A DNA stretch of 64,000 bases. Source: Octopus vulgaris (Eukaryota). How positions within the stretch are numbered: position 1 is the stretch's first letter; each line of letters starts with the position of its first letter. The notes beneath the pieces were generated by a model. The model did no database searches, had not been told where the DNA came from, and saw nothing but the letters and a program-made list of their open reading frames with translations. This document shows positions 1 through 64,000 of the stretch, piece by piece. The stretch spans positions 24,800,001 through 24,864,000 of the forward strand of contig OX597837.1 in assembly GCA_951406725.2 (NCBI GenBank). The letters run 5' to 3'. A program made the translations under genes and the position numbers.

Positions 1-508
1 TTAAAGGACATTTTAGCTTTAGCTGCTACAAGAAAGTAAGCAGAGTGACTGTGTTAAAAATGTTCCATTGTTGAATTGTTTAGAACCCTTTCTGCCAAGT
101 AATACTTGTGATAAGGGAGCCTCGACATCAGTGGTTTTAAACCAGGGTCCATATGACCTTTAGGGGTCCATATGACCTTTAGGGGTCCATATAAGATTTC
201 GTTAAAATTTCTGTGCAATAAATTGGTTTTACTTCTACAAAGCAAAATATTTTGACAATTTTTTTTTTCAATACAATTCCTGATAATATTTAATTATTAA
301 ATTTTTAAGCGTTTAATGATTATGGGGTTCCTCCTATTGATAAAAAAAATGGTTGGGAACAAATACCCTACGTTGTTATTTGACCTTGTAGAAATAGCAA
401 CTAAATCGCTTTCAAATCACACTCAACCATCTAAAAGACTATTGGCAGCACTAATTACTATTCTACCTACATGACGATGATGATAATGATTGTTGTAATT
501 AATTTTAG

Positions 509-567
509 GATCTGGAAGTCTTGCTGCGATGTCAGTGTTTGAAGAAAGATTCAAGACGAATATGACC
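509..567 (+). CDS. PSMB7: Proteasome subunit beta type-7, internal coding exon (upstream exons lie outside the window)
   Basis: ttttag|GA TCT GGA AGT CTT GCT GCG ATG TCA GTG TTT GAA GAA AGA TTC AAG ACG AAT ATG ACC|gtaagt = (G)SGSLAAMSVFEERFKTNMT, matching the beta2-subunit motif GSGSLAAMAVFE; canonical AG/GT; 59 nt. Confidence 0.95.
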
Positions 568-759
568 GTAAGTATTATTAGCACTGTTTTTCATCTCTGC
601 CTTAATAAGAAAAGGAATGACCTCTACGGAGTAATGGACAGGATGCTACTGAAGGGAGAGAAGAAAAGCAAGAGATGGTAGGGTGGGTGTGGGGAGGGGG
701 TAGAGTCAGCTGCATGTAGTAAGGTGGTGAGTGGCTTAGAGAAACAGTTGTTCAGTCTG

Positions 760-1335
760 AGAAATGCCTACTGCTAATTCAGAAGTATCTTGCCCAGGAT
801 ATTAATCGTCTGGAAACCGTTCAGCGATGTGCAACCAAGAGAATACCCTCCATCGGGCATTTGCCATATTCTGAACACCTTACTTCCCTGGGCATGGATA
901 CATCGAGACTCCGACGTCTGGCAGCTGACTTGGCAGACACCCATAAAATTATTAACCACCTTACAAACAATAACTCTGAGCACCTTTTCAAACTCCACCC
1001 GTCTAACACCCATGGACATATTTACAAAGTCAGAAAACAGCACAGCTCTCATGACTTTCGGAAACATTTTTTCACGCTAAGAGTTGCTGAAGCATGGAAC
1101 AAACTGCTGGCATCAGTTGTTAGTTGTCAGAGAACTGCATCTTTCAAAACTTCCATGCTTCCTGAGATTCACCAACACTACACCTGATTTTCTCCCCTCC
1201 ATACACACGCAAGCATGTATCTGACTCATACACTGTTCACTTCCCAGACATTTGTACATTACTGCATATGCTTTACACACACTTTTGACAAGTTGTGGTG
1301 CACCTGAGCACTGTATACAATAATTTCATTATTAT
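760..1335 (+). mobile_element. CR1-clade LINE, 5'-truncated 3' end (PSMB7 intron)
   Basis: ORF2 C-terminus LPYSEHLTSLGMDT..RLRRLAADL..THKII..GHIYKV..RKHFFTLRVAEAWNKL, then 3'UTR and (ATT)n tail; near-identical copies at ~7943-8290(+), ~33340-33610(+), ~50605-50980(-). Confidence 0.88.
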
Positions 1336-1825
1336 ATTCCAGCAATACTGTAATAGTATCCATCTGATCTCTACAAACATAGAAAAGTGGACGTTAAAAC
1401 AATGCAGACAATGATGATGATGATGACATGGCCAAATTCAACAAATTGCTCCCAATCCTTGTTAGAGTATCTCCATAAATGGGACAGGCTAGTTTGTGTT
1501 TGCATCAAGTCATATAATTTCTGATAATGAAGTCAAACCAAATAAGGATATTTGGAAAGCATTTAATATGTCTGTTTCAGATTTTGTATAATATATAATA
1601 GGAATATATATATATATATATAATGACTCAGGGTCTCCTTGGTGATGTCGTTTTGTTAAAATTTGAACATATTGACTGTGGCTCTTGAGCAAAGACCACA
1701 AACACATGCATGCATACATACATTCATACACACACACTCTACTAACTCAGTTATACACAAGAAAATATTTGTATGTGTTGGCAAAGATGTATATAGATCT
1801 GTTTATTACTTTTTGTCTTTAACAG

Positions 1826-1977
1826 TGTGATGAAGCGAAGAGATTAGTACAAGATGCTATTACTGCAGGTATCTTCAATGATCTTGGTTCCGGTAGTAAT
1901 GTTGATCTGTGTGTCATCACTAAAGATAAAGTTGATTATCTCCGCCCGTATGACCAGTGCAACAAGAAGGGTCAAAG
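1826..1977 (+). CDS. PSMB7: Proteasome subunit beta type-7, penultimate exon
   Basis: ctttaacag|...|gtaagt; [50 protein letters not shown](R) contains the diagnostic [18 protein letters not shown]; 152 nt, in frame with the previous exon. Confidence 0.97.
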
Positions 1978-3409
1978 GTAAGTTTCTGGCCAAATCTTCA
2001 CAGTGGCATTACAGTATCCTACTTGTCTCAGTCTGTACTACATAGACACTTACAGATGTCTTTCCTGCTGCAAGGTTGGTTGTTCTGATTCCAGTTGTAA
2101 AAAAACTTGTTCCAGTGGTCAGTAGATATCCAGGCAAGGCACAGAAAATTCATGAAGAAAAAACATACCATCTACCTCACTTGACTTGGTTAGAGAGAGA
2201 GAAGTGTAAATGCTAGACTAGTTTGGGTAATGCAACATTCTTCTTCAACATTTAACTTTACATGTTGACCACCTCTGTTGGCAGCATTGATTTCCTGTGG
2301 TCATTACCGATGGGAATATTATTCGAAATGAATTATCAGTTAACGAGCTTGTGTAAGTTTGAAATATTAATCTTTTCTCTGGAAGTTTTACTTTGAATGT
2401 TTAATTTACAGTCTTAAAGCTGGAGTCAAGTATAACATGTGGATTGTATATTAGTTAATGTGGGGAGGATGTTGGAAAAGGGGTGGGTGTCACACTGAAA
2501 ATTACGAGGATGAATTATAATTGTGTAACAAAATTATTATTATTTTTTAATTGCTTTTGTGTTTGGTATGTTATTTCCTATTTGCTTCTATCTAGAAATT
2601 AAAAGGAAATACACTCACGGAGTGGTTGACGTTAGGAAGGGCATCCAGCCGTAGAAACATTGCCAGATCAGACTGGGCCTGGTGCAGCCTTCTGGCTTCC
2701 CAGACCCCAGTTGAACCATCCAACCCATGCTAGCATGGAAAGCGGATGCTAAACGATGATGATGATGATGACTACTATTCCCTTCAAACTTTGCTTTTCT
2801 GACCTGGACATCAATGTTTTGAAACTGACCTTATTTTCTACGACACTTCAGACAGATTCAACACTGTGTTGCTGAAGCTAAAATATCATTGTAGCAAATA
2901 TTCAGCTCAGTACCACAGATTTGCTTAACAGTTGCTGTAAGAAACGCAAAGTTTGAGGAAATATTATCCATTATTCATACTTTCTAGGGATAAACAAATA
3001 TGAAATAATAGTTGCTGCCCAAAGACAGCATTTGTGTTACAGTGTTATCAGTGATAAAAATAGGTTACCTTCTCACAAAAGTACACAAGAAAAACATGTC
3101 AGGCCTTTTATTAAGTGTGGGTTGTACTTTCCCTCTAAATCTTAACAAAGACAGAAAGGTGTAAATGAGTCCTTTACCTTCCTCCTAACATTAAGATTTG
3201 AATAATTAGGGTGGTGAGGAAACCCATGAATTATCATTGAAATCTCATATTTATTTTGATCAGTAAAATAAAGCATCAACACTGTTGTACTTAAAGTGTG
3301 AAATAATGAGTATATAATAATAAAAATTTGTTGGTTGACTTTTTTCTATTTTAGCTGCAGTTGAACTAATTTAGACAGTGGTTTGATTAGTTTGAAATTA
3401 CATTTTAAT

Positions 3410-3772
3410 TGACCGTACCCCACCATCCGAGCGTGATCGTTGCCAGAGCAGCTAACTGGCTTCCGTACCCATGGCACGTACAAGCACACCATTCGAGTGT
3501 GATCGTTACCAACATCGCTTCACTGGCACGTGTAAAAAGATTCGAGCGAGGTCATTGCCAGTACCACCTGACTGGCCCCCGTGGCGGTGGCACGTAAAAA
3601 GCACCCACTACACTCTCGGAGTGGTTGGCATTAGGAAGGGCATCCAGCTGTAGAAACTCTGCCAGATCAAGATTGGAGCCTGGTGCAGCCATCTGGCTCG
3701 CCAGCCCTCAGTCAAAATCGTCCAATCCATGCTAGCCTGGAAAGCAAACGTTAAACAATGATGATGATGATG
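3410..3772 (+). mobile_element. SINE family C (GGAAGGGCATCCAGC body, (GAT)n tail)
   Basis: Dispersed repeat ending ..ACGTTAAACGATGATGAT with internal tandem GGTGGCACGTAAAAAGCACC units; other copies ~2610-2772, 25970-26102(-), 32541-32745(-), 32767-33100(-), 34440-34672, 36285-36637, 38075-38325(-), 39900-40200, 40460-40805, 49835-50165, 60740-60905. Confidence 0.85.
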
Positions 3773-3821
3773 TTGTTGAATAAATGGTGAACTCTAATTA
3801 GATTTTGTTCTGTTATTACAG

Positions 3822-3939
3822 GTCTGGAAATTATAAATATAACCGAGGCACTACAGCTATTCAATCTTCCAGTACCTGTAAGATTCCGATTGTGGTTTTG
3901 AAGAAGAAAGTTACTGGTGAAGAAATGGACACATCTTAA
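3822..3939 (+). CDS. PSMB7: Proteasome subunit beta type-7, last coding exon
   Basis: ttattacag|G completes the split AG|G codon; (R)SGNYKYNRGTTAIQSSSTCKIPIVVLKKKVTGEEMDTS* has the GTTA motif and the C-terminal MDTS of PSMB7; TAA at 3937-3939. Confidence 0.93.
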
Positions 3940-4004
3940 ATATTTCTCTTGTATATTTGCCACCTTCATTATTGAAACCTCTCATGTTTAATTTAGATCA
4001 ATTC

Positions 4005-4010
4005 AATAAA
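4005..4010 (+). terminator. Polyadenylation signal of PSMB7
   Basis: AATAAA 66 nt after the stop, followed by ATTAAA and a GT/T-rich tract (tcgtttctggtgtctttcc). Confidence 0.75.
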
Positions 4011-4251
4011 ACATTAAATTTCTTCTGAATTCGTTTCTGGTGTCTTTCCTTTATGAAATAGTTTGAAAGAATGGTTAAGGAACAAACTTGTGAGGCAAGA
4101 CTAATTCACATATAGAATGAATGATTAATGATTCAAAAACCTTAATTATTTCTCTTCACTCAATTCTCTACATGATTTACTTACCTCAGTCAAAACTGAT
4201 AAAACTTACTACTTGTATTTATTTCATAATTAACTGATTAGTAGATAATCA

Positions 4252-4466
4252 GGTGGTGATCTGGTAGAATCGTTAGCAGGCCGGGTGAAATGCTTAGCGG
4301 TATTTCGTCTGCTGCTACATTCTGAGTTCAAATTCCGCCAAGGTTGACTTTGCCTTTCATCCTTTCGGGGTCGATTAAATAAGTACCAGTTACGCACTGG
4401 GGTCGATATAATTGACTTAATCTGTTTGTCCCCTCTGTGTTTAGCCCCTTATGGGCAGTAAAGAAA
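4252..4466 (+). mobile_element. tRNA-derived SINE family B (Meta/MESC-like domain)
   Basis: B-box-like GAGTTCAAATTCC, body GCCTTTCATCCTTTCGGGGTCGAT..AAGTACC, AAAGAAATA end; TSD tagataatca at 4242-4251/4467-4476; other copies 11918-12137, ~21493-21716, ~27000-27137, ~36915-37120(-), ~53889-54108. Confidence 0.85.
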
Positions 4467-4920
4467 TAGATAATCAAACTGCTAAGAGATTAACAATATG
4501 TAAAAAAAAAAAAATAAGTAAATGGATCAAATGATATATACTGATAAGGTAATTCCATTAAATAAAACCATAAAACAACCATGCGTTTGAAAACAACAAA
4601 AACAATTGGACATTCAAATTGACCTGAGCTGACATCTACATTTTCACAACACAAATGATTTAGTGCATCCATATATACACAAACACACACATATGTACTC
4701 TCTCTTCTTTACTCTACCATCCCATCTATGCTCTGATCCTTGTTACTTGTGAGTATACCCTGGCACTTCACCACCATCTCTCTCCTGCTCTCTCGCACGT
4801 TTGCTGTTTCCCACTCTCTCTTTTCCTTGCTCTTCCCTCTGCCTGGGTAGCAATTTATCTCCTCCTCCTCCGCAGCACCTGTTTCTGCCCTCATTCTTTA
4901 TCACTCTCTCTTGCTTTTCC

Positions 4921-5364
4921 TGTAATGATATGCATAAGATCTGGTCATCAAATCTAAATAGAGATTTCAGACTTGAAATCTTCAAAACCACAGTCGAACC
5001 AGTTCTACTATATGGCTCAGAAACCTGGACGTTATCAAAGAAGCTTGAGAGGCGGTTGGATGGAACTTACACTTGCCTCCTTATGAGAGCTCAAAATCTC
5101 TTGTGGAAGCGTCATCCGACCAAAGTACAAATATATGGGAAACTACCACCTGTATCATCTCTTGTGAAAGGCAGGAGAGTCCAGTTTGCTGGACATTGTT
5201 GTAGAGCTGAAAACGAGGCAATTTCTACTCTTCTCCTCTGGAAGCCATCTACTCGTGATACCAGAGGGCGCACACTCTCCTACCATGATGTAATCTCCAG
5301 GGAAGTCTGGCGTAGCATAGTAAATTCCATTGTCTCGACCACGGTCAAACAATGATGATGATGA
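4921..5364 (+). mobile_element. RTE-clade LINE 3' fragment
   Basis: FKTTVEPVLLYGSETWTLSKKLERRLDG..VQFAGHCCR (RTE C-terminal motifs), (TGA)n tail, TSD tgcttttcc on both sides; lacks 48 nt relative to the copy at ~55730-56218. Confidence 0.9.
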
Positions 5365-6414
5365 TGCTTTTCCCTCTGGCTAGGTAACCAAGTATCTCCT
5401 TTACATCAGCACACCTGTTTCTGCCCTCTCTCTACTGCTCTCTTCCTCTCACTCTCCCATCTCTTTCTCTCTCTCTCTCTCTGGCCTGGTAATCACATAC
5501 CTCCTTCCTCTATAGCAAGACACCTGTTTCTGTCTCTGTCACACACTAACCTTTCATCATCTGACACAAGATCCTCTCTCAAAATTCCTTGTCTTGCAAG
5601 TTACTTGGTGACCCTGCTAGTGCTGGTGCCACATAAAAAGCATCCAGTCCACACTGTAAAGTGGCTGGCATTTGGAAGGACATCCAGCTGTAAAAATCTT
5701 GCCTAAAACTGACCTCACCTGTGTTGGTGCTACGTAAAAAAGCACTGTCCACTATGTGGAGTGGTTGGTGTTAGGAAGGGCATCAAGCTGTAAAGACCCT
5801 GCCAAAAGAGACAGTAAAGCCTGGGGTAGTCTTCTACCTGGTCGGCTCCTGTCCTGTCCATGCATGCATAGAAGACAGACAATATACAAATAATTATACT
5901 CACTCGTAAACCTTACCTGTGTAGACTATTCTTTTACTTGTTTGTCACTTGACTGCAGCCATGCTGGAGCATCACCTTGGCGAGTTTTTTAGTAACACAA
6001 AGCAAGCCTAGTACTTATTCTATCGGTTACTTTTGCTGAACTGCTAAGTTAAGGGGATGTAAACACAACAACACCAGTTGTCAAGTAGTGATGGAGAGGA
6101 CACAAAGACACACACACACACATATATATATATATGTATAGTTGAAACCAAAAGATGACGACAGGTGTATTAGTTTGATGCTCGTGAAGGTGAGAAAGCC
6201 TTTTACATTTTGTAGTTCATCCATTGCTTGGATAATTCAGCTTGGGCCATCGTTGGTTACATGTTCCTTGTTATATTAATTATCCTCTGGTTAAAATGGC
6301 AAGAATCCACATAACTCACCTTGATGAAAAAATCTCACTCTCCTGACTCATAATTAATTGATTTGTCACACCAATTTATGGAAAAAAAGGAGGCTCCAGA
6401 GCACATACAGATTA

Positions 6415-6909
6415 CCGTAAATCCTCAAGTATAATACACAGGGGATTTTTAGGGGGCTGTACCTCTGAAAAACCTAAACCTTACATATAATACACACCCC
6501 TTCTCTAATTTGAGTCAAGGAGGTCTGTATAACGTCCTTGGTTTGTAAAAATGTATATGGTAATGTCCTTTATTATTATTGTATATATAAAATAATGCAA
6601 ACGTGTAGCTTTTTTGTGCATTTTGTTTGCAGAAAATAAAGAAATAACAATAATAACGTTTAATAAATGTTGCTTACTGCAAGTTATGGATGATTCTTTT
6701 ATGACTTCATTGCTTTCAGGCTTAGCTTAAGGTATTTTCTCGCCCGACATCACAAAATGCGTCTGAATAAACCTTGCAGGACAGCAAATAGAAACTTGGA
6801 TATTGCTTAGAAAATATTTTTCATTTTTAATCTCGTATATAGTACGCACTAGGGATTTTGACCTTTAAATATTGGAGAAAAAATGCAGATTATACTCGAG
6901 GATTTACTG
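6415..6909. mobile_element. Tc2/pogo-type non-autonomous DNA transposon
   Basis: TA|CCGTAAATCCTCAAGTATAAT ... ATTATACTCGAGGATTTACTG|TA: ~21-bp TIRs with 2 mismatches, TA TSD. Confidence 0.8.
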
Positions 6910-8769
6910 TAGTTGTTTGAGAATGTATTATGCACAACATGATTGGACCTTCAATCCAATTCTCATGCAACACTCAACCAATCACAACACAAGACTCAAC
7001 AAATGTCCAAACTCTCACATGATAAGTATGTTGACCAATCACTACAGATTAATGTGCTGACCCTATATAAATCTAATGTCTTTGATATGCCATAATAGAA
7101 ACTGGTCTCGCTACAGAACCATTCAGAACTCTTCACCTCATTTCTCTTGTAATGAAGAGCTTTGTTCAAAGCATTGGAATTCATTGGACTTCATGGTACA
7201 CAGATATTTTCAATTTTTAAAACATTCTACCATTTTGATACCAACCTGCCTGAATCCACCCTTGATTCTATGATACAAGCCTTTGTTTTTAAAGTAATCC
7301 AAGTTAAAATCTTCCACCAAAATTTCAGGTTAATTTATGTTCCAAACTCTGTTTTGATAATGACAGCTTTTTGAGTAAAAATTTTTCATTATTTCTAAAA
7401 TTAATTGAAAAAAAAATTGGCATATTTCAACAGAAATATGGGAAAAAAAGGGTCAAACAACAAAGATTTAACAGGCAGTCATGGCTGTGTGGTAAGAAGC
7501 TTGCTTCCAAACCACATGGTTTTGAGTTCAGTCCCACTGTGACACAAGTGTCTTCTACTATATCCTTAGGCTGACCAAAGCCTTGTGAATGGCTTTGGTA
7601 GATGGAAACTGAAAGAAGTCCGTCATGCATATGTGTGTATTGTGTGTGTGTCCTGCCATCACTTGATAACTGATGCTGGTGTGTTTATGTTCCAGTAACC
7701 TAGTGGTTTGGCAGAAGAGACTGATAGAATAAGTACTAAGCTTACAAAGAATAAGTCCTGTGGTCGATTTCTTCAACTAAAATCCTATCAGGCAGTGCTC
7801 CATTATGGCCGCAGTTGAAGAAGGAATAAAAGAATGTAAAAGTGTATGAATGAATGTTTCAAGTTCTAGGCTGCCGTTTTGGACTTCATTTACTGAAATT
7901 TCACATTTTTTCAAGCAGAAAATATTTGACAATGCAACTTTCTCTAACACCCATGGACATATTTACAAAGTCAGAAAACAGTACAGCTCCCATGACTTTA
8001 GGAAACATTTTTTCATGCTGAGAGTTTCTGAAGCATGGAACAAGCTGCCGGCATCAGTTGTTAGTTGTTTGAGCACTGCCTCCTTCAAAACTTCCATGCT
8101 TCCTGAGATTCGCCAACACTACACCTGATTTTCTTCCCTCCATACACACGCAAGCATGTATCTGGCTCATACACTGTTCACTTTCCAGACATTTGTACAT
8201 TACTGCATATACTTTATATACACTTTTGACAAGTTGTGGTGCACCTGAGCACTGTATACAATAATTTCATTATTATTATTATTATTATTTTCAATACTTT
8301 TCTAAAACAGAACTACTTGAATGCAACAGTTCAGAGTCTATAAAGATTCTTGCCCCAAATACAGAATATCAGCCAAATTTTAAAGCACAAATTCGACACT
8401 CTTCACCTCATTTCTCTTGTAATGAAGAGTTTTGCTCAAAGCATTGGAATTCATTGGATTTCCTGGCACACAGACATATTCAAAAATATTGTGAATTCTT
8501 GTGATTATATTTCTTTTGGATATTAATAAATGTCAGTAAGGTTGGGTTACCAAATAAAAATTGATGTGATGTTGATAATGACTAACTTGACAAACCTTGA
8601 ATTGAGATAACAGAAGCTTGTGGTTTTTTTCTTTAAATATCTTAATACTACAATCATACCTGCATACACAGGTGCATACCAATCTGTATCATAATTATTT
8701 TAACTAATTACCCCTAACTTTTATTTAACTTCTCTGTCTCGTGCCATTGTATTCTCATCTTCATTATTC

Positions 8770-9163
8770 TTTTATTCTTTTACTTGTTTCAGTCATTTGA
8801 CTGTGACCATGCTGGAGCACCGCCTTTAGTCGACCAAATCGACCCCAGGACTTATTCTTTGTCAGCCTAGTACTTATTCTATCGGTCTCTTAAACCGAAG
8901 CGCTAAGTTACGGGGACGTAAACGCACCAGCATCGATTGTCAAGCGATTTTGGTGGAGACAAACACAGACACATAAACATATATACACACATACATGTAT
9001 ATACATATATACGACGGGCTTCTTCCAGTTTTCGTCTACCAAATCCACTCTCAAGACATTGGTCGGCCCGAGGCTACAGTAGAAGACACTTGCCCAAGGT
9101 GCTACGCAGTGGGACTGAACCCAGAACCATATGGTGGGTAAGCAAGCTACTTACCACACAGCC
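8770..9163 (-). mobile_element. tRNA-derived SINE family A (octopus-type, AAAAGAGT tail)
   Basis: Head GGCTGTGTGGTAAG..GGTTCAGTCCC, CORE-like CCTTGGGCAAGTG, internal TA/TG microsatellite; at least 12 copies, e.g. ~7474-7835, 21185-21960 (interrupted), 33850-34260, 46731-47160, 49040-49447(-), 56581-56970, 58973-59282, 62915-63327. Confidence 0.88.
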
Positions 9164-10845
9164 ATCATCCCTTTCTCTTTTCTTCCTTCAATGCTTTACA
9201 CTATTAATGTTGCAAAGACGGTATTATGTAATGTTTCAATATGTTGTGTTGTGTCAGTCAAAAGACATTATTTTAGACTACCAATCTATCTGAATCAATA
9301 ACAACATTAGTCTTCCAACGTTTTATCTCTGAATTCAAGATAATTCTACCTTGCATCTCTCACAGGGATGAGATGATTTTTTACCTTACATCTCACAGGG
9401 TCAATAAAATATGAAGCAGTAATGGAATTGATTCAATTGTCTAGAGAGATAAACATCTCGCTCTCCCTCCGCCAAATTTGATGAGAAGCCAAAGCAGAAG
9501 ATCAATATTGACAACATTCAATAGAAATTCACTTCCACCATTAATGATTTCTGCAAAAATATTTTAATAAACAGAAAGCGCTAGCTTTTATCCTTTGTGA
9601 GCAAATAACTCAGACATGTCATCAACATGAAAGCAAATTGTTTCGGTGATTTTTCCTGGCTTTTATCATTGGATAGTGGCCATGATACAACAGCACTTTC
9701 TTTAAGATCATATCATCTCCAAAACTTATTTCAGTCTCATTCATTTTTTTTCAATCTCCGTTTGTCATACTGTTACAAAACTCAGCAGAAATAATTACGC
9801 AATGAGGGATAAACATTCTTAATCAAAGACCGATATTACTTTCATTTTATTTTTGGCGATATAGGGGAGACAACTCTGGGAATGAGTGAATCTTAGAACC
9901 TTGTGGACAGTTATTTGGTAATGAATGAATGATTATAGCACAATATTGATAACTGAAGCTCATTTACAGTAATTTAGAATTTGAAGGACTGTTTAGTATT
10001 GGCTGATAGTTATTATTTGTTGATCTTAAATGTCAAAATAATTAAGAATATTTCAAATAACAGTTCTAGGAATATTCAATGTAAACATTTTGGCCGCAGG
10101 AAAACTCGCTGTATGGAAACTTTGTTGTATAAGAAATTTCACAATATAGATAATTTCACCATATAGATCAATTCAAAGATATGGCAAGCAACCTGATTTA
10201 GAGAAATTGCAGCTCTGAAAAAAATTGCTTTTTAAATATATATATATATATTTTTTTTTATAATTCTGTTTTAGATTTAACTGATTTTTGTTTTTTTGTT
10301 TTTGTTCTTTGTAAATGTTATCATATTTATATTGTTATTACTTTTTATATAAGCAGAATTTTTTTTTTTTGAAAATATCTTTTGCACCCAACACCCCACC
10401 CCGTAGCTTTGCCCTAATAATATAATAGATACATTGTGGTTGAAACAATAACATACCAAGGGGGCAATTCTTCATTTTTTTCAGTGAAATTGTCTCACAG
10501 CAAAATTTCCTATGCAGTGAACTTTCCTACGGTTAAAAATCCTTAGGTGAATTTTCCTGCGGCAAAAATGTCTGTGGCAAACTTTCCAGAAACGTCAAAT
10601 AACCACTCCCAAAATATCCCCTTTCCAAAACCCAAGGAAACAAATTCAACTCCTCATTTTTTTTTCAACTAACTTGCATTCTTTTATTCATTTATTTGTT
10701 TCAGTCATTTGACTGTGGCCATGCTGGAGCACCACCTTTAGTCAAGCAAATCGACCCTAGAAATTATTCTTTGTAAGCCTAGTACTTATTCTCAAGCAAT
10801 GTTGGGGAGGGGGTGCAGACACAGACACACAAACATGTACATACA

Positions 10846-11084
<239 letters not shown>

Positions 11085-11159
11085 GCTTCTTTCAGTTTCC
11101 ATCTACCAAATCCACTCACAAGGCTTGGTTGGCCCAAGACTATAGTAGAAGACCAGTCT

Positions 11160-12592
11160 ATCTCTTGCAAGGGGGCATCATAACTCTCATCACAACACAG
11201 GCTAATTCCCAAGAGCATTGAACTGCTAGAAGAGGCCGTGATAGCATCATTGCAGTCAGAAAATGGATGAAGAAGTATTGTGTTTAATATAATCCAGGAA
11301 CTGCCAGTGACAGGGCATGATATAGAGGACAGTGCAGAGAATTTGGAAGGAGTTGGATGAGTCTAATGGTGATTACAAAGGTACAGCAGCTTAGAAAACT
11401 CACCCTGATTGTTCTGATAAGAAAAGAATTTGCTGGGGAGATCCAGGCCATGATTGACAACGATCCCTCCAAGTCAATCAGATCCATTGCTATGGACATG
11501 GAAGTATCTGAGCTTCTTATCAGGCAAGTAATGCATAAAGACATTCGGTATTCCTCATACAAGACAAGAAAGGGCCAATTTTTATCCCAAGCCATTGAGG
11601 AAAAGAAGAAAGGCTACACTACAAAGCTTCTGAACAAACTCAAGCATCCCCTCCAACCGAAGATGCTTTGGTTTTTCTCAGACGAGAAAAATTTCTGCCA
11701 GAATCAGATGGTGAACACAGAGAACAACTGTTGGCTTGTCATGTTCCCAAAACATGTACCAAGAGTGATAAAAATCAAACATCTGGTCAACATCATGGTG
11801 TTTGGAGTGATCACTAGTGATGGCAAAGTAATGCCTCCATTCATCTTCCCACACAGCCTCACACTCAACATGGAGACCTACATCAAGTGTCTGGAGGAGG
11901 TGGTATTGCTCTGAGTCTGGCAGAAACGTTAGCACGCCGGGCGAAATGCTTAGCGGTATTTCGTCTGCGTTACGCTGTGAGTTCAAATTCCGCTGAGGTC
12001 GACTTTGCCTTTCATCCTTTCGGGGTCGATAAATTAAGTACCAGTTATGCACTGGGGTCAATGTAATCGACTTAATACCTATGTCTGTCCTTGTTTGTCC
12101 CCTCTGTGTTTAGCCCCTTGTGGGTAATAAAGAAATAGGTATTGCTCTGAGTCAAGAGGGTGGCTGCTGGAAGACCTTATTGTCTTGCAACAGGACTCTG
12201 CACCATGTCACACAAGCTGGAGAACCCAGTCATGGCTATCAGACAATTTCTGCAACCACATCACCCCTAACATCTCGCCCCCTAACTCACCACACTGCAA
12301 CCTCGTATAGTACAGTTGAGTGAGAGACCAACAAAACTCCTTTGAACTGCAGGCAAGGATTATGGCAGCATTCACCAACTTAAACAAGGAGACAATCCAG
12401 AAGAGTTGCAGGAGAATCTGAAGTCGTCTGGAAGCCATGGTTGAAGCCAATGGTGATTTTATTGAATAAATTTACTCTTCAGTATTTCCAGATATTTTTA
12501 TGTAATTTTGTTAAATATATATCTGTTAAAATGTCAGTGTTGTTTTCATTTCTGCGAAGTGATTTAGATGACAATCTATTCACTGCACCCTG
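11160..12592 (+). mobile_element. Decayed maT (DD37D) Tc1/mariner-superfamily transposon, interrupted by a SINE
   Basis: WFFSDEKNF..MVFGVITSDG..MPPFIFP..YIKCLEEVVL, resuming after the SINE as QQDSAPCHT..PNISPPNSPHCNP and SRLEAMVEANGDFIE*; QQD-to-NP spacing fits DD37D; right end CACCCTG|TA; stops and frameshifts present. Confidence 0.88.
11918..12137 (+). mobile_element. SINE family B inserted in the maT transposase
   Basis: 16-bp TSD GGTATTGCTCTGAGTC at 11902-11917 and 12138-12153. Confidence 0.93.
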
Positions 12593-12641
<49 letters not shown>

Positions 12642-12666
12642 TTTATTTAAAGCAGCAGAAAATTCA

Positions 12667-12718
12667 ACAAAATCTGTTACTCTGAGTTTCTCGTTGCCGT
12701 TCATCAGACAGTTTTTGC
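12667..12718 (-). ncRNA. Minimal type I hammerhead ribozyme motif
   Basis: Minus strand GCAAAAACUGU-CUGAUGA-A CG GCAA CG A-GAA-ACUC A GAGU-A^ACAGAUUUUGU: intact core, GUA triplet, stem I 10 of 11 bp paired, palindromic stem III. Confidence 0.65.
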
Positions 12719-13375
12719 TAGAATGGAACCGATATATCAATTCAATCTAGACTCTTACAAACGCTACACCTTTAAAAAATATATATATTTATAAGTAAGG
12801 GCAAAAGAAAAAAATTTCAATGCCAAAATATGCTGAAAATAGACACATATTTTGACATTAGAAATTTTTTCTTTTGCCCTTACTTATAAATTGTTGATGA
12901 ATTTAACCTTTAAAGGTATTTTTTAATATGCTGGCCACTGATTAGAATTTTTTTTCGAAAAACTTTTATCCTGCATTAGATATATGTATATTTTTCACCG
13001 GAATAGTTCAATACTGAATTTTTATTCCGACTAGACAATTTGTTACCGAAATGCATTGCGAATAAGCCTGCCATTTTCATAGATATGTAAAGATAAACAT
13101 TCGTACATGCTACGATGAATTCTACGGTTGGCTATCGAGCTTGTAATGTTATGTTTTCTCTTATATTTCTTGAGTTTGTTGCACTGATGAACATGAAATG
13201 CATATTCTGCATTAAATGCGAAATCACATGTGATATGTAACTGAATTCTTTTTTAAAATGATGTGTTTTGAAGTTTTGCGTTCGGTAAAATTTTGTTTAT
13301 TTTTAGTAGTTTTGACCGCATTGGTCCCTCTTAGCGTGTTGGTATCTACGAATAGTAGTACCCTCAATATAATAT

Positions 13376-13448
<73 letters not shown>

Positions 13449-13749
13449 ATATATTCACACACACACGCACACAATATATATATATATATATATATACAAA
13501 TATATGCATGTATATACAAATACATATACACATACGACTGATCCTACTATACTGTGTAGTCAACAAAATCAAAAACAAACTGTGCATACACAGAATTAAA
13601 AATATAAATGTATATGCATGTTACAAATATAAATATGTATATACATGCATGTATGTGTATATGTATATATACACACACACACATGTGTATGTGTATATAT
13701 ATATATATATCTACACACATACTCATGTATACATACTCATACATAGACA

Positions 13750-14155
13750 CAGTGTCCCCAAAGTCCATCCCCTCCTCACCGTGGTGGGGATGCTGGCAAT
13801 GGGTAGTGTCAGAGCTATGCCGTCGGGAACTTCGGTTCCTGGTAGGGCCACCCAAGGCGGATTGGTCTGACACCGAGTGGTATTAGGGCCACAACCCGGC
13901 AGACGGGGCTCTGGTGAAAATCCTCGGAGTGTCTGTTTTGGCAACCGGTGGCTCCTCAGTCGTTCTGTCCCTGCGTCTGCGGACAATCTGCGGCAAACAG
14001 GATGTCTCTACATGTGGGATTGTTGGGGACCGCTTGTGAAATTCATATTCCCATGAAACTTCTGCCACTGCCATGGTTCAAGATGCCTCGAGGGTGGTGG
14101 AAGAAGCCGACTCAACCTGCCCAGGGTGAATGTCGCCACAAGTACAAGTAAGTAC
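13750..14155 (+). mobile_element. Bipartite non-autonomous RTE derivative (5'UTR joined to 3' end)
   Basis: CCGTGGTGGGG..GAGCTATGCC..CCTGGTAGGGCCACCCAAGGC resembles RTE/Rex3-type 5'UTRs; ends in a (CAAGTA)n tail; GC-rich relative to the flanks. Confidence 0.55.
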
Positions 14156-14269
14156 ATACACACACATGCATGCATACACACACATGCACATGCATGCATA
14201 CACACATACAAATATGCTTCCCTCAGCTTCTGCATCACATTGGTGATATCCTTAAAGTTTTGGAGGAGG

Positions 14270-14790
14270 GCTGAAGCATTGCTGTTTGATATCTTGATTT
14301 CAGCAAATCCTTTTTACAGAGTTGACCACAACAACCTCTTGTTCAAATTATCCAATACTGGAATTCATGGTAAACTGCTCCACTGCATTAAGTATTTCCC
14401 TACTAACAGAACCCAACATGTGATTGAAAGAATCCATTCAAACACAGCAAAAGTCCCCGGTGGTATTCCACAAAGGACTGTGCTGGTCCCCTTCTCTTTG
14501 TAGTCTATCTATGTGACATGTTGAGTGTCATCAAGCACAGTAAAATCAAATATTTGCAGATGACTCCAAGCTTCAAAAAACTTGTCAATGGAGAAGATTG
14601 AGCAAAACTCCAAACTCTGGTCTGATCTCCATCGTTGTATGTTAATGAATGAACAGAAACTACAAGCTGTTAAATGAGGGAAAATTTGAACTGATGCACT
14701 TTGGAAAAAAGAGAGTTGTGTTCAAATAGCCATACTCTCTTCCTTCAGGAGAACCAGTCAAAGTATCCAAACAATATCAGAGACTGAAAT
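14270..14790 (+). pseudogene. Decayed CR1/Jockey-group reverse transcriptase fragment
   Basis: DFSK..RVDHNNLLFKLSNTGIHGKLL..GIPQRTVL..IFADDSKL across frameshifts. Confidence 0.8.
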
Positions 14791-15448
14791 ATAATTGGTA
14801 CATACAGTTACACTACATTTGGGAAAAAAGCTGAGATGGTCATGTTTGGATTGCCTTTGGTAATAGGTCTGTTCAGTCAGGATTGATTTGTTGCTAACCC
14901 ACAACACCAGCAACATATTAAATTCAAATCTGCTTTCATCTATATCATTAGCTTTTTCACTATCCTTCCTTTCCTTTCTTTTCCCTTTCAGACAATTCAA
15001 TCTTTTTATTACAAAACATTTTAGCCTCAATTTCCTGTCAGTTCCACAGTAACCCCACCCACCCCACACTTTTGACAATTAAGTGGATTAAGGATGATTG
15101 AGTAGCTTGTTGCAAAAAAGAAGTATTCTCAGCGTGGAGATAGACTTGGACACATGACCTGACATTCTGTGGCGGGGCATGGAGAGGTATTTTATCATAT
15201 CACCCCCTAGTATTTATATCTTTTCTGTTATATTGGTTTCAAAATTTGGCACAAGGCCTGCAGTTTTGCAGGTGGGAGCCAAGTTGATTAAATCAACCCC
15301 AGTGCTCAACTGGTACTTATTTTATCAAACCTGACAGTATGAAAGGCAAAGTGAACCTCAGTAGAATTTGAACTCAGAACGTAGAGATAGACGCTCAGCA
15401 TCTTGCTTGCTCGCAGCTTTTATCTTTTCTATTATATTATATATATTA

Positions 15449-15808
15449 CTAGCAGTATCGCCCGGCGTTGCTCGGGTTTGTAAGGGAAATAACTATATAA
15501 GCATTTTTAGAGAGTTATAGCCAAAAAATAGAAAAAAAATGGAAAAAAAATGATGGTAAATTTTTTTTTAATCGTTGACTCATCGTAGACATTTTTAGAG
15601 TTACTTCCCTTATAAAATAGCGAAAAAAATGCATTAAAATGGAAAAAAATGATGGTAAATTATTTTTAAAATCGTAGACGCGCGCTAATACCCAGAATCA
15701 CGACTATAAGATACCCGGTTTTGGTTAAACTGCACCGCAAAATGTGGGAGTAGTTAGGAATCTAAATCGTAGGAGACAGACACACAACTTCACTTTTATA
15801 TATAAAGA
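15449..15808 (-). mobile_element. Complete non-autonomous Helitron
   Basis: Minus strand A|TCTTTATATATAAAAG ... CCCGAGCAACGCCGGG hairpin + CGATACTG + CTAG|T: 5' TC, 3' hairpin-CTAG, A^T target, no TSD. Confidence 0.85.
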
Positions 15809-15919
15809 TATTACTGTGTACAACAACATCTCCAGTTTGAAATGAGGCCAAGGACTGGCTCACTGTTATTTATGATGTTGGCAAGCAACACTGGATTTTA
15901 CTGACCCCAGAAATAAAGT

Positions 15920-16250
15920 AAAGACCCACTTCGGTTATGAATGACCATGGGATTGCACTTAGAAAGTTACCCTCTGAGGCCCAAGCCTGGGCAAGGTTGT
16001 TTATAGAAGACCAGCAGTCACCCATGCATACCAGCCTCCTCACTCCATGCCACTGATGTTGTCCAATGGAAAGGCAAAGGCTGATAAAGCTTGGCAGCAG
16101 TGATGTCGCAACCCATTTCTTCATCTGAATGAACTAGAGCAATATGAAATAAAGTGTCTTGCTCAAGAGCGCAAAACACAGCCTGGTTTGGGAATTGAAC
16201 TCACTACCTCATGATTGTGAGCCCGGTGTCTTAACCACTGGGCCATAGTA
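15920..16250 (-). mobile_element. tRNA-derived SINE family F
   Basis: Homologous to 25082-25388(+), which has head GGCTCAGTGGTTAG..GAGTTCGAATCCC and TSD aatataataaaa. Confidence 0.75.
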
Positions 16251-16372
16251 TTTGAGCTCAGAATGTAAAGAGATATAACTAAATATTGTAAATTATTTTG
16301 TCCGATTCTCTACCAACTGACCACCTTTTACACACACACACACACACACACACACTTAAATACATGTGTATG

Positions 16373-16415
<43 letters not shown>

Positions 16416-16440
16416 ATGTAGATAAGTATGTGAGTATATA

Positions 16441-17343
16441 TTGGGTCATCCCATAAATAATTCAGTCTATTTATACTTCTTTTATTTTTCAAAATTAAAG
16501 GAAGCAAAGTTCCTTTTTTTATCTAAAACATACTCTCCTTCATTTTCTCCAATGCTCTTCCATCTATGTGGTAGACTTGCAAGGCTCCTCTTCCAAAATT
16601 CACTTGTCCATGACAAAAAATGCTCCTCCAGTACTGTTCTGATTTCGTCTACAGAATTCATATTTTTTCTGTCCAAATGATTTTGAAAACTGTGGAATAA
16701 ATGATAATCAGATGGAGCAATGTCCAATGAATATGATGGGTGGGGCATCGTTTCCCATTCAAATTGCTCCAGCCTTTGCAATGTCATCCTCGCTGTTTGT
16801 CGCCAAGCATTATCCTGATGGAAGAACACCTTTTGTCTTCAAACCAAAGATGGTCGTTTTTCTTCTAGCACTGACTTGAATGACTGGTTGAACGACCAAA
16901 TCCAAGCTTCTCTGCTAGTTCCTCAGCAGTTATAATGGGATTTTGTTCAACCAGGGTTTGCAGGATGTCCTCATTGAACTCTATAGATCTTCCAGGATGA
17001 GCCTCGTCTACTAGGCTGTTATTTCCAGCTTGGAATTTCTGGAATCACTATTGACACTGGCTTATGCTTATTGTCCGATCTTCATATACTGCATTGATAT
17101 TCCTTGCACTTTCCATTGTGTTGTTACCTTTATTGAACTCATTAAGCAAAATATGCCAAATATGCTGCTTTGTCACTTCCATTAAAATCGAACCGCACTC
17201 TTCAAAACTTGCACTAAGAATAAAAACAGGGTAAAATTACCACCTGCTTTTACAGCAAGTTGATGCAGGTAGTTTATCCCATCCCCGCTCCGACTTTTAG
17301 TTCATGCAATTGTAAAAACTGCATTATTTATGGGTTGACCCAA
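16441..17343 (-). mobile_element. Mariner (DD34D) element, internally deleted, both TIRs present
   Basis: TA|TTGGGTCATCCCATAAATAATTCAG ... CTGCATTATTTATGGGTTGACCCAA|TA; transposase remnant FHQDNA..HPSYSLDIAPSDYHLF..ENEGEY; 903 bp, shorter than a typical ~1.3-kb element. Confidence 0.93.
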
Positions 17344-17434
17344 TATATATATGTACTCTCATACATGCCCAGCATGCAAACAATTCTGCCAGTTTGCCAT
17401 CTTCATCTTTTCTATTGTATTATACATCTTAGGT

Positions 17435-17820
17435 GTGGAGGCGCAATGGCCCAGTGGTTAGGGCAGCGGACTCGCGGTCATAGGATCGCGGTTTCGATTC
17501 CCGGACCGGGTATTGTGAGTGTTTATTGAGCGAAAACACCTAAAACTCCACGCGGCTACGGCAGGGGATGGTGGTGATCCCTGCTGTGCTCTTTCACCAC
17601 AACTTCCTCTCACTCTTACTTTCTGTTTCTGTTGTACCTGTATTTCAAAGGGCCGGCCTTGTCACTCTCTGTGTCACGCTGAATATCCCCGAGAACTACG
17701 TTAAGGGTACACATGTCTGTGGAGTGCTCAGCCACTTACACGTTAATTTCACGAGCAGGCTGTTCCGTTGATTCGGATCAACCGGAACCCTCGTCGTCGT
17801 AACCGACGGAGTGCTTCCAC
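17435..17820 (+). mobile_element. tRNA-derived SINE family D, full length
   Basis: A box TGGCCCAGTGG, B box GGTTTCGATTCC; TSD acatcttaggt at 17424-17434/17821-17831; CpGs retained, so young. Confidence 0.9.
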
Positions 17821-18173
17821 ACATCTTAGGTTGTTGTGAACGACGACAGCTTCAGTTTCTGTGTATGAGCATGTGCATGTATCTATACACACATGCACAT
17901 ACACACATACACACATATATATGATGGATTCTTCCATCGAAGACAATGTATGAGTGTTCAGTGAGAAGACAAAAAATTCAAACAAAATGGACAACACACT
18001 CGTGTGTGTGTGTGAGCGTGTATGTGCACATGTGTGGGTGTGTGTATGTGCACATGCGTGAGTGTGTACGTGTGTGTGTGCATATGTGCGTACGTGCGCA
18101 TGCATGGGTCTGTATACATGCATACATGTATACATACATGCATACATGTATACATGCATGCATACATACATAC

Positions 18174-18204
<31 letters not shown>

Positions 18205-18249
18205 CATACATACATACATACATACACACACATACATACACACACATAC

Positions 18250-18288
<39 letters not shown>

Positions 18289-18348
18289 CATACTTACATA
18301 CATACATATATACATACATACATACATACATACATAGACATACATACA

Positions 18349-18904
18349 TGGTGGCTGCCCCCTCGTTATCGAGTATGGCCATTGCACGAAGCTTAATCAA
18401 TGTTGTTATTGTGCAATGCCTGTGCAAGAAGATTTTTTTTAAAGTGAGGAAAGGCTGTGCACTGAGTCAATCCCACTCACTAAGCAACAGCAGCCTTAAT
18501 CCGAAAAGAAAAACAAGTCAACATCATCAGTAACCCCTGAGCCGCAGGCTTTATGTCGGAGTTATCCCAGTTACCTGAGTTACCGTCTCCTAGAAGGATG
18601 CCCTAACAAAGGCTAGGAGTCCTTCACTCCCAATGGTTTAACTGCGTGATCGGGTATTCAGTTCGATTATTTCTATGTCCCTGCGCTTGATACAGCCTTA
18701 AGACATTTATTGGATGGCTGTTGACTCTCAAGAGTTCCTCCGCCCTTTGACAGGTTTTGTTTTTCATCCCGCAGGGTGTCCAATATACACACCTCCTCAC
18801 CAAGCAAGCTTGGTAGGGTTGCCGGTTTAGTCGCCGACGACCCGACCATGCAACAAGTTGTACTGGGTTACATGTTACCAGTAGCACTCGAAAGTGACCT
18901 GAAA
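18349..18904 (-). mobile_element. RTE-derived bipartite element embedded in (TACA)n
   Basis: 5' part homologous to ~45090-45366, 3' end homologous to 57015-57062; TACA arrays on both sides. Confidence 0.7.
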
Positions 18905-19098
18905 TACATACATACATACATACATACATACATACATACATACATACATACATACATACATACATACATACATACATACATACATACATACATACATACA
19001 TACATACATACATACATACATACATACATACATACATACATACATACATACATACATACATACATACATACATACATACATACATACATGCATACATG
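18905..19098. repeat. Nearly perfect (TACA)n tetranucleotide array
   Basis: ~46 uninterrupted units; larger degenerate TACA/TATG arrays at ~18110-18348, 23556-24240, 45370-46060, 57236-57805. Confidence 0.95.
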
Positions 19099-19343
19099 CA
19101 TATATATATATATATATGTATATATTCTAATATAGTAATATACTAATGAATGAATGACGAAAGAACAAGAGTCACAAAATCAGTTTTGAGGGTGATTGCA
19201 TGATACCTGTTCTCCTGTCTTTCAATTATTAATATTTCGCTCTTCACTCAAAAGCAGACATATATTGGAGTTCTAACAATTGGTCATTAGTATCAATAAA
19301 TCTCAACACAATAATAATATAAACGTGCGTATATATGCGTGTT

Positions 19344-19429
<86 letters not shown>

Positions 19430-19789
19430 TGTGTATAAGGCAGATAAGAAAATGGAGAGGATATAAAATCGACAAACATTAGCCAGTAAACATTCCATTA
19501 TATCTATTTATTAGATGGTAACAAACATGTGATAAGTGGTACAAGTAACCGAATGAGATCAGCCAATAAATATGTAAGCCGCGTGTGTACCGTTGGCGAT
19601 TTTTTTCCTCTGTCTTCCCTTCTCTGGATCTTCCCTTCTCTGGATCTTTCCTTCTCCTATGTTTCCGACAAAGAGCTCTGCTCAAAACGTTAAACCCTCC
19701 TTCTTTCCTTCTTTCCTGAGCGTCCAATAATACTATATTTGTTCCATGTCCTTGTGTTGTTGTGTTTTTTTGTGCTTTCTTGTTTGGAT

Positions 19790-19832
<43 letters not shown>

Positions 19833-20154
19833 CCAAGAAAGTTAGAGGATGTGAATCAAACCAACTAAGGGATAATATCTATCCAATATACTGTGCTGGT
19901 AAAATACCCAATTATTAATACACAAGTGTTTTTTATTGCATTGCAATTACATTACCCAGTGTACTAAATGGGTGAAGGTAAAGAGATATTTTTGGTATCT
20001 TTATATATTAATATATTTGATATGTAAAGCATAATATGTTATACATGTATGTATATTCTTGTAATTGTCAGTTTAGTAAATAAATAAATAAGTTGACATA
20101 ATATAATGTCTGAAAATTGATGAACCACCTATTGATCCCCTCCATTTTCTTATT

Positions 20155-20199
<45 letters not shown>

Positions 20200-20470
20200 A
20201 TATATATATATATATATATATAAATGAATGAATAATACTAGATGTGTGTACAGATACTAATTCCTTCTTTTATATCTTCTCCATTTTCTTATTTGCCTTA
20301 TAGATCCTGGGTAAATTTCCAGTTTACCCCCACTCATACCTAATATTCAGCTGCAATAGTAAACACTTGGTTAAAAATATGTAGGTACACAGCCAGTAGT
20401 ATATTGGATATTTAATATCCCTCAGATAGTTTCTTAACCTCTAACTCATACACACACATATATATATAAT

Positions 20471-20521
<51 letters not shown>

Positions 20522-20590
20522 ATATACATACATACACACATATATATATATAATATACATACATATATATATACATACATACACACATAC

Positions 20591-20649
<59 letters not shown>

Positions 20650-21326
20650 CATGTACATATGTGTAAACATATATATATGTGTATATATATGTATGTATAC
20701 ATATATGCATGTGTATATGTGTGTATGTGTGTGTGTGTGTGACAGACTCTCCTGTTGAAGACAACATATGAGAAGACAGTAAAAAAAAAATTCCAACCAA
20801 AGAGACAATGAACAACACACTCACATTACAATTACTACTATTCACCAATGTTTACAATTCATTCACTTCACCTGGTGACTCCTCATACAAGTCCTCAGGC
20901 CACCAAAAGCAATATGGACATGAACATGACTTATTAAAACCAGCACATGATCTAGCTGAGAAATCTCAATTTAGACAATGGTGTCTTGCAGGAAGACAGT
21001 TGTTCTGCTGGTTTCTTTTACTATTTTCCAGGAACTGCTCTTGATGAAGTGCTTTTTGAATTTCAAAATTTTTAAGCTGGAAAAAGCAATCTTTCCTGAA
21101 GTTTGCACTATTTCTTACAATATTCTCAATTTTTTCTTTCTTAATATGTAGGCATTTCAAATTACCTTCGAATTTGTAGTTATAGGCGTAGGAGTGGCTC
21201 TGGTAAGTAGCTTGCTTACCAACCACATGGTTCTGGGTTCAGTCCCACTGCGTGGCACCTTGGGCAAGTGTCTTCTACTATATTTGGTAGACAGAAACTA
21301 AAAAAAGCCCATCATATATATGTATG

Positions 21327-21368
<42 letters not shown>

Positions 21369-21405
21369 AGATAAGAAAATGGAGAAATACATCTAAATCA
21401 AATAT

Positions 21406-21483
<78 letters not shown>

Positions 21484-22312
21484 ATGTATGTGCGGCAAGC
21501 TGGCAGAAACGTTGGCACGCCGGGCAAAATGCGTAGCCATATTTCGTCTGCCGTTACGTTCTGGGTTCAAATTCTGCCGAGGTCGACTTTGCCTTTCATC
21601 CTTTCGGGGGCGATAAATTAAGTACCAGTTACACACTGGGGTAGATGTAATCAACTTAATCCGTTTGTCTGTCCTTGTTTGTCCCCTCTGTGTTTAGTCC
21701 CTTGTGGGTAGTAAAGATATATATATATATATGTATGTGTATGTATATGTTTGTGTGTCTGTGTTTGTCCCTCCAGCATTGCTTAACAACCGATGCTGGT
21801 GTGTTTACATCCCCGTAACTTAGCAGTTTGGCAAAATAGACCAATAGAATAAGGACAAGGCCTACATAGAATAAGTCCTGGGGTCGATTTGCTCGACTAA
21901 AAGCAGTGCTCCAGCATGGCCACAGTCAAATGACTGAAACAAGTAAAAGAGTAAAAGAGTATACCATAGAAATAGCTGGCATTGTGAATTTACAAGCTGA
22001 CCCATAAATAATTTGTTTTGCTATTCAACCATTATTCATGTGAAAGATGAGTCCATACCATTGTATCTAAGAAACCTTCTATACTGAGTATTCCACACAT
22101 TCCCAGAATAAGGCTATGCTTTACTTTATCATCTCACCTGACCTTGCATATTTGCCTAAGATATCTCAAATGAAAACTGTTCAGTTGACTGATGTGCTTA
22201 GGATAAGGTATCCAGGTTTCTGCTCCATATAAAAGTGTTGTTAGGACAACTGACTTATAAACATCTATTTTTGTCCTTACTGAGACATCATGGCTGTTTC
22301 AAAGTCAATCAT

Positions 22313-22620
22313 ATTGTTGTTTGTTCCTTCTCAAGCCATGCCTGGCTCATAGGGCCGGTTTCCTGGTTTCATTGGCGTATAGATTCCCCACCTGGAGAGG
22401 ACGCCAGTCCGTTGTAGGTGAGCTGCAAGATGCAGGAGGAAAGAGTGATAGAAAGTTGTGGCAAAAGAGTCAGCAGAAGTTCACCATTACCTTCTGCTGG
22501 AGCCGTGTGGAAATTAGGTGTTTCGCTCATAAACACACACATCGCCCGGTCTGAGATTCGAACCTGTGATCCCTCGACTGCGAGTCCGCTGCTCTAACCA
22601 CTAGGCCATGTGCCTCCACA
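22313..22620 (-). mobile_element. tRNA-derived SINE family E
   Basis: Head like family D (GTGGAGGCACATGGCCTAGTGG..GGTTCGAATCT) with a different body and an AACAAACAAC tail; second copy ~47275-47570(+). Confidence 0.8.
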
Positions 22621-22869
22621 AAGTCAGTCATATATCTTCTCAAAAGATGCAGTAGTGGATGGTACCTGCAGAAGTGGGAGACCCAGGAAGACATGTGATG
22701 AAGTGGTGAGGACTGATCCCATGGATCTGATCCATGGGGCTCATGGAGGAAATGACAAGGGACCGAGGCTCTTGAGAAGACCTGCCCAGGTCAGTGAACC
22801 TGAGTTCTAGAAGCGGTGTGTTCCACCCACACAGAACAATAAAATTTTCACACACCCTACCCTAACATA

Positions 22870-23263
22870 GGCGCAGGAGTGGCTGTGTGGTAAGTAGCTT
22901 GCTAACCAACCACATGGTTCCGGGTTCAGTCCCACTGCGTGGCATCTTGGGCAAGTGTCTCCTGCTATAGCCCCGGGCCGACCAAAGCCTTGTGAGTGGA
23001 TTTGGTAGACGGAAACTGAAAGAAGCCTGTCGTATATATGTATATATATGTATGCATGTGTATGTTTGTGTCTGTGTTTGTCCCCCTAGCATTGCTTGAC
23101 AACCGATGCTGGTGTGTTTACGTCCCCGTCACTTAGTGGTTCGGCAAAACAGATCGATAGAATAAGTACTAGGCTTACAAAGAATAAGTCCCGGGGTCGA
23201 TTTGCTCGATTAAAGGCGGTGCTCCAGCATGGCCAAAGTCAAATGACTGAAACAAGTAAAAAA
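22870..23263 (+). mobile_element. SINE family A, full length
   Basis: GGCGCAGGAGTGGCTGTGTGG start through GACTGAAACAAGTAAAA end. Confidence 0.88.
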
Positions 23264-23685
23264 GTAACAGACCAAACAACATCTCCTCTCCCAAACCATT
23301 TCTTCCCTTCCTCACATTTCCTCTTCATCCACTATAATTATCTCCCATTCTCCAATCCTGTCTTCCCTGTCCTGCTCATTGTATTGTTGATTTCTCCACC
23401 CCCCCCTCTTTATCCCCAGGCTCTCACCATTCACAGTATTCCCCACTCCAACCCCTACTCGCATCTTCTTGGCAGTACCCTGCTGGCACTTGTCACCATT
23501 TATATCGGTTCCTTACTCAATTATGCTCTGGTCCCTGTTCCTTGCAAGTGTATCCTGTATGTATGTATGTATGTGTATGTATGTGTGTGTATGTATGTAT
23601 GTGTGTGTGTATGTATGTATGTATGTGTATGAATGTATGTGTGTTTGTGTATGTATGTATGTATGTATGTATGTGTGTGTGTGTA

Positions 23686-23716
<31 letters not shown>

Positions 23717-24779
23717 GTGTATGTGTGTGTATGTGTGTGTGTATGTATCTATGTATGTGTATGTATGTGTGTATGTATGTCTGTGTGTATGTATGTATGT
23801 ATGTATGTATGTATGTATGCCTGTGTATGTATATGTGTGTGTATGTATGTATGTATGTATGTGTGTGTATGTATGTATGTATGAATGTGTGTGTATGTAT
23901 GTATGTATGTATGTATATGTATGTGTGTGTGTATGTATGTATGTGTGCATATATGTATGTATGTATGTATATATGTATGTATGTGTGTGTGTATGTATGT
24001 ATGTATGTATGTATGTATGTATGTGTGTGTGTATGTATGTATGTATGTATATATTTATGTATGTATGTATGTGTGTGTGTGTATGTATTTATGTATGTAT
24101 GTATGTATGTATTTATGTATGTATGTATGTGTGTGTGTATGTATGTGTGTATGTATGTCTGTGTGTATGTATGTATGATCGTATGTATCTATGTATGTCT
24201 GTGTATGTATATGTGTGTGTGTATGTATGTATGTATGCAAGTGTCTTGTACTATAGCTTTGGGCCAACCAAAGCCTTGCGAGTGAATTTGGTGGATGGAA
24301 ACTGAAAGAAGCCCATCATATATATATATATATATATATATCTAATATAATAAATGCGAAAACTAATTTCTGTGTGTCTGTGTGTCAGACTTCGACCCCC
24401 TCTTTCACTATTCAATGACACTTCTATTCCTCATGCTGGGGGTGAGAGTAATAGTAGGCATAGAGACAGTGAGTGCAGCGGTGAAGACAGAGAGAGAGAG
24501 AGAAAGAAAAAGAGAAGGAGAGAAAGAGAAACAAAGAAATTTAAGTAGTAGTGTTGATGGTGGCAGTGGGAGTAATAATAAGAGAGAAAGAAAGAGTGGG
24601 TATGTGAGAGAAAGAGGGAGATGATGTACAACTTTATTTAACCATGTCTCTTTGACAGAAATTCCTGTGGCCAACATACTGAACACTGAACCAACATACT
24701 GAACACACACATACACACACACACACATACATATAAAATACACTATAATTGAAATAAAGTTTCCCCAAAATTAAACATA

Positions 24780-25724
24780 TCTAATATAATAAATGTGAAT
24801 GTGTGTCAGTATGTCACACTTTTTCAACTTTAATAAATCTTTTCTACTGGAAGCACAAGGCCTTAAATTTTAGGGGAAGGGAAGGAATTACATCAATCCC
24901 TATGTGCGTAACTGGTACTAATTTTATCAACACGGAAAGGATGAAAGGCAAAGTCAACTTTGGTGGAATTCGAACTCAAAACCTAACAGTAGACAAAATA
25001 CTGGTAAGTATTTTGCCCAGTGTGCTAACAATTCTGCCAGCTCGCCACCTTAATATAATATAATAATATAATATAATAAAAGGCGCATGGCTCAGTGGTT
25101 AGGGCGTCGAGCTTATGATCGTGAGGTTGTGAGTTCGAATCCCGGACCAGGCTGCATGTTTCATGTTGCTCCAGTTCACTCAGCTCTAGAAATGAGTTGC
25201 GACATCACTGGTGCCAAGCTGTATAGGCCTTTGTCTTTCCCTTAGATAACATCAGTGGTGTGTAGAGGGGAGGCTGGTATGCATGGGCGACTGCTGGTCT
25301 TCCATAAAACAACCTTACCTAGACTTGTGCCTGGGAGGGTAACTTTCTCCGTGCAATCCCACGGTCAGTCATGACCGAAGGGGGTTTCAATATAATAAAA
25401 GGTCAATATGACAGTATGTCACATTTTTCAACTTTACTCCTAGAGGCCGTAGCCCAACACATCATACCATTTTGGAATAAGGCTGACTCCATGACTAAAT
25501 TAAAAATATTCCGGTCCAAATCCAGACCTGCAATCCTGAAATTTTGGATTCATTACTGCACTTGTTTTCAGCAATTTTTTTTACATGATTTTGTTGCAAA
25601 GAATATGATCATCATTGGGATATGACCCTGGAGGAAGCAATTGCAACAAATTCTCCAAAACAAGTCAGAGATCTGTCTGCAGATTTTCCCATTCGGGGTC
25701 AGTTGCTTAAAAGCTATATACTAG
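24780..25724 (+). mobile_element. Probable Helitron remnant with nested SINE insertions
   Basis: A|TCTAATATAATAAATG start (same motif at ~24341, similar at ~58520) and CTAG at ~25721; 3' hairpin unclear. Confidence 0.45.
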
Positions 25725-26101
25725 CTTTGTGTGTCTTTGTGTCTGTTCTTGTCCCCCAACTCCACTTGACAACTGGTGTTGGTATGTTTACGTTCCCGTA
25801 ACTTAGCAGTTTGGCAAAAAGGGGCGATAAAATAAGTACCAGGCTTTAAAGAAAAAAAGGCACTGCAGTCGACTCATTTGACTAAAATTCCCAGCATGGC
25901 CACAGTCTAATGACTGGAACAAGTAAAAAGATAAAAAGATATATGTGTGTGTATATATATATATATATAGCATCATCATCATCATCATTTAACGTCCGCT
26001 TTCCATGCTAGCATGGGTTGGACGATTTGACTGAGGTCTGGCGAACCAAACTCCAATCTGATCTGGCAGAGTTTCTACAGCTGGATGCCCTTCCTAATGC
26101 C

Positions 26102-26648
<547 letters not shown>

Positions 26649-27139
26649 AAATTTGGATTCTTGATAAACCCTTGTCTTCACCTGTAATTTATGAACCAAA
26701 TATGTTTGCATATGTATGCCCATGGTCTAATATAGGTAATATACTGGTAGTCTGATGGATACTTCTATCCCTTAGACGGTTATTTTAACCTCTAACTCAA
26801 CTAACCTCTGTGTGTGTGTGTGTTTTAGTGACGTATGGCAGCTGTTGTTTGGGTGTGCTGCTACACCCAATGCCACCAAATTCCAAGCAGGGGTATAACA
26901 AAAGTTTCACATTAAGATTTGTGATTAAACAAATGAGTATGGTTAATATTTATAATGAATTTGCCATTTTTCAATGGGTGTGCGTGCAGCGCACACCTAG
27001 GTCGATTTTTGCCTTTCATCCTTTCGGGGTCGATTAAATAAGTACCATTTACGCACTGGGGTCGATGTAATCGACTTAATCCGTTTGTCTGTCCTTGTTT
27101 GTCCTCTCTGTGTTTAGCCCCTTGTGGATAGTAAAGAAC

Positions 27140-27218
<79 letters not shown>

Positions 27219-27949
27219 ACAAACATATATATATTTACACACACATTAGATATATGCATACATAATCATATATGTATATGCATACATATATTTCATTAGG
27301 ATTATAATTTCCAGTATTAAAAAGTGTCTCACACATCACTTCAAAGATTTTAGTTGGCACTTATGTATATGTTGTTTGTACAGAAGGCGTTCCTGGGAAA
27401 TTTTCTGATGTGACCACATCTTTAGACAACTATTACGACGGTGATGGGGTTGATGGTGGGGGTACGTTTTTGCTTCAGTGCATTAGGGAAACACCTGTCT
27501 GCCCTATGTTGTTGCTGTTGCTGATAGTGATGGTGATGGTGATGGTAGTAATTGTGCAACGGACCCAACTCAAGGAAAATACCCTCTCGTTTTCCTCTTT
27601 CACTCTAAATTCACACTCAGTCGTTACCTCTTACAACTCACAACAAAACTATAACACCATAAACTGCATCCCACCAACACGGGTTTTATTCATCTCTGCT
27701 GCATCCACCACCACCGCATCAATACTACTGCTGCTGCTGCTGCTGCTGTTACCATCATCATCAGTATCAGTGGCGCCCTCATTGCCACAGCATCTTTCAC
27801 CACCACCACCACCACCACTACGAACAACAACAACAACAACACCAACAACCTGTTTCCAGTTCATCTGAAAACTAGCTCCGATATTTGCTAGGTGATGCTT
27901 TCGCTGCCATTCAAGTTATTTCGACGAAACCAAAACGACTGAACAGCAG

Positions 27950-28370
27950 CAACAGCAACAACTGTGTTTTGTTCCTCTTATCGAAATCGTCCGGTAAATA
28001 TCAAAAGAAACTTCTCTCTTTTTATCGTCATCGCCATTTTCATCATTAACATTGTCATCGCTACCATCGTCATAATCATCGTCGTCGCCATCATCCTCAT
28101 CATCATCGTCGTTATTGTTATCAACATTTTTCACCGACCCTTCTTTTTTCACCGACCCTTCTTTGCCCTCTCCTTTCCATCATCATCATCATCATCATTA
28201 TCGTCGTCATCATCATCATCATCGTCATCATCATCGTCGACGTCGTCGTCGCCATCATCCTCATCATCATCATCGTCGTCGTCGTTATTGTTATCAACAT
28301 CGTCGTCTGCAATTTTCACCGACTTTTCTTTGCCCTCTCCTTCCCATCATCATCATCATCATCATCATCG

Positions 28371-28432
<62 letters not shown>

Positions 28433-28481
28433 GTCGTCGTCGTCTGCATTTTTCACCGACCCTTCTTTGCCTTCTCCTTCC

Positions 28482-28517
<36 letters not shown>

Positions 28518-28759
28518 ACATGTTATCATCCACTGTCTTATTTATTGTTCTTGTTACTCTTTTTCTTCTATTAAAAAAAATTCTTCTTCTTCTTCTTCTT
28601 CTTCTTCTTCTCCTTCTTCTCCTCCTCCTTCTTCACGGGCTTCACTCGTTCATTCATTCATTCACACATTTGTTTGTTCATTCAATTCTTAGAGCAAACC
28701 CAATCCGCCTAGCAACACACCATCATTATTATGATTATGATTATTATTATTATTATTGT

Positions 28760-28815
<56 letters not shown>

Positions 28816-29003
28816 TTATTATTATTGCTGCTACTGCTGCTACTGCTGCTCTTGCTGTTGTTCTTCTTGTTGCTGTTAATGATAATGATGCTTTAGCAAT
28901 TATTGTTATTACTGATAACAATGTTATTTCGTCTGCTCTTAACGATGCCGTTGGTAGCGGCGACAATGATAATGAGGACAACGCTGACCACGATCATAAT
29001 GAT

Positions 29004-29037
<34 letters not shown>

Positions 29038-29110
29038 TGTATTTGTCTGTGTGTGTGTGTGTATTGTTGTTGTTGTCGTTATTATTGTTATTGTTGTTGT
29101 TGTTGTCGTC
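27950..29110. repeat. Compound trinucleotide region (CAT/CGT, TCT, TAT, TAC, TGC)
   Basis: Direct reading; the poly-S/H/I/Y ORFs are repeat read-throughs. Confidence 0.9.
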
Positions 29111-29573
29111 GTCGCAGCCACTGGCCTGGACAATCGAATCGGGGGTTTCTCCCCGTTCTTTATAAATAAAGCTATGACAAGTATAAACAATTACAACTGA
29201 ACGATGAAAGATTTTCACTGAGACGTGTATTTTTGCCATTCATTGTTATACCCGCATATCACACACACACACACACACACGGAATCCCAAAGAGAAAAGG
29301 TGATTCCTAAATTCTCTGCGCTCCCCACCCCACCAAACTTCACCCCACATCATCTTTTCTGAAGACAAAACACCAAAACACCAATAGTTCTTCTCGGTTT
29401 TATTTACTAGCAGACATTAATGTGGCCACGGTTCTTCATTGAACAAATATTTCTCGAATGTTTCCACCTTTGGCCGATTTTCTCTCCTCTTTGTCTTCAG
29501 GTAATTTCTACATATTTAAAAAGGTTTTTACCTACGTGGGCGTACTCACCACACGGCTACAAACAACTCTCTT

Positions 29574-29607
<34 letters not shown>

Positions 29608-29694
29608 TATATATACACACACTCAAACACACATATATATATACACACACTCACACACACATATATATATATACACACACACACACACATATAT

Positions 29695-29745
<51 letters not shown>

Positions 29746-29867
29746 TATATACACACATATATACACACACACATACACATATATATATATATATATCGTC
29801 AATAAATCATAAATCCGAAAGAGAAGCACGCTAAGATAGAGAAGTAGAGTATTTAGATAAAGACAGT

Positions 29868-29899
<32 letters not shown>

Positions 29900-29919
29900 T
29901 GTATGTATGTATGTATACA

Positions 29920-30032
29920 GAGATGGATAGATAGAAAGGTAGATAGACAGATAGATAGATAGATAGATAGATAGGTAGATAGATGATAGATAGATAGATA
30001 GATAGGTAGGTAGGTAGATAGGTAGATAGATT

Positions 30033-30069
<37 letters not shown>

Positions 30070-30082
30070 GTAGATAGGTAGG

Positions 30083-30126
<44 letters not shown>

Positions 30127-30147
30127 GAGATAGACAGATAGATAGAT

Positions 30148-30184
<37 letters not shown>

Positions 30185-30215
30185 GTAGATAGATAGATAT
30201 ATAGACAGACAGACA
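29920..30215. repeat. (GATA)n/(GGTA)n microsatellite
   Basis: Direct reading. Confidence 0.95.
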
Positions 30216-30330
30216 TGTGAGCAAATAGGTGCAAAACATGCTAGGTATAACTGTACTCAAATACCAAAGCTCGAATAAAACAGTACTTTAGTGAAGCTAT
30301 ATTTTTTTCCTCCGTCTTCCTTTGTCTCTT

Positions 30331-30365
30331 GTTTCTGATGAAGAGCTTTGTTCGAAACGTAAAGC
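30331..30365 (+). ncRNA. Minimal hammerhead ribozyme motif in a TA-flanked repeat
   Basis: GUUU-CUGAUGA-A GAGC UUU GUUC-GAAAC GUA^AAGC; stem III reduced to the palindrome ACGU; decayed paralogs at 19661-19695 and 63377-63414. Confidence 0.6.
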
Positions 30366-30495
30366 TACTTTCATTTCCTTCCCTGAGCGTCTGCTAATAC
30401 CTCTTTGTATCGTCTATCTGGATGTTTTGTTGTCCCTTTTTGTATCACCTAGTTGTCCGGGTGTTTTGCGTTCTTGTCCCATTTTGTATTTTATA

Positions 30496-30547
<52 letters not shown>

Positions 30548-31543
30548 CACAGAGACAGATAAACGTATATTATATATATATATATATAACGGAGATGAAC
30601 TTGCATAGCGAGTGACTTGATCTGAGATCGTGTGCTGGAACGAAAACAATTGCAGCGTGGAAGGTGTTTATAAGCCATTTAAGAAACACACAAAACCGTT
30701 AGATTCACTTCAACATTTAAATTTAATTCGTCAAAATATTTTCGTCGCTTTGAGATCGCGACCTGTTCACTGTCAAAGCTTCGTGCTGCATCTGTATATA
30801 TATATATATATATACACACACGCAGACTGAGACAGATAGACAGATAAACGTATATATTAAATATATATATATATCCACACTTATACAACTCAATGACTTG
30901 TTTCTGTGTGTGCATTTATCTAAATTGTTTTCCCAACCCTTCTTCACAAGTTACCCTCAGCACTAAAATATTTGGACTCTTTCTACCCCCTTTCACCACC
31001 AAGGTCATCTCCTACATATTGAAAGCCATGGGGTTATGGTTGTAATTTAATTTTAAATGAATATCAATGCGTTTCGGTGTAAAAGAACATTTTTGTTTTA
31101 TTTTGTACTTGGTTTACAAGATTCTTAATGTGGATTCATGTCTTGAAACAAATCTTATTGTGTCTTAGGAGGGTCATAATGCCAATAATAAGAAACACAT
31201 GCACTGGTTCAATATCACTTCTTGATTGTTGGTAAATCAGTTAAACATCTAACCAACTAACTAATCAATCATTTGTTTGATGTATTTTTTAGACAATTAA
31301 TTGGTTGTTTGTCAAGTTCATTCGTCACTATTTATGACTTCATCAATGACATGCCTCCTGTCTTCAAGAAATTTAATTAACTGATTAACAATAAACAAGC
31401 GTTATTGAACCAGAGTGTGTGTTTATTATTACTGGCATAATGACCCTCTCAAGGCAGACCAACATTCTTATTATTGCAGATATTAAAGGAATAATTATGA
31501 TAGCACATATTCATATATTGATATGATTAAAATAAGAATAATT

Positions 31544-31964
31544 GGATCTTTTCAGCAGTTTCTAACATAATTTCTAGGTAACTAAAAATTTTAAACTTCA
31601 TATACTGGTAGAATGTGTTTATAAAACATCTTTTTCTCTTGGCTTTATTGAGAAAATTCTATAGTTTGTGAGATATTTCTTGTTTTTTTCTTCAATTTCT
31701 GCAATTTCAACCAATCAATGACGTCTATTGAGGTAAAAAAAACTTTCTGTGCCGTATGAATATGTCCCTCCTTTAAGAAACAGATTGGGTTTATTTACAT
31801 TTGTGAAGAAAAAAAAGATACTCTTCCCCCCACCCCTAACCCTAACCCTAACCCTAACCCTAAAACAGATTGAAATGCAATAGATCGATACTAGGGTCAT
31901 ATTTATGGGTGACAATTTCATATGACACCACTAGAAAAAACCGCCGTTCAAACCGAAAAGATCC
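31544..31964. mobile_element. Merlin-like MITE containing (CCCTAA)5
   Basis: Termini GGATCTTTTC/GAAAAGATCC; 8-bp TSD GAATAATT at 31536-31543 and 31965-31972; telomeric repeat at 31834-31863. Confidence 0.8.
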
Positions 31965-34900
31965 GAATAATTAAAATTGCAGACATTGTTTATTTATATC
32001 ATTCCTGTGGCTGGTGATCAGCAGCAAATTCTGCAAGATTTGGTTCTAAATTTGGTAAAAGCCATAAATCTCTAGACTTCCATTCAGTTTCTATTTTTGG
32101 TCAAAATTTGATTTACTTCACTAAAATTTTCTTTCCTCCAGATTAAGTAGGAAAAGCAATAGAAAATAACAATCCACAAATATACAACATTTTAGACTAC
32201 AACCACATTTTTTACACACTTTGATTTATAAAAATCCTCATTATTTCTTCATCATTTTGTAAATCAAAGATGGACTCTCATGTAAATTGATTTGTTATGC
32301 TATTTTGTACAGAAATGGAGGATTTTTTACTCAGTTAGGAATCATCAGTCAAACCAATTCATTAAATTCTGTATCAAAATCTTTCTTCAGTTGTGATAAA
32401 TGTCCACAGCAGGTCCTCAATTTATCATCAGTGAATTATTAGGGTTTTTATAAATGGAAGCTAACAGAACTCCCTTCTGCCAGGGTTTCACTTAATTTAA
32501 TTTTATTGATAAAAATTCTCAACTGCATTCTTTTTAAGTGTCATCATCATCATCATCATCGTTTAGCGTCCGCTTTCCATGCTAGCATGGGTTGGACGGT
32601 TCAACTGGGGTCTGGGAAGCCAGAAGGCTGCACCAGGCCCAGTCTGATCTGGCAATGTTTCTATGGCTGGATGCCCTTTCTGATGCCAACCACTCCATGA
32701 GTGTGGTGGGTGCTTTTTACGTGCCACCCGCACAGGTCGAAGACGGAGCTGGGATATATATATATATCATCATCATCATCATCATCATCGTTTAGCGTCC
32801 GCTTTCCATGCTAGCATGGGTTGGACGGTGCAACTGGGGTCTGAGTAGCCAGAAGGCTGCACCAGGCCCAGTCTGATCTGGCAATGTTTCTGTGGCTGGA
32901 TGCCCTTCCTAACGCCAACCACTCCATGAGTGTAGTGGGTGCTTTTTACATGCCACCGGCACAGGTGCCAGGAGAGGATGGCAACGGCCACGATTGGATG
33001 GTGGTTTTTACGTGCCACCGGCATGGAGGCCAGGCGAGGCTGGCAACGGCCACGTTTGGATGGTTCTCTTATGTGCCACCGGCACTGGTATCACAGCTAC
33101 TTAGATTAAAATTATTTCTTTGCATTAACAAATTCAGGTTGCTTATCTTGTCGTGAATATCAGCTAAGTAAACCCCATTTCTACAAAGTCAGTATCACAT
33201 TTTTTTAATTGCTCATAATGATATATAATTAAAACTTTCATGATGTTGTTGTAAAGTTGGAAAAGGCTTTTCAAACAAGATCCTTTTAACAGCCATGAGG
33301 CCTATCACCAGACCTTAGTGCCTAATGATGCTTCAGAATATTCACGCTGAGAGTTGCTGAAGCATGGAACAAACTGCCGGCATCAGTTGTTAGTTGTCAG
33401 AGCACTGTATCCTTCAAAACTTCCATGCTTTCTGAGATTCGCCAACACTACACCTGATTTTCTCTCCTCCATACACACACAAGCATGTATCTGACTCATA
33501 CATTGTTCGCTTTCCAGACATTTGTACATTACTGCATGTACTTTATACGCACTTTTTGACAAGTTGTGGTGCACCTGAGCACTGTATACAATAATTTCAT
33601 TATTATTATTCTGGGTGGGCACTAATTTGTAATAATGTTAAAGTGGTAGTTTTGAAATTAGCGTATCACTGTAAATCTGAGGGTGCACCACTGAAAAGCG
33701 AGGGCGCAGTGCCACTGAGTGCACCGCCTTAGCGACAGGCATGACAGACATTGAGCTTCAATGTGGAGAAAAAATCACTTGTTAAGGCTAGGCTATCTCT
33801 TCAGATATTCTATAGAATTATAACCAGCAATGATTTCTATAGAACATCAGCAGGAGTGGCTGTGTGGTAAGTAGCTTGCTTACCAACCTCATGGTTCTGG
33901 GTTCAGTCCCACTGCGTGGCACCTTGGGCAACTGTCTTCTATTATAGCCTCGGGCCGACCAAAGTCTTGTGAGTGGATTTCGTAGACGGAAACTGAAAGA
34001 AGCCCGTCGCATATATGTATATATATATATGTATGTGTGTGTGTACATGTTTGTATGTCTGTGTTTGTTCCCTCAATATCGCTTGACAACTGATGCTGGT
34101 GTGTTTATGTCCCCGTAACTTAGCAGTTCGGCATAAGAGACTGATAGAATAAGTACTAGGCTTACAAAGAATAAGTCCTGGGGTCGATTTGCTCAACTAA
34201 AGGCGGTGCTCCAGCATGGCCACAGTCACATGACTGAAGCAAGTAAAAGAGAAAAAGAGTTGAGAACCTTAACAAGTGATGTAAAACACACTGCTAACAC
34301 AGTTGAACATGGTATTAACTTATAAAAACATTTAAAATACTGTATAGTATATTATGGTTGCATAACGAAATACTATATCCCCACAAGTCATTAATGGAGA
34401 AATAATGTTTCCAAATTTTCATCATTTTTATTCATATAATTGCACCATCCGATCGTGGCTGTTGCCAGCCTTGCCTGGCACCTGTGCCGGTGGCATGTAA
34501 AAAGCACCCACTACACTCACGAAGTGGTTGGCGTTAGGAAGGGCATCCAGCTGTAGAAACACTGCCAGATCAGACTGGAGCCTGGTGTAGCCTTCTGGCT
34601 TCCCAGACCCCGGTTGAACCGTCCAACCCATGCTAGCATGGAATGCGGACGTTAAACGATGATGATGATGATAATTGATGAAAGGCAGCCTAGTGTTTAA
34701 GGCCCAGTCTTCAGTTTTGTCTACTATAAATATTACTAAAGCCAGTCCTGAATACAGTTACTCATCACACCACTACTGATTCTTTTGTCTCCATGTTCTC
34801 TTCTATACACCTCATGACACATGGCACTTTGAGGCTGTGTTCTGGCTCCTCATCCCCATAACATTTACCTCTTTTTCTGGCACTACTCTAGTCACCCTGC

Positions 34901-35249
34901 ACACTTGTAAAATGTGAAAGAGACATGAGTCTCTTCCACATCAAATTTATCTTCCTCCTTCCATACATTAACCTCTCAACACATTTTGATAAAGCGATGA
35001 TTATATCACCTACTTTCCATCTCAGACCAGGAGGGAGTGACAAGGTGACCCTACTAGTGCCGGTGCAATTAAATCAAAAGCACCCAGAGGATTCTGTAGA
35101 GTGATTGGTGTTATGAAGGACATCCAGCCATAGAAACCATGCTAAAACTGAGACACTGGGGAGCGAGAAGATGTGGTCCTTCGACTTGTTGGATCCTGTT
35201 TAACTATTCAACCAAAGCCAACATGGGAAGATGACAAAAAAAACGGCCA

Positions 35250-35737
35250 ATGACGATGAAGATGATGATGATGATGAGGAGGAGGAGGAGGAGGAGGAGG
35301 AGGTGGAAGAAGAAGATGATGATGATGATGCTGATGATGATGATGCTGATGATGATGATGATGAGGAGGAGGAGGAGGAAGATGAGGAGGAAGATGAGGA
35401 GGAGGCGGAAGAAGAAGATGATGACGATAATGATGATGATGACAATGATAACAAGGATGACGACAACAATGACAGCAACAATGATGGGGAAGATGACAAT
35501 GATGATGACAACGATGATGATGATGATGATGATGACAACGATGACGATGATGATGATGATGACAACGATGATGATGATGATGATGATGACAATGATAACA
35601 AGGATGACGACAAAAATGACAGCAACAATGATGGGGAAGATGACAATGATGATGACAACGATGATGATGATGATGATGATGACAACGATGACGATGATGA
35701 TGATGATGACAACGATGATGATGATGATGATGATGAC

Positions 35738-35769
<32 letters not shown>

Positions 35770-35830
35770 CGACGACGATGACAATGATGATGATGATGAT
35801 GATGATGATAACTGCTATGACGATAACAGC
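35250..35830 (+). repeat. (GAT/GAC/GAG)n compound repeat with an internal 147-bp duplication
   Basis: Directly follows a family C-like SINE 3' end; block GACAATGATAACAAGGATGACGAC..GATGGGGAAGAT at 35441 and 35588. Confidence 0.9.
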
Positions 35831-36129
35831 ATAGGAAAATATAAGGCAGATGAATCAAATGTAATAGAAAGATATAAAGCATATACAACAACAAAAAATT
35901 AGAATGGTATAATAATGATATTAGGCTGGTAGATACAATGTATTAGAAACAAAATATGGGGTAGTTATACCAACTGTATATTACAAATGTCTGAGACAGA
36001 TCGACAGAATATATAAGAAAAATATGATAGAGATAGTCTGAATATTTTAGAAATACATAAGGTAGATAATGCAGAAGTCTTGCAAAAGTACAAATAAGAT
36101 GAGATATATTAGAAAAGAAATCAGAGGAT

Positions 36130-37200
36130 TTTACTAAGAGCAACATCTCCCTAAGGACCAATATCTGTCTTTTCTGCACACTGGTTTTGTCTGTCCTCCT
36201 CTACAGCACTGAGACCTGGACCATCCTCTAACAGAATCTGAACAAACTCGAGGTGTTCCAAAATATAGTGTCTATGTCAAATCGATCAACATCAATGGAA
36301 ATTGTGGCTGTGATACCAGTGCCGATGGAACGTAAGAGAACCATCCGAACATGGTCGTTGCCAGCCTCGCCCTAACTGGCCTCCATGCCGGTGGCACGTA
36401 AAATGCACCATCCGATTGTGGCCATTGCCAGCCTCGTCTGGCACCTGTGCAGGTGGCATGTAAAAAGCACCCACTACACTCATGGAGTGGTTGGCGTTAG
36501 GAAGGGCATCCAGCCGTAGAAACACTGCCAGATCAGACTGGGCCTGGCACAGCCTTCTGGCTTCCCAGACCCCAGTTGAACCGTCCAACCCATGCTAGCA
36601 TGGAAAACGGACGTTAAACGATGATGATGATGATGATGTCAGGTCCTTGGTGTCTCTCTATGCAACTGAATTTCAAACAACAATATCTGAGAACGATGCC
36701 AACTGCAGCCAACCACTGAAGACCAAGTCCAGTAGTGCAGGCCACAGTGGTTTGACTAGGTCTGCAGGGTGAGCACTAGAAGACTATCACAGACAGCTTT
36801 TGTGGTGGAAGTGACCCATGCACTGGAGAATCCAGCATCAAAGAAGACATGGGCAAAGCAAATTTAGGAAGACCTGAAGTTGGAGCATCTTGACCTCAAG
36901 CATGCTAAGGCCAATACCTATTTCTTTACTACCCACAAGGGGCTAAACACAGAGAGGACAAACAAGGACAGACAAACAGATTAAGTCGATTATATCGACC
37001 CCAGGGCTTAACTGGTACTTATTTAATCAACCCCGAAAGGATGAAAGGCAAAGTCGACCTCGGCGGAATTTGAACTCAGAACGCAGCGCCAGACGAAATA
37101 CTGCTAAGCATTTTGCCCAATGGATCTGAAAGCATGGAATAACATCATTACCAGAGTCCTTCATCCGGCAGCACACAGCGCTGTATATTGGTTGAGAGGA
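36130..37200 (+). mobile_element. Decayed RTE LINE 3' region with nested SINE C and SINE B
   Basis: LVLSVLLYSTETWT..LNKLEVF; continues after the SINE C (TSD atgtca). Confidence 0.65.
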
Positions 37201-39144
37201 CAACCTCCTCCTCCAATCACTAGCTAGGGATTTTACTTACTTGTTTTACTAAGAGCAAACGTTATCTTTTTTATCCAGTCTAATCACAGAAGGAAGGATG
37301 ATACCCTTTATCAAGTCCTGCAAAACTGGAGAGAGAAAGTTAAGCTCAAACTGGAGTCTTTATTTTTTGCCCAATCTAATCAAAGGAGGAACAGTGACAC
37401 CTTTTATCAGGTCCCACAAGACTGGGGAGAGAAAGGGAGAAAGTTAAGCTCAAACTGGAAACTTAACCCAAGCAATCACTGGATCACCTGCTCTCCTTCT
37501 CAAGCCAAGAGGGAGTGACAAGGTAACCTCACTAATGTTGGCGCAATTAACCTGAATACTTGCAACAGAGAGGACTCTGCTAAAAACAGCAGCCAAAGAC
37601 CAGATGACGGGGTTAAACTAGGGGACAGGTTAAGACTATCATCATCCAACAAGAGGAACATCCCTTTCAATAGGCTTCCATACAGTTTCCATTATGCGAA
37701 TCTTGCTCAGAAGGTTTTTGGATGACCTTTGACTATGATAGAAGACATTTGTCCAAGGTGCTGAAAATACATGCACACAGATGCACACATATGCACACAT
37801 ACACATACACAAGTATGCACACACTCACATGCACATACACACATGTACACACACATATGCTTATGCATGCATGCACACATTCACACACACATGCTCACAC
37901 ACTCATGCACACAAAAAACACACGCGCACACACACACATGCACACACCATGCGGAGACAGGATGCCGAATGCACTTTTGCCGAAGGACAAGAAGCCAAAG
38001 CCAAGAAGCCAAATGGACAGATTGCTGAATGGACATAAAGCCAAATGGATACATAATCATCATCATTATCATCATCGTCTGTTTTCCATGCTAGCATGGG
38101 TTGGACGGTTCAACTGGGGTCTGGGAAGCCAGAAGGCTGCACCAGGCCCAGTCTGATCTGGCAATGTTTCTACAGTTGGATGCCCTTCCTAATGCCAACC
38201 ACTCCGTGAGTGTATTGGGTGCTTTTTACGTGCCACCTGCACAGGTGCCAGGGGAGGCTGGCAAACGGCCACGATCAGATGGCGCATTTTACATGTCACC
38301 GGCACGGAGGCCAGTCGGGGCACAATAATAAAAAAAAAACATTTTTACCCACATATTTTAATGATCAATTCATCAATTTGGTACTTAAGATTTAATGAGA
38401 TTAAATCTTAAATTTTGTACGTCTTTTCGGCATTTTGTCCGTTTGACTTTATGTCCGTTCAGCATTGTGGCCATTTGGTTTCTTAGCTTTGGCTTCTTGT
38501 CCTTTGGCAAAAGTGCATTAGGCATCCTGTCTGTATACCACACACACACAAACACACACATATGCACACACACACACACACATGTACAAAAACACATGCA
38601 TACACACAAATACAAATACATATACAAATACTTATACACACACTCAAGCACATATTTTGCAGTGTCTTCAATCAGAGCATCTAATTTCACATGACTTCCT
38701 TCAGCGAATGTTATCTCTGCCTTCTCAAGAGAAGTTTAAGCCTTTAACATTTAAACTGTTCATATCTGGCCCCAAAATTCTTCCTGTTTTATGTTCAAAC
38801 TAACCAGATCTGACATCTTACACCTACCCTACAATGTCATTCCTTAAGTTAGAATCACATCATTGAAATCTCAAAGCTACAAGATAATGCGTGTGTAATT
38901 CATAATAATGGTTTCAAATTTTGCCACAAGGCCAGCAATTTTGGGTGAGGGGACTAGTTGATTACATCAATCCCAGTGTTCAACTGGTACTTATTTTATC
39001 GACCCTGAAAGGATGAAAGGCAAAGTTGACTTCAGCAGAATTTGAACTCATAACGTAGTGAGTGACAGGTGAAATACCTCTAAGCATTTCATCCAATGCA
39101 CTAATGATTCTGCCAATTCTTGTGCCATCTTGTATAGTTCATAA

Positions 39145-39487
39145 TAATGGGAATATATAAGCCTTACACTTAATGGAGTAACCTCTCGAAAGAGCTGTTC
39201 TTCACTCCTGCTCCAGATCGTTGGCTGCAGGGTCACTCTGAAAAGCTCTATCTGCGACGATTTCATCTCAGTTGAAGGAGAGGGGCTTTCTCCGTCCGGG
39301 TTGCAGATCCGTGGAATAAGCTGCCGGACGAGATAGTGAAGATACCGACGACCGCTCGGTTCAAAGCCTCTCTTGACCAGAAATGGCCTGAACTCTTTGC
39401 ATGAACACCCTCCCTGTACATAACTCCATGTCCCCCTACATGGCCTTGCTTTTGCTTTTTGAGCCAAAAAATTAACTTAACTTAACT
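39145..39487 (+). mobile_element. CR1-clade LINE 3' end (second family, (AACTT)n tail)
   Basis: + strand LFFTPAPDRWLQGHSEKLYLRRF..RRGAFSVRVADPWNKLPDEIV..ARFKASLDQKW. Confidence 0.85.
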
Positions 39488-40165
39488 AAACTAGATGTTA
39501 AAGGGTTAATCTCTCATCCCTGCTTAATAAGGAGATAAGCTGCAGCAACATGTGCCCCTGTAATTGTTGTTGTTGCTGCTGCTGGTTAGCACCATGTCAG
39601 CTCTGTTTGAGCAGACCTATTATCAAAGGTATTCCACCTATGAGCATTTCTACTTTCATAGACATAGTTTATCTAAGATTACACTAACCCAGGGTCTCCT
39701 TCATTTTTAAGATGGTAAGTTGTGAATTAAGGAAAATTTGACTGCTATTTTTAGCAGATTGAGCACAGCTCCTGCTATTCTCATAAAATCAGGATTTCTT
39801 GAATTGGAACTGGTTAAGGTTTTCGTAAGATGTGAAGAATGGGTCTGCTTTCAACCCTTTATCATGCACATTAATCCATCAAATGTAATGCTTATTTATC
39901 CACATTGACTGGCTTCCGTGCCGGTGGCACGTAAAAAACACCAACTGAGCTTGGCTGTTGCCAGCCTCACCTGGCCCCTGTGCTGGTGGCACATAAAAAG
40001 CACCCACTACTCTCACAGAGTGGTTGGCATTAGGAAGGGCATCCAGCTGTAGAAACATTGCCAGATCAGACTGGAGCCTGGTGCAGCCTCTTGGGTTCCC
40101 AGACCCCAGTCGAACCGTCCAACCCGTGCTAGCATGGAAAACAGACATTAAACGATAACGACGAC

Positions 40166-40223
<58 letters not shown>

Positions 40224-41777
40224 CTTCTTCTTCTGATGATGATGATGATGATGATTGTTTCAAATTAATCATGCATTATCATATAGCCCCGTGATTTTGA
40301 TGATGCAATTATTTCTGTTTGGAATGGGTAGCTACGAGAAGCCAGATTTGGCCAGTTTGAAAATAAAAACAGACCAAAAATTTGGGCTAGATATGGCTTG
40401 TTTGAATGCTAAATCATTAATGGCAGAATGATTCAATGAAGTAGATAAATTTAGACCAGTGGCATGTACAAAGCACCTTTCTTACATTGGGCCTCACGGA
40501 GGCAGTGACAAATGACTGAGACCTTTGGCAATATGCCAGGCTTCAGAGGGAAGACTCGTCAAGCCGAGTGAAATCATAGTCCTGGCAGATACTGGTGTCA
40601 TGCAAGAGGCACCCATGCTGGTGGCACGTAAAAGCACCCATTACACACTTGGAGTGGTTGGTGTTAGGAAGAGTATCCAGCCGTAGAAACCATGCCAAAT
40701 CAGCCTGGTGTCTGGTACAGCTCCCTGCCCCAGCTTGCAAGCTCTGGTCAAGCCATTCCACCCATGCCAGCATGGACAACAGATGTTAAACGATGATGAT
40801 GATAATTGGCATGGCACAAATCCTTCCTGACGTAATTTTTCTTCTCATCCTCATATTCATCATCATCACCATCTTCTTAGTACTCATCATCATCATCAGC
40901 TGCAGCAGCAGCAGCAGCAAAATCATCATCATCAGCAGCAGCATCTTCATCATCATCATCTTCTATGTACCCTCAAACCACACCTTGCTGCCTTTAAAAA
41001 AAAAGGGGGCACATTGGCTAATATAGTTGTAGATGCAGTAAATGTTTGCAAAAAAGGACGGGGTGGTCATGGTTGGAACATCTAAATCATATCTCTTTTC
41101 AGTCAGGGATAATCTGGACCTCAACAACGACAACAACAGCGACAAGATTTATGATTGATTTTGATGTTTGCTTTTATTCCTTTTAAGGCCCACATGTCGG
41201 ACCCTTTTTTTCCCCCCCTTTCTCTCCCTCTTTGTCACCTACTTCAACCATTCTCCATCTCCTCCTTCTCATCTTCAGACCCATTCATTCCTCCTCTGCC
41301 TCCCATCATTCCTCTTCGTCTCCTTACAATCCTATTCAACAAACAGTCAACCCTTGCTCTCTCTCTCTCTCCCCACTGAAGTTGACTCATCCAGACAAAA
41401 CGGTCAATCTCAAATGAAATCAATAGAAAACAAGGCAAGGTTGTTAAACAACAACAACAACAACCTGTTTGTAATGACCATTCACCAATACACGGGTGAA
41501 GTGCGGGGGGGGTGGGGGGGAAGTACATTGCAGTAGACGTTGACAAGATAGGGCATGTACATGGAGCTATAAATCTCCCCGACACCAGCGACCACTTATT
41601 CCCTGTCGTACAACAAGCTGCTGCTGCTACTGATTATGATGATGATGATGATGATGATGGTGATTATGAGGAGGAGGAGGAGGAGGAGGAGGATACCGTG
41701 CATTCTGCAGCTCGGACAAGTGTGACGACGACAGGGTGACTTGCCTTTGTTGTTGGTGAATGAGTAGACATTGCAGA

Positions 41778-43660
41778 TGTGTCAGGTGATAACTGAGTGA
41801 CTCAGTGTCTCAGGTGAAAATGAGAAACTCAGAGCGTCAGGTGATAGATGAGTGACTCAGACTGTCAGGCGATAGATGAGTGACTCACAGTGTCGAGGCA
41901 TGGATGAGTGACTCAGGGTGTCAGGTGATGGATGAGTGACTCAGGGTGTCAGGTGATAGATGAGTGACTCACAGCATTGAGGCATGGATGAGTGACTTAG
42001 AGTGTCAGAGAATGGATGAGTGACTCAGTGTGTCAGGTGATAGATGAGTGACTCACAGCATTGAGGCATGGATGAGTGACTTAGAGTGTCAGAGAAAGAA
42101 TGAGTGACTCAGTGTCCCAGGTGATAAGGAGAAACTCAGAGCATCAGGTGATAGATGAGTGACTCAGACTGTCAAGTGATAGATGAGTGACTCAGGGTGT
42201 TGAGGCATGGACGAGTGACTTAGAGTGTCAGAGAAAGGATGAGTGACTCAGTGTCTCAGGTGATAATGAGAAACTCAGAGTGTCAAGTGATAGATGAGTG
42301 ACTCAGACTGTCAGGCGATAGATGAGTGACTCAAGGTGTCGAGGCATGGATGAGTGACTTAGAGTGTCAGAGAAAGGATGAGTGACTCAGTGTCTCAGGT
42401 GATAATGAGAAACTCAGAGTGTCAGGTGATAGATGAGTGACTCACAGCATTGAGGCATGGATGAGTGACTTAGAGTGTCAGGTGATAATAAGAAACTCAG
42501 AGTGTCGGGTGATAGATGAGTGACTCAGACTGTCATTTGATAGATGAGTGACTCACAGTGTCGAGGCATGGATGAGTGACTTAGAGTGTCAGAGAAAGGA
42601 TGAGTGACTCAGTGTCTCAGATGATAATAAGAAACTCAGAGTGTCGGGTGATAGATGAGAGACTCAGACTGTCAGGTGATAGATGAGTGACTCAGGGTGT
42701 CGAGGCATGGATGAGTGACTTAGAGTGTCAGAGAATGGATGAGTGACTCAGTGTGTCAGGTGATAATGAGAAACTCAGAGCATCAGGTGATAGATGAGTG
42801 ACTCAGACTGTCAAGTGATAGATGAGTGACTCAGGGTGTTGAGGCATGGATGAGTGACTTAGAGCGTCAGAGAAAGGATGAGTGACTCAGTGTCCCAGGC
42901 GATAAGGAGAAACTCAGTGCCAGGTGATAGATGAGTGACTCACCGTGTTAAGGCATGGATGAGTGACTTAGAATGTCAGAGAATGGATGAGTGACTCAGT
43001 GTGTCAGGTGATAACTGATTGACTTGGAGTGTCAGGTGATAATGAGAAACTCAGAGTGTCAGGTGATAGATGAGTGACTCAGACTGTCATGTGATAGATG
43101 AGTGACTCACAGTGTTGAGGCATGGATGAGTGACTTAGAGTGTCAGAGAATGGATGAGTGACTCAGTGTGTCAGGTGATAATTGAGTGACTCAGAGGAGT
43201 GTCAGGGGTGGATGAGTGACTCAGTGTCAGGGAATACTGAGTGGCTCGCTTTATCAGGTGATATATGAGTAACTCAGAGTATTAGGGGATAGATAAGTGA
43301 CTCAGAGTGTCTAGTGCTACCTTAGCAACTCAGTGTGTCACATGATAGATGAGTAACTCAGTGTATCAGGTAATAAAGGAATGATTCAGTGTTTCAGGGG
43401 TTTACTGACTCTGAGTGCCAGGTGGTAACTGAGTAACTCAGAGTGTCAGACAATAACTGAGTAACTCAAAATGTCAGGCGATAGATGAGTGACTCAGAGT
43501 GTCAGGAGATGGATGAGCGATTCGGTGTGTCAAGCAATAACTGAGTGACTCACAATATCAGGTGATATATGAGTAACTCAGTGTCAGAGTATAGGTTAGT
43601 GACTCAGAGTGTCAGGGAATGGACAAATGACTCAGTGCATCAGATTGTGAATACTCAGTG
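41778..43660. repeat. 28-bp satellite with a 139-bp five-monomer higher-order repeat; TGAGTGACTCA core
   Basis: Consensus GATAGATGAGTGACTCAGAGTGTCAGGT, ~65 monomers; HOR e.g. 42262 to 42401; no ORF. Confidence 0.95.
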
Positions 43661-43904
43661 ATATGTCATTAATCTATGTACATTAGTAGTGATGTAGACG
43701 GGGCCCATTCTGACTGAGTCCTCACATTTAAGACAATATTATGTTGGTCGTAGTTCAAAATCTCAAGAGGAAATTGTGTTAAATACTAGGATACAGAAAC
43801 GGTTTAGGGGTAAATATGATTGGAGAATTGAGATTCTTTTGGAAGCAAGCAGTGGGACTGACATAGAAAAGGTTGGATCTTTATGTGCACCATAGTCTAT
43901 GTAG

Positions 43905-44289
43905 TGGAAGCACTCCGTCGGTTACGACGACGAGGGTTCCGGTTGATCCGACCAACGGAACAGCCTGCTCGTGAAATTAACGTGTAAGTGGCTGAGCACT
44001 CCACAGACACGTGTACCCTTAACGTAGTTCTCAGGGATATTCAGCGTGACACAGAGAGTGACAAGGCTAACCCTTTGAAATACAGGTACATCAGAAACAG
44101 GAAGTAAGAGTGAGAGAAAGTTGTGGTGAAAGAGTACAGCAGGGATCACCACCATCCCCTGCCGGAGCCTCGTGGAGCTTTTAGGTGTTTTCGCTTAATA
44201 AACACTCACAACGCCCGGTCTGGGAATCGAAACCGCGATCCTACGACTGCAAGTCCGCTGCCCTAACCACTGGGCCATTGCACCTCCAC
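43905..44289 (-). mobile_element. SINE family D, full length
   Basis: Reverse complement of 17435-17820; TSD agtctatgtag at 43894-43904/44290-44300. Confidence 0.9.
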
Positions 44290-45438
44290 AGTCTATGTAG
44301 ATGTAATGTTTGAAAACAAGCTGAGATGGTCTTGGTTGAGATGTCTTTGATCTTATGTCATCTCAGTCAGGATTGACTTAGGGCTGAATGATGATGACAA
44401 CAAATGTCACAAATGTCCTTCTCTGGTATTTGGTTTGCTAGATATAGTAGTTAAATCACCCTCAAAATTAAAAGTAAATAATGGAAAGATACATTAAATA
44501 ATGTGGTTCTAAATACACTGGGTCCGATAAAAAAGATTGAATGATCATGAGTAGAATGTCCTTGATCATAGGCCTGCCTAATCAGAACTGGCCTTGGGCT
44601 AAACAACAACAACAACAATAACAAAGGAGTGAAGCTGGTGTTGTCATAATTAATGTAGGAAATCAGGAAACACTGATTAATTAATTAAAATTGATCCTGC
44701 AGTGAGGAGAAAAAGTTGTTTAATGATTAATTCAGATTAAGAAGGGAGATAATCCTGGGAATATAATTAATAAAAAATAAGGATAGAAAGTTGTATAGAA
44801 GTACATGCTTCCCATCACCCTCTTTCTCTCTCTTCCTCCCTCTCTCCCTCTGTCTCTTTCTTTCTCTGTTCTGTATGTGCACACACACACACACATACAT
44901 GCATACACACATGCATGCATGGTAGTTGTCAACTCTTAGACAAGTATGACCATCACAAACAAATTATCTTACTCAAGATATTAAACACAATAGCTGTCAG
45001 CAGTGTCCAGACTGAAATTTAAAGTCAATAACAGCTTGCACAACACTGCTAAGACTCTCTTCTACAAATCCAATTACTCCAGAAACAAGGAAGAGCAAGG
45101 TTTCCAACAGGTGTTATTTCAGAATTTCTCTTTCCTAAGAGAGACATCTAAACAAAGACTACGGGGTTTGTCACTACCAGCTGTTGGATGGCTGTTGAGT
45201 CACCAGAGTTCATCTGTCCTTTGAAAGGTTTTGTTTTCCATCCTGCAGAGTGTCCAACAAAAATCACTCCCCCTTACCAAACAGGCTTGGTTTAGTCACT
45301 GACGGCCTGACCATGTGGCCAGTTGTATTGGGTTACATGTTACCAATAGCACTAAGGGTGACCCGACATGCATCCATCCATCCATCCATCCATCCATCCA
45401 TACATACATACACACACACACACACATACATACATACA

Positions 45439-45471
<33 letters not shown>

Positions 45472-45587
45472 GCATACATACATCCATACATATATACATA
45501 CATATATACATACATCCAGCCCTCCAGCCATCCAACCAGCCAGCCAGCCATACATACATACATACATACATACATACATACATACAT

Positions 45588-45626
<39 letters not shown>

Positions 45627-45687
45627 GCCAGCCATACATACATACATACATACATACATACATACATACATACATACATACATACAT

Positions 45688-45757
<70 letters not shown>

Positions 45758-45892
45758 GCATACATACATCCATACATACATACATACATATATACATACA
45801 TCCAGCCCTCCAGCCATCCAACCAGCCATACATACATACATAAATACATACATACATACATACATACATACATACATAAATACATACATACA

Positions 45893-45926
<34 letters not shown>

Positions 45927-46225
45927 CATACAAACATACATACATACGTACATACATACATACACACACACATACATACATACATACATACATACATTCA
46001 TACATACATACATAAATACATACACACACACATACATACATACATGCATACATACATACTCTCTCTCTCTCTCTGATTTCTTTTGTTTATCCTTAGCTCC
46101 ACTGACAGATCATATCCAGTCTCAGATAAAATAATTAAACAATGACTGAACTTTAATCTTTTGAAACTGCAACATTGACAACAACCAAACACACATCCAA
46201 CACTCTGGAATTTTGGCCATGACAA

Positions 46226-46265
46226 TGACCTTTAGAGGTCACTTGACAGTGACCTTTATAGGTCA
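46226..46265. promoter_or_regulatory. Four perfect nuclear-receptor half-sites (ER4-IR8-ER4)
   Basis: TGACCT ttag AGGTCA cttgacag TGACCT ttat AGGTCA; the motif is certain, function is not shown. Confidence 0.4.
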
Positions 46266-46683
46266 CATATGTAGCCGGATAAGATTAGCTTGAACAATCT
46301 GAGGACTGAGGATTAATAGAAATGGTTGATAGATGATGGGAGGAGGAAAAGGAAAAGGAAGATTAGGTGGCTGTTAATCATTGGTTAATCATTGGTTAAT
46401 TATTGGTTAATTATTGGTTAATTATTTGTTAAGCTAAAGAAGATAGATACAGCCCATGATTTTGCTATCACATGGATAACTCCAGGAAGATAATCCGGTA
46501 GATGTTCACTATTGGGAATTAAGTGGTGTCTGATGTGTTGTTAAATGACAATGATGCTTACCATTTCAATCCTCACCCCCAAGATGCAAGTCACACCCTA
46601 CTGGGATCTCATTTCACACCAACACTAAAATACATAGAGGTACAACTCCCAATCTTTCTCTTTCTCTCTCTCTCTTTCTCTCT

Positions 46684-46732
<49 letters not shown>

Positions 46733-47159
46733 TGTAGGAGTGGCTGTGTGGTAAGTAGCTTGCTTACAAACCACATGGTTCTGGGTGCAGTCCCACTACG
46801 TGGCACCTTGGGCAAGTGTCTTCTACTATAGCCTCGGGCTGACCAAAGCCTTGTGAGTAGATTTCGTAGACGGAAACTGAAAGAAGCCCGTCCTGTATAT
46901 GTATATATGTATATATGTATGTATGTGTGTATATATGTTTGTGTGTGTGTGTTTGTCCCCCCAACATCGCTTGACAACCAATGCTGGTTTGTTTATGTCC
47001 CCCGTAACTTAGCGGTTCAGCAAAAGAGACCGATAGAATAAGTACTAGGCTTCCAAAGAATAAGTCCTGGGGTCGATTTGCTCGACTAAAGGCGATGCTC
47101 CAGCATGGCCACAGTCAAATGACTGAAACAAGTAAAAGAGTAAAAGAGTAAAAAGAGAG

Positions 47160-47201
<42 letters not shown>

Positions 47202-48619
47202 TACATTGATGTATACTGATATAAATATGTGTTGTCTATATGTATATTTTATCTTACTATATATATGTATGTAGTGGAGGCACATAGCCTAGTGGTTAGA
47301 GCAGCTGACACATGGTCAAAAGATTGCGGGTTCAAATCTTGGACCAGGTGGTGTGTGTGTTTATGAGCAAAACACCAAAGCTCTCTGCAGCTCTGGCAGA
47401 AGGTAATGGCAAACTTCTGCTGACTCTTTCGCCACAAATTCCTCTCACTCTTTTTTCCTGCTCACCTGTGACAGACCAGCGTCCTGTCCAGGTGGGGAAC
47501 CTATATGTCAACGAAACTGGGAAACTGGCCCTTATGAGCCAAGCATGGCTCAAGAAGGAACAAACAACACAATATATATGTATGTATGTATGTTTGTGTA
47601 TACACATATGTTCTTACTGATTAATCTATTCACCTTTTCTTTACATCTTGCTACACCCATCATTATACACATCTTAAAATTAATTCTATTCTAATTGTAC
47701 AATGAACCCCTGCATTTCATCCCCCACATCTATGCTTTCTCATTGGTAGTGTTTCCCTGTATACAGTCGAAGGATTGCAGGTTCGAGATGTGTAACGGCA
47801 GATATTGAATTGTAAACAATTTTAGTTGAAGTCGAGGGACACCAATTGTAACGGCAGAAATTGATTTGTAAACAATATTATGGTATGTTGGAGTCAGCAG
47901 ATGCAACGATAAAAATTTGTTGGTAATGCATACTGTAAGATGTGAAAGATGGATAATGCATTAAGTTTTAAGGAAACATTTATTTACCGTTACGTTACAA
48001 TACCCTGCCTTGACAGACAGGTTATATTCAATTCAAAAGCATGCAAAAGTAAAGTTTGTGCTTGTGTCCTCTTCATTGTTTAGTAGTAGTAATTGCCGAG
48101 AGAGATAGGATGATGTTGTAAGAGAACAGAATTAGAGCTAGTGAGAATTGTAGGGCGAGGAACGTTGTGTCACAGTTGCTGGCAGTAAACTTCATTTCTC
48201 CCTCTGACCAATGTTCTAGCAGGTTAGCTAGACTTTATTCTCACTGAGTTGTCACTGCAGTGACTAACTGATTTTTGCTTGGGATGTGCTGGCTTATATA
48301 ACTATCCAGAAGGATAGATATATCATTGAGAACAATAGATTTAGTTGGTGGTCTTGTTATCTCTATTTCTAGCTTTTGGTGGAGTAGAAGAGGTTAGAAA
48401 GGGTCAAGTAATGAAGACATTATTTTGGCCTAGCTAAATGCATCTGGAAAATGTAAAACTGCTGTCAGGGAAAAACCATTGTTCCATCGTGGAAAAAATT
48501 CTGTTGCAGGGTTTATTTTAAATTTGGCTATGGTAGATCGAATCCACTTCATGCATGCAAGATTCACTACAGATGCTTAAATGTATTTGTTTTCTCAAAT
48601 AATTGCACTTTATGTTTGA

Positions 48620-48703
48620 GGTTCTGATGAAGCTGTAAGGTGTTACTCCAGCACTCAACTATGAGTGCAATGCCTCTTATACAGCGGGAAACAGCTGTAA
48701 GCT
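48620..48703 (+). ncRNA. Hammerhead ribozyme motif with extended stem II
   Basis: GGUU-CUGAUGA-A-[GCUGUA..GCACUCA acua UGAGUGC..UACAGC]-GG-GAAAC AGCU GUA^AGCU; palindromic stem III, weak stem I. Confidence 0.5.
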
Positions 48704-48758
48704 AATGAAGTTCATGGGATAATTGTTTATTTCTTTGTCATCTCTTTTCATATATATA

Positions 48759-48808
<50 letters not shown>

Positions 48809-48874
48809 GGTCCCGGGTTGATTCGGGGTTAACCACAGTAAGTAAGGTACTCAATACATAGCAGAGTAAAATTA

Positions 48875-48998
48875 ATTTATTATATAGAAGGAGCTTCTAC
48901 AGGACTAGTACTGTTTCATTCAAGAGAAATCTTCAGGAAGCCCTGAAGATTTCTCTTGAATGAAACAGTACTAGTCCTGTAGAAGCTCCTTCTATATA

Positions 48999-49004
<6 letters not shown>
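48875..49004. repeat. Perfect 63-bp inverted repeat with a 4-nt loop
   Basis: Arms 48875-48937 and 48942-49004, loop AAGC, no mismatch; the element is flanked by (TA)n. Confidence 0.97.
48893..48941 (-). ncRNA. Type I hammerhead ribozyme motif within the foldback
   Basis: GCUUC-CUGAAGA-U UUC UCUU GAA U-GAA-ACAG UACUAGUC CUGU-A^GAAGC: 5-bp stem I, 4-bp stem III with palindromic ACUAGU loop, U.U at the base of stem II. Confidence 0.65.
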
Positions 49005-49042
<38 letters not shown>

Positions 49043-49463
49043 TTTATCTTTTACTTCAGTCATCAGACTGTGGCTATGCAGGGGCACTGCCTTGAATTTT
49101 TAATCTTTAGTCAAATGAACCGACCTATTACTTCTTTTTTAAACCTGGTATTTATACTATCAGTCTTTTTTGCCGAATTGCTAAGTTACAGACATGCAAA
49201 CACACTAACACCAGTTGTCAAGTGGTGGTGGGGTGACAAACACGAACAGAAACACACACACACATAGATATACACACACATATATATATATATATACAAC
49301 AGCTTTCTTTTAGTTCCCATTTACCAAATACATTCACAAGGATTTAGTTAGCCTGAGGCTATAGTCGAAGACACTCGCCCAAGGTGCCACGCAGGGACTG
49401 AACCTGGAACCATGTAGTTTGGAAGCAAGCTTTTTATCACACAGCCACACATTCATATACCTG

Positions 49464-49502
<39 letters not shown>

Positions 49503-49782
49503 AATTAATATTAATATTAAGGAAGTTATTTCCGAGTCCACAGGGGAGAAAAGTTCAATTTAGTGGTGTTAAAATGAATTACTCACTGTATTATATACAT
49601 ATATATAGATAGGCTTAAGAGACAGAATCACCCTCAAGCGACTCAATCGTCACTGAACGACATTATCCACAATAGGTACATATAGGACTAAATATTAAAA
49701 TTATCTAATTTAATACCGACAATTCTTAGTTCAAATCATATACTTTACTATGCACGTTTCATGACAACATATTCCTTGATAT

Positions 49783-49827
<45 letters not shown>

Positions 49828-50209
49828 GTTTAGCTCCGCATCGACTAGCCTCTGTGCCGGTGGCACGTAACAAACACCATCCGATCGTGGCCGTTGCCAG
49901 CCTCGCCTGGCCTCCATGCTGGTGGCATGTAAAAAGCACCATCCGAGCGTGGCCGTTCGCCAGCCTCGTCTTGCACCTGTGTCGGTGGCACGTAAAAAGC
50001 ACCCACTACACTCACGGAGTGGTTGGCGTTAGGAAGGGCATCTAGCTGTAGAAACACTGCCAGATCAGACTGGGCCTGGTGCAGCCTTCGGGCTTTCCAG
50101 ACCCCAGTTGAACCATCCAACCCATGCTAGCATGGAAAGTGGACGCTAAACGATGATGATGATGATAATGATGATTATGATGATGATGATATAATCCCAA
50201 AAACTTACA

Positions 50210-51605
50210 ATGGACATCCAATGAGCATGCTCACTTCATTTCTTTCAAGGCCCATGTCTCATTATTATGCAGCATTGCAGATTTAAGACAAGCATCATAC
50301 AATCCGACCTTTACTCTGAGGAAAAAGGCCTTTGTTGCCAGCAGTGGTAGAAGCTCTCTAAACTTTTTCCAACCTCTTCTTATTCTGGCTACTATGTTTT
50401 CTGAGCAACAATCTCTCTTGCTTTTTACATCTCCCAAGTAACAAAAAGTATCAGCCACTTTTAGTCAGCCATGTGGACACTTAAGAGAATCTATTTCTAG
50501 TCTACTCATAATATATACTGCTCCTATGCTATGTATATAAAGTTTACCTTCTCTGTTAGTTAATTATGTATCCTTAATAAAAAAAATTTTTTTTGAAGTT
50601 ATACTAATAATAATAATGAAATTATTGTATACAGTGCTCAGGTGCACCACAACTTGTCAGAAAGTGCATATAAAGTGTATGCAGTAATGTACAAATGTCT
50701 GGAAAGCAAACAATGTATGAGTCAGATACATGCTTGCGTGTGTATGGAGGGAGAAAATCAGGTGTAGTGTTGGCGAATCTCAGGAAGCATGGAAGTTTTG
50801 AAGGATGCAGTGCTCCAACAACTAACAACTGGTGCCGGCAGTTTGTTCCATATTTCAGCAACTCTCAGCGTGAAAAAATGTTTCCGAAAGTCATGGGAGC
50901 TGTGCTGTTTTCTGACTTTGTAAATATGTCCACGAGTCCACGGGTGTTAGTCGGGTGGAGTTTGAAAAGGTGCTCATCTCCTTCTAGTGAGTCATTTGAG
51001 CATTTAAGACAATTCTTGGTCTGCTTATTGTATGTATTGCTCCAATGCATCTGTCACACATGAAGCTTACTGTCTCAATTAGCACATGATTCCACTACAC
51101 TTCTTGTTTCTCTGTAGTTTACACTGCGTATAACAAATGAAGTTCATACCTACTCCCTTCCTGCTCATCGAGCAAGGTCATTTCTCTGAAGATACCAGTT
51201 TCCTGTTTTCTTTCCTATTCACTAAAACCTTAGTTTATGCTAATATCTTGAGGCCTCTTGATTCTAGGTTTAGCTTGCATGCCTGGATTTTTTTTCTTTT
51301 CTGATTTCCCTATATATTCAGCTATGAGAACTAGGTCATCAGTATATAGCTTTTCCCATGGACAGCCAGACTTAATCTGTTCTGTAATTGCCTCTGAGAC
51401 TATGATAAATAGGAGACAGGGAACTGAACTGTAATGAACTAGCTTCACACTAAATTTATCACCGAAATCGTTGTTGACTCTCACTTTACTCACTGCATCT
51501 TTGTTTATTCCGTGACCACCAAATTACCGAATGGTCCCCTGTTAAACACCATCTCCAAATCAAAAGCTAGGAATAGTAGCTTATTCTGAGGCAAATATTT
51601 CTTCC
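50210..51605 (-). mobile_element. Decayed RTE LINE reverse-transcriptase region interrupted by a CR1 copy
   Basis: LLFIIVSEAIT..PWEKLYTDDLVLIAE (YADD-like) and FCYLGD..ARIRRGWKKFRELLPLL..ETWAL. Confidence 0.85.
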
Positions 51606-51928
51606 TGAATGGTACAAGAAACATTCTAGTGAAGTTGAACATCTTATTTGGCCACCTCAGTCCCCAGATCTCAATATTATTGAACATTTATTGTGCATTT
51701 TAGAAAATTAAGTAAGGAGTCGATATCCTGTACCATCATCACTACAAGAACTGGAGACTGTTTTAGCTGAAGAATGGACAAGAATTCCTTTGGAAACAAT
51801 TCAAACTTTGTACGAGTCCATACCTTGTAGAATTCAAGCTGTACTTACTGCCAAAGGTGGCCCTACCCTATATTAAAATAAACTTGTTTGAAATTTTAAG
51901 GTGTTTCCATTATTTTGCCCAACCCCTG
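51606..51928 (+). mobile_element. Tc1 (DD34E-type) transposon 3' end
   Basis: WPPQSPDLNIIEHL..EEWTRIPLETIQTLYESIPCRIQAVLTAKGGPTLY*; terminus CCCCTG|TA. Confidence 0.88.
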
Positions 51929-51999
51929 TATATCCATAAATATATCTGGATTAGGGATACTTTGTGGGTATGTGGGCATTTTAAAAATACCTCACATAG

Positions 52000-54330
52000 T
52001 TACAGGCTGCCCTTTGGCAAGGCATAGCACCTGTTCAGCCACCCTGCCAGGGATACAGTGAAGTCATGGGATTGCAGTCTGACGGATTGTGAAGAGGTAG
52101 TGGAAGAGTTCAGCTGAACCAATGGTGCTTCTTACATAACTGTTGAGCAGAGGAATCCTACAACATCAATGGTCAGGACTAGCAAGCTCTATCAAGAGAT
52201 TAACTGCAACACATCGATAGGGATGGTATCCATGGTTGTGTAATCTCAGCTAATGAAGGATTCAGTATGACTCATGCTCATAATTCAAATTCATGATAAT
52301 GGTATTGGATGGCAACAGAGAGTCATGTGAATCTACGAAAGCAGGGAAAAGAAGAAAAGGGATACTTTGAGACACAAGTCATTGATGGATCTTGTTATCT
52401 CTGATTTTTTTTTAATTCCGTGCTGGATTTTGTGTAAGGAGAGAGGGGCTGAGTTATCAGCTTATCACTACCTAGTTATCTGCAACCTGAGACTAGGATA
52501 GATGGATGAGTGGGTGGATGGCTGGGTGGACAGATGGATGGATGGATGGATGAATGGATAGATGATTGGCTGGTTGGTTGATTGGTTGGTTGGATGGGTG
52601 ATTGGATGGAAGTTGTGAGAACTCACAAAACTGATCAGTCCAGTGTGACTTACAGGATAAAGTGAGAAGCCCTGACAGATGGAAGGATAAGAAAGAAATA
52701 TGTGAACTCTATTGCATCCAAATTCAGAGACTTTTCTGAATAAACTGAGGATGCTGAAACAGAATGGAAATTGTTTTTTATTTGGCAGTTTCTTCTCTGG
52801 ATGTACAATATTTTGGGATAAAGTGGCTCAGTATGGTAGCAGGCAGTCAAAAATGCCTTCTGAACAAAAACAGGGGTTTATGAAGCCTGACTCAGAAACA
52901 AGTCTCCCCTTCTGAGCACAAAAAGTTTCAACAGCAGTAATAAAAATGTCCAAGATTAGGTTATAAGTGAACTTTTGGAGTAAGCTGGATTCTGACTTTA
53001 GATTTGGCCAATAAAGAATTCTGGATGACCATCTGCCAACTTCATAACAAGAAGCTGTCTTCCACACTTACCATTAAGAACTTGGTTGGAGGCGGGGTTC
53101 TTCTTCTACAAAACGGAGGATTCTTAGGAAGAAAAGAGAATACTTTTGCTGATTTTCTAAATCCAGTCATGATAAAATATTCTAGTAGGCATGAGGTCCA
53201 TCTAGGAGCAAATGCTAACCTCCCAGAGGCTGGAGTTATAGAGGTGATTAAAGCACTCAAATGTGGTAAGGCTACTGGGGAGGATGAAATTTGACCTAAG
53301 CTGTTAAAAGCCTTAGCCCTTTAGTATTTAAACCGGCCATATCCGGCCAAAATAGTTCATCTGTTTTATGTTCAAACTGACCAGATCCAGGCTCTCGCAC
53401 CTACCCTACAATGTTATTCTACATTAAGTAATTACACCATCAAGATCTTGAAGATATGAGATAATGCATGATTAATTCAAATCAATAAGCATTATGTTTG
53501 ATAGAATAATCTGAACACTAAAGGGTCATGGTTGACTCATGTATGCCAGTTGGCCTGGACCTATGGACAGACAATAAAGCAATGGTAATCTGGGAGTGTT
53601 TTTAAAAAGGGAGACAAGAGAGAGTGCCCAAATTATGGAGGAATCTCCTTATTGAGCCTCTCTGGAAAAGTGTACACTAGGTATCTGGAAAAGGGAAGTA
53701 GAGAAATTGTCAAGTCCAGTCTTGCTGAAGAATAGTGCAGCTTCTATCTTGGATGCAGCACAACTGACCAGATATTCTCTGTGTGGCAGGTCTTCAAGAG
53801 ATTGTGGGAATATTGGTTTCAAATTTTGACACAAGGCCAGCAATTTTGAGGAGGGGGTTTAAGTTGATTATATAACAGATTATATCAAGGCGGCGAGCTG
53901 GCAGAAACGTTAGCATGCCGGGCGAAATGCGAAGCCGTATTTCGTCTGCCGTTACGTTGTGAGTTCAAATTCCGCCGAGGTCGACTTTGCCTTTCATCTT
54001 TTCGGGGTCGATAAACTAAGTACCAGTTACGCACTGGGGTCGATGTAATCGACTTGATCCCTTGTCTGTCCCCTCTGTGTTTGGCCCCTTGTGGGTAGTA
54101 AAGAAATATATATCAGATTATATCGACCCCAGCGCTCAGCTGGTACTTATTTTATTGACCCCAAATGGATGAAATGCAAAGTCGACCGCTACAGCTTCGG
54201 CTGAGCATACTTAGGAATCCAGTTGGAAAACCTAACGATGGATGCTTTTGATGGGACCTTTTGGAGGAGGTGTCTGAGAACTCTATCCCAACAACCACCC
54301 CAGGAGTTGTGGGCAGAGAAGATGGATGGA
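52000..54330 (+). mobile_element. Heavily decayed Rex3/Expander-like RTE LINE with nested MITE and SINEs
   Basis: RGAELSAYHYLVIC (endonuclease SDH-motif remnant), EVIKALKCGKATGEDEI, (GATG)n tail at ~54320. Confidence 0.7.
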
Positions 54331-55119
54331 TGCATGGATGGACAAATAGATGGACAGATGGACAGATGGATGAATGGCTGGATGAATGGGTGGATGGCTG
54401 GGTGGACGGATGGATGGATGGATGAATGAATGGATAGATGGTTGGTTGGTTGGTAGGTTGGTTGATTGGTTGGTTGGATGGGTGATTGGATGGAAGTTAC
54501 CTTCCTGTATTTAACCTAAAACTATCAAACAAAGTAATCTCCCAGAATGTAATAAACGTGCATATTAATATAAGCTATCAGAAAAAGTCAGCCGCATATA
54601 ATTAAACTTAACATATCAAGGAAGTAATCTAGATGTCTTTAACCTAAAGATATCAAAGCAGTTATATGTATTTGTTCATAATGTAAAGATATCAAGAAAG
54701 TTATCTCTATACATTTAAATTAAACATATCGAGCAAGTCATTAAGATTTATGTAATGTAAAGATATCAAGGAAATCTGTATTTAACCTAAAGACACCAAG
54801 ACAGTCATCAACATACATTGACAGTTGTCAATAAAATAGGTATGGCCTATTGATGCAATTGTTTAGTCATCTACAATGAATACTTAGATTTATATAACCT
54901 ACAGTTATTGACTAGAGAGATATTGACAAGCCGAGGACAGAATCGACGCAGTTTTTAGATTTGCAGATGGAAATAACGATTGGATAAATACAGTTTGTGA
55001 CTGTTATAAGGTATATAGAGGATGAAGATGTTTACTGTAAATACATAGGGTCTTTTATTTGTTTTAGACATTAAACTGTGGCAGGAAAATGAAAGTAAAT
55101 CTTCATATCTTAATGTAAG

Positions 55120-56312
55120 CACCGGTGGCATCAACAAGTTTCCTCAAACGGCCAGGGATGGAATGAACAACCTTCTGAAGGATGCCATCTGGGATATCAT
55201 TGAAAACCTACTGAATTCATGCTTCCAAGTCTGTACACCTCTTTTGTGTAACCCCACAGGTAAAAATCACATGGAGTGAGATCTGATCTTCTGAACTTCT
55301 ACAGTCACAGTCTTCAGGTTTTAGCTCCTGCATGTAATGGGGTTTCCGCGGACGAAAATTCAATTCTTTATGCAACACCATACGTATTACGTGTCTTGTT
55401 AGTCCACTTTCACAAGCTGCTTGACATGTTGATTTTTGTGGGCTGTGATTAAACATTTCCTGCACTGTTACCCCATTCTCCACTGATGGGGATCTGGTTG
55501 GACAGCCACTTCTTCTTGCACCATTCACAGAGCCTGTGATCATCAGCTTTGCATGACAACTTTTTATTGTCTTCGGATGTAGTGTTGCATGCTTACCTTT
55601 CCATGCACACTACCATCTCTAAACTGAAACAATGGAATTCCACACATCATAGCATGCTGCTGAACAGTCATGCAACCAACCATCTGGAAAATAAGAAATA
55701 AGATATAAGACATTAAGAAAATAAGAACGCCCCATGCATAAGATCTGGTAATCAAATCTAAGTAGAGACTTCAAACTTAAAATCTTCAAAGTCACAGTCG
55801 AACCAATTCTACTACATGGCTCAGAAACCTGGACGTTATCAAAGAAGCTTGAGAGGCAGTTGGATGGAACTTACACTCGCCTTCTTATGAGAGCTCAAAA
55901 TCTCTTGTGGAAGCATCATCCAACCAAAATGCAAATATATAGGAAACTACCACCTGTGTCATCTCTTGTGACAGGTAGGAGAGTCCAGTTTGCTGGACAT
56001 TGTTGTAGAGCTGAAAACGAGGCAATTTCTACTCTTCTCCTCTGGAAGCCATCTACTCGCAATACCAGAGGGCGCACACTCTCCTACCCTGATGTAATCT
56101 CCAGGGATACAAACATCCAGCAACAGGACCTCTGTAATGCTATGATGGACCGTGAAGTCTGGTGTAGATTGGTAAATTCCATTGTCTCGATCACTGTCAA
56201 ACAATGATGATGATGATGTTGTCTGTTTTAAAAATGTTTTTTGACATAACTTCAGTGATACTAAAAATTCTATAAAAAATGTCTAATGCCTAGTTACCTT
56301 CCACCCACCCTG
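55120..56312 (-). mobile_element. Decayed rosa/DD41D-like Tc1/mariner element with an RTE LINE inserted at ~55730-56218
   Basis: VQEMFNHSPQKSTCQAA..KPHYMQELKPED and DLTPCDFYLWG; end CACCCTG|TA at 56312. Confidence 0.65.
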
Positions 56313-57014
56313 TATATGTATTTATATACTCGATACATTCACTGTGTACATCCTTTTGACTTTTGTTGTTTTTGTCTTATTTTTTATTTGCCTAGACACA
56401 CACACACACACATATATATTCAGTAAAATGGTTGGCATTAGGAAAGGCATTCAGCCATAAGAAGCAGGCCAAAACAGAGAGTGGAGCTTAGTGCTGTCCT
56501 CTGGCTTGGCAGCTCCTGTCAAACCATGCACCCATGCCAGCATGGAAAGAAGACAATAAATGCTGATGATGAGGATGATATAGGAGTGGGTGTGTGGTAA
56601 GTAGCTTGCTTACCAACCACTTGGTTCAGGGTTCAGTCCCACTGCATGGCACCATGAATATGTGTCTTCTACAATAGCCTCAGGCCAACCAAAGTCATTG
56701 TGGGTGGATTTGGTAGACGGAAACTGAAAGAATCCCATCATATATATATAAATGTGTGTGTGTGTGTGTGTGTTTGTCCACTCCACCATCATTTGACAAC
56801 CGATGTTGGTATGTTTACGTCCCTGTAGCATAGATGTTCAGCAAAAGAGATTGATAGGGTAAGCACTAGGCTTACAAAGAATAAGTCCTGGGGGTCGATT
56901 TGTTCGACTAAAGGTAGTGCTCTAGCATGGCAACAGTCAAGTGACTGAAACAAGTAAAAGAGTAAAAGAATATATATGTATATACATACATACATACATA
57001 CATACATACATACA

Positions 57015-57238
57015 TGATGGCTGCTCCCTTGTTATAGAGTATGGCCATTGCACGAAGCTTAACTGTTACTGGTGCTGTGATCGAATGTGACTTTTTAGCC
57101 CAGCTAAAGATCTACAATGTCTTGTACAGAATTGGCAACTAAGACCTTTACCGGTAATAGCCGGCTGTAGTTGTAACTGGGCTTCATGTACCTTTGCATG
57201 TCGTTTAAGTCCTGCCGAATTACACTCTCTTCCACATG
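57015..57238 (-). mobile_element. RTE LINE 3' end encoding C-terminal C2H2-type fingers, inside (TACA)n
   Basis: CGRECNSAGLKRHAKVH..CQFCTRHCRSLAGLKSHIRSQHQ*; 3'UTR shared with 18349-18395. Confidence 0.75.
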
Positions 57239-57698
57239 CATACATACATACATACATACATACATACATACATACATACATACATACATACATACATACA
57301 TACATACATACATACATACATACATACATACATACATACATACAAACATGCATACATACATACATACAAACATACATACATACATACATACATACATACA
57401 TACATACATACATACATACATACATACAAACATACATACATACATACATACAAACATACATGCATACATACATACATACATACATGCATATATACATGCA
57501 TACACACATACACACACACATACATACATACATACATACATACATACATACATACATACATACATACATAAATACATATATAAATACATACATACACACA
57601 TGCATACCTACATACATGCATACATACATACATACAAACATGCATACATACATACACACATGCATACATACATACATACATACATACATACAAACATG

Positions 57699-57733
<35 letters not shown>

Positions 57734-57736
57734 ACA

Positions 57737-57770
<34 letters not shown>

Positions 57771-58484
57771 CATGCATACACACACACACACACACACACA
57801 CACATCATTTTTCTGTCATTTTATGTCGATCTACCTTTCCGAGCTATCATGACGATAATGATATACAGGACACCACTGACTAAACTAGTTCTTATTTACA
57901 GATGTCACCCTCCAGCTCTCCTTGAGAGGTCAGAAACAACCTACATCACTCATACATCCCATCCATTTCCAAATACGGTTTCTACAGCTGCCTACCCTTT
58001 TTAATTCCAACTCATTCAAGTTTACCGGGTACAATATATTACAATGATGGACCAGCGTGACAGAGGCTGACTTATCTCTCAACAGAGTTTGATGTGGTTC
58101 TTAGTGGCAATTAGAAACAGCTCAATAGGAAAACCTATTGCCTCCTTCAGCTTCATTTAACACCTGGCTGTAAAACATGATGCCAGCCACATCTGACTTG
58201 GTTGACTATAGATCTGATCAGGTATCTACTGCTGCTGCTATTATTACTACTACTACTAGTACTTCTACTGCTGCTGCTACTGCTATTACACTGTAGTTTA
58301 AGTAAATCGATGAACTAGTCCACCAGCAGTTGTGTTGTTAGCAGATCAATATCACAGGCTTCTGCTGTTGCAACAAACATCTTTCACCACATGCACATCT
58401 GCAGCAACATGCAATATTGCTACGTTACAATTGATCTGATATTTGTCACTCCGTGTGTACATATATATATGTATATATACATAC

Positions 58485-58515
<31 letters not shown>

Positions 58516-58760
58516 TATATCTCTATATATAAACGGCAGTTTGTCTGTGTGTGTTTCTGCGTGTCTGTCACGTTGTACCCTCACCTGACCACGGCTTTCA
58601 ACCGATTCTGATACTTACACACATAGCCCAATGTCATAATTACTAACGAAAATATAGTTCTGAAAAATCGATAAATCGACATGGGTATATACTACTTTTA
58701 ACTAAAAAAATTTACCATATATATACTCTCTAAAATACTTTATAGTTATATATATACTGC

Positions 58761-58792
<32 letters not shown>

Positions 58793-58817
58793 GACATATA
58801 TATACATATATTTATAC

Positions 58818-58852
<35 letters not shown>

Positions 58853-59485
58853 CATATATACACATATATATACATATATATATACATATATATATACATT
58901 TATACGTTTTTATATATATATATATATATATACACACACATATATATATACACATATATATATACATTTATAGGTGCAGGAGCGGCTGTGTGGTAAGTAG
59001 ATTGCTTATCAACCACATAGTTCCAGGTTCAGTCCCACTGCATGGCACCTCGGGCAAGTATCTTTTACTATAGTCTTGGGCCATTCAAAGCCTTGTGAGT
59101 GGATTTGGTAGACAGAAACTGAAAGAAGTCCATCGTGTATATGTGTGTGTGTGTGTGTGCACGCACATGTGTGTCTGTATTTGTCCTCTCACCAACGCTT
59201 GACAACTGTAACTCAGTGGTTCCACAAAACAGACCGATAGAATAAGTACTAGGCTTACAAAGAATAAGTCCTGGGGCCGATTTTACAGTTTGCATAAAAG
59301 GAAAAGAAAACACAATATCCCATCCAAAAATAAAAAGTATTTTTGAAAATCCAAAACAACATCTAGATTATGGCCGGGAGACAACACTTTGCTCAAAGTG
59401 GTTGCCCTCAGCTTTCACCACAGCCTTGAGATGGCTCCAGCACCTGGCTCATATGTTCATCACTGTGTCCCTTGGAACATTTCTG

Positions 59486-60316
59486 TGGCCTTGGCTGCCA
59501 ATTTGGCCTTGGCTGCCAACTTGGCCTTGGCTGCCAACTTGGCTTTGGCTGCCAACTTGGCCTTGGCTGCCAACATGGTCTTGGCTGCCAACTTGGCCTT
59601 GGCTGCCAACTTGGGTTTGGCTGCCAACTCAGCCTTGGCTGCCAACTTGGCCTTGGCTACCAACTTGGTCTTGGCTGCCAACTTGGCCTTGGCTGCCAAC
59701 TTGGCCTTGGCTGCCAACTTGGTCTTGGCTGCCAACTTGGCCTTGGCTGCCAACTTGGTCTTGGCTGCCAACTTGGCCTTGGCTGCCAACTTGGCCTTGG
59801 CTGCCAACTTGGCCTTGGCTGCCAACTTGGTCTTGGCTGCCAACTTGGCCTTGGCTGCCAACTTGGCTTTGGCTGCCAACTCAGCCTTGGCTGCCAACTT
59901 GGCCTTGGCTACCAACTTGGTCTTGGCTGCCAACTTGGCCTTGGCTGCCAACTTGGCCTTGGCTGCCAACTTGGCCTTGGCTGCCAACTTGGTCTTGGCT
60001 GCCAACTTGGCCTTGGCTGCCAACTTGGCCTTAGCTGCCAACTTGGCCTTGGCTGCCAACTTGGCCTTGGCTGCCAACTTGGCCTTGGCTGCCAACTTGA
60101 CTTTGGCTGCCAACTTGACCTTGGTTGTCAACTTGGCCTTGGCTGCCAACTTGACTTTGGCTGCCAACTTGACCTTGGCTGTCAACTTGGCTGTCAACTT
60201 GGCCTTGGCTGCCAACTTGGTCTTGGCTGCCAACTCGGCCTTGGCTGCCAACTTGGTCTTGGCTGCCAACTTGGCCTTGGCTGCCAACTTGGTCTTGGCT
60301 GCCAACTTGGCCTTGG
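59486..60316. repeat. 18-bp minisatellite TTGGCCTTGGCTGCCAAC, ~46 units
   Basis: Direct reading; variant block repeated at 252 bp (59629/59881). Confidence 0.97.
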
Positions 60317-60579
60317 TGTTTCAAGCAGAATGGTTGGTGTCTTTCTAACCACGTTGCTCACATAGTAATCCATAGAATTACAATTTCAGGAAATAAGAGG
60401 CCAGAAACTGGGGCTGGTGAAGTTGTAGAAATTCTCCAACAACCACTTCTGACTCTTTCTAAAGGTACAGCAAGAAGCCAAATCCTGCTGCTTCACATAT
60501 GGCCTTCCAGCTGCGCACTAGAAGACCATATTGACTGCAGTCTCTAGCTGCTTCACATAACTGTTTGAATTGAGCTTAA

Positions 60580-60968
60580 CCCTTTAGTATTTAAACTGGT
60601 CATATCTGACCCAAATATGCTGTGTTATGCTTTAAACCAGCCAGATCCAGCCTATCACACCTATCCTGCAATACCATTATAGGGTATACAATAACATCAT
60701 CAAAATTTTGAAGCTACAAAATAATGCACGATTAATTTTACTACACTCTCGGAGTGGTTGGCATTAGGAAGGGCATCCAGCTGTAGAAACACTGCCAGAT
60801 CAGACTGGAGCCTGGTGCAGCCTTCTGGCTTCCCAGATCCCCGGTCGAACCGTCCAACCCATACTAGCATGGAGAATGGACGTTAAACGATGATAATGAT
60901 GATGATAATTAAAAACAATATGAATGAAAAATCAATACATTTAACAAAATAATCAGAATGTTATAGGG
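60580..60968. mobile_element. piggyBac-like MITE with an inserted SINE C
   Basis: TTAA|CCCTTTAG ... TATAGGG|TTAA; related copies ~53316-53526, ~38740-39510 (split), ~40255-40420(-). Confidence 0.82.
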
Positions 60969-61347
60969 TTAAGGCCCTCTTCAAAATTATTGGAGGATGC
61001 AGTCAGGACATCTGTTTTGTCCCTTCTTGCTAGTCACAGCTCTGTTAAAGCTGTCCATGTCACAACATACAGCCTTTACAGTGTTCACAGAGCATTGAGC
61101 GGCAGTCATGAAGTCAACATTTTGATGCCCAGCATGAATCATCATGACACAGATAACTTTTTTCCAATACTCAATGGCTTCCTGTCCTCCATGTCAGCTA
61201 ACTTTTTTCTCAATCTTTATGCTTTCCAATGCCATTGACTGTTCACCAATTCATCAAGATGTTTCTGAAAAAAAAATGGGAGGCATAAAAGATCGTCAAA
61301 TTTAGCTCAAACAAACTGTATGTTTATATATATAAATATATATATGT

Positions 61348-61393
<46 letters not shown>

Positions 61394-61676
61394 ATATTTA
61401 TATATTTCTTCCTTCTGTTTTGCATATATGAATTACAGGGATATGTCGTATGTGGAGTCTCATTTGTAGAAAATAGAAATAAACAGTCTATGACTGCTAT
61501 TTCTAATTTTTTTCGGTATGCAGCTAAGCAACCTGTTGCCTGCCCCTTTTATTTATATACAATATATATATACTGAACTTTACAGAAGTTCCTACCGTTA
61601 ATGGTTATATTTACATGCCAAAATCTACCAGTAAATAATTGTTGGTTTTAAAAATCATTAAAGAAATTATTTACTC

Positions 61677-61724
<48 letters not shown>

Positions 61725-62282
61725 TAATCTACACAGTATGTAATTATGAGCTGCTAATAGCTTCATACACTGGAGATATTGTCTAGACAGTTTTTAATAA
61801 TATACCTAGTGTCTCTGAGCAATCTTTAGGCTCTGAGCACATGGCCTATACAATATACAAATCAGAACAATAGAACAAGAGAAATCACAAGCAAAGAATA
61901 AGAGGAGGATTGATGCAAAAAGTGGAAGGGTGAAAAAAACGGAAGAAGAAAGTAAAAAGAAGAGAATTAGAGTTACGTAAAGCCATAAAGCTAGTTGGTG
62001 TAGAATCAACAAAAAGGGTTTAAAGAGTTTCCAGTACAGCTGCACAGTCTAGAGAGGTTGGTGTACTCCAGGAAACTTGTACACATGTTTGCATTTGTTG
62101 AAAATTTCTGATCTGGACTTCAACAGTATAGTAAAATTCTTAGATTTAAAAAAGATATATAATCATTCAGTTGACTTGCATTTTTTAGATACATTAACAT
62201 ATGGTATAAATTTTTCTATGATTTTCCATTTAATTGTATGTGAAATGGAGTTGATCTGCAAGTCCCATATGTATATACATCC

Positions 62283-62313
<31 letters not shown>

Positions 62314-63487
62314 TGTATGTATGTATGTATGTATGTATGTATGTGTGTGTGTATGTATGTATGTATGTATATGTATATATACATGGAGTAGACGAAGCAG
62401 AGGCGGCTGAAGAAGGGGAATTTTCCTTGTGTTGTATGTCTTGTACATAGTTTTTTCGTTGTTTAAGAAAAATGTCCATTTCCTTGGTTTTGTTTTTATG
62501 TTTTCGTTTCTCATTGTGTTCGACGGTTTTTTGGTGTCCTGTATATATATGCATGTATATATACATATAGATGTAGGTACGTACATATATGTATGTGTAT
62601 ATGCATATGTTTTATTTATTATTTTGCTATTATATATATGTGTGTGTATATGTATGTATATATATGTATATGTATATGTGTAGTGTGTATGTGTATGTGT
62701 GTGAATGTGTGTTGGTGTGTCAGTGTGATATATGAATATATATGTATATCTATCTATCTATCTGTGTGTGTGTGTCTGTGTGTGTATTGCCGCCGGTGCC
62801 ACTGGAAGGGGAGTAATATTATTGCTGAAGATACCACATTGCATTTGACACTCTGGCTGGGGATTTGGTTAATTTCTATGTCTATTTTCTGCTTCTGCAT
62901 TTATTACATGTTTTTGAGTGGCTGTGTGGTTAAGTGGCTTGCTTACAAACCACATGGTTCCAGATTCAGTCCCACTGTGTGGCACCTTGGGCAAGTGTCT
63001 TCTACTATAGCCTCGGGCCAACCAAAGCCTTGTGAGTGGATTTGGTAGACGGAAACTGAAAGAAGCCTGTCGTATATATGTATATATATATGTATGTGTG
63101 TGTATATGTTTGTGTGTCTGTGTTTATCCTCCCAACATTGCTTGACAACCGATGCTTGTGTGTTTACGTCCCTGTAGCTTAGCGGTTCGGCAAAAGAGAC
63201 CGATAGAATAAGTACTAGGCTACTAGGCTTCCAAAGAATAAGTCCTGGGGTCAATTTGCTCAACTAAGGGTGGTGCTCCAACATGGCCACAGTCAAATGA
63301 CTGAAACAAGTAAAAGAGTAAAAGAGTATATATATATATATATATATATATTTCTCTCCTTGTTTTTTACTGTGTATCTTTCTGTCGAAGAGCGTAGGCT
63401 CAAAACATAAAAGAGCGCTATACCAATACATTTGTTTGTTTGTACTCCACCTGCCTTCATCTTTTGTTTATTTTCGTAAACTTTCCC

Positions 63488-63545
<58 letters not shown>

Positions 63546-63565
63546 CATTCACATGCACACATATA

Positions 63566-63610
<45 letters not shown>

Positions 63611-64000
63611 ATACATAGGTATGCATTATCGTCATCATACATACATACATGCATTCACACACACACACACACACATCATCATCATCATCATCATCATCGT
63701 CATCATTTTACTTCCTTGTTCACCAAACACTTTAATGAGTGTACACTGGGTGCATTTTATTGTGGTACCACCTCCTGTAAGGTGACATTGTATCCCACTG
63801 CACTAAAGAGTCTTCACTCTATGAATGTCCATCACTTTCACCATTGTCCATTCGTCTTTCTTCTTCTCAACCGACGCCCTCCCCCTCTCCAACCCAATTA
63901 CTCTGCTTCTGTCATACCCTCTTGCAACCTTCACCCATTCATTACGATTCTTAGTCTCTCAACTCTTTCCCTTCTAATCATCTTCTTGGACATGTTGCTA

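Follow-up and report, generated by a model that had tools for sequence, protein, structure and literature searches.

What is a 35-nt hammerhead motif that cannot form its own stem III doing beside a TA tract in the genome of Octopus vulgaris, and does it still cut? In the 64,000-nt stretch of DNA analysed here (the window), the motif is very probably a minimal type I hammerhead (min-HHR) within a lone, 5′-truncated pseudo-LTR (pLTR) stub of a Neptune-type Penelope-like element (PLE). The element's own enzymes (reverse transcriptase and endonuclease) likely placed the stub at the TA tract, and the copy, now worn, is predicted inert.

A minimal hammerhead in a chimeric stub

The motif occupies coordinates 30331–30365 on the plus strand, as defined by the sequence itself, a descriptor with shuffles, and a published consensus. 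It reads GUUU CUGAUGA A GAGC UUU GUUC GAAAC GUA AAGC, such that stem I (GUUU/AAGC; 30331–30334 with 30362–30365) is followed by the core CUGAUGA (30335–30341), an extra A after A9 (30342) that was absent from the preliminary description, stem II (GAGC-UUU-GUUC; 30343–30353, with the closing pair G10.1–C11.1 formed by G30343 and C30353), GAA (30354–30356), the palindrome ACGU (30357–30360) in place of a stem with loop III, and A17 (30361), the predicted cut site being 3′ of 30361. The preliminary description had reported intact CUGAUGA and GAAAC-GUA words with paired stems I and II and no loop III, and the sequence agrees; its suggestion that stem III can form only with a second copy likewise fits a motif that has ACGU and no loop III.

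A strict descriptor (the core, an optional extra base, a G-C-closed stem II of at least 3 bp, and a stem I of at least 4 bp) matches the window once, at this position, and none of 300 local dinucleotide shuffles. The looser descriptor of the preliminary description matches six times versus a shuffled mean of 0.66 (maximum 4 in 200), and the motif exceeds the shuffled background by either measure. That the loose form appears 0.66 times per shuffled window is the one point in favour of a chance match, a reading with next to no probability in view of the strict result, the 7,605 canonical CUGANGA matches genome-wide versus 14 in the control, and the conserved position within the pLTR. An Rfam scan of the window (E ≤ 1) includes no hammerhead family among the best 150 of 176 matches, these being microsatellite-driven microRNA matches only.

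The obligate-dimer idea of the preliminary description corresponds to variants that Lunse, Weinberg and Breaker are said to have described, with a diminished stem III, an association with PLEs, and cleavage as dimers. Dimer cleavage of small PLE hammerhead variants is attributed to these authors (RNA Biol 14:1499) in the relevant part of PMC6765202. Min-HHRs were described in PLE pLTRs by Cervera and de la Pena in 2014 (PMC4209133), and the supplement gives a consensus of a U-rich segment, CUGANGAH, a G..C stem, GAAAN, a palindrome, and NUH. The window motif has CUGANGA, GAAA and NUH with stems I and II, and shares with the min-HHRs the lack of loop III, a palindrome at positions 15.2–16.2 (A-C-G-U at 30357–30360), an unpaired base between 9 and 10.1 (A30342), and the G10.1–C11.1 pair. 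The octopus motifs in general also share the 4-bp stem I and a U-rich flank; as in the published cases, copies are mostly single and dispersed, with inverted pairs and a few full PLEs, and examples from the mollusc Lottia in the supplement have the same C-G palindrome. Stem II is shorter in octopus (4 bp), and octopus is unnamed in the searchable supplement. The structural traits flagged at the outset are thus all present in the parts of PMC4209133 covered, and the design cannot be called poorly described; that report found min-HHR monomers to be inactive and dimers weakly active.

The stub belongs to PLE lineage A and spans 30301–30400 (plus strand; the start is approximate, with lineage A recognisable from ~30301), comprising a U-rich leader, the motif, and the first 40 nt of the tail. 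Lineage A's own tail is then replaced by 90 bases (30402–30491, plus strand) that come from the 3′ tail of another repeat family, one with a high copy number, and the 3′ end is a (TA)n tract (30492–30540), the usual insertion context of lineages A, B and C. The two parts join at a short CTTTG-like microhomology, where the alignment ends are loose (30402–30404), and the 30400/30402 junction was found at no other locus among those retrieved; it would be explained by template switching or by one insertion nesting within another, in each case at short microhomology. A sequencing-run contig from another source matches 30240–30323 with one difference, and none of the sequencing-run contigs crosses the junction; among the runs listed for a lineage A/C pair at L159, none was of RNA. 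The donor repeat of the foreign tail (L002–L030) has the hammerhead words in reversed order, i.e. GAAA upstream of CUGAGGA/CUGAAGA with CAAGA/UCUUG pairing, ~20–90 nt upstream of the shared tail, and these are absent in the window copy. Other repeats of the window include five CCCTAA copies of an interstitial telomere-type repeat (31834–31863) and a long tandem repeat with an 18-bp unit (59347–60348) that is open in several frames and reads like LALAAN repeats.

Relative to a typical lineage A copy, the window copy has two private changes, GCUC to GUUC in stem II and AAAC to AAGC in stem I, both of which are wobbles (G-U for G-C and G-U for A-U, respectively). The predicted pairing probability of stems I and II is ≤0.01 in four sequence contexts, an alternative hairpin is predicted at −6.4 kcal/mol compared with −1.4 for the hammerhead fold, and the predicted ACGU duplex is worth only −1.7 kcal/mol; stem II of a typical lineage A copy has a predicted probability of 0.55. 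The window copy is therefore predicted to be inert, with the caveat that folding programs undervalue hammerhead junctions and ignore protein. A hairpin in which UUUC pairs with GAAA above stem II was rejected as a conserved structure, having no covariation and a closing pair that is broken in lineage C; it is lower in predicted energy than the hammerhead in lineages A and B and is a possible off-state.

There is no intact partner on the same strand of the window, the only relatives being broken motifs 10.7 and 33 kb away, no tandem hammerhead units are present at the locus, and the window's ORFs and a tblastn search with PLE proteins reveal no PLE frame. Could this one copy have been co-opted, so that it cleaves a host transcript when paired in trans with a transcribed relative, of which there would be thousands? 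Its core and palindrome are intact, as in just 19 of 72 unselected A-type copies, and both private changes retain pairing as G-U. However, a copy in four is intact by chance of decay, the wobbles weaken both stems with loss of predicted folding, and a 4-bp intermolecular helix would contribute about −1.7 kcal/mol, and we regard co-option as exceedingly improbable. CpG sites decay fastest in this family (0.19 versus 0.07 for the non-CpG core).

Two further stubs in the window are related to the motif. A lineage B stub (19622–19817, plus strand; family core CCGACGA, i.e. U4C) includes a motif at 19661–19695 reading CCGACAA...AAAAC-GUU, with G8A and G12A decay in addition to U4C, and a lineage C stub (63351–63522, plus strand; family core CUGUNGA, i.e. 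A6U) includes one at 63377–63414 reading CUGUCGA...AAAAC-AUA, with G12A and loss of the palindrome (ACGU to ACAU) in addition to A6U. These had been described as paralogs that keep their pairing, and both the homology and the stem I pairings stand as written, but neither motif is intact, the GAAA being broken in each, and they lie outside the six loose matches. The sites at 12667 (minus strand), 48620, and the inverted pair 48893/48943 all have CUGANGA...GAAAC...GUA, but fail the strict stem test (no G10.1–C11.1 closing, or a poor stem I) and belong to three other repeat families. Among the six motifs of four designs that had been counted in 64 kb, there is thus only one intact motif of the 30331 design rather than three. 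The segment 48876–49004 is a near-perfect inverted repeat of two head-to-head CUGAAGA...GAAAC-A-GUA repeat ends, a form also seen at L284, L020, L290 and L231. Segments 12630–12760 (minus strand) and 48600–48730 (plus strand) represent two further repeat families with hammerhead-like cores; in one, which has a loop III of 5 nt and a stem II of 2 bp, the copies are 95–99% identical, and the other has a long stem II and a ACAGCUGU palindrome.

Parent elements of the three lineages

The genome (2.8 Gb in 227 contigs) contains 197 exact 33-base matches to the subfamily of the window motif, versus none in the control. Lineage A copies are ~230 bp with (TA)n at the 3′ end and variable 5′ ends, and the longer ones also include, further upstream, a CA-rich UTR and, beyond it, the end of a GIY-YIG frame. 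At four distinct loci (L155/L181, L157/L189, L174/L182 and L242, three of them from 30 loci chosen by the upstream UTR) a GIY-YIG C-terminus with a CxxxxCxxC-like linker lies 1.2–1.5 kb upstream in the same orientation. No full-length or long-frame lineage A element was found in one protein search with 150 scored matches, mostly of lineage B, and placement of the motif at both element ends is shown for lineages B and C only.

Lineage B, a young sister lineage, was retrieved with the lineage A endonuclease fragment. At six of eight long-frame loci the motif is in both pLTRs, ~6 kb apart and flanking a frame of 1008–1061 codons; the long-frame elements are mutually 95–99% identical in DNA and seven of the eight loci have the CCGACGA core. 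The 1008-codon frame includes ADKGG, YIDD, CSRSRCNTC and YVGQT, in which we take the DKG motif and the linker to be represented. For lineage C, the endonuclease was at first linked to the motif in three of 40 sites, and when loci were chosen by the endonuclease CUGUUGA was found downstream in all 20, with both pLTRs in four. Here the pLTR motifs are 4.5 kb apart, two frames are 99.8% identical over 922 residues, and profile matches are to RVT_1 (E = 1.3e-7) and GIY-YIG (E = 0.007). The GIY-YIG scores of the B and C frames (19.8 and 17.1 bits) are below the Pfam cut-off of 22.6, as is the RVT_1 score for lineage B relative to its own.

All three lineages are thus linked to elements encoding a reverse transcriptase and GIY-YIG endonuclease, lineage A through its position downstream of GIY-YIG and lineages B and C through both pLTRs. 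The C-terminal GIY-YIG, Cys-rich RT-EN linker, DKG motif and (TA)n targets that the parts of PMC8557442 covered give as Neptune features are represented by the elements with the 1008-codon frame, and we interpret the three lineages as PLEs with pseudo-LTRs that are probably of Neptune type, a clade placement made by linker cysteines and TA context rather than by a tree of named references. An endonuclease tree of this genome's elements only splits A plus B from C (100/100), its root being unreliable with a long outgroup. A second PLE family in this genome has a 781-codon frame with RT and GIY-YIG plus an upstream frame (L119 minus strand, L096, L100), and its pLTR motif, UUGAUAA...GAAAC-AU-GU, is a U3-A8 core variant that in L119 is present in both terminal repeats. 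It was ruled out as the parent, being 28% identical to lineage B, and a PLE fragment near L260 considered as a lineage C link belongs to this family and was dropped.

The preliminary description had pointed to TA targeting, and the copies do end at (TA)n. It had also supposed non-autonomous retroelements, but the carriers are 5′-truncated stubs of autonomous Neptune-type PLEs.

Arrangement and ends of the stubs

Of the 207 distinct motif sites at the loci retrieved, 172 stand alone; within 600 bp, an inverted neighbour is present for 28 and an unlike neighbour on the same strand for seven. Inverted stub pairs are a PLE hallmark (PMC8557442, in the parts covered). Lineage A stubs are also found head-to-head or nested with B or C stubs (L077, L040, L082, L153, L088, L181), which suggests a template switch or the insertion of one stub into the TA end of another.

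Could these be non-LTR retrozymes, non-autonomous elements whose dimeric hammerheads cut short transcripts into 170–400-nt circles that are reinserted at TA tracts? Most copies are short (150–250 bp), share a fixed 3′ end and have 5′ ends that cluster, and like non-LTR retrozymes (PMC7229834 and bioRxiv 10.64898/2026.07.22.740005, each as far as covered) they have a type I hammerhead, pLTR ancestry and short units, retrozymes being reported in the bioRxiv source to derive from PLE pLTRs. However, the retrozymes described in PMC7229834 have canonical type I hammerheads in tandem repeats, and tandem arrays together with 170–400-nt circles define the group, whereas arrays of 150–400-bp units, or of three or more copies, are absent among the 207 sites, where the seven same-strand neighbours are unlike copies and there are no head-to-tail hammerhead units. 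Longer copies also grade continuously into UTR and ORF, and coding parents exist. Small retrozyme circles thus have no support here, and we consider a retrozyme origin very unlikely.

The ends of the stubs bear on how the PLE transcripts are copied. For 29 tail-bearing stubs in contiguous sequence totalling 654 kb (464 kb surrounding the window plus 190 kb of C1 picked for its many copies), 24 of the 5′ ends, taken as alignment ends, are 49–178 nt upstream of the predicted cut and none is within 5 nt of it; two of the remaining five are at −7 and −15 and three at about +72. One copy in an extra hand-picked 10 kb begins at the cut position. These ends indicate templates that were uncut or re-joined, and a ligated unit-length circular template (4.5–6 kb) would equally yield stubs spanning the cut.

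The ends are in line with the anole Poseidon PLE (PAc), for which the parts of PMC11167929 covered report a protein-dependent hammerhead, without which insertion still proceeds in vitro. Like the octopus PLEs, PAc has a pLTR hammerhead, AT-rich targets, and reverse transcription from downstream of the motif on uncut RNA. It differs in being of Poseidon rather than Neptune type with a canonical core, and in having a motif that overlaps the start codon, whereas the octopus long frame starts some 250–450 nt further on.

Under the PLE stub reading, a double hammerhead would arise in a parent transcript when its two pLTR copies pair through ACGU, and would cut slowly, probably helped by the element's protein. 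Reverse transcription would start ~110–125 nt downstream of the cut position and usually end shortly past the motif, leaving stubs, and most templates are presumably copied uncut, because the genomic stubs run through the cut site. Once inserted, copies would decay neutrally. The two sister lineages would have retained the fold with one U-turn base changed (U4C in B, A6U in C), likely lowering cutting further but not stopping their spread.

Core variants and the role of the fold

A single descriptor applied genome-wide returns 43,115 matches versus 54 in the control, bearing out the large population that had been proposed. Canonical cores account for 18% of these, with CCGANGA (U4C) cores contributing 11,149 matches (10 in the control) and CUG(not A)NGA cores 24,361 (30 in the control), the latter being A6U in 98 of the first 100 listed. 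On visual inspection, lineage B stems predominate among the first 100 canonical matches, which mostly lie one CpG-type change from CCGACGA, so truly canonical lineages are rarer than the figure of 7,605 suggests; CUGACGA is present in both repeats of one full element (L234). The core changes of lineages B and C are fixed, are present in near-identical long-frame elements, and outnumber canonical cores, and both lineages are likely still mobile.

Across lineages C3, G5, A9, the extra A, stem II, the A's of GAAA, C15.2 and U16.1 are kept, and G8, G12 and G16.2 deviate only in the two decayed window copies (19661 and 63377), with the endonucleases ~60–67% identical and a mean column identity of 62% in the motif comparison. 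Between A/B and C one stem I pair is swapped from G-C to C-G, a single event matched in 11 of 500 shuffles, and young lineage B copies have a U-U mismatch in this stem. In lineage C, all four bases occur at N7 and A, U or C at H17, with G17 found 341 times versus 24,361; freedom at N7 together with avoidance of G17 implies that the fold is still under selection. Among the first 100 G17 matches, about 30 form a small separate family, CUGUUGA-GGUAGCGAACCAC-GAAAC-GUG, that combines A6U with G17 (e.g. C1:106735002 and C3:6597737), a motif that by its sequence should not cut.

Alternatively, the motif, the canonical lineage included, may no longer be a ribozyme but a conserved RNA handle, i.e. a hairpin plus palindrome used by the element's protein or for RNA dimerisation. 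The U4C or A6 changes in 82% of the 43,115 matches, the low activity of single CUGA changes in a full mutant scan (PMC9901934, as far as covered), the stem I mismatch of the youngest lineage B copies, the A6U + G17 family, and the insertion of a cleavage-dead anole PLE regardless (PMC11167929) all favour a handle. Yet G8, G12, C3, G5, A9, GAAA and U16.1 are retained despite the divergence of the endonucleases, the freedoms at N7 and position 17 are those of a working hammerhead, and changes at the same two U-turn positions as in lineages B and C are tolerated elsewhere: U4C is a viable natural viroid variant, slow but functional, and A6C is a natural variant of phage Bcep176, slow and Mn2+-rescued (PMC3088659 and PMC7151607, in the parts covered). 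On balance, we think it rather unlikely that the motif serves only as a handle.

The viroid and Bcep176 variants are, in these sources, single rare cases with tertiary contacts, whereas in octopus the changes are fixed in more than 10,000 copies per lineage on a minimal fold. The parts of PMC4209133 covered report U3-A8 as the only core variant, while the octopus sister lineages fix U4C and A6U. In the text covered by our literature search there was no U4C, A6U or CUGUNGA core for PLE hammerheads, no description of either change fixed in whole autonomous PLE lineages, and no hammerhead described from octopus; Lunse et al. and data given only in figures may bear on this, and absence from print is not thereby established.

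We tentatively propose, at somewhat less than even odds, that the A6U and U4C lineages, as the most abundant and most recently mobile PLEs of this genome (about 24,000 and 11,000 copies, respectively), use de-tuned hammerheads whose cutting depends on the two pLTR copies being clamped together by the element's protein (or Mn2+), such that slow, licensed cutting leaves most RNA to be copied uncut and U-turn-weakened lineages out-spread canonical ones. If so, A6U would join the functional natural cores as a new one, and more than four-fifths of the ribozymes in such genomes would go undetected in standard CUGANGA scans.

The window copy is of little importance in itself: decaying PLE stubs of this kind number in the thousands, and their motif has been in the literature since 2014. 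Why PLEs retain a hammerhead is an open question in the parts of PMC8557442 and PMC11167929 covered. Canonical descriptors detect only 7,605 of the 43,115 such motifs here, and this one genome holds a natural allelic series, in which the core is canonical, U4C or A6U while stem II and the palindrome are nearly identical, and which could show whether selection acts on cutting or only on the fold.

Follow-up and report, generated by a model that had tools for sequence, protein, structure and literature searches.

Why does a single 1.9-kb locus of the Octopus vulgaris genome carry 36 copies of one transcription factor site? TGA(C/G)TCA is the site bound by Fos/Jun (AP-1), and in the window considered here (the whole stretch of DNA analysed, 64 kb long) it is concentrated in one tandem array of 28-bp units, which could be either a maintained enhancer or a repeat whose sites are passengers. 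The explanation that we regard as best, giving it about an even chance of being right, is that the array is a locus-specific 28-bp minisatellite with a re-expanded five-unit block, in which the AP-1 sites are likely bindable but likely passengers and not a maintained enhancer. Literature searches, whose coverage stopped short of subscription journals and supplements, brought up no publication describing this octopus array.

Organization of the array

TRF places the array at 41774-43616, with periods of 28, 111, 139 and 278, and decayed 28-bp units continue past this call to about 43660 (Table 1). Decomposition split it into 67 units with lengths near 28 bp (exactly 28 bp in 53 cases), and the 36 perfect TGACTCA that the initial annotation had counted by hand among 28-bp monomers were counted again. 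On the + strand the array is rich in G (G 608 vs C 251). TGASTCA occurs 51 times in the 64-kb window, compared with 13.2 +/- 3.6 in 100 shuffles, and 36 of the 51 fall inside the array, between 41798 and 43634, every one of them on the + strand.

Table 1. Coordinates of the array, its parts and the neighbouring features in the window
Feature	Position	Strand	Remarks
28-bp minisatellite	41774..43660	.	67 units, 36 TGACTCA, 33 TGAGTGACTCA, 5 TGAGTAACTCA
Younger body	41809..43182	.	irregular E-A-B-C-D repeat of 139 bp; some variants have 3 or 4 units
Older-looking right edge	43171..43660	.	17 units, mean pairwise identity 67%, 7 intact heptamers
Unique right flank	43661..43893	.	single contigs in organisms B, C, F
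SINE-like insertion	~43905-44289, within 43894..44300	.	between 11-bp direct repeats
Proteasome beta-subunit C-terminal exon	3802..3936	+	PF12465, E 1.2e-6
Lone TGACTCA	41383..41389	+	215 bp upstream of candidate start
G-rich box before candidate TATA	~41503-41520		
Candidate TATA box TATAAA	41568..41573	+	motif match
Candidate initiator TTATTCC	41596..41602	+	A 30 bases past first T of TATA

The body, counted from 41821 to 43182, comprises 49 units, which fall into classes E (9), A/B (19), C (11) and D (9), with one odd unit. The AP-1 heptamer is intact in classes A, B and D and missing from C and E: class C has TGACTTA in 10 of its 11 units, and class E, 27 bp long, has AAACTCA in place of TGACTCA. 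The heptamer is thus kept in 28 of the 49 body units, in 7 of the 17 edge units and in the first unit, while the amplified site-dead variants make up 19 of the 49 body units. Identity between body units is highest at lag 5 (0.81) and lag 10 (0.80), other lags giving 0.70-0.75; among the edge units it is flat over lags (0.63-0.68), with no higher-order period, and in six of them the centre of the palindrome has changed from G to A. The right edge does decay into monomers, as had been proposed from first inspection.

Concerning the 139-bp five-monomer repeat that was also proposed, the five classes, the lag-5 peak and the two variants TGACTTA and AAACTCA uphold it, and an exact 83-bp repeat is present in the array, but a lag-5 identity of 0.81 and the irregular order of the classes make a regular, highly homogenised multi-monomer unit doubtful. 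The spacings from one E unit to the next are 307, 139, 139, 83, 139, 139, 139 and 137 bp.

It could be supposed that this is a structural higher-order satellite, the 139-bp unit of which would position nucleosomes or soak up Fos/Jun as a decoy. The lag-5 peak and the five spacings of 139 bp among the eight are consistent with this, yet a comparable higher-order gain is found in 8 of 39 array segments, the array is confined to 1.9 kb, and the 36 sites would be negligible as a decoy beside the roughly 45,000 GTGACTCA estimated genome-wide. Moreover, 28 bp correspond to 2.67 helical turns and the AP-1 sites show no helical phasing; since, in addition, 139 is simply 4x28+27 and the order is irregular, there is nothing to connect the period with nucleosomes, and its near-nucleosomal length, to which the initial annotation had drawn attention, gains no support. 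We consider this explanation very improbable.

The array unit also spells CAGGTG (23 times), TGATAG (17) and TGTCA (36), which we take to be E-box, GATA and TALE-homeodomain sites, respectively, and its CAG/GTGATA (the slash marking the exon boundary) resembles a weak splice donor.

A locus-specific minisatellite

A genome-wide search for copies, which had been suggested for this locus, found all 7 DNA matches and all 12 pattern matches within the array itself, the DNA search scoring one candidate and giving lower bounds. The array is a minisatellite of the motif-cluster type, locus-specific, and does not belong to a satellite family. Its unit lies in the 10-60 bp range of minisatellites and VNTRs, it runs head to tail at the kilobase scale and its sequence is specific to the locus; with 36 TGACTCA, the motif of a single factor repeated tens of times, it is a homotypic motif cluster as well. 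An alpha-satellite-like family, which needs long or multi-locus arrays, is excluded by the single 1.9-kb locus, and a satellite dispersed over several chromosomes by the search, which gave no other copy; the label of satellite, given at first, was too strong for one locus of this size. Other natures of the repeat were also considered and rejected. A coding repeat is excluded, as no open frame within the array exceeds 36 codons; no Rfam family matches across 40000-45500; the fold of a single 139-bp unit is no more stable than those of its shuffled versions (z -0.02); and the unit as a whole is not a quasi-palindrome (12/28 ungapped, P 0.87).

Minisatellites and VNTRs have interspersed variant repeats and diverged edges. 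The octopus array resembles them in its 28-bp unit, 1.9-kb length, single locus, strand-skewed G, homogenised centre and decayed edge, and differs in a core that, in the one assembly from which the array is taken, is unusually under-mutated.

A closer parallel comes from human tandem repeats with clusters of AP-1, SPI or SP/KLF motifs, up to 61 of them, described by Krumwiede et al. (2026, PMC13373173). Two of these repeats are repressed enhancers, and the rest showed no general gene-regulatory activity in human cells. Like the octopus array, these MORC3-restricted elements are locus-specific minisatellites (units of 20-192 bp) with tens of one motif; they come with binding, accessibility and reporter data, whereas the mollusc array is known from sequence and has site-dead classes within a five-unit repeat. 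At most, the octopus array may work like a human motif-cluster repeat. Units that spell transcription-factor motifs are also found in Human Satellite 3, described as a platform for transcription factors, but there they form megabase arrays (PMC11526998) with millions of motifs, compared with 36 sites at one locus in the octopus.

Is the heptamer spared by mutation?

The initial annotation had asked whether the heptamer keeps pace in mutation with the remainder of the monomer. It does not. By parsimony it takes 16 of 111 changes where 27.75 are expected (binomial p 0.005, permutation 0.019); its frequency of change is roughly half that of the other positions (p about 0.005-0.02), and an alignment made free of anchors gives it a relative rate of 0.55. 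In matched neutral simulations the deficit has p 0.013, or 0.020 with rate variation, and none of the 16 novel alleles of the body falls in the core (p 0.01). From these results it is evident that the core of the array is moderately spared from mutation.

The heptamer ranks third among the 28 windows for fewest changes, and the most invariant window is AGTGACT, offset two bases to the left (simulated p 0.011; 0.031 with rate variation). This best window, with Z -3.2, lies beyond all 15 other segments having at least 40 changes, although these stand for only 8 arrays, since 8 of the 15 are pieces of one array, with L108 excluded. Several results, the two-base offset among them, speak against taking the deficit as selection on AP-1. 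In the edge alone the heptamer takes 7 of 43 distinct alleles, which is below significance (p 0.12). Both fixed variants destroy the AP-1 site and were nevertheless amplified, and within-class variants fall in the heptamer columns equally rarely in site-bearing classes (1 of 16) and in site-dead ones (1 of 16). Being equally strong in the site-dead classes, the deficit does not single out AP-1 binding. In 11 other AP-1-bearing segments the relative rate of the heptamer ranges from 0.54 to 1.20, and it is 0 in a further two segments that have just 3 and 5 changes; its conservation in these other arrays is no higher than that of the control word in control arrays.

AP-1 arrays across the genome

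Three TGACTCA in a row gave 713 matches in the genome versus 590 for the reversed word, the first 100 listed matches representing 20 loci by manual count, and two 8-mer versions gave 75 versus 79 and 90 versus 172 matches. Genome-wide, AP-1 arrays are therefore not enriched over reversed controls. Seven other complex minisatellites were found in 934 kb, which extrapolates roughly to about 21,000 in the genome, and from this local density about 87 heptamer-bearing arrays would be expected by chance, again as a rough figure. At least three unrelated arrays are richer in AP-1 sites than the one studied here (L108 with 86, L174 with 71 and L170 with 62). On contigs C1 and C3 we also observed 30-bp minisatellites that are related to one another and form a dispersed family, with no fewer than seven loci (L112, L113, L115, L117-L120).

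The single locus, the absence of enrichment, the richer unrelated arrays, the amplification of site-dead classes, the equal deficit in live and dead classes, the unremarkable conservation of the heptamer in other arrays and the lack of general regulatory activity in most human motif-cluster repeats lead us to prefer the passenger explanation. Counting against it are the under-mutated core, a nearby match to a TATA box and initiator, and clusters of the palindrome commoner than most controls, the last two of which are treated below. The make-up of the array, its restriction to one locus, its under-mutated core and its surroundings among genes are direct observations; the order of events and the binding and function of the sites are inferred. 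An old, degenerate array would have come first, of which the right edge would be the remainder; five units that had already diverged would then have been duplicated again as a block, by slippage or unequal exchange, giving rise to the body, and site-dead classes would have been copied as freely as site-bearing ones. The 36 AP-1 sites would likely be bound by Fos/Jun once the DNA is open. Should the passenger explanation be right, the array would be a useful control, a 2.8-Gb genome giving rise to dozens of minisatellites that spell AP-1.

Flanks, gene context and a candidate promoter

The unique right flank was found in three of the four sequence runs examined, those of organisms B, C and F, which differ by 4, 8 and 12 letters, respectively; as the flank is orthologous there, the locus is older than the splits from these organisms. 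Their contigs reach 505-560 bp toward the array and then stop. Run X6, which may be RNA, shares 0.33 of words and aligned nowhere on the flank, a result that low-coverage DNA would also give, and organisms D, E and G share small fractions of words. A search for RNA runs containing the array listed none, which speaks neither for nor against expression. Beyond the flank lies a SINE-like insertion with an 11-bp target-site duplication; organism F has an empty site, which makes the insertion a presence/absence marker. Elsewhere in the window there are a second minisatellite (59486-60316, 18-bp unit, 46 copies, 91% matches) and an interstitial telomere-like run of five CCCTAA (31834-31863).

Concerning genes, the proteasome beta-subunit exon, 38 kb away, is the nearest coding exon found upstream among the 150 of 168 candidate window ORFs that were scanned, a separate scan taking in 5 window ORFs. 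On the other side, a GPCR exon shares 99% identity with an Octopus bimaculoides protein named QRFP-like peptide receptor, and the receptor ATG lies 27 kb downstream of the array on the same strand. The coding sequence of this receptor starts in an exon with a splice acceptor, a pyrimidine tract and AG, 44 nt ahead of the ATG, which implies an upstream non-coding exon. The gene order observed over L050-L089 is alpha-mannosidase, PhyH-domain gene, proteasome beta subunit, QRFP-like GPCR, single-exon DnaJ protein and PSMD13-like.

This arrangement raises the possibility, in our opinion a doubtful one, that the array is a promoter-proximal AP-1 enhancer (exon 1 or intron 1) of the QRFP-like receptor, the number of sites tuning its inducible expression. 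Besides the position and strand of the receptor and the implied upstream exon, it would account for the under-mutated core and agrees with the orthology of the right flank in B, C and F. A precedent is offered by the repeats of IFNB1 and TWIST2 (PMC13373173).

Just left of the array, moreover, at 176-206 bp (about 180 bp) and in a local GC of 0.52, there is a TATAAA followed by TTATTCC, a candidate TATA box and initiator. Past base 4000 of the window no second match of this kind occurs on the + strand, and the - strand has none. The background amounts to 65 matches over 2.54 Mb of strand, or 0.026 per kb and strand, so that about 1.5 would be expected somewhere in 60 kb; one further match lies in an AT-repeat in L070. 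Since the pair was noticed before scoring, it stays a candidate. The enhancer explanation has also to face that none of the nine other palindrome arrays has a TATA and initiator match within 450 bp, and that amplification extended to the site-dead classes, whose deficit of changes is just as large. If the promoter link were true, the locus would show, in a compact form open to testing, how a repeat can build up an inducible enhancer of a neuropeptide receptor in a cephalopod.

Recurrence of the palindrome at other loci

The heptamer of the array is part of an 11-bp palindrome, TGAGT-N-ACTCA, of which literature searches returned no description; its exact spelling turned up in 9 papers with titles on other subjects, its degenerate spellings in none. 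Two such palindromes within 5-40 bp of each other gave 91 matches in the genome, which we assigned to 14 loci by our own count, 41 of the 91, beyond those listed, being attributed to three known arrays. Three loci on contig C26 are homologous, which leaves 12 independent loci, 11 besides this array. Seven control palindromes gave 4, 0, 4, 1, 7, 4 and 18 paired matches; for four of the seven, locus numbers are 1 (the first control; shared with the test set), 0, 1 and 4 (the sixth control). Depending on the choice of controls, the excess has a Poisson p between 6e-7 and 0.014, the latter value using upper bounds for the three controls without locus numbers, one of them with 18 matches.

These loci could be explained if TGAGT-S-ACTCA, in which the AP-1 site is overlapped by a second near-site, were bound by a dimer or stalled replication and so seeded duplications, the arrays being by-products. 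We hold this to be unlikely, although several observations are in its favour: paired palindromes recur more often than those of most controls; single copies of the palindrome are not enriched (971 vs 975); the full palindrome is present in 4 of the 19 other loci with GTGACTCA triples, where about 2% would be expected (p about 5e-4); and unit lengths in the palindrome arrays span 20-44 bp, their spacers being unrelated. The excess shrinks to p 0.014 at the upper bounds of the controls, however, and inside other arrays the palindrome shows no consistent conservation (relative rates 0.66, 1.40, 0.88, 0.79, 1.09, 0.56 and 0.39). Of 78 pairs of loci compared for kinship of their spacers, none had z over 3, but the test is weak; because it missed a known homologous pair, an old common source may still underlie the loci. 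The recurrence of the palindrome is explained better by a motif that promotes the formation of arrays, or by descent from an ancient common source, than by maintained function. A bolder combination, quite unlikely in our estimate, would have the protein-bound TGAGT-S-ACTCA repeatedly seeding unrelated octopus minisatellites, and the present array acting as a stress-inducible first-intron enhancer of the neuropeptide receptor gene tuned by copy number, with the five-unit repeat fixing how many of its sites are live and how many dead. Whether tandem repeats originate more readily around a bound motif could be tested directly on this recurring palindrome; TGAGTGACTCA, TGAGTAACTCA, TGAGTGACTTA and the plain AP-1 site can serve as probe sequences for an AP-1 versus a palindrome binder.

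At 8 of the 11 other palindrome loci the centre is G or C in both copies (p 0.015-0.03), and these loci consequently contain the AP-1 heptamer. Six of the 11 lie on contigs C24-C28, a range picked post hoc, and two are inverted rather than tandem repeats; L192:2169-2257 (C11) and L198:2040-2170 (C1) are short fold-backs, in which longer inverted repeats have the palindrome in their arms or enclose it centrally. A transposon flank common to the palindrome arrays was rejected, only the three C26 loci being homologous among 15, and so was a viral origin, viral contigs holding five isolated palindrome pairs.

The only array-level match to the array studied here is a weak one (75% over about 75 bp, E about 1e-4) to L191:1436-3582 (C5, 110.79 Mb), a 44-bp array whose core is TGACTCG in 35 of 48 units. 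TGACTCG is the meAP-1 site, which Fos/Jun binds when methylated (Gustems et al., PMC3950711); this parallel concerns the sister array and not the AP-1 array described here. For the G/A variation of L191, CpG decay is an explanation that serves equally well as meAP-1.

A neighbouring gene class common to the palindrome loci was also sought, in 294 of 348 candidate ORFs at 11 loci, with short exons missed, and no pattern emerged; the ORFs nearby include a caspase cluster, ferrochelatase and transposon domains. L220:5362-9039 (+) (C25, ~1.02 Mb) holds a 1,226-codon open frame that has no Pfam match. On C26, a highly diverged 27-bp palindrome array extends over roughly 10 kb (G000:C26 ~12.123-12.134 Mb; L209, L195, L210), and on its minus strand reading frames run for as many as 233 codons without a stop, encoding a repeat of 9 residues, although stops are numerous overall. 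On the same contig, at G000:C26:33.70-33.74 Mb (L224, L226, L227), at least six caspase ORFs surround a 40-bp palindrome array; they are mostly single long frames, and three of them have a CARD match.

Follow-up and report, generated by a model that had tools for sequence, protein, structure and literature searches.

A perfect foldback insertion in the Octopus vulgaris genome derives from a Penelope-like end repeat and turns at a putative transcription start

Introduction

Penelope-like elements (PLEs) are the closest retroelement relatives of telomerase. In L1 twin priming, two target ends prime on one RNA, which results in an inversion that is joined by microhomology and accompanied by a deletion.

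An inverted pLTR, a palindrome at the junction and a tail on one side only are known for endonuclease-bearing Penelopes, according to the available parts of two accounts (PMC8557442, PMC3846280). The second of these reads the structure as self-priming on an antisense template, with a sense template not excluded. How inverted Penelope ends are built is stated as unresolved in the available parts of PMC3846280, PMC8557442 and PMC11167929. For Poseidon of Anolis carolinensis, it was reported that both target strands were cut and extended in vitro, that two internal starts bounded the tail, and that uncut RNA was the main substrate; the target was AT-rich and a dimer was predicted (Frangieh et al. 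2024, PMC11167929, available part). The Hydra clade is characterised, in the part of PMC8557442 available, by RWK/DKT, CxCX5C, CxxC and CxH, a GIY-YIG without CCHH, and a (TA)n target, and its elements tend to be short (<3 kb), as a tendency and not a strict rule. Type I hammerheads with a 6-bp helix I and a palindromic loop 3 have been described in the pLTRs of PLEs, and opposite-strand hammerhead pairs were noted among them (Cervera and de la Pena 2014, PMC4209133, available part). The octopus family presented here shares the first three of these hammerhead features, and shares with the Penelopes of PMC3846280 the head-to-head repeat, the junction palindrome, the one-sided tail and a TATA box in the repeat.

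Results

The window, which is the whole stretch of 64,000 nucleotides of contig OX597837.1 (positions 24,800,001 to 24,864,000), contains a 199-bp non-coding insertion that is the end repeat (pLTR) of a Penelope-like retroelement, which is young and carries motifs of the Hydra clade. The pLTR was numbered on the minus strand, with +1 at window position 48942, and the features of the locus are as follows.

48750..48805, no strand: (TA)n target microsatellite, tail side (from the sequence)
48806..48874, minus strand: 69-nt tail, pLTR +69 to +137, its end at +137 falling shortly before the ORF in full-length elements
48875..48942, minus strand: tailed arm, the sense pLTR head from +68 back to +1/+2, carrying the hammerhead motif
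48892..48942, minus strand: type I hammerhead-like motif (from the sequence and RNA folding)
48942-48937 with 48897-48892, minus strand: stem I, 6 bp (+1 to +6 with +46 to +51)
48936-48930, minus strand: core CUGAAGA (+7 to +13)
48929-48918, minus strand: stem II, weak, with a U.U closing pair and then 3 bp
48917-48914, minus strand: GAAA
Within the motif, minus strand: stem III, 4 bp, with a palindromic 8-nt loop
Between 48898 and 48897, minus strand: predicted cut (after +45)
48938..48942, minus strand: head-to-head junction, tailed arm to +2 with G at +1, tailless arm from +6
48942..49004, plus strand: tailless inverted arm, +6 to +68, with the hammerhead core and no stem I
49005..49040, no strand: (TA)n target microsatellite, tailless side (from the sequence)

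The foldback had been noticed in a sequence-only reading as a perfect 63-bp structure lying between TA repeats. Recomputation gave the same result: the 63-nt arms (48875-48937 and 48942-49004) are 100% complementary, with zero mismatches and a 4-nt loop between them, and (TA)n is present at 48750-48805 and directly past 49004. The foldback RNA has a predicted folding energy near -109 kcal/mol, with a z score of about -23 to -24. Four other sequencing runs, compared with the locus, yielded neither a piece that spans it nor a clear empty site; in run X20 one low-depth contig joint connects 48715 to 49066, but the repeats around it make it ambiguous. Elsewhere in the window, the foldback lies between the members of a diverged inverted repeat pair (46692-47057 and 49136-49496, 74-83% complementary and about 2.2 kb apart). 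Two repeat copies, in which tandem units of 62 nt precede a SINE-like body and (GAT)n, occupy 49838-50170 and 32541-33085, and minisatellites with units of 28 nt and 18 nt lie at 41774-43616 and 59486-60316.

The 137 nt from +1 to +137, consisting of the hammerhead and the 69-nt tail, form the end repeat of an element that codes for protein. The parent unit comprises a pLTR, an ORF, a microsatellite-rich 3' region of about 2.8 kb and a second pLTR, and it measured 5.1-5.6 kb in seven out of seven cases. In one copy (L041), a 718-residue stop-to-stop frame is open, with YRDD at 352 and VY..YIG at 592-610, so that the RT/GIY-YIG partner element for which a search was made was found and the Penelope origin suggested from the sequence was borne out. 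The protein carries RIRWR at 41 and DKT at 121, with no DKG, and its homologues have RW[KR] in 117/120 and DK[TS] in 119/120. A CxCX5C linker occurs at 572, and CxxC and CxH at 672 and 700; the GIY-YIG is C-terminal, lacks CCHH and has a single Cys between VY and YIG. Of 7,993 sequences scored, 1,084 relatives reached an E value of 1e-20 or below, and the top one was about 40% identical. A Pfam search of the 718-residue protein itself gave no significant domain, and PF01541 is present in some of its homologues.

These motifs, together with a by-eye likeness to the Hydra rows, suggest that the parent is an EN+ Penelope-like element of the Hydra clade, and a pLTR with a hammerhead and insertion into (TA)n were found here as in that clade. 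Among the closest known systems is Hydra-1_Obim (Craig et al. 2021, PMC8557442, available part), which also has the C-terminal GIY-YIG without CCHH, DKT, RWR in place of RWK, the CxCX5C linker, CxxC, CxH, a hammerhead and a (TA)n target. The octopus family is nevertheless separate from Hydra-1_Obim, whose listed hammerhead differs, and its 5.1-5.6 kb units with their microsatellite-rich 3' region exceed the <3 kb of Hydra-clade elements, as does its 69-nt tail the 30-40 nt in that clade (PMC8557442, available part).

Most ORF copies carry 0-5 private changes, so the family was considered young; nine other loci are identical over the 137 nt. Both observations agree with the recent activity proposed earlier. 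Contigs from runs presumed to be RNA cover the element, a comparison that is blind to transcript starts, strand and level. The element was also present in runs X15, X19 and X20, labelled as other organisms (compared over window 48806-48941), one of which has a diverged upstream region with a TATA-like box at the same distance. A non-LTR retrozyme, which consists of non-coding tandem monomers that each bear a hammerhead, was considered and rejected, as no tandem units were found and the pLTR belongs to an element with an ORF.

The 2.8-Gb genome was searched for further copies. The 27-nt core gave 4,062 exact matches, and at 789 loci of this subfamily two cores lie head to head within 24 nt. A looser pattern that includes sister subfamilies gave at least 1,636 head-to-head insertions (306 + 1,316 + 14). 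Junctions were examined in detail on contig C1 only, for the first 50 foldbacks (100 arms), and the counts avoid an identity-match sample that was biased to copies with G at +1. The 50 junctions comprised 26 different sequences. Thirteen were perfect palindromes on AGCT at +1 to +4, and the remainder were trimmed or carried short inserts copied from nearby bases. An assembly or library foldback artefact would be in keeping with a perfect palindrome between simple repeats at a locus without spanning independent reads. It was ruled out, and must be regarded as extremely improbable, because junctions of varied sequence occur at hundreds of loci (789, with 26 distinct among 50), the ends are fixed and asymmetric, and the arms carry independent mutations. 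Perfect palindromes of this sort in the genome are thus shown to be genuine insertions and not errors of assembly.

The two arms of a foldback end differently. In 48 of the 50 tight foldbacks, an arm ending at +136/+137 was joined to an arm ending mostly at +66 to +72; in the other two, one had a long arm and a short arm aligned noisily into the TA repeat, and one was long/long. All 50 had (AT)n or the ORF of the element right past +136/+137. One tailed and one tailless arm were likewise present in 18/18 two-arm loci (L066-L083), and a search for two tailless arms genome-wide returned six hits, one of them real, with a motif that catches only part of the tailless ends. This suggests that reverse transcription begins internally at two sites, +137 and about +68, each primed from a different target strand; in the window, the outer start would lie at 48806 (+137) and the inner at 49004 (+68). 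Counting against this account, the strict pairing of tailed with tailless needs a coupling.

It is quite improbable that a single strand, either an antisense template or the first cDNA, folded back and was copied into the second arm. Such self-priming, proposed in its antisense-template version for rotifer Penelopes (PMC3846280, available part), would agree with the 13 perfect palindromes among 50 junctions and with the haplotype sharing between arms described below. It would also agree with the near-equal long arms of L071-L073, which are compatible with either run-off at a common RNA end or fold-back. However, tailless arms often outreach the tailed arms (in 48 foldbacks the tailless reached further in 17, the tailed in 14, and 17 were equal), which copying of the tailed cDNA could not produce. 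The tailless arms of L075 and L076 extend 550-870 nt beyond the tailed ones in the 5' direction, into the ORF, which contradicts self-priming as the sole route. Lone tailless copies exist too, and they bear the extra G discussed below. As tailless arms can reach further and can occur alone, simple hairpin copying of the first arm does not account for the second.

Two independently primed cDNAs could nonetheless have a common template. At a polymorphism of near 50% frequency, the arms matched in 48 of 49 readable foldbacks, and genome-wide only 14 of 1,636 had arms of mixed haplotype, against about 506 under random pairing; this concordance may be inflated if the variants were active in different periods or if one arm converted the other. 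At one inverted insertion (L012; G000:C30, 19.978-19.981 Mb), 23-24 of 28-29 differences over about 330 nt are A>G changes on the sense strand, mostly after U or A, and the same in both arms. A>G changes with this preference for a preceding U or A are ADAR-like, and L012 is likely an ADAR-hyperedited RNA fixed in DNA, which suggests that RNA of the family sometimes meets ADAR. The sharing of haplotypes and of the L012 changes argues for one template, and the placement of the latter as A>G on the sense strand speaks against self-priming. The shared-editing argument has L012 as its sole locus, a point against the preferred reading: the edited junction motif occurs only there among matching loci genome-wide, and no family-wide A>G excess was seen outside L012 (10 A>G and 20 T>C in ORF copies).

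Mapping of the breakpoints across copies upheld the earlier placing of the inversion point at ribozyme stem I. Fifty-eight of the 100 arms stop exactly at +1, the first base of stem I, and none passes it in a pattern that would permit several more bases. Of 63 lone copies lying directly against (TA)n, +1 is retained in 31, and 23 begin later or in some other way. An extra G precedes +1 in 23 of the 31 (p about 1e-8 against 0.25); the native base is T and G accounts for 2.6% of the flank. The 23 comprise 12 tailless, 10 tailed and one ORF-linked copy, two of them being a local duplicate, and the G is single in 22. Nine further lone copies have G with a changed +1, and eight have A or T before +1. 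Inside foldbacks, an extra G was found on 28/32 non-palindromic arms, where a cap copy, a 1-nt snap-back and a generic untemplated base are indistinguishable.

In this subfamily TATAAA begins at -29, and it does so in 27/30 sister-subfamily copies; the usual position of a TATA box is -31 to -28. The box is kept only among close relatives, so its conservation is weak evidence. An extra G is described in the available part of PMC4038843 as a trace of a copied cap. From the hard stop at +1, the extra G and TATAAA at -29, +1 is probably a capped Pol II transcription start.

It is unlikely that, with two primed cDNAs as before, the stop at +1 is instead set by the ribozyme or an RNP, with 5'-to-3' trimming that halts at stem I and a G that is untemplated or a 1-nt snap-back. 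The coincidence of +1 with the first base of stem I would be explained, the templated inserts show that snap-back happens at these ends, and long copies prove that templates extending past +1 exist. On the other side stand the single G in 22/23 cases, the nine lone copies with G and a changed +1, TATAAA at -29, and the prediction that stem I is not maintained in the 137-nt RNA. Splicing at an AG on +1/+2, as a 3' splice site, was rejected as the cause of the stop, since the arms keep the AG.

Templates past +1 do count against a capped start as the whole account. All of the 18 best-matching ORF-linked pLTRs retain at least 35 nt upstream of +1, TATA box included, so their templates passed +1; these would be read-through or circular RNA, outside the account given by the model itself. 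Four ORF-linked copies begin at or beside +1 (L010, L096, L215 and L228). In L010 (1638-2700), a 3'-truncated ORF copy is fused directly to the +1 of a short pLTR, as would be expected from a template jump at the 5' end of the RNA.

Ribozyme-cut RNA was rejected as the main template, because junctions at the cut site are about 1% as common as those at the start site. The turn falls between about +31 and +46 at 77 loci; among 50 of these that were listed, eight have both arms at +44 to +46, three of them at exactly +46 (by eye). In these three foldbacks (G000:C2 62516262, C8 5403448 and C9 105725225), both arms end exactly at the predicted cut, a weak hint of self-cleavage and that cut RNA is sometimes copied. 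The ribozyme, at whose stem I the inversion point had been placed, is not supported as the cause of that point, which the 5' end of an RNA explains better. In the best explanation the ribozyme is a passenger in foldback formation, with the putative start site falling on its first base, and the case shows that a ribozyme beside an inversion need not cause it.

The hammerhead core (CUGANGA / GAAA / NUH) and helices I and III are present in the motif, and both helices appear in the MFE of a 52-mer. A stable helix II with a G10.1-C11.1 pair was not found, the 10.1-11.1 pair being U.U with 3 bp beyond it, and an Rfam search gave no hammerhead hit in the window, the foldback or the native element context. 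Compared with the PLE hammerheads in the available part of PMC4209133, the octopus motif differs in this 3-bp helix II with its U.U closing pair and in its 4-bp helix III, and its opposite-strand pairs meet at the first base of the motif, unlike the pairs of that study. Among the copies listed, N7 and loop II vary and the core is mostly constant. Sister subfamilies (L144-L173 and a further listing) have a CUGAUGA core, a varied loop II and the foldback at the same point; in the young subfamily, an A at core position 7 permits a competing helix. Two more motifs resembling a hammerhead core, unrelated in sequence to the family of the foldback, lie in the window at 12666-12707 (minus strand) and 30335-30377 (plus strand), and the loose pattern that finds them also gives chance matches.

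A minus-strand hammerhead with the 5' strand of its stem I mostly in the loop had been described from the sequence. Its position was correct, but the bases are native and not a product of the inversion: in full elements the first strand of the ribozyme is directly 3' of the 3' region, so helix I is native. The plus-strand copy is, as had been stated, a core without stem I, since only 2/6 pairs form. By RNA folding, the hammerhead has an energy of -7.4 kcal/mol, and its pairs have a probability of about 0 in the whole foldback and of 0-0.11 in the 137-nt arm, in which they compete with a local hairpin. This hairpin (window 48884-48900; L031 2911-2928, pLTR +43 to +59) takes in the cut site together with the 3' strand of helix I, and in longer RNA it is predicted to hold the ribozyme inactive. 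The foldback is likewise predicted to block ribozyme cleavage on both strands.

The locus had also been suggested to act as a switch, its transcript either cleaving itself or forming a Dicer/ADAR hairpin that silences the family. That function is very unlikely. In its favour, the hairpin has a very high stability, host read-through of about 1,600 copies could supply dsRNA, one hyper-edited insertion exists (L012), and small RNAs have been reported for other Penelopes (PMC3846280, available part). The either/or switch is unsupported, however, because the antisense arm is transcribed first on either strand and the hammerhead stems have a probability of about 0 in the full transcript, the plus copy being without stem I. 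The insertion has no promoter or TATA box, so dsRNA would need host read-through, the L012 edits lie upstream of the pLTR and outside the part that mini-foldbacks contain, and the structure follows from insertion mechanics.

Discussion

Taken as a Penelope end structure, the foldback is of an ordinary kind, and its copies carry an unusually clear mechanistic footprint. The hairpin was probably made when the enzyme of the element cleaved a TA repeat on both strands and used a single capped, uncut sense RNA as the template for two copies. After the two cuts, this RNA would be primed at +137 by one target end and at about +68 by the other. Where priming is at the first pLTR of the RNA, both cDNAs would be short and would run off the cap at +1, and where it is at the last pLTR, long inverted copies would result. 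The 3' ends of the cDNAs would then be joined through short templated inserts or by microhomology, for which AGCT at +1 to +4 is available, being self-complementary. Joining of this kind resembles polymerase-theta-type end joining. L1 twin priming gives an inversion with a deletion, whereas the octopus cDNAs would copy the same 5' segment and give an inverted duplication.

Poseidon, in the available part of PMC11167929, resembles this scheme in its two internal starts bounding the tail, the extension of both strands, the AT-rich target and the use of uncut RNA. It differs in that its starts lie within the ORF, whereas the octopus starts are 5' of the ORF; in that there was no strand bias between starts, unlike the strict tailed/tailless pairing here; and in that its account, as far as available, includes neither a joining of cDNAs nor a stop at the start site. 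The octopus foldbacks also depart from the reading of PMC3846280, in that the turning point coincides with a putative capped sense start and that either arm can be the longer. In the literature covered, no report was found of twin priming, start-site inversion or hammerheads in octopus Penelopes, nor of two-primer formation or a capped start at the turning point of Penelope inversions; Schostak 2008, Evgen'ev and Arkhipova 2005 and several supplements lay outside this scope and may bear on novelty. Inverted Penelope ends were already known, and the cap/start-site footprint at the turning point, found in none of the papers covered, is apparently new.

More tentatively, and with a little less than even confidence, the copies might be read as a fossil record of the full Penelope cycle: a dimeric enzyme, one capped sense RNA, two fixed starts (one per strand), a cap that is read through, and head-to-head joining. 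The footprint bears on the published question of a sense versus an antisense template, and the more than 1,600 young junctions give base-level predictions for the existing anole in vitro system, namely two coupled starts, one RNA, cap run-off and end joining. If the full-cycle reading is true, the question of sense versus antisense would be settled and the inverted pLTR and its tail would be explained. The element would then be turning out perfect hairpins of 200 bp in large numbers, without a promoter, and read-through RNA from these could serve as an ADAR/Dicer substrate directed against its own family.
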